Positions 1 through 34,169 of a DNA stretch of 34,169 bases are shown here, in pieces. Origin of the DNA: a virus (lineage: Duplodnaviria > Caudoviricetes). The position numbers and the translations under genes are program-made. The notes beneath the pieces are model-generated. The model saw only the letters and a program-made list of their open reading frames with translations. It did no database searches and was not told where the DNA came from. The DNA is taken from positions 1-34,169 of IMG/VR virus record IMGVR_UViG_3300046167_000225, one strand, 5' to 3'. Numbering within the stretch: position 1 is the stretch's first letter; each line of letters starts with the position of its first letter.

Positions 1-509
1 ATTTTGAAGCCGTTCTGTCGTTGCAGCTCTAGCTCCGCTGTAACGCGATGCTCAAGGTCTATAACGTCTTGGCTGAAGCGTTCTTTAGCCAACGCAGCTA
101 GCAGCTTCTTATAAACCTTCGTTGTCAGTTCTACGTCACGCTTGCAGTAAGTAATCATTTCCTCACACAAGCCGCCGTCGTAGTCTGTAAAGTCGTCCTT
201 GGGATACTTCAGCCTTTCACCCCAAGAGCGCAAGCTGTGTCCTCCTGCCTGTGCAGGGTTGTAGAGGCGAGAAAGAACCATAGCGTCAACGTGCTTCTTG
301 CCTGTGAAGTCCATACTCCACAGCCTCTCCATCACTGGCACGTCAAAGCCTAGTCCGTTGTACGTCACTATGCCGTCGTGTTCGTCCACAAGAGCCTGCA
401 GCGTCTTCGCTTCAGTGTGTACAGTGACTTCGCCTGTATCGACATCCTCGGCACAGGCGCACCATATCACTGTTTGCTTCATATCTGTTTCAATGTCGAT
501 TGTTAGCAT
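1..509 (-). CDS. DNA polymerase family A, N-terminal part (3'-5' exonuclease domain); continues across the window junction into 34169
   Basis: Not in ORF track. Hand translation from ATG at 509: MLTIDIETD..TYNGLGFDVPV..HSLRSWG..YCKRDVELT..QNGFK, showing ExoI (DIE), ExoII (NxxxFD) and ExoIII (YxxxD) motifs. No stop before base 1. Confidence 0.93.
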   Translation of the reverse strand, partial: MLTIDIETDMKQTVIWCACAEDVDTGEVTVHTEAKTLQALVDEHDGIVTYNGLGFDVPVMERLWSMDFTGKKHVDAMVLSRLYNPAQAGGHSLRSWGERLKYPKDDFTDYDGGLCEEMITYCKRDVELTTKVYKKLLAALAKERFSQDVIDLEHRVTAELELQRQNGFK

Positions 510-511
510 TA

Positions 512-706
512 CTAATCCGTATCAAAGTCTAAAATGTCTAAGCCTAAGTCGTGTACAGTTTTTAGGTCTAAGCGTTCTTGCAGCGCTAAGTCGCCTGTAC
601 CGCCCTGAATACACTCCACACACTCGTTGACGTAAGCGCCTGTAGTGGCGTCCTTCAACGTGGCTTCGTAGTCCGTCAGTATTGCATCACACGCTAAGCA
701 TTTCAT
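512..706 (-). CDS. small CxxC...CxxC putative zinc-binding protein
   Basis: 64 aa with CLAC and CVEC; ATGA overlap with the upstream gene and stop 2 nt before the Pol ATG. Confidence 0.75.
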   Translation of the reverse strand: MKCLACDAILTDYEATLKDATTGAYVNECVECIQGGTGDLALQERLDLKTVHDLGLDILDFDTD

Positions 707-921
707 GCCTCTACCTCCTCAGAAGAAGACCACACTATTTTTCCTGCCTCGTCCACGCGCTGATAAACAACAAAGGAAGTTTTTTCTAGTTCAATTAAGT
801 AATCAAGCCTTTTCATTAGTTTGTTATGTAAACGTCCATTTCCTTGTGTGTGTTGGTATTCGTGCCTAAGCTCCTTGCAAGTATGTTCTAAAGCTCTTTG
901 TATTCTATCTTGGTAATTCAT
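703..921 (-). CDS. hypothetical protein
   Basis: 72 aa; ATGA overlaps on both sides within the replication operon. Confidence 0.65.
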   Translation of the reverse strand: MNYQDRIQRALEHTCKELRHEYQHTQGNGRLHNKLMKRLDYLIELEKTSFVVYQRVDEAGKIVWSSSEEVEA

Positions 922-2552
922 AACAGTTCCTCCAATGTACTCTCAACCATCCTACCAGTAGTGCTGTCAAAGTAAAGGTCTGCACAGCGTCCAGTCTCGC
1001 CGCTGAAGCGGTTCTTCAGTACACGCACAGCCGTTGTGTTACGCACGACAATGTCGTCAGCCTGTCCGTCACGCTCAAGCCCTAGCACAATGTCGCTCAG
1101 CTGTGCTATTGATGCACTGCCGCGAAGCTGTGACAGAGACGTTGCAGCGCCTTCCTCGTGTCCTTTGTTGTCCGGCCTGCGTAGATGACTAACAACAAAC
1201 AAGGCAATGCCTGTCTCCTGCACAAGCATCCGCAGCTTGGTCATTATCTCGTCTAACGCCTTACGCTCATCAAGATTAGACTGCGCCGACACAACAATAG
1301 AGACGTGGTCTAGAAAGACATAGCGACAGTCTAGCGCCTTAGCCATGTAACGCACACGCCCGACAATGTTGTCAACGTCTGTGCTGCCGAAGTGGTCAAG
1401 CAAGTAAAGCCGTTCGTCAGCTAACGTCGCGTCAAAGGCTTCTTTGCGTTCCTCTTCAGTGCTTACAGTCGTGGGCAGGTGCAGCTGCTTATTCGCCGCC
1501 AGTGACATGATCGACAAGGCTGTCTTGCGTATGCTCTCCTCAAGAAACAACAAGCCGATGTTGTAGGCTGTCTGCTGCAGCGTTGACCACACCACCTCAC
1601 GCAAGAACTGAGACTTACCCAGTCCGCTGCCTGCAGTGACAGTGACAAGCTCTGCAGGGCGTATACCGTAGGTCAAGGCGTTAATACCCTTAAACGGATA
1701 CACCACCTCTGCAGTCTCCATTGGTGTGTTGACTTCGTCCCACAGAGACGCAGCGTTGACAATGCCGTCAGGGACGTACTTCTCAGCCTTCCAGAAAGCA
1801 GCGTTAAACAGAGCAATCTTGCTGTCAGCTAGGTAGTCGCAGGCATCTTTGTAGCCGTCAAGGTGCTTAACGATCTTGGCCTTGCCGCCAAACAGCTGTC
1901 CCACTTCGTCAGCCGCCTTTGTGCCTTGCTCGTCAGCGTCAAAGCAAATGACAATGGTGTCGAAGCTGTCTAGCCATTCGTAAGAGGCTTTGCAGTCCTT
2001 CAGAGCGCTGCTTGCGCCGTTCTTGATGCTTACGACAGGGTACTTGCTGCCCATCATCTGATAAGCCGCTAGAGCGTCATATTCGCCCTCTGTCAACGTG
2101 ACGTATCTGCCGCCCTTGGGAAACAACTGCTGACCGAACAGACCGCCCTTGCTCCAATCGCCGCTAGTTTGGAAACGCTTATCAGGGTAGCGCACCTTTG
2201 CCGCCACTGGTGAATTAGGCTCTGTAGGCTCAAAGTAGGGGTATATAACCTGCCCAGACTTCAGCACCACGCCATAGCTCTTCATCGTGGCCGCGCTCAG
2301 ACCTCTCTCAGGGACGCCAGAGAACGTCTCAGTCGCTAGAGCTGCCAAGGTAGCCTCAAAGCCTTCAAAGCCCGTCAGCGGCTTCTGTGGGACTCTCACG
2401 GCTACTCCTGCGGCTACTTCGTCTGCTACGTCGTAAGCAAAGGTGAATTTTCTACACGAATAGCAGAAAGTCGAGTCGTCTGCGTTGATTGCTAACGCAT
2501 CAGAGCTGCCGCAGTCAGGGCAGGGCAGATGCGTCTGTTTATAATCAGGCAT
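918..2552 (-). CDS. T7 gp4-like primase-helicase
   Basis: N-terminal Zn finger CPDC..CYSC, TOPRIM EGEYD and FDAD, Walker A AGSGLGKS, DnaB-type motifs FLDH, LRGSASIAQLSD and LKNRFSGETG. Confidence 0.96.
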   Translation of the reverse strand: MPDYKQTHLPCPDCGSSDALAINADDSTFCYSCRKFTFAYDVADEVAAGVAVRVPQKPLTGFEGFEATLAALATETFSGVPERGLSAATMKSYGVVLKSGQVIYPYFEPTEPNSPVAAKVRYPDKRFQTSGDWSKGGLFGQQLFPKGGRYVTLTEGEYDALAAYQMMGSKYPVVSIKNGASSALKDCKASYEWLDSFDTIVICFDADEQGTKAADEVGQLFGGKAKIVKHLDGYKDACDYLADSKIALFNAAFWKAEKYVPDGIVNAASLWDEVNTPMETAEVVYPFKGINALTYGIRPAELVTVTAGSGLGKSQFLREVVWSTLQQTAYNIGLLFLEESIRKTALSIMSLAANKQLHLPTTVSTEEERKEAFDATLADERLYLLDHFGSTDVDNIVGRVRYMAKALDCRYVFLDHVSIVVSAQSNLDERKALDEIMTKLRMLVQETGIALFVVSHLRRPDNKGHEEGAATSLSQLRGSASIAQLSDIVLGLERDGQADDIVVRNTTAVRVLKNRFSGETGRCADLYFDSTTGRMVESTLEELL

Positions 2553-2749
2553 AGAAGTCGTCCTCGTCGTGGTAGCGAGACTCTAGCAGCTGAATGACAA
2601 CTGAAGGGCAAGAGCAGCTCAAAGCCGCCGATGTCAAACTTGATCTGCTCGCCGCTCTCTGTCATTCCTAAAGCTGTCTGTGTCTCTACCATGCCAAAGT
2701 AGAAGCCAAAGCCGTTATTAAAGGCGATTGCCCAGTTCCATTCTGTCAT
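2545..2749 (-). CDS. hypothetical protein (apparent +1 insertion near 2602)
   Basis: Strong RBS TAAGGAG. Removing one base near 2602-2603 gives ..LLLPFVVIQLLESRYHDEDDFYA* ending over the primase ATG, instead of a 60-nt overlap. Confidence 0.6.
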
Positions 2750-2792
2750 TTGTCTTGCTCCTTATAGTTTCACTTATGCGCTTTAAAGCACG

Positions 2793-2981
2793 TTATAGTT
2801 TCACTTTTCGCGCGTTTGTGATGTTCTGAAGCGCTGAATAGGCGCGTTCAGCGTTTGGGATTTGGTGCAGCCCTGCTGCCCACAGGCAGTGTAGCCAATA
2901 AAAGTCTCTAAGGCAATCATCGCAAATAATCCCTCTAGTCTTAACGTCGCCTAAGCAACTCTCACAACGTAATACGCTCAT
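2793..2981 (-). CDS. small Cys-rich protein (CESC/CDDC)
   Basis: 62 aa, two CxxC pairs, ATGA overlap with the upstream gene. Confidence 0.55.
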   Translation of the reverse strand: MSVLRCESCLGDVKTRGIICDDCLRDFYWLHCLWAAGLHQIPNAERAYSALQNITNARKVKL

Positions 2982-3427
2982 TTCTGCGCCTCCTTTGGCG
3001 GTGTCCAGTGTTTAACGATGAAGGCGTTTAAGGCTTCGCCATTGGCAACGTGCCATTGTTTGTGATGGCTTTGACACAGCCAACGCACTTCCAAAGGCTT
3101 GGCGTAGTCGTCGTGATGCGCGACTGCTTTCTCATCTCCGCAGACTTCGCAGGGCTTTCTTGTTAGTTTTCCTTTTTTTATCGCATCAAAAACCTTCGCG
3201 TGAGCGTTGTTAGCTTTCGCGCGTTTCAGTTTGCGCGCTCTATACTCTTTGTTTGTTGCATAATACTCAACATTTCTAGCTTTCTCGCAGCTCCTGCATT
3301 TATTCGATCTGTAGTGCCTTCGTTTTCCTCTGCTGACGTCTCTGTTAAAGTCTTCTACAGGTTTTGTCTCTTTGCACGTAATGCAGAACAAAAGCTCTGT
3401 CTTCTCTAGCATCTCAAGTTGTTGCAT
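2978..3427 (-). CDS. HNH-like zinc-binding endonuclease
   Basis: CITC, CRSC and CEVC followed by HHDDYAKPLEVRWLCQSHH, a phage HNH-like pattern; RBS GAGG. Confidence 0.7.
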   Translation of the reverse strand: MQQLEMLEKTELLFCITCKETKPVEDFNRDVSRGKRRHYRSNKCRSCEKARNVEYYATNKEYRARKLKRAKANNAHAKVFDAIKKGKLTRKPCEVCGDEKAVAHHDDYAKPLEVRWLCQSHHKQWHVANGEALNAFIVKHWTPPKEAQK

Positions 3428-3447
3428 CTTGTCACCTCTTCATCTAT

Positions 3448-3684
3448 TCAGTCTGTTAAATCCGTGCTATTCTCCTGATGTCTCCCCCGCCGCTGCAGTC
3501 CCTGTGTAGCGCCTAGGTGCTTTACTACCCAGTTGAGACGATGCAGCAGGTCATCTACTCTAGCGCTCTGTTGTCGTAGCTCATGCAGCTCTAGCGGTAG
3601 GTGGTCTATGTCATACATCACACGACACACGCACGCGCTCTCTTTAACCTTCAGAGTTATGCAGCCGTTACAGTAGAGACCCAT
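3448..3684 (-). CDS. hypothetical Cys-containing protein
   Basis: 78 aa, TAATG coupling to the upstream gene, CNGC/CVC. Confidence 0.55.
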   Translation of the reverse strand: MGLYCNGCITLKVKESACVCRVMYDIDHLPLELHELRQQSARVDDLLHRLNWVVKHLGATQGLQRRGRHQENSTDLTD

Positions 3685-3998
3685 TAGCCCACCTCGTCAA
3701 TGTAGCGTTCCCAGTCATCTACGATCTGATCGTGACAACACTTGAAACCATACTCTAAAGCCATGTTGGCAACAAGCCTGCCTAGCTCTGCGTGCTTGTT
3801 GTCCACTAGAGCCGCTGCTATGGCGTCCTCTAGCTTCTTAGCCTGCTCTGCGTCAGTTGGCAACGCATCAGGGCCTAAAGCCTCCCACAGCAGCGCTCTG
3901 TCGTGGTAGAGCCTGTGCCGTGCTTCGTCTAACGTTGCTTGGTCTAGCACGTCTAGGTCGTGGTCTTCTAAGTAAGTAAGTCCGTCTTCTTTGTACAT
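3684..3998 (-). CDS. acidic hypothetical early protein
   Basis: 104 aa, D/E-rich, RBS AGGTG. Confidence 0.7.
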   Translation of the reverse strand: MYKEDGLTYLEDHDLDVLDQATLDEARHRLYHDRALLWEALGPDALPTDAEQAKKLEDAIAAALVDNKHAELGRLVANMALEYGFKCCHDQIVDDWERYIDEVG

Positions 3999-4022
3999 AG
4001 TCAGTCACCTGTATTAGTTAAG

Positions 4023-4112
4023 TTAAGCAACAATCAAAGGCCAAGCAAACAGCAGCGCCAAAGCCAAGCCCGTTGCTGTAATATATAGAATTTCTTTAAC
4101 AATGTAAAACAT
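4023..4112 (-). CDS. 29-aa single-TM peptide
   Basis: Not in track. MFYIVKEILYITATGLALALLFAWPLIVA*, with AGGAG upstream; fills the gap between genes. Confidence 0.55.
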   Translation of the reverse strand: MFYIVKEILYITATGLALALLFAWPLIVA

Positions 4113-4124
4113 AGTGCAGTGCTC

Positions 4125-4328
4125 CTATAGTAAGTGTTTGAGCTGCACAGCAGCCTCATGCGTTGGTGTGACAATCTCTAGCACGTCTCGCAGGCTCTTA
4201 GCTTCATCAGCTCCGCAGACGCCATAGCGATTGTTTGTGTAGATTATGGCGTGCCTTGTGGCGTATGTCTCAGCACACCACACAGCCTCCTCAAGCGCGT
4301 GCTCTATACTGTCAAACTCAATGACCAT
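4125..4328 (-). CDS. hypothetical early protein
   Basis: Track ORF 4125..4337; AAGGAG spacing favours the second ATG (MVIEFDS..). Confidence 0.65.
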   Translation of the reverse strand: MVIEFDSIEHALEEAVWCAETYATRHAIIYTNNRYGVCGADEAKSLRDVLEIVTPTHEAAVQLKHLL

Positions 4329-4482
4329 ATTTAACATTCTCCTTTGCTATCTTAATCAATTGCTCGCCATAGCTGCCTAACTCAGCAGCTAGGCTGTCAA
4401 TGTCGATCTTGTCTTTCTTCGTTGGCTCTTTGATCTTCAGCAGCCTGGACAGCTGCCTAGCCTTCGCAGCGTTGAAGCTCAT
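4318..4482 (-). CDS. 54-aa hypothetical protein
   Basis: Not in track. MSFNAAKARQLSRLLKIKEPTKKDKIDIDSLAAELGSYGEQLIKIAKENVKYGH*; ATGA overlap and AGGAG RBS. Confidence 0.6.
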   Translation of the reverse strand: MSFNAAKARQLSRLLKIKEPTKKDKIDIDSLAAELGSYGEQLIKIAKENVKYGH

Positions 4483-4664
4483 AACACGTGCTCCTGCGCC
4501 TTAATCTCAAACGTAAAGCCTAACTCCCTAGCCTTGGCTAGCTGCTCCTTTGTAAAGGTTTTAGAGCCTAGCAGTGCAGCCAGTGAATAGGCTACGTCGT
4601 TTGCAGGATAGACTCGGTCTTGTCCGTAGATTGTCTTAATTGTAACTAATGCGTGTGTATTCAT
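4479..4664 (-). CDS. hypothetical early protein
   Basis: Likely start MNTHALV.. at 4664 after AAAGGAGCAACAACA; 61 aa. Confidence 0.75.
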   Translation of the reverse strand: MNTHALVTIKTIYGQDRVYPANDVAYSLAALLGSKTFTKEQLAKARELGFTFEIKAQEHVL

Positions 4665-4687
4665 TGTTGTTGCTCCTTTGTTGGGTA

Positions 4688-4831
4688 TTATTCTAAACCT
4701 TCTCTTGCTATTCCTAGCAGCTTTACTAAATTCTCTGCAATTCCGTAACAATCAACAGCAAGCATCTCAGGAATTAGCTCTTTTTCGACGTAGTCTAGGT
4801 ATTCTTTGTCGGTCATTCGTTGGTCTGACAT
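4688..4831 (-). CDS. 47-aa hypothetical protein
   Basis: Not in track. MSDQRMTDKEYLDYVEKELIPEMLAVDCYGIAENLVKLLGIAREGLE*; RBS GAGGAG. Confidence 0.6.
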   Translation of the reverse strand: MSDQRMTDKEYLDYVEKELIPEMLAVDCYGIAENLVKLLGIAREGLE

Positions 4832-4846
4832 TGTTGTAACTCCTCT

Positions 4847-5050
4847 TTAGTTATAACCCAATGCCGCCATGCCTAGCAAGAATGCGACTAGCATCAGTGC
4901 TGCGCCGCTCGCCATAATCTCCACAGCCTCGCGCTCTCTGTAATGGCTGCGGCGTCGCCTGTTCTTCAGTGACAGCAGTAGGCCGCTAACGAATGCTGTG
5001 TGGCCAATGAGCGCTATTGCGCCTGCTGTGATTAATAAGACTGTGTTCAT
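4847..5050 (-). CDS. small two-TM membrane protein
   Basis: Two hydrophobic segments separated by a basic loop (KNRRRRSHYRER); RBS TAAGGAG. Confidence 0.7.
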   Translation of the reverse strand: MNTVLLITAGAIALIGHTAFVSGLLLSLKNRRRRSHYREREAVEIMASGAALMLVAFLLGMAALGYN

Positions 5051-5062
5051 TTGTCTTGCTCC

Positions 5063-5383
5063 TTAGTCGTTTTCTAGTTCTGCGTATGCTTCGTGACAAG
5101 CGCCTAGCAGCGTTGCATAAGCCAACTGCGTTGCGTGGTTTGCGAACGAGTCAAACTTCTCATAGCCGATGTCGTCTAGGTAATCCTCGCCCTCGTTAGT
5201 GTCACACTCAGCACAGAGGATGATTGCTTTATAGGTGTGGATGACCCACTCGTGACCGTCGCACATCTGGTTTAGCATCTCACCTGCGTCTGTGCCGTAT
5301 TCTTTCTGCTCAAGCATTGCCGCAGCTGCTATCTCTTTCGCTTCTTGTCGTAGGATGTAGTCGTTGATTCTAAAGTCAGTCAT
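5063..5383 (-). CDS. acidic early protein, possible Ocr-like DNA mimic
   Basis: 106 aa with roughly 23 D/E against 6 K/R; strong RBS; early position. The function is an inference. Confidence 0.7.
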   Translation of the reverse strand: MTDFRINDYILRQEAKEIAAAAMLEQKEYGTDAGEMLNQMCDGHEWVIHTYKAIILCAECDTNEGEDYLDDIGYEKFDSFANHATQLAYATLLGACHEAYAELEND

Positions 5384-5407
5384 GGTTGTTGCTCCTTAGT
5401 TAGTGTT

Positions 5408-5425
5408 GCGCCTCTTGCGAGGCGC
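5408..5425 (-). other. intergenic GNRA-tetraloop hairpin
   Basis: Minus strand GCGCCTC-GCAA-GAGGCGC, perfect 7-bp stem with no U tract. Confidence 0.6.
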
Positions 5426-5434
5426 TGTAGTTGT

Positions 5435-5737
5435 TTAAGCGTTAACTATATCAAATATTGCATTACATTCTTTGTTGTCGTAGCAGTCGCTAATTAGCTC
5501 GCTACCGTCTGACTCGTTGCCAAAGATCAAGTAGAACCAAATACCCTCAGCAACTAGCTCGTCTTCGCCCGATGCTGCTAGCTCAGCCAGTATCGCTTCG
5601 ATGTCTGTGCTGTCTTCTATCTCAGCCTCTTCGCCGCCATTCCAGACGCTAATAGCGTGTCCGCGATTAACAAGCTCTGTGACTAGCTTACGTGCTACCA
5701 GTGCCTCGCCGTGTGTTGCGTATTTTTCTAAGCTCAT
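5435..5737 (-). CDS. acidic hypothetical early protein
   Basis: 100 aa, very E/D-rich, RBS TAAGGAG. Confidence 0.75.
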   Translation of the reverse strand: MSLEKYATHGEALVARKLVTELVNRGHAISVWNGGEEAEIEDSTDIEAILAELAASGEDELVAEGIWFYLIFGNESDGSELISDCYDNKECNAIFDIVNA

Positions 5738-5748
5738 GGTGTTGCTCC

Positions 5749-5940
5749 TTAGTAGTCAAAGTCTATGTAGACAATTGTAGTGCCTTTTAGGTATACAGCG
5801 CGGCTGATGTCAAGCCAGTCGTTCAGTGCGTAGCGCTTATCGCTGCGGTCATAGTCGCCGCGTGTAAACACTGTTTGAGCGTCTGGCTTGCGTTTAACGA
5901 ACTCGCCGCGGGGTACGTCTTTCAACATAATTGATTGCAT
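5749..5940 (-). CDS. first early gene, hypothetical
   Basis: 63 aa, RBS GAGGT; first ORF downstream of the sigma54-site cluster. Confidence 0.75.
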   Translation of the reverse strand: MQSIMLKDVPRGEFVKRKPDAQTVFTRGDYDRSDKRYALNDWLDISRAVYLKGTTIVYIDFDY

Positions 5941-6190
5941 AATTTATTACCTCTATAAGTGAATGTAGAGTTCATTGGAGCACGCGCCACAATGTCTAGT
6001 CAAACTATTTATCAACTAATTTACCTATTGTATTACTTCCTTATATAGACGTTCCTTTGCAGCTCTAATTGTGGCCTTTGATCGATTTTCTCGCTGACGC
6101 CACGATCGCACCCTACTCAACCCACTTGTTTAGCCTATGTCTAGCGTTGCTTAGACAGCCTCTATGGAGCTGCTAGGACTATCTGTACAG

Positions 6191-6207
6191 TTGGCACAGA
6201 CCTTGCT
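6191..6207 (+). promoter_or_regulatory. sigma54 (-24/-12) site 1
   Basis: TTGGCACAGACCTTGCT matches TGGCAC-N5-TTGCW with exact GG-N10-GC spacing. Confidence 0.8.
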
Positions 6208-6223
6208 TGTCACTTGTTAGCCT

Positions 6224-6483
6224 ATGCAACTAACATGCCAACTCAACTTTCGTGTGTATAGGGACTATATCGCTATGCAACTATCGTGCCACTGTCTGGT
6301 TTGCCTTGGTTGCCTGTATAGGCTGCAACACAGACACACACACTTGTCAAGTCTACAGAGCCTATGCAACATCTATGCCAACTCTGCAGCCTCTATAGAT
6401 ACTAAAGTAATAGCTTTACTATGTAGCTATGCAACTATCGTGCCAACTCTGCAGGCTCTGTAGCTATGCAACTATCGTGCCAA
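6224..6483 (-). promoter_or_regulatory. array of five sigma54 (-24/-12) sites facing the early genes
   Basis: Minus strand: 6224-6241 TTGGCATGTTAGTTGCAT; 6275-6292 GTGGCACGATAGTTGCAT; 6364-6381 TTGGCATAGATGTTGCAT; 6429-6446 and 6466-6483 TTGGCACGATAGTTGCAT. All are GG-N10-GC. Confidence 0.85.
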
Positions 6484-6792
6484 CTATGTCAATGCACCAA
6501 CAAAGGGCGGGGTAGCAATTTAGGGCGGGGGTGCTGTGGTGGCTGTGGAGAATTATAGTGGTAGGCTACCAAGCACAAAATAGTGCAATTTAGCAACTTA
6601 AATTTAACAAAAAAGGTCAATTTAGCAACATAGTCTATGCAATGCTAAGTAGTTGTATTAATTGAGGAAACAATTGCGTCTGCGGAGACTCTTTATTCGC
6701 CATAAATCCGCACAGTGTCACTAGTGACGCACCATAGGCAACGTTACTAACAACAGCCTATATAGCCTAACAAGAAATAGTTGAGAAAAGAC

Positions 6793-6821
6793 TTGACTTT
6801 TGAGCTAAAATGTGGTATAAA
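6793..6821 (+). promoter_or_regulatory. sigma70-type promoter for the packaging/structural arm
   Basis: TTGACT-17 bp-TATAAA with an extended -10 TGn. Confidence 0.8.
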
Positions 6822-6928
6822 TGCTACCCAGTTCATAGCATCTATAGAGAAACTATAATGCCCACGTCCGTAGGACGTTATCAGCGACTCTATACGCTCT
6901 CTAATTTGTTCCTAAAGAGGATAAAACA

Positions 6929-7060
6929 ATGATTACAACAATAGCTTTTGTTATAGCATTTGTTATTATCTCTTATTGTTGTTATTTAGTCGAAAGCACC
7001 TTTAGCGACTTACAACACGTGTTAAGCGTTATAGAGGTTGATAACAACAATGAGCAATAA
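6929..7060 (+). CDS. 43-aa N-terminal TM peptide
   Basis: Not in track. MITTIAFVIAFVIISYCCYLVESTFSDLQHVLSVIEVDNNNEQ*; RBS GAGGA; first ORF after the promoter. Confidence 0.5.
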   Translation: MITTIAFVIAFVIISYCCYLVESTFSDLQHVLSVIEVDNNNEQ

Positions 7061-7469
7061 TGACTCTATAGACTCTGAAGTCTCTAAAGACGACGTTAAA
7101 CCAAAGAAGCGGCGTGGTCGACCGCCTAAAGCCCTTGTTGAACAAAAGAAGAAGGGTAACAGAGGTCAAGTAGGGCGTCCTAAAGGTGACGCTTCAGCCA
7201 TTGAAGAGTACAAAGCTAGAATGCTTGCTAGCCCTAAGAGTAGGGAGGTCATGGATAGCATATTCAATGCTGCGTTAAACGATGACCACAAGAATCAATC
7301 AGCAGCGTGGAAGTTGATTGTTGATAGAATAATGCCTCTTAGCTACTTTGAGAAGGATAAGCTCAGTAATGGCAGAGCAGCCGTTAGCATCACGATTAAC
7401 GGCATAGACACAAATGAGCCAATAACGATTGGTGAGACTCTCGATGGAGACACAGACGATGACGTTTAA
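7050..7469 (+). CDS. terminase small subunit (putative)
   Basis: RGRP/GRPKG DNA-binding motifs, helical middle region, position upstream of TerL. Confidence 0.7.
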   Translation: MSNNDSIDSEVSKDDVKPKKRRGRPPKALVEQKKKGNRGQVGRPKGDASAIEEYKARMLASPKSREVMDSIFNAALNDDHKNQSAAWKLIVDRIMPLSYFEKDKLSNGRAAVSITINGIDTNEPITIGETLDGDTDDDV

Positions 7470-7806
7470 GTATTTTACGTTAGACGAGTTTGCTTGTAAG
7501 CACACTGGCGAGAACAAGATAGTTCCTGCGTTTGTGCGTAGGCTAGATAAGCTAAGAGCAGCCTGTGGCTTCCCATTTGTTATCACCAGTGGCTATCGTG
7601 ACCCGTCACACCCTGCAGAGGCTCGTAAGTCCAAGGGCGGGATACATACGCAAGGCATGGCTGCTGACATTGCCGTCAGTAACGGTATAGAGCGTGCTAC
7701 GATCATCCGTAACGCCATTGACTTAGGCTTTAACGGCATTGGTGTCGCTAAAGGCTTTGTACACGTTGACACAAGAGACTTGCCACAAGTTGTGTGGACA
7801 TACTAA
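7459..7806 (+). CDS. peptidase M15-family endolysin
   Basis: YFTLDEFACK, ITSGYR, H-x6-D (HTQGMAAD) and FVHVD Zn ligands; start MTFKYF after GGAG. Confidence 0.88.
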   Translation: MTFKYFTLDEFACKHTGENKIVPAFVRRLDKLRAACGFPFVITSGYRDPSHPAEARKSKGGIHTQGMAADIAVSNGIERATIIRNAIDLGFNGIGVAKGFVHVDTRDLPQVVWTY

Positions 7807-9066
7807 ATGTCTGCAACGCAAGACCTACAGATCAACCTGCTTCCTTGGCAGCAAGAAGTGTGGACAGACGAGTCACGCTTCAAAGTGGTGGCTGCAGGGC
7901 GTCGTACAGGTAAGACAAGGCTAGCGGCGTCATTGCTGCTTGTGAAGGCTTTATCGTCTAAGAACGGTAAAGTCTTTTACGTTGCGCCTACGCAAGGTCA
8001 GGCAAGGGATGTTATATGGGATATGCTGTTAGAGATGGGGCAGGGCGTTATAGCCAACAGCCACGTCAACAATCTAACACTGAAGCTGATTAACGGCTCT
8101 AGCATATCGCTGAAGGGAAGTGACAGACCAGAGACTATGCGTGGTGTTAGCTTACGCTACGTAGTCTTGGACGAGTTTGCAGACTTTAAGCCTGAGGTGT
8201 GGGAGTTGATCCTACGTCCTGCGTTGTCAGACTTAAAAGGTGAGGCGTTGTTCATTGGTACGCCGATGGGACGTAACCACTTCTACGACCTGTACACTGA
8301 AGCATCGTTAGGCAAGTTAGAGGACTATAATGCGTGGCACTTCACAAGCTACGACAACCCTCTAATTGACCCTACAGAGATAGACAGCGCTAAACGTACG
8401 TTGTCGTCTTATGCGTTCAGACAAGAGTTTATGGCGTCCTTTGAGGCGCGTGGCTCTGAGATGTTCAAGGAAGAGTGGGTTCAGTTTGACGAAGATGAGC
8501 CTGACATTGGTGACTACTACATCGCCTGTGACTTGGCAGGCTTTGAAGAGTTGGGCAAGAAGAGCAACAAAAGACTCGATAACAGCTCTATAGCCATTGT
8601 TAAAGTCAGCGAACACGGGTGGTGGGTTAAAGAGATAATCATTGGTCGTTGGACGCTAGACGAGACTGCAGCACGCATCTTTGACGCCGTCACAGAGCAT
8701 TATCCCATTGCTGTAGGCATTGAGAAGGGCATTAGCAGACAAGCTGTTATGTCGCCTCTGACAGACCTGATGAAGCGCTTTAACAAGTATTTTAGAGTAG
8801 AAGAGCTAACACACGGCAACAGAAAGAAGACCGATAGAATCATGTGGGCGCTGCAGGGCAGGTTTGAGAATGGCTACATTACGTTAAACAAGGGCGACTG
8901 GAATGTCCAATTCATGGACGAGTTGTTTCAGTTTCCCAACCATTTAGTGCATGACGACACAGTTGACTCACTGGCCTACATAGACCAGTTAGCTAATGTA
9001 GCTTACGATTGGGGCTACATTGAAGAAGACTACGAAGAATCCTTAGACAACTACGCAGGATATTAG
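7807..9066 (+). CDS. terminase large subunit
   Basis: Walker A AAGRRTGKT, Walker B VVLDE, GTP motif, nuclease CDLA and HDDTVDSLAY. Confidence 0.95.
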   Translation: MSATQDLQINLLPWQQEVWTDESRFKVVAAGRRTGKTRLAASLLLVKALSSKNGKVFYVAPTQGQARDVIWDMLLEMGQGVIANSHVNNLTLKLINGSSISLKGSDRPETMRGVSLRYVVLDEFADFKPEVWELILRPALSDLKGEALFIGTPMGRNHFYDLYTEASLGKLEDYNAWHFTSYDNPLIDPTEIDSAKRTLSSYAFRQEFMASFEARGSEMFKEEWVQFDEDEPDIGDYYIACDLAGFEELGKKSNKRLDNSSIAIVKVSEHGWWVKEIIIGRWTLDETAARIFDAVTEHYPIAVGIEKGISRQAVMSPLTDLMKRFNKYFRVEELTHGNRKKTDRIMWALQGRFENGYITLNKGDWNVQFMDELFQFPNHLVHDDTVDSLAYIDQLANVAYDWGYIEEDYEESLDNYAGY

Positions 9067-9067
9067 C

Positions 9068-11032
9068 ATGGAAGATTACAACGAAGACAGCGTCAGGTTT
9101 ATTGAAGAAGACCTAGAAAACTGGGTTATCAACAAAGTTGACAACTGGCGTGAGTTCTTTGAAACCAACTACGACGAGAAGTTTGATGAATATTATCGTA
9201 TGTGGCGTGGCATCTGGTCTGACGACGACAAGACTCGTGAGAGCGAGAGAAGCAAGATTGTCTCCCCTGCCCTACTCCAAGCTGTAGAGTCCTCTGTAGC
9301 TGACGTTGAAGAGGCTACGTTTGGGCGTGGTAAGTTCTTTGACATCCAAGACGACATGGGCGACACAGACCGCTCTGACGTGCGTTTCCTACGTGAGGCG
9401 CTGTCACAAGAGTTTACTAAGAACAAGATTAGGAAGGCTGTAGGTGAGTGTCTCATCAACGCTGCTGTGTACGGCACAGGCATTGGCGAGATAGTGCTTG
9501 AGAAGAAGAAAGAGATGGTTCCGGCTACAGAGCCTGTGATGGACGGTGCTATGACTGCCGTGGGCGTTAACGTCCGTGACCGCACTGTTGTCAAGCTACG
9601 CCCTATCCAACCCCACAACTTCCTCATTGACCCTGTAGCAACAGACATTGAGAGTGCTGTAGGTGTCGCTATTGACGAGTTTGTGTCAACGCACCTTGTA
9701 GAGCAGCTGCAGGAAGAAGGTGTTTACAAGAAGGGCTACATTGGTCGTGCAGCGCCTGATCTAGACCTAGAGCCTGACGAAGAGCTGTGGCAGCAGCCTG
9801 AAGAGAAAGTAAGGCTGACTAAATACTACGGCCTTGTGCCGCGTCACTTGCTAGAGACAGCGTTTGACGAAGAAGAAGACGAGATGGTCAACTTTGATAG
9901 TGACGTTGACGATGAAGGTAGGGACAGCTACTACGTAGAGGCTATCGTTGTTATTGCTAACGGCGGTACGCTACTGAAGGCTGAGGCATCACCTTACATG
10001 ATGTCTGACCGCCCTGTAGTGGCTTTTCCGTGGGATGTAGTGCCTAGCCGCTTCTGGGGCATGGGCGTGTGTGAGAAGGGCTTTAACAGCCAAAAGGCGC
10101 TCGATGCTGAGCTACGCGCTCGTATTGACGCTCTAGCCCTCACTGTACACCCAATGCTCGCTATGGACGCGACACGAATGCCTAGAGGCACTAAGCCTGA
10201 GGTGAAGGCAGGCAAGCTACTGTTGACCAATGGCAACCCTGCAGAGGTCATACAGCCCTTCAACTTTGGACAGGTTAGTCAGATAACGTTTGCACAGGCT
10301 GACTCCCTACAGCGCATGGTACAGGCCGCTACGGGCAGTGTTGACACAGCACAGCAGGCTATGAACGGCGGTGGTACAACGTCTGCAGGTAGCTCTATGA
10401 GCTTAGGCGGCATCATCAAGCGTCAGAAGCGCACGCTAGTGAACTTCCAAGAGTCGTTCCTGATGCCTTTCATTGAGAAGGCTGCGTGGCGTTATATGCA
10501 GTTTGAGCCTGAGTTGTTCCCTGTTAACGACTATAAGTTTGTTGCTACAAGCACACTGGGCATTGTTGCTCGTGAGTACGAAGTGGCTCAGCTAGTACAG
10601 CTGCTACAGACTATGCCGCAAGACAGCCCTGTATACCCTGTCATCATGCAGGCAGTCATTGACAACATGAACATCACTAACCGTGAAGACTTGATTGAGA
10701 CAATGATACAGGCTCAGCAGCCTAACCCTGAACAGCAGCAGATGCAGCAGGCGTTGGCAGAGGAAGACAGAGCCTTTAAGAACAGCCAGACAGCGGCTCT
10801 GAACGCTCAGGCAGCGGAGTCTAACGCTAGGGCGCAGAAGATCGCTCTAGAGGCTAGAGGCGTCCCTGTAGAGCTTGAGACGGCGCGTATTAAGGCTGTA
10901 GCGTCATCCCAAACAGCTTCTGAGAGTGATAAAGACTTTGAGAAGCGTATGAAACTAGCCAACCTTGCTCTTGATGAGAAGAAACTAGGACTAGAAGTAG
11001 CAAAGGAGAACTTTAGAAATGGTCAGCAATAA
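9068..11032 (+). CDS. portal protein
   Basis: 654 aa directly after TerL; GTGIG motif and Q-rich coiled C-terminus typical of P22-like portals. Confidence 0.88.
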   Translation: MEDYNEDSVRFIEEDLENWVINKVDNWREFFETNYDEKFDEYYRMWRGIWSDDDKTRESERSKIVSPALLQAVESSVADVEEATFGRGKFFDIQDDMGDTDRSDVRFLREALSQEFTKNKIRKAVGECLINAAVYGTGIGEIVLEKKKEMVPATEPVMDGAMTAVGVNVRDRTVVKLRPIQPHNFLIDPVATDIESAVGVAIDEFVSTHLVEQLQEEGVYKKGYIGRAAPDLDLEPDEELWQQPEEKVRLTKYYGLVPRHLLETAFDEEEDEMVNFDSDVDDEGRDSYYVEAIVVIANGGTLLKAEASPYMMSDRPVVAFPWDVVPSRFWGMGVCEKGFNSQKALDAELRARIDALALTVHPMLAMDATRMPRGTKPEVKAGKLLLTNGNPAEVIQPFNFGQVSQITFAQADSLQRMVQAATGSVDTAQQAMNGGGTTSAGSSMSLGGIIKRQKRTLVNFQESFLMPFIEKAAWRYMQFEPELFPVNDYKFVATSTLGIVAREYEVAQLVQLLQTMPQDSPVYPVIMQAVIDNMNITNREDLIETMIQAQQPNPEQQQMQQALAEEDRAFKNSQTAALNAQAAESNARAQKIALEARGVPVELETARIKAVASSQTASESDKDFEKRMKLANLALDEKKLGLEVAKENFRNGQQ

Positions 11033-11159
11033 AGAGTTGGAAAGCGTGGTAGAGCAGATCAATGTTGCCTACGCACGCCTAGAGAAGCGTCTTGCAGCAC
11101 TGGAGACAGCCCTAGAGGCTGCTGCAACGCCTAAGACAAAAACCTCAAAAAAGGCTTGA
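11019..11159 (+). CDS. 46-aa coiled-coil protein
   Basis: Not in track. MVSNKELESVVEQINVAYARLEKRLAALETALEAAATPKTKTSKKA*; RBS AAGGAG. Confidence 0.65.
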   Translation: MVSNKELESVVEQINVAYARLEKRLAALETALEAAATPKTKTSKKA

Positions 11160-11184
11160 CATTTCTTCTGTTTTGTGTTATAGT
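11156..11184 (+). promoter_or_regulatory. sigma70-type promoter for scaffold/capsid genes
   Basis: TTGACA-17 bp-TATAGT with extended TGn. Confidence 0.8.
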
Positions 11185-11189
11185 CCGGC

Positions 11190-11218
11190 GCTATAGCACA
11201 TATGCCATAAGAAGTCAA
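11190..11218 (-). promoter_or_regulatory. candidate antisense sigma70-type promoter
   Basis: Minus strand TTGACT-17 bp-TATAGC with extended TGn; mirror image of the plus promoter. Confidence 0.5.
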
Positions 11219-11247
11219 GCATTATTGTCCTAAGGAGGATAAACAAT

Positions 11248-11493
11248 ATGAATGAGGCAGATATACAACACTATGAGCAGATTCAAGAGATGCTGCTTAC
11301 AGAAGGTTGGAAGAACGTAGAGAAAGAATTAACTACGTTGACAGATGCAATAGAGGGCATTGAGTCTGTAAAGGACGCCAATGAACTCTATTACAAGAAG
11401 GGACAGCTGAACATAGCTAGGCTAATCCTCAATCTACCCCACACAGTAGATTCAGCCTTGGAAGTCCTGAAAGAGGAGTCGCAAGATGCCTAG
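11248..11493 (+). CDS. conserved-type small head-module protein
   Basis: 81 aa with GW and YxKGQ motifs between portal and scaffold; RBS AGGAGG. Confidence 0.8.
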   Translation: MNEADIQHYEQIQEMLLTEGWKNVEKELTTLTDAIEGIESVKDANELYYKKGQLNIARLILNLPHTVDSALEVLKEESQDA

Positions 11494-11723
11494 GCGGATA
11501 TATGAGTTTGTCTGCCCAGACCAACACGTCACGGAGCGCTTCATTGACGAAGAGGTACGGGAAACAGATTGCTCTACTTGCGACAAAGACAGCGTCTAGG
11601 ATGATTAGTGCTGTTCAGTGTACTTTAGATCCGCTATCGGGTGATTGGCCCGGAGCGACTATGAAGTGGGCTAAGAACAGACAAGATCAGATTAAACGCG
11701 AACGCAGTAAGGAGAACTCGTAA
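11486..11723 (+). CDS. FmdB-like zinc-ribbon protein (apparent +1 insertion at 11585-11587)
   Basis: MPRRIYEFVCPDQH..DCSTCDK; removing one A joins it to TASRMISAVQCTLDPLSGDWPGATMKW. Confidence 0.7.
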
Positions 11724-11775
11724 GAGCCTTACATGACCATCAATCTCCATAATGATTTAATCACGGAGTTTAATA

Positions 11776-12547
11776 ATGGCTACACTGATAGACATTGAAG
11801 AAACTGGACGACAGGAAGACGAAGACAACACAGTAGAAGAGTTGGACACAGTAGACTCGCAAGAGCAACCTACTGAAGAAGACATCCCAGACAAGTACAG
11901 AGGCAAAAGCGCCTTCTGACCTTGTCCGAATGCACCAAGAGGCTGAGCGTATGCTTGGTCGACAGAGCGGGGAAGTGGGAGAGCTGCGGAAGGTTGTTGA
12001 CGAATTCGTAATGTCGCAATCCACCAAGAAAGAAGAAACTGTAGACGAGGAGGTTGATTACTTCTCTGACCCTGAAAAGGCAATACAGCAAGCAATAGAG
12101 AAACACCCTGCTGTCCAAGAGGCTCAAAAGGCGTCGATGGACATGAAGAAGTCGTCTGCTCAGGCAATGCTCAAAGAAAAGCATCCTGACATGGCTGACA
12201 TACTCACTGACGAGAAGTTTGTTAGTTGGGTGCAGGAGAGTCAATTTAGGACTAATCTATTGCAACAAGCTGATAGGAACTTTGACTACGCTGCAGCTGA
12301 TGAGATATTCAGCCTGTGGAAAGACCGTCAGAGCCTTATTGGTCAAACTGTAAACGCTGAGAAGTCTAGTAGAAACGCAGCTGTTAAGTCTGCTTCTACA
12401 GGCGGTGCTTCTGGCACTTCAGAGTCAAGTAGTAAGAAAATCTTCCGACGTGCAGACATTATTAAGCTAATGAAGAACGACCCTGACCGTTACTCAGCTA
12501 TGTCTAATGAGATTATGCTTGCGTATCAAGAGGGGCGTGTCAAATGA
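11776..12547 (+). CDS. capsid scaffolding protein (apparent +1 insertion near 11913)
   Basis: MATLIDIEE..IPDKYRGKSA joins SDLVRMHQEAERMLGRQSGEVGELRK after removing one base; acidic and helical, ends AYQEGRVK just before the capsid gene. Confidence 0.82.
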
Positions 12548-12571
12548 TTATTTAACTAAGGAAGAAATAAG

Positions 12572-13531
12572 ATGGCTCTAACTAAATCAGTATACCCCGC
12601 ACAAGGCGGTGCAGTAACTAACACAACTGCGGCAACGTTCATCCCAGAAATTTGGAGTGACGAAGTCCGCGCTCAGTACGAGAAAAGCCTTGTACTTGCC
12701 AACCTAGTCAAGAAGATGGGCATGACTGGCAAGAAAGGCGATACTATCAACATTCCTGCACCTGTACGTGGCACTGCTACGGCTAAGGCGTCAGGCACTG
12801 CTGTTAGCATCCAGAGCGACACTGAGGGTAACGTACCTGTACTCATCGACAAGCACTTTGAGTATTCACGTCTGATCGAAGACATCACTGAAGTACAGGC
12901 GCTAACTAGCCTTCGTCAGTTCTACACTGCCGATGCAGGTTATGCACTTGCTCGTCAGGTTGACTCTGATCTGCACGCGCTTGGTAAGGAAGTTGGTAAC
13001 GAAGCTAGCTCTTACGTTAACGACAACTCTTACTACATCGACGCATCAACTGGCTTGACTGCCTATGCTGCGGACACAGTGACAGCTTCTGACGTATTCA
13101 CTGACGCGGGTTTCCGTGCTTTGATTCAGAAGATGGACGACGCTGACGTACCTTTCGACAATCGTGCGTTTGTTATTCCTCCTTCACTGCGTAACGCTAT
13201 CATGGGCATTGACCGCTATGTATCTTCTGACTTCGTAAGTGGTCAGCCTGTACAGAACGGTCTGATTGGTAACCTGTACGGTATTGACGTATACGTCTCT
13301 ACTAACTGCGCTACCTCAGAAGCTGCGGGTGACAACACAGCAAACAGCAACGACCTTAAAGCTGCACTGCTTATGCACAAAGACACGTTCGTGTTGGCAG
13401 AGCAAATGGGTGTTCGTTCGCAGACACAGTACAAGCAAGAGTTCCTTGCTAACCTGTACACTGCAGATCAGCTCTACGGCGTAAAGACTTTGCGTCCTGA
13501 GTCAGGCTTCGTACTTAACGTTAATGCCTAA
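12572..13531 (+). CDS. major capsid protein
   Basis: 319 aa; FIPEIWS, KGDTINIP, GNLYGIDVYVS and LYGVKTLRPE patterns; follows the scaffold and precedes a terminator. Confidence 0.92.
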   Translation: MALTKSVYPAQGGAVTNTTAATFIPEIWSDEVRAQYEKSLVLANLVKKMGMTGKKGDTINIPAPVRGTATAKASGTAVSIQSDTEGNVPVLIDKHFEYSRLIEDITEVQALTSLRQFYTADAGYALARQVDSDLHALGKEVGNEASSYVNDNSYYIDASTGLTAYAADTVTASDVFTDAGFRALIQKMDDADVPFDNRAFVIPPSLRNAIMGIDRYVSSDFVSGQPVQNGLIGNLYGIDVYVSTNCATSEAAGDNTANSNDLKAALLMHKDTFVLAEQMGVRSQTQYKQEFLANLYTADQLYGVKTLRPESGFVLNVNA

Positions 13532-13539
13532 ATAGGAGT

Positions 13540-13582
13540 GGGGAGGCAGTGCTGCTAGTCGGTGCTGTCTCTCCTTTTCTTT
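13540..13582 (+). terminator. intrinsic terminator after capsid gene
   Basis: 15-bp G:U-rich stem GGGGAGGCAGTGCTG/CGGTGCTGTCTCTCC followed by TTTTCTTT. Confidence 0.7.
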
Positions 13583-13864
13583 ATGAGTAAAAAAGACCCA
13601 AAATTATCTAAAGTAGGCGTTAGTGGGTATAACAAGCCCAAACGTACACCTAACCATCCTACAAAGAGTCACGTAGTTGTTGCTAAAGAAGGCGACAAAG
13701 TCAAAACTATTAGGTTTGGTCAACAAGGCGTATCAGGTGCAGGCAAAAGCCCTAAGACACCTGCAGAGAAAGCACGCCGCAAGTCATTCAAAGCAAGACA
13801 CGCTAAAAACATATCAAAAGGTAAAATGTCAGCTGCTTACTGGGCTAATAAAGTAAAGTGGTAA
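13583..13864 (+). CDS. small basic conserved-type phage protein
   Basis: MSKKDPK..HVVVAK..IRFGQQG..RKSFKARH..SAAYWANKVKW; 93 aa, K/R-rich. Confidence 0.8.
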   Translation: MSKKDPKLSKVGVSGYNKPKRTPNHPTKSHVVVAKEGDKVKTIRFGQQGVSGAGKSPKTPAEKARRKSFKARHAKNISKGKMSAAYWANKVKW

Positions 13865-13880
13865 CTAACAGGAATTTAAC

Positions 13881-15603
13881 ATGACAGTCATAGTAACCAA
13901 GAACAGCTCTACAGCCTCCGCAGTCCCAACTACAAGTGACTTGGTTCAAGGCGAACTCGCTGTCAACGTCACAGACAAACGCATCTTTACAGAGAATGCG
14001 TCTACACAGATTGTAGAGTTGGGTACTAACCCTTCAACTATTACTACAACCACAGCTACCGTTACCGGAACTCTAACCGCTAACGGTACTTTTGCATCTA
14101 GCAATGCAGTTCTGACAGGCGGCTCAATTAACGGTGTCGTCATTGGCGGCTCTACACCCTTAGCCATTACAGGCACAACAGTCACAGCTAACACAGGCTT
14201 TGTTGGTGGGCTGACGGGTAACGTCACAGGTAACGTAACAGGAAACGTCACAGGCAACGTCACAGGCGACCTGACAGGCGATGTTACAGGTAATCTCACA
14301 GCTTCCACGGGTACGACTACAGTCAACAACCTTGTGGTTAATGGCACTGTAGACTTTACAGACACCAAGCTGACTAACATCTCTACGCCTACCGCAGACT
14401 CTGACGCGGCTAATAAGGCTTATGTAGACACCTCAGTTTCCAATGTTATTGCTGCTGCTCCTGCCGCACTAGACACTCTGAATGAGTTAGCTGCCTGCGC
14501 TAGGTGATGATGCTAACTTCTCTACCACCATGACTAACTCCCTCGCGGGTAAGTTACCGCTCGCGGGTGGCACGATGACGGGTGCTATTGAGATGGGTAC
14601 GTCTAAGATTACAGGTCTAGGCGATCCTACTGCTAATCAAGACGCAGCAACTAAGAACTATGTAGACACCCAAGACGCGACCAAGCTAAGCACCACAGGT
14701 GGGACAATGTCCGGTGCTATCGCGATGGGGACTAACAAGATTACCGGAGCAGGCGACCCTACAGCGGCTCAAGATGTAGCGACTAAAGCCTACACAGACT
14801 CTATCTTAGGCTCGGCTACAAGTGCAGCTGCATCGGCTACCGCTGCGGCTTCTAGTGCTAGTGCTGCTGCCACCTCAGAGTCTAACGCTTCCGGTTCTGC
14901 GACAACCGCTGCTAGTGAAGCTACTGCTGCTGCGGGTTCAGCTACTTCAGCCGCAACAAGCTACGATAACTTTGATGACCGCTATCTTGGGCAGAAATCT
15001 TCTGATCCTACGCTAGACAATGATGGTGATGCGCTTTTAACAGGAGCTTTGTATTTCAACACAACCTCTGATGCAATGAAAGTTTACTCCGGTTCTGCGT
15101 GGGTAGACGTAGCTCCTGTTGCAACCTCAGTTACCGCTTCTCAGATTAGTGACTATACAGGCACAGCGGCAGAGTTAAATTATAATGACATAACAACGCT
15201 TGGACTAACAGAAGCCTCTAAAACAGTCACAGCAGACGCTAATGGTGTAGTGACTTTTGATAACGGTATTTCTGAAGAGTACAATGCAGTAACGTCTACC
15301 TCTAATGCTACTACCTGTAATATGCAGGACGGTACTAACTTTAGTCATGTGCTGACAGAGAACACTACGTTTACTTTTAGCAACCCTGCGGCAAGTGGCA
15401 AAGTGTCTTCGTTTACTCTAAAGATTGTCCAAGATGCTAGTGCGTCAGGGTTTACCGTAACATGGCCTGCCGCTGTTGATTGGGCTGCTGCTACAGCTCC
15501 TACCTTAACTGCAACAGCTTCTGCGGTAGATTACTTTGTATTTATCACGCATGACGGTGGCACAACTTGGTATGGATTCACTGCCGGACAGGCAATGGGG
15601 TAA
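13881..15603 (+). CDS. tail fibre protein (one gene split by an apparent +1 insertion at 14494-14495)
   Basis: Removing one C restores the fibre motif APAALDTLNELAAALGDDANFSTT. Also GNVT repeats, repeated DAATKxYVD/GGTMTG units and an Ala/Ser-rich coil. Confidence 0.85.
14218..14298 (+). repeat. 12-nt coding tandem repeat (GNVT/GDLT)
   Basis: GGTAACGTCACA-like units encoding GNVTGNVTGNVTGNVTGDLTGDVTGNL. Confidence 0.8.
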
Positions 15604-15606
15604 TCA

Positions 15607-17751
15607 ATGAGTTCAGCAACTAAATTGATGCAAGCGCAAGGAAGCGCGGTCGGAACTAACCTTGAGTGGTACGCACTACGTCCTGACAGCGGAGCAACGT
15701 ATGATGACGTAGCTATCAACATGGGGCATGCCGTGTTTGATGAAAATAACAACTTATACGTTAGCTATTTCGGAAACGGCTATCAAAACAACTATGGTGT
15801 TTTTGCAGGAGTTGCAGATGATTGCATTATGTCGATTAACACTTCTGATTTTAGTGTGAATTGGAATAAACAATACAGTGCCGCTAGTTTTGGTGATAAT
15901 ACTCTTGTGTGGTCTGAAGTATATAATCGTTTGTACGCAATTTCAAAGTCCACCTCTACCGCAAGTAGAGTTGATTTTTGTATTATTAACCCTTCCGATG
16001 GTAGTGAAATAGATTCTGACACATTTGCGGACAGTACAAGCACTTATTATCCCGAGCTGTATGCCGGTGCTGTAAGGCCATCTGACGGACACTGTATACC
16101 TGTGGGGAGGTTGAGAAATCAGTCAGCTACAAGTGACCATAAAGGCATTCACATGGAGGTCTACGGCAGCACTTCTATTACCAAGTCAACGTCTTATACT
16201 TTTGAAAACAGCGGTGACGATATTGCTTTAGCAAGTATTGAGTGGTCTGAAAACGATCAAGACTTTTACGCCTACGGAATTGCTGACGCTAATACATTTT
16301 CAGCATCAAGAATAAATTCTACCGGCAGCCCGTCAGGAAGCGCATATATCTACACTGTCAGCACAATTCCTAGCGGTGATGTTGGAGGTGCTTATGTATT
16401 AGCAATAGACGACTCGGGTAATAGATTTGTTCTTCATATATCTGACGACACAGACGCAACTTACTCGGTATTAACTTGCTTTGATAGTGCGGCATTAAAC
16501 GACACATCTCCTGCGTGGAGCGTCCGTTTAGATTACACAATAGGTGTAAGAGCTACCGGATGCTTAGGAGCAGATGGCAATTTATACATCGCAACCAATA
16601 ACGGCACTCTTATTCAAGTGGATACAAGTGACGGATCGTTATTAAACGCTATGTACATTCCAAGCCCTATAATTTGGGACGGATATGAGGACAATGCTTT
16701 ACAGCCATACATTAACGGAGATCCTGTTTATGGAACGATTACTTCTATAAACTCTAATGACTCAAAGATATACATAACATTTAGCGGTAGTTTTGTTTCA
16801 AGTTCGATGCACGGCAATATATTAGTCATACCGGAAGAAGACTTTGGTGAGGAGTTCGTACTTGCAGGTGGATCGGGACTGCTAACCTACGAAGGAGCAA
16901 CGCACACTACGGTTACTCCCACGTATTCTTACACTGCAATCTCTAATACTAGCGAAACCATAAACGCTTCTGCCATAACTAATAATGATAGCGCCGTTAC
17001 TGTCACAAATTCCTTGTCTACGGTAGAGAAAGGTAGTTCGCCAATAATTATTCCTTTAAGCAGAGATCACGAAGGAGGAGGAATTAATACTAACACGGTA
17101 AATTTACCGGATAGCATTGAGGCAAATTATTTATCTGTAGAGATAAAAGAAAATGATGTTGTTGTTTATATTAGTGCCTGCGCTAACGATAATGGCGACT
17201 CAACTTCAAGCAATCTAGTCACCACAACTTCGGGTTACACAACCATAACAAGTTTAGATCAGGCTGTTACCAACGGTTCGTGCATGGTTGTTGGATGGAA
17301 GCGTATGGGATCTACTCCTGACACGAGTATTAGATTGCCGGAAAGTAAGGTATCTACTAATGGTCAGGCGTATCTAATGTTTTTGATTAGAGGTCTTTCG
17401 AGCGACGCAGATGTTGTAGATTCTTTTACTACAGAGGAAGGCAGCTCTATCACTTCAGCAGGTTTTCCGGCGATTACTCCCACGGGAAATAGTTTTGTTG
17501 TTACTGTAGGAACTATGGGTTATGCAGGTACTAGATACGTTACAAGCCCAACAGATATAGACGCAGGCGATTACGACAGCTTGGTTAATTTTTCCGGCAA
17601 CGTAACAGGCTCTGACACTCACGACTGTAGCACTTTTTACGCAACCACTAACGTAGCGGCAGGACAGACTTTTACTCCTAGCGATTGGAGTTTAGACCCC
17701 GGAAGCACTTCCGCATCCTACGTTGCAGCAACGATAGCATTTAAGAAATAG
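15607..17751 (+). CDS. putative receptor-binding/tail-spike protein
   Basis: 714 aa, S/T/D/Y-rich beta-type sequence between the fibre and fibre chaperone genes. Confidence 0.6.
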   Translation: MSSATKLMQAQGSAVGTNLEWYALRPDSGATYDDVAINMGHAVFDENNNLYVSYFGNGYQNNYGVFAGVADDCIMSINTSDFSVNWNKQYSAASFGDNTLVWSEVYNRLYAISKSTSTASRVDFCIINPSDGSEIDSDTFADSTSTYYPELYAGAVRPSDGHCIPVGRLRNQSATSDHKGIHMEVYGSTSITKSTSYTFENSGDDIALASIEWSENDQDFYAYGIADANTFSASRINSTGSPSGSAYIYTVSTIPSGDVGGAYVLAIDDSGNRFVLHISDDTDATYSVLTCFDSAALNDTSPAWSVRLDYTIGVRATGCLGADGNLYIATNNGTLIQVDTSDGSLLNAMYIPSPIIWDGYEDNALQPYINGDPVYGTITSINSNDSKIYITFSGSFVSSSMHGNILVIPEEDFGEEFVLAGGSGLLTYEGATHTTVTPTYSYTAISNTSETINASAITNNDSAVTVTNSLSTVEKGSSPIIIPLSRDHEGGGINTNTVNLPDSIEANYLSVEIKENDVVVYISACANDNGDSTSSNLVTTTSGYTTITSLDQAVTNGSCMVVGWKRMGSTPDTSIRLPESKVSTNGQAYLMFLIRGLSSDADVVDSFTTEEGSSITSAGFPAITPTGNSFVVTVGTMGYAGTRYVTSPTDIDAGDYDSLVNFSGNVTGSDTHDCSTFYATTNVAAGQTFTPSDWSLDPGSTSASYVAATIAFKK

Positions 17752-17759
17752 AGGTTTTT

Positions 17760-18242
17760 ATGTATAGAGTAAGAAGCACAGGCGAAATTAAAAACGCAAG
17801 CGAAATTAGGGCTATGAACCCTAACGTCTCTATGCCGCAGAAGTTTACGACAGTTACTTGTGACGCTCTCGGAATTGATCTAGTTAAGCCCTCAACACGA
17901 CCTGAGCCTACAGGCACTTACAAGAAAGTCATTAAGAATGGCTATGAGCAGGTAAATGGTTCGTGGCAGGTTGCGTGGTTAGAGGTAGATATGTTTACCG
18001 CAAACGACTCACAGACCAAAGCCGAACAAGAGGCTGCTTACCAATCTGAGCTTGATGCGGAGAAAGCTGCTGATGTGCGGAATCAGCGCAATGGCTTGCT
18101 CACGTCGTCCGATTGGACACAGGTAGACGACTCTCAAGTAGACAAGGCGGCATGGGCTACTTACAGGCAGGCTCTTAGAGACATAACATTGCACGCTAGC
18201 TTTCCTAATCTTACAGAAGATGATTGGCCTACTGAGCCATAA
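17760..18242 (+). CDS. tail fibre assembly chaperone
   Basis: C-terminal RNQRNGLLTSSDWTQ..WATYRQALRDIT..WPTEP motif. Confidence 0.85.
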   Translation: MYRVRSTGEIKNASEIRAMNPNVSMPQKFTTVTCDALGIDLVKPSTRPEPTGTYKKVIKNGYEQVNGSWQVAWLEVDMFTANDSQTKAEQEAAYQSELDAEKAADVRNQRNGLLTSSDWTQVDDSQVDKAAWATYRQALRDITLHASFPNLTEDDWPTEP

Positions 18243-18287
18243 CCTAAAGGTTCGCGTAGTTTAACAAAGCAGTAGAGGAACAACAGA

Positions 18288-18542
18288 ATGGAAGATCGAC
18301 TAAGCAGGCTAGAACAAAAGATAGATATGCTGTCAGAAGCTGTTGTTTCTCTAGCGCGTGTTGAAGAACGTCTAGTGACTGTGTTTAACAGACAGTCGCA
18401 CATAGAAGCCAAGGTAGAAAACATAGATAACAAAGTTGATGAGCTGTCTCAGGGAATGGTTAGCTCTAAACTGGTAGAGCGCCTCATCTGGGTTATCATT
18501 GTCGCAGGTGTTAGCACTGCCTTCACTTTATTAGGAAACTAG
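18288..18542 (+). CDS. coiled-coil plus C-terminal TM protein (XhlA-like/holin candidate)
   Basis: Heptad-rich N-terminus and a hydrophobic C-terminal segment LIWVIIVAGVSTAFTLLG. Confidence 0.55.
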   Translation: MEDRLSRLEQKIDMLSEAVVSLARVEERLVTVFNRQSHIEAKVENIDNKVDELSQGMVSSKLVERLIWVIIVAGVSTAFTLLGN

Positions 18543-18543
18543 G

Positions 18544-19191
18544 ATGACTTATTTAGAATTAGTCAACAGCGTGCTACGTCGTCTGCGTGAGAATCAAGTA
18601 GAGACTGTAGCAGAGACGAGCTACTCAGCCTTGATTGGCGACTTTGTCAACGACGCTAAGCAGATCGTAGAAGACGCACACAGTTGGTCAGCGCTGCGTA
18701 CTGGCGTTGAGTTTGACACTGTTAACGGTACGTCAGTGTACTCACTAACAGGCTCTGGACAGGACGTTGAAGTAAGAGAGGCGTTGAACACAACACAGAA
18801 AGGACGCCTTACAGCTAAAAACAGAACGTACATGAATCGCTACTACAAGATAGGTACTCCTGCGACTGGCATACCTACAGAGTTTGCGTTCAACGGCGTT
18901 GACAACAACGGCGACATTACAGTGCAAGTGTATCCACAGCCTGACAATGTCTATACGTTGTTCTTTGACGCCTTTGTTAGACAGCCTGACCTCACTGAAG
19001 ACGCTACACGGCTTAAAGTGCCTCACAACGCTGTTGTACAGCTTGCGTTGGCTATGGCGTTGCGTGAGCGAGGCGAGACAGGTGGTCAGTCAGCAGCAGA
19101 GCAGTTTTCAGTGGCTGATGCAGTGTTGTCTGACGCTGTAGCCTTTGATGCTAACAAGTACGACGAAGACACAACATACGTCGCTGTCTAA
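18544..19191 (+). CDS. head-tail adaptor / tail tubular protein A-like
   Basis: MTYLELVNSVLRRLRE N-terminus, 215 aa, upstream of the nozzle-sized gene. Confidence 0.75.
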   Translation: MTYLELVNSVLRRLRENQVETVAETSYSALIGDFVNDAKQIVEDAHSWSALRTGVEFDTVNGTSVYSLTGSGQDVEVREALNTTQKGRLTAKNRTYMNRYYKIGTPATGIPTEFAFNGVDNNGDITVQVYPQPDNVYTLFFDAFVRQPDLTEDATRLKVPHNAVVQLALAMALRERGETGGQSAAEQFSVADAVLSDAVAFDANKYDEDTTYVAV

Positions 19192-19200
19192 GGAACTTAA

Positions 19201-20724
19201 ATGGCTCAACAACTACAAAGCATTACTATTACTGCTCCGGGCTTTGCAGGCATTAACACGCAAGACGCCCCGCTGTCACAAGAGCCTACCTTTGCTGCTG
19301 TAGCGGATAACTGCGTCATTGACAAAGAAGGCAGGATAGCGGCTCGTAAGGGCTATGAAATACTGAACGGCAACGATTTGCTAGGCTCTTCAGACGGTGT
19401 TGAGTCTATGGGTGAGTTTGTTGCTGCTGATGGTGACGTTACGTTTTTCTCCGCAGGCAACAACAAGATATTCTCAGGCACTACCACGATGGTAGATGAG
19501 ACTCCTGCAGCCTACAGCATTACAGAAAACAATTGGAAGATGGTTAACTTTAATGACCATATGTACTTCTTCCAACGTGGTTATGAGCCTTTGGTATACG
19601 CAGACCACACAGGAACTGTCGTGCCAATGTCATCACACGCACACGCTACAGGCACGCCTCCCGAGGGTCATGTGGCAATTGCTGCGTTTGGTCGCATGTG
19701 GGTTGCAGACTTTGAAGACGACAAGTCTACGATCTATTGGTCTGATCTGCTAGACGGTACAGCGTGGTCAGGAGGCTCAACAGGCTCTATAGACATCACT
19801 AACGTGTGGCCTACAGGGTATGACACTATTACTGCTCTAGCAGCACACAACGGCTTCCTAATCATCTTTGGACGCAACTCTATCCTTGTCTACGAAGGCG
19901 CAAGTAGCCCTGCTAACATGACGTTGACAGACACCATCTCTAACGTGGGTTGTGTCGGCAGAGACGCCGTAGTCAGCACAGGTAAGGACTTGATCTTCTT
20001 AGACGACTCAGGCGTGCGTAGTCTGTCTAGGACAATACAAGAGAAGTCAGCGCCCATTGGTGACATCTCTAAGAACGTTAACAACGATGTTAAGTCTTTG
20101 TTTGCTGCAGAGACTGGGGACATAAAGATGCACTATTCGCCACGACAGGCGTTTGTGTTGCTCAACTTCCCAGTGCTAGGCGTTACGTACACGTTTGACA
20201 CACGCTTTCCTCTGCAGGACGGCAGCTACAGAGCTACAACGTGGTCGCACATGAATCCGTTGTGCTTTACAGAGACAGCAGCAGAAGAGTTGTACATTGG
20301 TGTGCTAGACGGAATTGCAGAGTACAAAGGATATGAAGACAACGACACAGCCTATCTGCTTAGCTACTTTAGCCACCCACTGAGCTTTGGCAGCACGTCT
20401 AATCTGAAGTTCCTGAAGAAGATTAACCTGACCACCTTTGACGGTGCAGAGGCAACAGTGGTATTGAACTGGGCTTATGACTACTCAGGCGCATACACCA
20501 AGCAAGCCTACACACTGCCTAAGTCTAACGTTGGTCAGTATAACATATCAGAGTTCAACACAGAGGCTGAGTATTCGTCGTCTATAGCGCTCATCAATCG
20601 TCAGAAGATCAACGCTAGCGGACAAGGCACTGTAGTCGCTGTTGGTGTTGAGACGACTGTAGAAGGCAAGTCTATAGCAATACAAGAGCTGAACATTCAC
20701 GCATTACTAGGAAGGATTGTTTAA
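19201..20724 (+). CDS. tail nozzle / P22 gp10-like DNA stabilisation protein
   Basis: 507 aa beta-rich protein with IYWSD and NVGC motifs; position in a podovirus tail module. Confidence 0.75.
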   Translation: MAQQLQSITITAPGFAGINTQDAPLSQEPTFAAVADNCVIDKEGRIAARKGYEILNGNDLLGSSDGVESMGEFVAADGDVTFFSAGNNKIFSGTTTMVDETPAAYSITENNWKMVNFNDHMYFFQRGYEPLVYADHTGTVVPMSSHAHATGTPPEGHVAIAAFGRMWVADFEDDKSTIYWSDLLDGTAWSGGSTGSIDITNVWPTGYDTITALAAHNGFLIIFGRNSILVYEGASSPANMTLTDTISNVGCVGRDAVVSTGKDLIFLDDSGVRSLSRTIQEKSAPIGDISKNVNNDVKSLFAAETGDIKMHYSPRQAFVLLNFPVLGVTYTFDTRFPLQDGSYRATTWSHMNPLCFTETAAEELYIGVLDGIAEYKGYEDNDTAYLLSYFSHPLSFGSTSNLKFLKKINLTTFDGAEATVVLNWAYDYSGAYTKQAYTLPKSNVGQYNISEFNTEAEYSSSIALINRQKINASGQGTVVAVGVETTVEGKSIAIQELNIHALLGRIV

Positions 20725-20957
20725 TGTCTAACTATACTAAGCTAACTAACTTTGCAGCCAAAGACGCGCTCGTTAGTGGCAACCCTGCTAAAGTAATTAA
20801 AGGTGCTGAAGTAGGTGCAGAGTTTGACTCTGTTGCTGTTGCGGTGAATAGCAAAGCAAACACTGCATCACCTACGTTCACAGGTACGGCTACGTTTGAC
20901 AACGTCACTGCCACAGGAACACTAACGCTCTCTACTGTTGACGGCGGTACATACTGA
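20724..20957 (+). CDS. small structural protein
   Basis: MSNYTKLTNFAAKD..SPTFTG..DGGTY; TAATG coupling. Confidence 0.7.
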   Translation: MSNYTKLTNFAAKDALVSGNPAKVIKGAEVGAEFDSVAVAVNSKANTASPTFTGTATFDNVTATGTLTLSTVDGGTY

Positions 20958-21112
20958 TGCTGCCTGTCGAAGCCAAACAAGAGTTGATGTTAAAGTTAAT
21001 TGAGGCAACGGCAGGTGAATACGGCGTAGAGGAGCTGATAGAGCTGTACTTCTTTATCACAACGCCTGACGAAGATGAAAAGCCTACACTGACTGTATTG
21101 GGGAAGAAGTAA
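20957..21112 (+). CDS. 51-aa hypothetical protein
   Basis: Not in track. MLPVEAKQELMLKLIEATAGEYGVEELIELYFFITTPDEDEKPTLTVLGKK*; TGATG coupled and abuts the next ATG. Confidence 0.6.
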   Translation: MLPVEAKQELMLKLIEATAGEYGVEELIELYFFITTPDEDEKPTLTVLGKK

Positions 21113-21487
21113 ATGAGTCACTTTTCAACATCTTTTATTGCAGAAGCAGTAGAAAAAGGTTGGAAACTGCAGCAAGAACTGGTATACTATTCAGACCTTC
21201 TTGGCAAGACAATTGTTGTGCCTAAAGGTTACTTCACAGACTTAGCTAGTGTACCACAGATTATGCAGTTTGTAGTCCCTGTAGCGAATGCTAGAAACAG
21301 GAAAGCCGCTGTAGTGCATGACTACCTTTGCACACACGGTCAAGAGTTAGGGATTGTAGCAGATCAAAAGCAAGCTGACAAGGTCTTTAGAGAGGCTTTG
21401 CGTGCGTTAGGTTTGGGTAGGGTTAGATCAGCAGCGCTGTACTACCCTGTAAGGACGTATCAATGGATAACAGGATGGTTTCGATGA
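21113..21487 (+). CDS. DUF1353-like protein
   Basis: VPKGYFTDLASVP, AAVVHDYL and ADKVFREAL motifs. Confidence 0.85.
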   Translation: MSHFSTSFIAEAVEKGWKLQQELVYYSDLLGKTIVVPKGYFTDLASVPQIMQFVVPVANARNRKAAVVHDYLCTHGQELGIVADQKQADKVFREALRALGLGRVRSAALYYPVRTYQWITGWFR

Positions 21488-21720
21488 GAACACTATTACT
21501 AGCAATTACAGCACTGACACTAGCTAGCTGCTCACAGCTTAACAGCCTTGAGATTACAGCGGAGGACAACGCTATGGCCTGTGTAAAAGGTGCTACGTCA
21601 GCGACTTCAGGTGTGTTTGGAGGTAACGTTGCCGGAATTACTGTAGAGCTTCCTCAGTCAGTTGACACAACAAACTGGACTGCAGAGGACTGGAAGACAC
21701 TCGCTGAGCTTTGCGACTAA
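21484..21720 (+). CDS. lipoprotein
   Basis: MRTLLLAITALTLASC: signal peptide II with lipobox LASC; ATGA overlap. Confidence 0.75.
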   Translation: MRTLLLAITALTLASCSQLNSLEITAEDNAMACVKGATSATSGVFGGNVAGITVELPQSVDTTNWTAEDWKTLAELCD

Positions 21721-21729
21721 GGAGCTAGT

Positions 21730-23394
21730 ATGTCTGATGTCATAATACCACAAAGCCTGTTTAGAGTTGCAGGCAGTCCAGTTGCCTCAAGCGGACTAAC
21801 TGCTGCTGCCTCTGCAGCGCCTGCGTTGGCAGAGACAGCTAAGATGGGCTTGTTTGGTTTTGACCCTGCGTCTATAGCTTTTTCTCTATTTCTAAACAAC
21901 ATCCTTGGTAAAGAGCCTCTGCTAACAGAAACACCTATGACGCCTGAAGAGGCAGCTAAGTTTGCAGGACAGCAACGGATTAATACGGCTTTAGGCGGCG
22001 TCGGCGAAGGCGCAGGTGAGTTCTTGTTAGACGCTATCGAGCAAGCAAGGGCAGCTAACGTCACGCCAGAAGAGATTGCAGAAGCATTGAACACTGCTGA
22101 TGACGTTACAGCAGGTTTAATTAACTTAACTGTCGGCAGTAATCAACCGTTTGTTGACGTTTCTTCTGCAGGAGGCGGAGGAGGCGGAGGCGGCGGTGGT
22201 GGTGGCGGTGCTGCGACATCAGAAGAAACTGTAGACTTAACAGCTGACACTACAGCTAGTGACTTAGATGCAGCTGCTGACACAACAAGCGTTTCTATAG
22301 GCTCAGGAGCGACCGCACAGGACGTTTTAGACTCAGCAGCTCAAGGCCCTGCCGCACCCTCTAGCGTCACTCAGAACGGCTCTACGGGCGTCTCAGAGGG
22401 TTCTGCAACCGGAGACGGCAGTGGAGTTAAAGCTGTAACAGGCATAGAAGGAGACATAGATACTACAGGTTGGGTTAGAACTTCAGAGCTAGGCGCTGAT
22501 ACAATGGTGTATGAAAATACCATTACAGGCGAGACTTTTGAAATAGACATGAAAGACATAGAAAGCCTTCCTGAAAACGAAAAGAAAGCTATCGAGACTG
22601 TTAATAAAAAAACAGGGGCTGTTATAAATACAGGAGCTACTACAGGAACTACCACAGGAGCTACTAATAACAATCTTATAGACATTACAGGCAGTGGTTT
22701 GTTAACTATTGCTAATGTCTTAGACAGTTCTGAAGAAGAAACTGGCACTATGGGGCCTTTTCAAACGCAAGATGCTGCTGATAAAGCTGCAGCAGACGCT
22801 AAAGCCGCTGCTGACGACTTAGGCGACGATGACGACTTAGGCGACGATGACGACTTAGGCGACGATGACGACTTAGGCGATGGTGACGACCTAGGCGACG
22901 ATGACGACTTAGGCGACGATGACGACTTAGGCGACGATGACGACTTAGGCGATGGTGACGACCTAGGCGACGATGACGACCTAGGCGACGATGACTTAGG
23001 CGATGACGACTTAGGCGATGACGACTTAGGCGATGACGACCTAGGCGATGACGACCTAGGCGATGACGACTTAGGCGATGACGACTTAGGCGATGACGAC
23101 CTAGGCGATGACGACCTAGGCGATGACGACCTAGGCGATGACGACTTAGGTGACGGTGACGGCAGTGGCGACGGCGATGGTGACGGTGACGGAAACGGCA
23201 ATGGCGACGGAAACGGCAATGGCAATGGTTTTGGACTTGGCGCTTTAACAGGATTATTAGCTCTTGGTAGAAGCTCTACACCGTTAGCTGACGAGATATA
23301 TAACACAGAATTTAAAATGGATTACTTGAAACCAGAACTACTAGGTCTGCTTGATCTGAGCAGAGGACGCAGAAGCACAGGAAGGAATACATAA
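21730..23394 (+). CDS. putative internal virion/ejection protein with acidic low-complexity repeats
   Basis: 554 aa with poly-Gly and (DDDLG)n tracts; first of four large genes at the end of the structural arm. Confidence 0.65.
   Translation: MSDVIIPQSLFRVAGSPVASSGLTAAASAAPALAETAKMGLFGFDPASIAFSLFLNNILGKEPLLTETPMTPEEAAKFAGQQRINTALGGVGEGAGEFLLDAIEQARAANVTPEEIAEALNTADDVTAGLINLTVGSNQPFVDVSSAGGGGGGGGGGGGGAATSEETVDLTADTTASDLDAAADTTSVSIGSGATAQDVLDSAAQGPAAPSSVTQNGSTGVSEGSATGDGSGVKAVTGIEGDIDTTGWVRTSELGADTMVYENTITGETFEIDMKDIESLPENEKKAIETVNKKTGAVINTGATTGTTTGATNNNLIDITGSGLLTIANVLDSSEEETGTMGPFQTQDAADKAAADAKAAADDLGDDDDLGDDDDLGDDDDLGDGDDLGDDDDLGDDDDLGDDDDLGDGDDLGDDDDLGDDDLGDDDLGDDDLGDDDLGDDDLGDDDLGDDDLGDDDLGDDDLGDDDLGDDDLGDGDGSGDGDGDGDGNGNGDGNGNGNGFGLGALTGLLALGRSSTPLADEIYNTEFKMDYLKPELLGLLDLSRGRRSTGRNT
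22813..23229 (+). repeat. coding tandem repeat: 18-nt then 15-nt units (21 LG-containing units), then a GD/GN tract
   Basis: About 10 units of GACGAYGACGACYTAGGC, then 11 units of GAYGACGACYTAGGC, then GDGDGNGNG. Confidence 0.95.
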
Positions 23395-24368
23395 TGGAAG
23401 GTTTACTTGATTTTCTAACAGGCGACACTGCAGCTAGGATTGCCGCAGGTGCAGGTGCTCTGTACGGCGCTGAAAAAGGCATTGAAAATGTCCGTGGCTT
23501 TGGTGAGCAAGCAATGCAGCGTGCTGAACAGGCTGCTGCTGACGTTGCAGGACAGACGCAGTTTAAGCCCTTCACTGTAACGTCGGGCATTGGTGGCGTG
23601 TCTACAACGCCTACAGGCGGTTTAACAACAACGTTAACACCTGAGCAGCAGGCTTTACAAGAGCAGCTACAGGGCTTTGGCACACAAGCGTTTGGTATGC
23701 TTGGTAGTCCAGAGCAGCGTGCTCAAGAGCAAGCTAGTATTATTGGCATGTTGACTCAAGACCCTAACCAACGCGCTTCCCGCGAACAAGAAATGTATAA
23801 CAGGCTTAGGGCAGTTCAGCAGCCTGAAGAGGCTAGGAAAGCACTAGAGCTTGAAGAGCGTTTGTTTAACCAAGGAAGAGGCGGTGTTCAAACAGCCCTG
23901 TACGGCGGTACTCCTGAGCAACTAGCACAAGCCAAAGCAGTAGAAGAAGCAAAAGCTGTTGCGTCTCTTGGAGCTATAGAGCAAGCAGGCTTAGAGCAAT
24001 ACAGACAGTCTGAGCAGACTCTTGCAGGCTTAGGAGAAGCTAGACAAAAAATGGGCTTGTTTGGTGAGCTTGGTCTTGGTGCGCTAGAGGCTAGTTACTT
24101 ACCACAAGAGCAACTACTACGTACATTACAGCCTTCTATTGATCTGTCTAACATTGCAGGAACAATGCAGCGTCAGGGTGCTCAACTTGGTTCGTCATTG
24201 ATACAGTCAGGTTTAACAGGTCAGCTTGGTGCTGAGACAGCTGCAACTAACTTAGAGCAGAGCCGCATACAAGCAATTACTAACTTGTTAGCAGGTCAAA
24301 TTGGCGCTGACGGACAAGTTACTCAGACTGGTTTGCTGCAAGGCATTCTTAAAGGCATACTAGGTTAG
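23394..24368 (+). CDS. putative ejection (DNA pilot) protein
   Basis: 324 aa, Q/G/A-rich helical sequence with a hydrophobic Gly-rich N-terminus. Confidence 0.65.
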   Translation: MEGLLDFLTGDTAARIAAGAGALYGAEKGIENVRGFGEQAMQRAEQAAADVAGQTQFKPFTVTSGIGGVSTTPTGGLTTTLTPEQQALQEQLQGFGTQAFGMLGSPEQRAQEQASIIGMLTQDPNQRASREQEMYNRLRAVQQPEEARKALELEERLFNQGRGGVQTALYGGTPEQLAQAKAVEEAKAVASLGAIEQAGLEQYRQSEQTLAGLGEARQKMGLFGELGLGALEASYLPQEQLLRTLQPSIDLSNIAGTMQRQGAQLGSSLIQSGLTGQLGAETAATNLEQSRIQAITNLLAGQIGADGQVTQTGLLQGILKGILG

Positions 24369-24377
24369 GAGAAGAAC

Positions 24378-25607
24378 ATGGCAGGCGAAACTATTAACAT
24401 TAACTCATTGTTTGCTGACATCTTGCCAGACCCTGCTGCTGAGATGCGTCAACAGCAGTCTGACTTGCTTAGCGTGCTAGACACTGTAGGCGGCGTTGCA
24501 GCTCTAAACGCACCACAGCAGGCTCAACAGTTACGTTACGCTGCAGGTGGTTTGTTTGGTGTTGACACACGTACACAGTCTGAGAAGCTGCGTGAGCAGT
24601 TAGGCTCTGCTATGCAGGACACAAGCCCAACAGGAATGATTAAACTTGCTAATTTAATACAGCAGAGCAATCCTGAGAAGGCTCTTGAGCTGCGTACAGC
24701 TGCAGCACAGCAAGAAAGGCAGCAACAAGTGGCTAAGCTAGAATCAGAAAGACGACAAGACTTTAGAGACACTGTTGCTCGACGGGCTGCGAACTCTCCT
24801 AGGTTCAGACAAGACGCTGTAGCCATTTCAGAAGGCACGCTACCGCAAGCAGAAATAGAGCGTATCTACCAAGAGTTGACCAAAGAAGAAGAAATACAAG
24901 ACTTAGAGCCTTTGCAGCTTATACTGCCTGATGGCACTCAACAGACTGCTTTGTACGACGAGCAGGGTAACTTCTTTGACGTCACTGACCCAACTAAGAA
25001 GCTAGACCTAGAGCAAGGCACACAAGTAATACGCAGCAGTCAAGTGGGAGGCGCTACAGACTATGCTAACCCACAAGAGATTTCTCTAAAGCAGTCGCAG
25101 ATAGACACTGCTCAGTTTACTACAGGCGTTAACAACGTAATTAGAGCGTTAGAAGAAGCGCCTGACGCAAACACTGCAGCTGCTAGCTTAGGAGGCGTGT
25201 TTAACAGCCTTGTACAAGAAGCAGAAACTGTAATGAACTTAAAAAACACTGGGGATAGAAAAGAGTTGTTTGAGAAGCTAGAACTAGGAACTAAGTCAGC
25301 AGAACTGCAGAGCATGCTCATTGGTCTAGCCTATCAAGCAGCTAAGGCAGAAGGACAAAGAGGCAGAGACGTATCTAACGCTGACATAGAACGCTTTATG
25401 GTACAGCTTGGTGCAAACTCTTCAGACCCAGAAGTTCTTAAGAGAAACCTTACACGTCTGAAGAAGCAGGCACAAGATCGCTTTGCAACGCAATACTCGT
25501 TTGTGCGTAACGAGCCTTGGCAGGGTTCTTTTGAGCCTGTTCAGCAACAAGGTACTAAACAAACTCCTGCGGTTGGTTCAGACATCCCGCCTGACTTTGG
25601 TAAATAA
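24378..25607 (+). CDS. putative internal virion protein
   Basis: 409 aa, Q-rich helical; RBS AGGAG. Confidence 0.6.
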   Translation: MAGETININSLFADILPDPAAEMRQQQSDLLSVLDTVGGVAALNAPQQAQQLRYAAGGLFGVDTRTQSEKLREQLGSAMQDTSPTGMIKLANLIQQSNPEKALELRTAAAQQERQQQVAKLESERRQDFRDTVARRAANSPRFRQDAVAISEGTLPQAEIERIYQELTKEEEIQDLEPLQLILPDGTQQTALYDEQGNFFDVTDPTKKLDLEQGTQVIRSSQVGGATDYANPQEISLKQSQIDTAQFTTGVNNVIRALEEAPDANTAAASLGGVFNSLVQEAETVMNLKNTGDRKELFEKLELGTKSAELQSMLIGLAYQAAKAEGQRGRDVSNADIERFMVQLGANSSDPEVLKRNLTRLKKQAQDRFATQYSFVRNEPWQGSFEPVQQQGTKQTPAVGSDIPPDFGK

Positions 25608-25619
25608 GGTAGAAACACT

Positions 25620-27863
25620 ATGACAGAAGCAACAAGAGTCCCAACTGCTGAAGAGATAAAAGCAGCGTTAGAATCAGGACAGATAAAAGTAACAGACTTA
25701 GGCCCGCAGTCTAAAGCTATCTACGATGCAATGCTTGCTGAAGGAACGACACCAGAGGTAACAGGCAGTAGCATCTTGCGTGACCCTTACCAAGCTGTTG
25801 CTGACGTCACTAGAGGCACTAGAGAAACTGTTGGTGGGTTCTTTGGCGGCGATGAGCAATATCAAACTAGCACTGGTCAGAACATTCCAGACCCTTATGG
25901 AGGCACTAGCCTACCTGAGCTTGCTATAGGCGGTCTTGAGACAGGTCTTAGCTTTGTCAGTGGCGTGCCTGCTATTGCTGCTGCTAGTATTGCAGGAGGC
26001 TACGAAGGCATTAAAGGCTACCTACAGAACAAAGGTTGGTATGACACTATGAAGGACGCTACAGAGTCCATTAATAGTGTTATGGGTGATATGATGTATC
26101 AGCCTAGAACTTCAGCAGGCAAAGACATCACTGCTGTTGCTAACTCGCCTTTTATGCTTATTGACGAAGGTACTACAGCAGCGCAGAACTTTGTACAGTC
26201 TATGATGGGCGGCAACGTCAACAGGACTGGCGCTGACCCTATGATCGTCACTCAGTTTCAGTTAGTCGCTGACGAGATACAAGGCTTCAGAGACAGAGGC
26301 GAGACTGTGCCGGATCAACTGTTTGAGAAAGCTAACTCGCTAAGAGACTTAATTGGTCAGCAAGGCGGTCTAGGACAGGCTCGTGTGAACGACAAAGCCC
26401 TGTTTGCAGGCATCTCTACAAAGGCTTTGCTAGACTTCTTGCCTGACCTAGCCGGAAAAGGCAGAGCAGCGGCAGTAAAGTCTCAGAAGGTGTCTGAGCT
26501 ACGTAGAACAGCTAAAGAGCTTGGTGTTGACCTAACAGGTCTGCCAGAAGATCAGCTACTAGCACTAGCTAACTCTGCTGACATCCTAACAGGTAGTCAG
26601 TCTGTTGTTGCTCAGCGTTTAGGAAGCCTTGCAGACAGGCTCAAGAGACAAGAAGAAATAACAAAGAACACTTCAGATCAGCTGTTTGAAGCTGCTCAGA
26701 GTTCTGAGGCTTACTACCCACAGCTGCAACTAAAGCTGCTAGATCAGTCTATGGCTGACTTGCTCTCTACAGAGCAGTTTGACCTTGCTAACTTGCGTGT
26801 TGCTAGAGGTAGGCTGCAGAAGTTTAACGAGATTGTTTCTGACACGGCTTTTGACTTAGTTGATAAAGACAACAACTTTATTAACGGCTATGTCCCTATC
26901 AACAAGCTACATAACTTTAGACAGCTTCTTAACTCAGACATAACTAAGATGCGTCGCTCTACTGACTACGAAGCTAACTCTGAATACCAAGCCTTACTAG
27001 GCATGAAGAATCACGTTGACGAGTTCATTGACTCACAGTTTAACGCTGACTTGGTTGCAGGTAACGCAGAGGCGATAGGTAAGTGGAAGAAAGCTAACGA
27101 CTGGTACAGAGACTACAAGCAGAAGTTTAGCGCCTCTGACGCTGTTCAGAAGATTGTCGATAAAGACCTAACGCCAGAGCAGGTAAAGAACTTGATACTA
27201 GGCACTGGTGACGTTGTAGGCAAGGCAGAAGCAGGCTCTATAGTTCAGAAGATGAATAGCATCTTTGGCAACGACTCTCCACAGATGGAAGCGCTGCGTA
27301 AAGAAGTCATCTTTGGCGTCTCTATACCGCTTCTATCAGACAAGCCTGACGTTCAGAAATTTATTGACAACGTTGATAAACTAAAGAGGAAAAGCCCGAC
27401 ACTGGTTAATGAGTTGTTCCAAGGAGACGCTCTCAAGAACCTAGAGAATTTACAAGGAATGGCTAGAGCGCAACTAAGAGTTTTAGAGCGCCTAGGAGAG
27501 TCAGACATTTCTCAAGCGCGTATACCAAGCCTAAGCAGAATGTTAGCTCTTAACCTTGCGCCGGGCAACACAGGACTAGCTAGAGGCCGTGCAAGCATAG
27601 ACTTCACAAAAGCTGTTATACAGCCTCTAACAAGAAAGCTAAAACAAGCTGTAGGCAATCCAAGCGCAGAGCGTCAGGTGATGAGTGAGTTCTACGGTGT
27701 TAACATGAACAGGCCGTTGATGGGGCTGCAGAACTTCCCAACTATAGGGGCTATACAAGCGACTAGAAGAGCACAAGAGGAAGCGTCAGGCGGTGAAAGC
27801 CTTGAGAGAATACAAGGCATGGCACAGCGTATGAGGGACTTCAGTGCCGCTAGGCAGCAATAG
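25620..27863 (+). CDS. putative large internal virion protein
   Basis: 747 aa helical protein, last large gene of the structural arm. Confidence 0.6.
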   Translation: MTEATRVPTAEEIKAALESGQIKVTDLGPQSKAIYDAMLAEGTTPEVTGSSILRDPYQAVADVTRGTRETVGGFFGGDEQYQTSTGQNIPDPYGGTSLPELAIGGLETGLSFVSGVPAIAAASIAGGYEGIKGYLQNKGWYDTMKDATESINSVMGDMMYQPRTSAGKDITAVANSPFMLIDEGTTAAQNFVQSMMGGNVNRTGADPMIVTQFQLVADEIQGFRDRGETVPDQLFEKANSLRDLIGQQGGLGQARVNDKALFAGISTKALLDFLPDLAGKGRAAAVKSQKVSELRRTAKELGVDLTGLPEDQLLALANSADILTGSQSVVAQRLGSLADRLKRQEEITKNTSDQLFEAAQSSEAYYPQLQLKLLDQSMADLLSTEQFDLANLRVARGRLQKFNEIVSDTAFDLVDKDNNFINGYVPINKLHNFRQLLNSDITKMRRSTDYEANSEYQALLGMKNHVDEFIDSQFNADLVAGNAEAIGKWKKANDWYRDYKQKFSASDAVQKIVDKDLTPEQVKNLILGTGDVVGKAEAGSIVQKMNSIFGNDSPQMEALRKEVIFGVSIPLLSDKPDVQKFIDNVDKLKRKSPTLVNELFQGDALKNLENLQGMARAQLRVLERLGESDISQARIPSLSRMLALNLAPGNTGLARGRASIDFTKAVIQPLTRKLKQAVGNPSAERQVMSEFYGVNMNRPLMGLQNFPTIGAIQATRRAQEEASGGESLERIQGMAQRMRDFSAARQQ

Positions 27864-27937
27864 GGACTGCAGCGGCGGGGGAGACATCAAAAGAGTAACA
27901 CGAGTTACACAATCTGTCAACACAAAGGAGCATTACT

Positions 27938-28048
27938 ATGCCAATGGTAAACGGTAAGAAGTACAGCTACACTACGAAGGGCAAAGCAGCGGCTAAGAAG
28001 GCTGCAGCTAAGAAAGGCACTAAGCCTAAGATGACTAAACGTAAGTAA
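27938..28048 (+). CDS. 36-aa Lys/Ala-rich basic peptide
   Basis: Not in track. MPMVNGKKYSYTTKGKAAAKKAAAKKGTKPKMTKRK*; RBS AAGGAG 7 nt upstream. Confidence 0.7.
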   Translation: MPMVNGKKYSYTTKGKAAAKKAAAKKGTKPKMTKRK

Positions 28049-28093
28049 TAGAATCCTCTGTGCTACCTTAGGATCGTCCCTGTGACGCAAACG

Positions 28094-28134
28094 AAAAAGC
28101 CCTGTAGAGATTGGGATGCTCTACAGGGCTTTTT
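28094..28134. terminator. bidirectional intrinsic terminator
   Basis: AAAAAGCCCTGTAGAG-loop-CTCTACAGGGCTTTTT at the convergence of the two arms. Confidence 0.92.
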
Positions 28135-28149
28135 ACCTTCTACAATGTG

Positions 28150-29787
28150 TTAAATGCCGCAGACACCAGAGGCGCATATAGCCTCACTGTTCTCCTCAAA
28201 AACTACCCCTTTGTGCTTCACAGCTTCTTTGTAGCTGCACATCGTTAGTGGCTGTCCACCACGAGAGCCGTCAGGGTAGCAAGTGAAGCCTCGCAGACGC
28301 GGTGCATACTTAGCCAAGATAGTAGCGAACTCAATAACACGGTCTTCGTTGTTCAACTCACTACCCCACGGTGGCAGGTTGATCGTTGAAGAGATAGACA
28401 TGTCTACGTAGTCTTGTACGTCAGCTTGGAACTTCAGGCGACGCTCAAAGTCATTCACCATAGACGACGATGTCTGTATCTTATCAGGATCAAGTCCGTG
28501 TGTCTTAATCAAGTCCTCTGCAGTGGCGTCTACAACGTACTCGTACTTCCACTTGTCACCGCCGACTAAGTAGCGACGCTTGTAAGCTACAGCGTACAGA
28601 GGCTCAATACCCGTCGTAGTGCCCGCTAGGATGCCTATAGTGCCTGTAGGAGCGATTGCACGGTAGGCTACAGGGCGTGATATACCCCGAGCGTCACAGA
28701 GGGCGTTAGCGGCCTTCTCAGACTCGTCACGATACACTTCCAACCAACGATGCAGCTCTTCTGTCACTTCGTAGTCACTGCCACGCTTCAGCAGGAACTC
28801 GTGCATACCCATCAAGCCCAAGCCAAGACGCCTGTTCTTGTTTCTGACAGCGTACACTTTCTTTGTGGGTAGCTCTGCAGTGAGTGTCCCTGCGACGAGG
28901 AACATTGAGGCAGCTCTAACAATTGTCCTGAACTCATCGATGTCATCAATAGCACCAATGTTAATACTACCAAGATTACAAACGTCACTGTCGTCAGCAC
29001 TGGTGACTTCTGTACAGGCATTCCTAAGAGTTTCATTCTCTTTGTCTCCAAAGTTAAAGCTGAATCCGGGTTCTCCAGTCATCAGAGCCTGTCTGCAGTT
29101 CTCTACAAACGTCTCAGGCAAGAAGCCGTTCTCGATAGCGTCTAAGAACTTGTCATCGTAGTTGAGGCTAATGTTGGTCATGTCCAACGGAGCAGGGAAG
29201 TTGAAGTTGTTCTGCTTAGCATCAAACACTGTAACGCCGTCAGCGATGGGTAGCGAGTGCCAGTCCTTTGCTGTCAGGAAGGCTTTAGCGTCGCCGTGCT
29301 GCCAGTTGAGTGAGGCGTAGATAGCGCTGCGACGACTACCGCCCTGCATCACGTTTCTGCCTATTTCGTTTATACTGTTCATTAGTGGCAGTGGGCCTGA
29401 CGCTTCGCCGCCTGTCCTGCCCAGTGGTGACCCGCTTGGACGAAAGACGCTGTAGTCGATGCCAATGCCGCCGCCGCTCATCAGACAGTCGCTTGCTCGT
29501 TGTACTAGCTTTCCCCATTCTTCTCGCGTGTCCTCTTCACCTTTGAGTAGATAGCAGTTGTTGTAGAACTTAGCCTGCCTACCTGCGTAGTATATGTAAC
29601 GACCACCTGCCATGAACTTAAACGAGTTCATAGCGTTGCGTAACACATCCATCTCTTCTTGCTCTAAGATGCCTGTACACACGTCACCGACAATGTCCTC
29701 AACCTTCTCAGCCCACGTCTGTGTCTCGTTCAAGGCGTACTTGTTACGGAAGATTGATTCACCAAAACTGTTTCTAAATTCGCTCAT
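28150..29787 (-). CDS. nrdJ: ribonucleotide reductase, probably class II (adenosylcobalamin-dependent)
   Basis: NNCYLL, GGGIG, NACTE (finger loop), CNLGSIN, APTGT, YPDGSR and C-terminal CASGVC; no NrdB-like or NrdG-like gene seen. Confidence 0.85.
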   Translation of the reverse strand: MSEFRNSFGESIFRNKYALNETQTWAEKVEDIVGDVCTGILEQEEMDVLRNAMNSFKFMAGGRYIYYAGRQAKFYNNCYLLKGEEDTREEWGKLVQRASDCLMSGGGIGIDYSVFRPSGSPLGRTGGEASGPLPLMNSINEIGRNVMQGGSRRSAIYASLNWQHGDAKAFLTAKDWHSLPIADGVTVFDAKQNNFNFPAPLDMTNISLNYDDKFLDAIENGFLPETFVENCRQALMTGEPGFSFNFGDKENETLRNACTEVTSADDSDVCNLGSINIGAIDDIDEFRTIVRAASMFLVAGTLTAELPTKKVYAVRNKNRRLGLGLMGMHEFLLKRGSDYEVTEELHRWLEVYRDESEKAANALCDARGISRPVAYRAIAPTGTIGILAGTTTGIEPLYAVAYKRRYLVGGDKWKYEYVVDATAEDLIKTHGLDPDKIQTSSSMVNDFERRLKFQADVQDYVDMSISSTINLPPWGSELNNEDRVIEFATILAKYAPRLRGFTCYPDGSRGGQPLTMCSYKEAVKHKGVVFEENSEAICASGVCGI

Positions 29788-30101
29788 GCTGCATTCCTGT
29801 CTGATTCTTTAATGAAGACACCTGCACCGTTCATAGAGCCTCTACGGTGTTTGATGTCGTTGTATGCTACTTCTAGGCAGTCCGCTAACGTTGTGTCTGA
29901 CATGACTGCTAAGTTGTTCAACACGACCATACAGTCGCCTATGTCGTCTTTGATGTCACGTCGTTTGGCAACGTTGTCAGCTAACTCGCCCATCTCACTA
30001 ACTAGCTTTAGTGTCTGTGACTGCAGTGTGCCGTTAGTAAGGATTTTCCTTTCTCTGCTCCACTCAGTACACAGGTCTATTAACTTGTTAATCTTTACCA
30101 T
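29784..30101 (-). CDS. MazG-like nucleotide pyrophosphohydrolase
   Basis: KLVSEMGEL, DDIGD and AYNDIKHRRG..FIKE motifs. Confidence 0.85.
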   Translation of the reverse strand: MVKINKLIDLCTEWSRERKILTNGTLQSQTLKLVSEMGELADNVAKRRDIKDDIGDCMVVLNNLAVMSDTTLADCLEVAYNDIKHRRGSMNGAGVFIKESDRNAA

Positions 30102-30498
30102 TGCACTGCTCCTCTATTAGTTTGTCCAAGTACCAACGTGCTTTGCGTAGGTCTTCTATGCCGTTCTTGTCTTTCCACCTGTGTAGGTACTTGATTAAAT
30201 TTCCGTTTAAATAGCCTAAAAACTCTTCATTAGACAGTCGATCTGCAATGTAGTCTATACATTCAACTATGCCAGTGTTGTAGTGTTCTGGCTTGTTGAC
30301 AGTATCAAACATATTGTTTATCCCCGGCCAAGCTGTCTCAACATACTCCCCTTTTTCCTTGTCCCACGTTTCGTGTTTCTTGCTCTTTGTAGCACGCTCT
30401 TCAGCCTTGATAGCCTCGTTAACGCGCCTAGCCTCTGCTCTACGTTTCTTAATTACAGCATCCCACTCTTCAGCAGGAGACTTGTCAAGAAAGCTCAT
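30088..30498 (-). CDS. DUF3310-domain protein
   Basis: VNKPEHY..ECIDYI..GNLIKYLHR..EDLRKARWYL; start MSFLDKS after GGAGGAG. Confidence 0.85.
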   Translation of the reverse strand: MSFLDKSPAEEWDAVIKKRRAEARRVNEAIKAEERATKSKKHETWDKEKGEYVETAWPGINNMFDTVNKPEHYNTGIVECIDYIADRLSNEEFLGYLNGNLIKYLHRWKDKNGIEDLRKARWYLDKLIEEQCNGKD

Positions 30499-30661
30499 CT
30501 GTATCTCCTCCCAGACCTTCAACGATCTGATCTAGTTTATCTTCTATTTTGTCCTCAAAGCGTTCTACAAGCTCTGTGGAGTTTATGTCTAACACTTCCA
30601 ACACAAGCACCTCGTCAAGCATACTCAGTTGGTATTTAACGTCTTTGAATGTAAGACTCAT
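30485..30661 (-). CDS. 58-aa acidic hypothetical protein
   Basis: Not in track. MSLTFKDVKYQLSMLDEVLVLEVLDINSTELVERFEDKIEDKLDQIVEGLGGDTDELS*; ATGA overlap. Confidence 0.7.
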   Translation of the reverse strand: MSLTFKDVKYQLSMLDEVLVLEVLDINSTELVERFEDKIEDKLDQIVEGLGGDTDELS

Positions 30662-31431
30662 TCTGCTTTCTCCCCAAACTTCTTACGCAGATAAGACATA
30701 CTTATAGGCAGCTCGTCAAAGCTACCGTCGTTGACTTCGTTGAACACCCAGATGCCCCGCCACGACTGGTTAGTCTGTGGCGACAGGTAGTCTTGGTCTT
30801 CTTGGTAGAAGATGCCTGCAAACAGTCCAGTCACTGAAACACCGTCAGCTCTGCGAGCGTAGGCGATGTCTCTGTCCTGTACGTGTCCCATCACGCAGCT
30901 TACCATCTTCTTAGTCAGCATCAACTTAGCAGACGACACAGGGCGTCCCATAACACCAGAGGTGAAGTAGTGTGAGTAGGCAATGCCGTTAATCATCTTA
31001 ACTTCTAAGAACGGCACTACTTCCCAACCCATCTTCTTCAGTCCTAAGTCTTCAAAGGACATCAGACCTTCTAGCTCAGGGCTGTCGTTAACAGCGCGTG
31101 TTATGCGATTCTCGTGGTTGCCCAGTAGGAACACTAGCTTAGGACGCCACACCTTGTGCTTGTTAGTGCGCTGCCGTGCCTGCTCTTCACGTATAGGCGC
31201 TAAGAAAGCCTCCATAGCCTTCTTACCTGCTTCTACGTCCTGCTGATAGCGACGACCTTCAAAGGACTTCTTACCCTTGTCGTAACTAGACAGGCTAGGA
31301 AAGTCCCAGTGGTCGCCAAGGTGTACTATAACATCAGGCTTTAACGAGACAGCGTACTTCCCTGCCCACGTTAGATGCTCAATGTTAGAGTCAGGTTTAA
31401 CCTGTGTGTCAGGGATAACAAAGTGTCTCAT
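30658..31431 (-). CDS. calcineurin-like metallophosphoesterase
   Basis: IPDTQ, LGDHWD, GNHE and GHVQ motifs. Confidence 0.88.
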   Translation of the reverse strand: MRHFVIPDTQVKPDSNIEHLTWAGKYAVSLKPDVIVHLGDHWDFPSLSSYDKGKKSFEGRRYQQDVEAGKKAMEAFLAPIREEQARQRTNKHKVWRPKLVFLLGNHENRITRAVNDSPELEGLMSFEDLGLKKMGWEVVPFLEVKMINGIAYSHYFTSGVMGRPVSSAKLMLTKKMVSCVMGHVQDRDIAYARRADGVSVTGLFAGIFYQEDQDYLSPQTNQSWRGIWVFNEVNDGSFDELPISMSYLRKKFGEKAE

Positions 31432-31805
31432 GCTTTCTTCCTCGCTTTACGTTCTGCGTTAGTCTTGCTTTGGTGGCACTCTAAGCACAGCACCTGCATT
31501 CCTTCAGCCTCGCAGAACAAACGCTCTGCAAAACCTGCAATGTCTTCGTAGCTGCTTAGCTTGCCTGCAGGGACAATATGGTCGACCTGTATTTCTTTGT
31601 TGGTAAACCACTCAGAACACTCAGCACACTGATACTCGTACTTGTGTCTGCAGCCCGTCACTGTCCTCTCTGCGTCCTTCTTAACTTGAAACTTCACAGG
31701 GTAGCGTGAGTAGGCTTGACGAAGCGCTGAACGGATGAACTGCCAGTAGCGTGCTTCAGTCCAAGTCTTGCCTGCTCTAGTGCGTGGAACTAGTTGCTTG
31801 CCCAT
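31428..31805 (-). CDS. HNH endonuclease
   Basis: CAEC, VDHIVP and LCLECHQSKT; start MGKQL after GAGGA. Confidence 0.82.
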   Translation of the reverse strand: MGKQLVPRTRAGKTWTEARYWQFIRSALRQAYSRYPVKFQVKKDAERTVTGCRHKYEYQCAECSEWFTNKEIQVDHIVPAGKLSSYEDIAGFAERLFCEAEGMQVLCLECHQSKTNAERKARKKA

Positions 31806-32520
31806 AGTGTCTGTCCTCCTTAGACCTCTCACGTGGTGGCATCCACATCTGACCTGCTCTACGACGCAGCCACAACAGCCTAGCGTTCTCTAACGCCCTG
31901 TCGTAGCCTAGTTGGTCTTCGCAGATGTCCCACATGTCAGTCTCTTTACGACAGCCGCCTATCAAGTCCTCAGCACCGCCTGCGCCTATACCGTCAACAC
32001 CGATGATGTTGTCGATAGAGTCGCCTGTCAGTATCTGCTTGTAGAAGCTCTTCGTGCCTGCGTCAGTGCTAACAAAGTATTCTTCTCGCTTGACGAAGTT
32101 GTAATGCAGCCCCGCCACTTGGTCAAAGTCTTTGTCAATGCTAACCATGATAGGATGGTCGTTAAGATAGGCAGTAGAAGCAGCCGTAGCTATCGCGTCG
32201 TCAGCCTCTTCACCTTCAACAACTACAGCGTCCCACATATCAACAGCGTAGTCACGCAAGACAGACAACAGTATAGGCTTGTCTTTGGTCTTGCGATTGC
32301 CTTTGTAGGGCGCTGTCACAGCAACTTCGTTGCGGAAGTTACCTTTGCCAGTGAGGTAGAAAATGTAGTTGTGGTCTGGATAGAACACTAGAGTGTCTGC
32401 GATGAGCGAGTCTAAGGCGCGTCTAGCCTGTGCTAGTGCGGTGCTAAAGTTGGCCTGTGCGTCAGTCTCGCACGCACAAGCCACTCGATAGCAGTATATG
32501 TCGCCATCGATCAGAAGCAT
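31777..32520 (-). CDS. 5'-3' exonuclease (T7 gp6-like)
   Basis: LIDGD, YKGNRK, EADD, SIDKD and GDSIDNIIGVDGIG motifs. Confidence 0.92.
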   Translation of the reverse strand: MLLIDGDIYCYRVACACETDAQANFSTALAQARRALDSLIADTLVFYPDHNYIFYLTGKGNFRNEVAVTAPYKGNRKTKDKPILLSVLRDYAVDMWDAVVVEGEEADDAIATAASTAYLNDHPIMVSIDKDFDQVAGLHYNFVKREEYFVSTDAGTKSFYKQILTGDSIDNIIGVDGIGAGGAEDLIGGCRKETDMWDICEDQLGYDRALENARLLWLRRRAGQMWMPPRERSKEDRHYGQATSSTH

Positions 32521-32939
32521 TACAAAGCAGCTTCTAGATCAAAGTCGACATCGCCGCCTTCTTCTGTGTACTCATTCAAGTCTGTAATGACTAGCTTGAG
32601 GCAGCTTGGCGAACGTCCTTGCTGACCTGCCGGAGACTTCCAATCATAGTGTCCTACAACGGCAGCAGCTGTTGAGCCGTTACCGACTAAGCAGCCAATC
32701 TCGTCACCGCTTGTGTTGTAAGCACGGATGGGATTGCTAGACTTGATAGTGATGAAGTCTTCTTTGTCATCACCTTTGTTGCGTGGCTTCATTCCTCGCT
32801 CTTCTAGTGCATTCACTGCAGCGCTAGAGAGATTGCCAAGGTCAAACTGATACTTGCCTGACATAGCGTTCTTGGAGGAAAGGTTAGCCCAGTAGACAGT
32901 ACCTTTGATGGGAAGTGGCTTGAGGTTAGTATTTGTCAT
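32520..32939 (-). CDS. single-stranded DNA-binding protein (putative)
   Basis: OB-type pattern (GTVYWA, SGKYQFDL, VGNGS) with an acidic tail; start MTNTN after TAAGGAG. Confidence 0.75.
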   Translation of the reverse strand: MTNTNLKPLPIKGTVYWANLSSKNAMSGKYQFDLGNLSSAAVNALEERGMKPRNKGDDKEDFITIKSSNPIRAYNTSGDEIGCLVGNGSTAAAVVGHYDWKSPAGQQGRSPSCLKLVITDLNEYTEEGGDVDFDLEAAL

Positions 32940-32966
32940 TGTGTAGCTCCTTAATAAAGACAATAT

Positions 32967-32995
32967 AGTCTATCATACGTGGTTAAAAAGATCAA
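32967..32995 (-). promoter_or_regulatory. sigma70-type internal promoter for SSB to RNR
   Basis: TTGATC-17 bp-TAGACT with extended TGn, overlapping the Pol stop. Confidence 0.55.
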
Positions 32996-34169
32996 TGGGT
33001 TTCTGACCAGTTGTTTCCAATCTGAAACTCACCGTCCATAGGGCAACGTAGTCCAAAATCGTCGCCTGCTTTGCGGATAGCATTGCGGAAGTGTAGCCCG
33101 ACAGCCTTGGCAAAAGCCTCCGGTGTCTCTACCTGAAACTCGTCATGCACGTTGGCGACCATCTTAAAAGGAATACCTGCCTCCCTAAGACTGTCAACAC
33201 CGTTCAATAGAGCCTTCTTCATCAACGCAGCACCGCCGCCCTGTAACAGGAAGTTGAGTGCGCTGTAGGCCTTGCGAATGCGTATCCTGCGACCGTCTAA
33301 GCTAGGTAGACTGCCGTTTGTGTCAGCTAAGTTTTCGACTGTCGTCTTCAACGTCTTCAGAGAAGGAATGTTGTCGAGGAAGTCTTTCTTTAGCTTCTTG
33401 CCGTGGGCAGCACCCTTGCCTGCAATGCTGCCTATCTTCTCGTCACCCGCACCGTACAAGAACGCATAGATGAACGTCTTTGCTTGGTCGCGTGTGTCAA
33501 GTCCTGCTGCAGCTTGGTTGGCGCTGTGTATGTCACCTTCCAAGATTGTCTGCACGTATTCTTCGTCCTTCATGTAGTGCGCTAGCATACGCAGCTCTAA
33601 GCCTGAGGCGTCTATGCCGACTAGCTTGTTGCCTTCCTCTACCGTCCAACACGAACGACACTCGCCGCCTAGCGTAGCCTTCAGCTTCTGCACTGGCGTC
33701 ATGCTGTCCACAACCTTGCGTGTTGCAGGCACTTGAGCCATGTTAGGCGATATATGCGTCATCCTGCCTGTCGCTGCACCGCTGCTAAAGACACGACCAT
33801 GCACTCTGCCGTCTGCCTCTACAGCCTCTAGCCACGAACTAATCTGACTAGCCCTTTTCTGTACTAGAAGGTACTCAGCAACAAGCTGTGCAGACGGGTT
33901 GTCTATGCCCTCTAGCACGTTCTCGTCTATCTTGTAGCTGCCGCCTTCGGTCTTGTCAGTGAAGCGTATGCCAATGCTCTGTAGGCGCTTGGCTATCTGC
34001 TGTCTGCTGCCAACGTTAAACACTTCTACGTTGTCCTTGAGGACGCTTGCCTGTCTTCTCTGAGTAGCGTTCAGTCACGATAGGTGGAAACTCAGCCTGC
34101 AGCTCCACTTCAATCTCACGCATACGATGAGACAGACGGCTGTACAGCTCGTTAGCCTTGGGCAGGTCT
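32992..34169 (-). CDS. DNA polymerase family A, C-terminal polymerase domain (apparent +1 insertion at 34041-34042)
   Basis: TGR..PNMAQVP, motif A DASGLELR, motif B KTFIYAFLYG, motif C VHDE. Removing one base gives EKTGKRLKDNVEVFNVGS. Confidence 0.95.

Follow-up and report, generated by a model that had tools for sequence, protein, structure and literature searches.

The sigma-54 element is defined by GG and TGC at -24/-12 (PMC3844500, PMC4591121), and sigma-54 holoenzyme without an enhancer-binding protein remains in a stable closed complex (PMC3844500). According to the consulted sections of these studies, most chromosomal sigma-54 sites are silently occupied (PMC4591121), being mostly bound by transcriptionally inactive holoenzyme, and they are conserved at the important positions and variable at the unimportant ones (PMC4591121, PMC3844500). 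In the same sections, intragenic sites gave no roadblock effect on expression in E. coli (PMC4591121). The phage sites described here carry the same -24 GG/-12 TGC element as these silent sites, known from ChIP-seq in E. coli (PMC4591121) and from Salmonella (PMC3844500). However, the chromosomal sites are single and scattered, whereas the phage arrays comprise 2-9 sites in 300 bp, which would lie on alternating helix faces and at a DNA end.

Among phages, a cluster of host-protein sites in gene-free terminal-repeat DNA is likewise found in the injection stop region of T5, described in silico (10.1101/866236). In the consulted part of that work, the DnaA boxes of T5 show rigid conservation and sit 6-9.5 kb into a repeat of 10 kb, whereas our locus has a putative repeat of ~235 bp, mainly sigma-54 as predicted ligand and a cassette that relatives swap freely. 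In the sources consulted, we found a single printed report that ascribes use of host sigma-54 to a phage, Pseudomonas phage YuA, whose P015 is given as a sigma-54-like promoter in PMC10914365, citing Ceyssens 2008. As far as the consulted parts of that paper go, this precedent looks weak, and it concerns a single internal promoter without array, unlike our locus. The YuA genome contains no match to YTGGCAY-N6-TGC. The upstream sequence listed for P015 in the supplement is TTGACC-17-TACAAT, which is sigma-70-like (PMC10914365). Furthermore, effects of rpoN on Salmonella phages have been explained as indirect, according to the consulted part of PMC8744999. The original prediction did not recognise a dense terminal array as a described feature, and no published account of such arrays at the ends of phage DNA came up in our literature search either, although the original genome papers of VpV262 and YuA could mention the sites. 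What is new here is the avoidance of whole helical turns, a putative repeat holding three sites, the replacement of the cassette by DnaA boxes, by one site or by no site at all in near-identical relatives, and the sites of VpV262.

The window, i.e. the whole stretch of 34,169 bases analysed here, is a phage record that looks complete, a polymerase gene spanning the join of its ends. Its layout resembles that of Zobellviridae-type podoviruses (VpV262, RIO-1, the cobaviruses ICBM1 and SIO1), which likewise have divergent arms, a T7-like primase/helicase and no RNA polymerase; the short terminal repeat that these phages have ahead of the early arm is putative in the window. Two gene arms diverge from a gene-free gap (5940-7050). 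The minus-strand arm carries small early genes, a T7-like primase/helicase (43-44% to cobaviruses), PolA, an exonuclease and a ribonucleotide reductase; the plus-strand arm carries a likely TerS, a peptidase, TerL, portal, capsid and tail genes. Searches by TerL, capsid and primase revealed no close cultured relative (TerL at most 43% and capsid below 32% identity), so that a place in the Zobellviridae is only tentative. A BLASTN search of cultured phages with the array yielded chance matches only. As originally predicted, neither an activator nor an RNA polymerase is recognisable: the enhancer-binding protein domain PF00158 was found neither in the window nor in any of the 34 genomes of the set, no GAFTGA-like motif occurs in the six-frame translation of the window, and no RNA polymerase was found among the 44 of 154 listed ORFs compared with PHROGs. 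T5-like A1/A2 families were also absent from the 44 ORFs scanned.

Words of this phage were found in seawater runs, RNA runs containing only about one tenth of them. Three matches in genome_contigs are distant and lie in bins of unrelated taxa, giving no host assignment. Boxes that we take to be of LexA type (CTGT-N8-ACAG) and Fur type in relatives point to a gamma- or betaproteobacterial host. In addition, a hairpin (GCGCCTC-TTGC-GAGGCGC, 5408-5425) located between early genes is kept in relatives whose flanking genes differ and is a possible processing site or recombination joint.

Exact matches to TGGCA-N6-TTGC number six in the window, five on the minus and one on the plus strand, and all lie within 291 bases (6192-6482; Table 1), whereas the reversed pattern used as control has none. 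All six keep the GG-N10-GC spacing and the five minus-strand copies end in TTGCAT. The six-site cluster of the original prediction is therefore exact and its spacers (CGATAG, TGTTAG, TAGATG, CAGACC) are correct, and the expectation that a genome scan would place the top matches only here holds for the exact sites. With one mismatch allowed, 22 matches are found against 10.6 expected, a number reached in none of 100 shuffles. Successive minus-strand sites are 37, 65, 89 and 51 nt apart. An identical array is present on an independent contig (L001/L146), and a contig of public run X1 covering 5346-6562 carries it with two differences, neither inside the array. A 79-aa ORF across the array (6224-6463) was set aside since relatives vary freely in copy number and spacing.

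Table 1. Coordinates of the features discussed, in the window unless a relative is named.
Feature	Position	Strand	Remark
First early ORF	5749..5940	-	63 aa, no family; 285 nt downstream of last inward -12 box
Sigma-70-like early promoter remnant	5974..6003	-	-35 TTGACT behind A/T-rich tract; poor -10 TCCAAT
Conserved gene-free module	6040..6190	-	accompanies site 6; neither strand has compensatory pairs; Rfam without convincing match
Putative sigma-54 site 6	6192..6206	+	away from early genes; expected start 6218
Putative sigma-54 site 5	6226..6240	-	head-to-head with site 6; expected start 6214
Putative sigma-54 site 4	6277..6291	-	just inside unique early arm
Putative direct terminal repeat	6325..6560		~235 bp; from contig ends in relatives and annotated ICBM1 repeat
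Conserved element E1	6325..6350	-	RAGTGTGTG...RTGY; shared start register of 5/29 terS-side contigs
Putative sigma-54 site 3	6366..6380	-	41 nt from putative inner boundary of terminal repeat
Putative sigma-54 site 2	6431..6445	-	37 nt (3.5 helical turns) from site 1
Putative sigma-54 site 1	6468..6482	-	toward early genes; ~78 nt from putative outer end
G-tract pair	6505..6533	+	C-tract on early strand; family-wide anchor adjoining array
Conserved element E2	6550..6583	+	around putative outer end; starts of L337, L405
Sigma-70-like late promoter	6793..6822	+	TTGACT-17-TATAAA, toward terS; read from sequence, kept in relatives
Likely terminase small subunit	7050..7469	+	from position; no family match
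Terminase large subunit	7807..9066	+	query for gathering relatives
Single sites of freshwater relatives (examples)	L373:2821-2835; L380:4601-4615; L405:3180-3194		ten more loci

The TerL search yielded 80 viral and 80 metagenome loci. Of 241 loci in all, 168 had a TerS match and the G-tract, 132 of these had 400 nt of early-side DNA, and 90 were distinct. Among these 90 distinct 400-nt cassettes, anchored on the G-tract and freed of near-duplicates, 61 were found via TerL alone, i.e. without using the motif; the anchor may be misplaced in L077, L313 and L314, and the lone loose site of L038 is probably due to chance. GGCA-N6-TTGC occurs 115 times in the 61 TerL-found cassettes against 1.2 in shuffles, and TGGC-Nk-TGC occurs there 4, 3, 13, 134, 1, 0 and 3 times for k from 5 to 11. 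In all 90 cassettes, motif-found loci included, 241 strict sites occur in 36 kb, against none in 391 kb of coding DNA. The conserved boxes with divergent spacers that the original prediction expected in related phages are indeed found: GG, TGC and their spacing are kept while the middle of the motif is free.

The fuller sigma-54 consensus is YTGGCACG-N4-TTGCW. In 113 distinct sites of the family and 134 distinct sites of unrelated phages, the positions not used as anchors also match the sigma-54 consensus, with TT before GG, A then C/T after GGC, T before TGC and A/T after it; the important -24/-12 positions are as in the consulted part of PMC4591121. Tandem site pairs occur in about 510 viral stretches (an estimate from 15 of the 64 parts of viral_contigs), against 28 with one extra base. 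Of the 80 tandem-pair matches that were read with their flanks, 31 were treated as unrelated phages, no match to TerS, TerL or early genes of the family being present in these flanks; they span 31-59% GC and have unrelated terminases and the same logo. The presence of the same motif in unrelated phages argues for a conserved host ligand and points to sigma-54, the factor that recognises GG and TGC at -24/-12. Hence, the six sites of the window are likely to bind host sigma-54 RNA polymerase. Binding of another protein, such as the terminase or a phage replication protein, with a fortuitous likeness to sigma-54 sites, would suit a motif adjoining packaging genes and putative ends, but is very improbable given that the same consensus, unanchored positions included, recurs in phages of 31-59% GC with unrelated terminases, one of them phi29-like, and that the motif is missing from some phages with 92-97% identical TerL.

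The spacing-specificity, the unanchored consensus and the excess of tandem pairs together suggest that the sites were selected as binding sites. The original argument for selection rather than simple duplication is thus supported, although the spacer CGATAG, common to three of the five minus-strand copies, indicates that duplication contributed as well. Two further observations concern site arrangement in relatives. L093, L101, L107, L119 and L142 (~70% TerL identity) carry 7-9 sites of strictly alternating orientation in ~200 bp. Moreover, GAAC-N7-GAA(A/T) words, which to us resemble the alphaproteobacterial LexA box, lie beside sigma-54 arrays in unrelated phages (L086:1640-1670; L157:2370-2400 and 2590-2620).

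The distance between adjacent tandem sites follows a rule. Scaled to viral_contigs, spacings of 19-23 bp are absent, 24-29 bp occur ~510 times, 30 bp ~8 times and 36-38 bp ~180 times; 31-33 bp occurs 18 times in a complete scan of viral_contigs, the scans of this range covering 19-33 and 36-38 bp. This avoidance of whole turns fades above 40 bp (41 bp ~64, 42-44 bp ~32, 46-48 bp ~120). Deduplicated family pairs peak at 26, 37, 47 and 57 bp, with a phase of 0.49 relative to a 10.5-bp turn (n=84, Rayleigh p 1e-8). The p value is 0.005 for the TerL-found pairs taken by themselves (n=34) and 0.003 for unrelated loci (n=57, phase 0.66), all these p values being optimistic since relatives are not independent. 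Such a phase pattern is what would be predicted for bulky complexes bound simultaneously on opposite helix faces, implying putative co-occupancy. The footprint of a sigma-54 closed complex is ~27-30 bp, which fits a minimum spacing near 24 bp. In addition, the head-to-head arrangement of sites 5 and 6 (48-49 nt; expected starts 4 nt apart in the window) is found in 12 distinct close cassettes.

Several lines of evidence place the array at a genome end. Among the 29 distinct contigs whose start lies no further than 420 nt from the G-tract in the early direction, five (L014, L018, L259, L132 and L147), representing four phages with TerL identities of 92, 88, 66 and 76%, start at the same base, window 6325; two others start close to it, one 10 nt short and one 8 nt past. 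On the other side, the early-arm contigs L337 and L405, two of the roughly ten with a start nearby, begin 3 nt apart or less at 6558-6561. Furthermore, the annotated repeat of cobavirus ICBM1 begins 19 nt ahead of a similar C-tract. From these shared contig ends and the ICBM1 repeat we infer a direct terminal repeat, whose inner boundary is better supported than the outer one. With this repeat, each end of the virion DNA would carry sites 1-3, and the three others would lie just inside the early end. The array would thus overlap the repeat, in agreement with its initial description as terminal. Logan contigs of public runs over 5000-8000 are mixtures of strains and revealed no molecule ends; a rise in depth at 6515-6615 was not used.

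The same layout is found in the cultured Vibrio phage VpV262, where six TGGCA-N7-TGC sites (173-346), four inward and two outward, lie 35-210 nt to the inside of an annotated repeat (1-138), ORF1 beginning at 1034; this end has no relative in the cultured-phage collection. By contrast, the array is absent from seven of the nine cultured records searched (RIO-1, PA11, pYD6-A, LUZ24, YuA, ICP2 and ICBM1). G026 (L323), a phi29-like genome of 10.8 kb, carries three inward sites in each of its 366-bp inverted repeats (1-366 and 10395-10760). These repeats also each hold what we take to be a Bacteroidetes-type promoter motif, and by analogy with phi29 the DNA ends of G026 are probably protein-capped. 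Two other candidates for terminal sites were rejected: the apparent terminal repeat of G033 actually consists of two strain variants, and the pair of consensus sites of PAK_P3 (50798-50812 and 50946-50960) lies ~12 kb from the repeat reported in the consulted part of PMC13510664, long reads crossing one of them. The ICBM1 terminal repeat (L238:50-135) has no sigma-54 site; its several 16-bp half-palindromes of the TGTCA/TCACA type resemble sites of the CRP/FNR family and may make it one more type of cassette.

The cassette is exchangeable between close relatives. Among the 26 close cassettes (TerL at least 85%), 19 have at least two sigma-54 sites, one has a single site and six have none. At least two DnaA boxes are present in 9/26, two of which (L270 and L246; TerL 97%) have no sigma-54 site, and the window's own cassette has no DnaA box. 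Strict DnaA boxes number 23 in 24.4 kb of cassette DNA against none in 18.5 kb of late leader, and they are spaced by 11, 22 and 33 bp, as in origins. The array is missing from some phages with 92-97% identical TerL. The TerL tree requires 16 changes of cassette state, with swaps between tips ~0.02 apart; near-identical tips of differing state are L012/L024, L010/L011 and L246/L247, and the two strain variants of G033 differ by a DnaA pair inserted among sigma-54 sites. The number of sites in the putative repeat ranges from 0 to 4 while E1 and E2 remain. In the 35 distant cassettes, a single site is the commonest state (21/35), followed by none (9/35) and an array (5/35). Besides, four cassettes with neither sigma-54 sites nor DnaA boxes (L010, L012, L272 and L279) carry 6-9 CTAG words beside the G-tract, many of them at intervals of 10-11 or 22 bp; a third host protein might bind these words.

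Taken as a variant of the known clusters of host-protein sites, these arrays are real and widespread, their function being putative. We consider it rather probable that they are a docking platform for sigma-54 polymerase at DNA ends that does not work as a promoter. Host polymerase would occupy the six sites, which lie within the putative terminal repeat or just inward of it, in closed complexes that do not transcribe. These complexes would form a host-made protein coat on the phage DNA ends, which could slow host enzymes that attack or sense such ends during the first minutes of infection. Among the readings weighed, this coat accords best with the observations, shielding being its most probable single function. 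That unrelated phages cap their ends from swappable cassettes, using either idle sigma-54 polymerases on alternating faces or DnaA, as a gene-free counter-defence or means of end-handling before any phage protein is made, is a possibility that we put forward tentatively, and that the docked sigma-54 coat shields the ends is slightly more speculative.

Several observations count for the coat, among them the conserved consensus, the excess of tandem pairs, the spacing rule and the exchange of the cassette. In the head-to-head pair both sites could be closed but neither opened, and the position appears terminal, as judged from the contig-end register, VpV262 and G026. Other observations count against it. 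The phase signal fades above 40 bp, 41 bp being common, and partly stems from related pairs; arrays are missing at the ends of RIO-1, LUZ24, ICBM1, PA11, ICP2 and YuA. G026, probably being protein-capped, would have less need for shielding. Finally, according to the consulted part of 10.1101/142224, RecBCD is slowed (~27 bp/s) yet evicts protein arrays, RNA polymerase included, so that any delay caused by a shield would be of seconds.

The best surviving alternative is that the sites are real promoters, on which queued, poised sigma-54 polymerases fired by a host enhancer-binding protein would gate or boost early transcription according to host state. Sites point toward the early genes in 98 cases and away from them in 19, which favours promoters and counts against a coat since a shield needs no polarity. 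Moreover, the single sites of distant cassettes (21/35) are in promoter geometry in the four that were checked (L035, L058, L064 and L051, a clade with 70% identity): a distance of 47-50 nt separates the site from the ribosome-binding site and ORF that it faces, without opposing site and without sigma-70 match, which also counts against a coat. In these four loci, 1350-1550 nt upstream of TerL, the site is directly preceded by a CTGT-N8-ACAG box and by tandem GGTAACAC repeats, which might serve a host activator as enhancer; the box, presumably of LexA type, occurs in 14 single-site or empty distant cassettes, and its place upstream of the site suits a promoter. Furthermore, 13 freshwater relatives (primase 56-57% identical) have one near-invariant site with an A/T-rich leader behind it; 80-130 nt further on lies an ORF of 81-91 aa that precedes the primase. 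The site is a candidate for a true sigma-54 promoter or a timing block of the replication operon, and it is missing in the window. Together with the poor sigma-70 -10 of the window, this site supports promoters and counts against the coat. In relatives, the position matching this early remnant holds good sigma-70 promoters. The remnant is absent from the promoter-scan listings and was identified by reading the sequence; the late promoter is also missing from the scan list, its -10 ending in A.

Other observations count against promoters. The head-to-head pair would obstruct the innermost promoter, and the first ORF lies 285 nt away behind the opposing site, with no conserved RNA structure between: a structured RNA leader downstream of the array was rejected, no compensatory pair being found on either strand in 13 sequences and no Rfam match being credible. 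Sigma-54 enhancers lie 80-150 bp upstream, according to the consulted part of PMC3844500. For the window sites this zone would be the DNA end, the outermost site being ~78 nt from it, or other sigma-54 sites. A phage activator was found in none of the 34 genomes, near-identical phages have lost or replaced the array, and of the 11 relatives with an array or DnaA boxes that were checked, 7 have a sigma-70-like match downstream. The two PAK_P3 sites lie a short way upstream of an early sigma-70 promoter; this promoter has a listed start, at 51049, whereas none is given between 48439 and 51049 (PMC10914365 supplement, one growth condition); this silence, which counts for the coat, is the only information that PAK_P3 provides since its sites are not terminal. 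Activator-gated early transcription, the first reading offered by the original prediction, is therefore weakened and appears unlikely. The single promoter may be the ancestral element, whereas the array form most likely acts through occupancy. As a separate observation, L006, L022, L031, L117 and L123 have a AATGAGAATCATT box, presumably of Fur type, directly ahead of the first early gene, suggesting possible iron-dependent control.

The second reading originally offered, a decoy titrating sigma-54, is quite unlikely. Hundreds of replicated arrays would act as a sponge for host sigma-54 or DnaA, muting for example the Psp response or blocking initiation of host replication. The anti-phase spacing would maximise capacity, both orientations are tolerated and DnaA boxes could be an alternative load. 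However, until the genome is amplified, six sites would compete with 135 to >250 chromosomal ones (consulted part of PMC4591121), and a sponge has no need of a terminal position, yet the sites lie in or beside terminal repeats.

Less likely still is a landmark for processing of concatemer junctions or for replication start. T7-type phages duplicate their terminal repeat using paused phage RNA polymerase, for which a bound host protein could substitute. The window has a T7-like primase/helicase and polymerase and no RNA polymerase was found, its sites lie between E1 and E2, and the DnaA spacings of 11, 22 and 33 bp are those of origins. This reading is at odds with the 0 to 4 sites per repeat while E1 and E2 stay, and with G026, which has sites yet, being phi29-like, would package without concatemers.

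We also doubt strongly that the genome is anchored or drawn into the cell by polymerase or DnaA sitting on the bases that enter first, as with T7 A1-A3 or the T5 DnaA boxes. The early-end position, the inward bias and the in silico T5 precedent (10.1101/866236, consulted in part) fit such an entry handle, the third reading of the original prediction. Yet pulling requires transcription and hence an activator, which the phage does not have, and the putative repeat would place three sites at the last-entering end too. Moreover, the sequence shows no purge of palindromes that would mark a block as entering early, and it contains no Chi site of E. coli.

Array cassettes are common, being present in hundreds of viral contigs, and the coat model is directly testable through VpV262, a phage in culture, the helical-phase rule and the exchange with DnaA boxes. 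If the sites were promoters, they would provide a first clear example of early phage genes under a host enhancer circuit. If the coat model is true, silent sigma-54 binding would gain a function. The survival and handling of linear phage DNA that enters a cell, ahead of any phage gene expression, have long been in question, and a cassette recruiting an abundant, tightly bound and idle host polymerase would be an answer to DNA survival that requires no phage protein.
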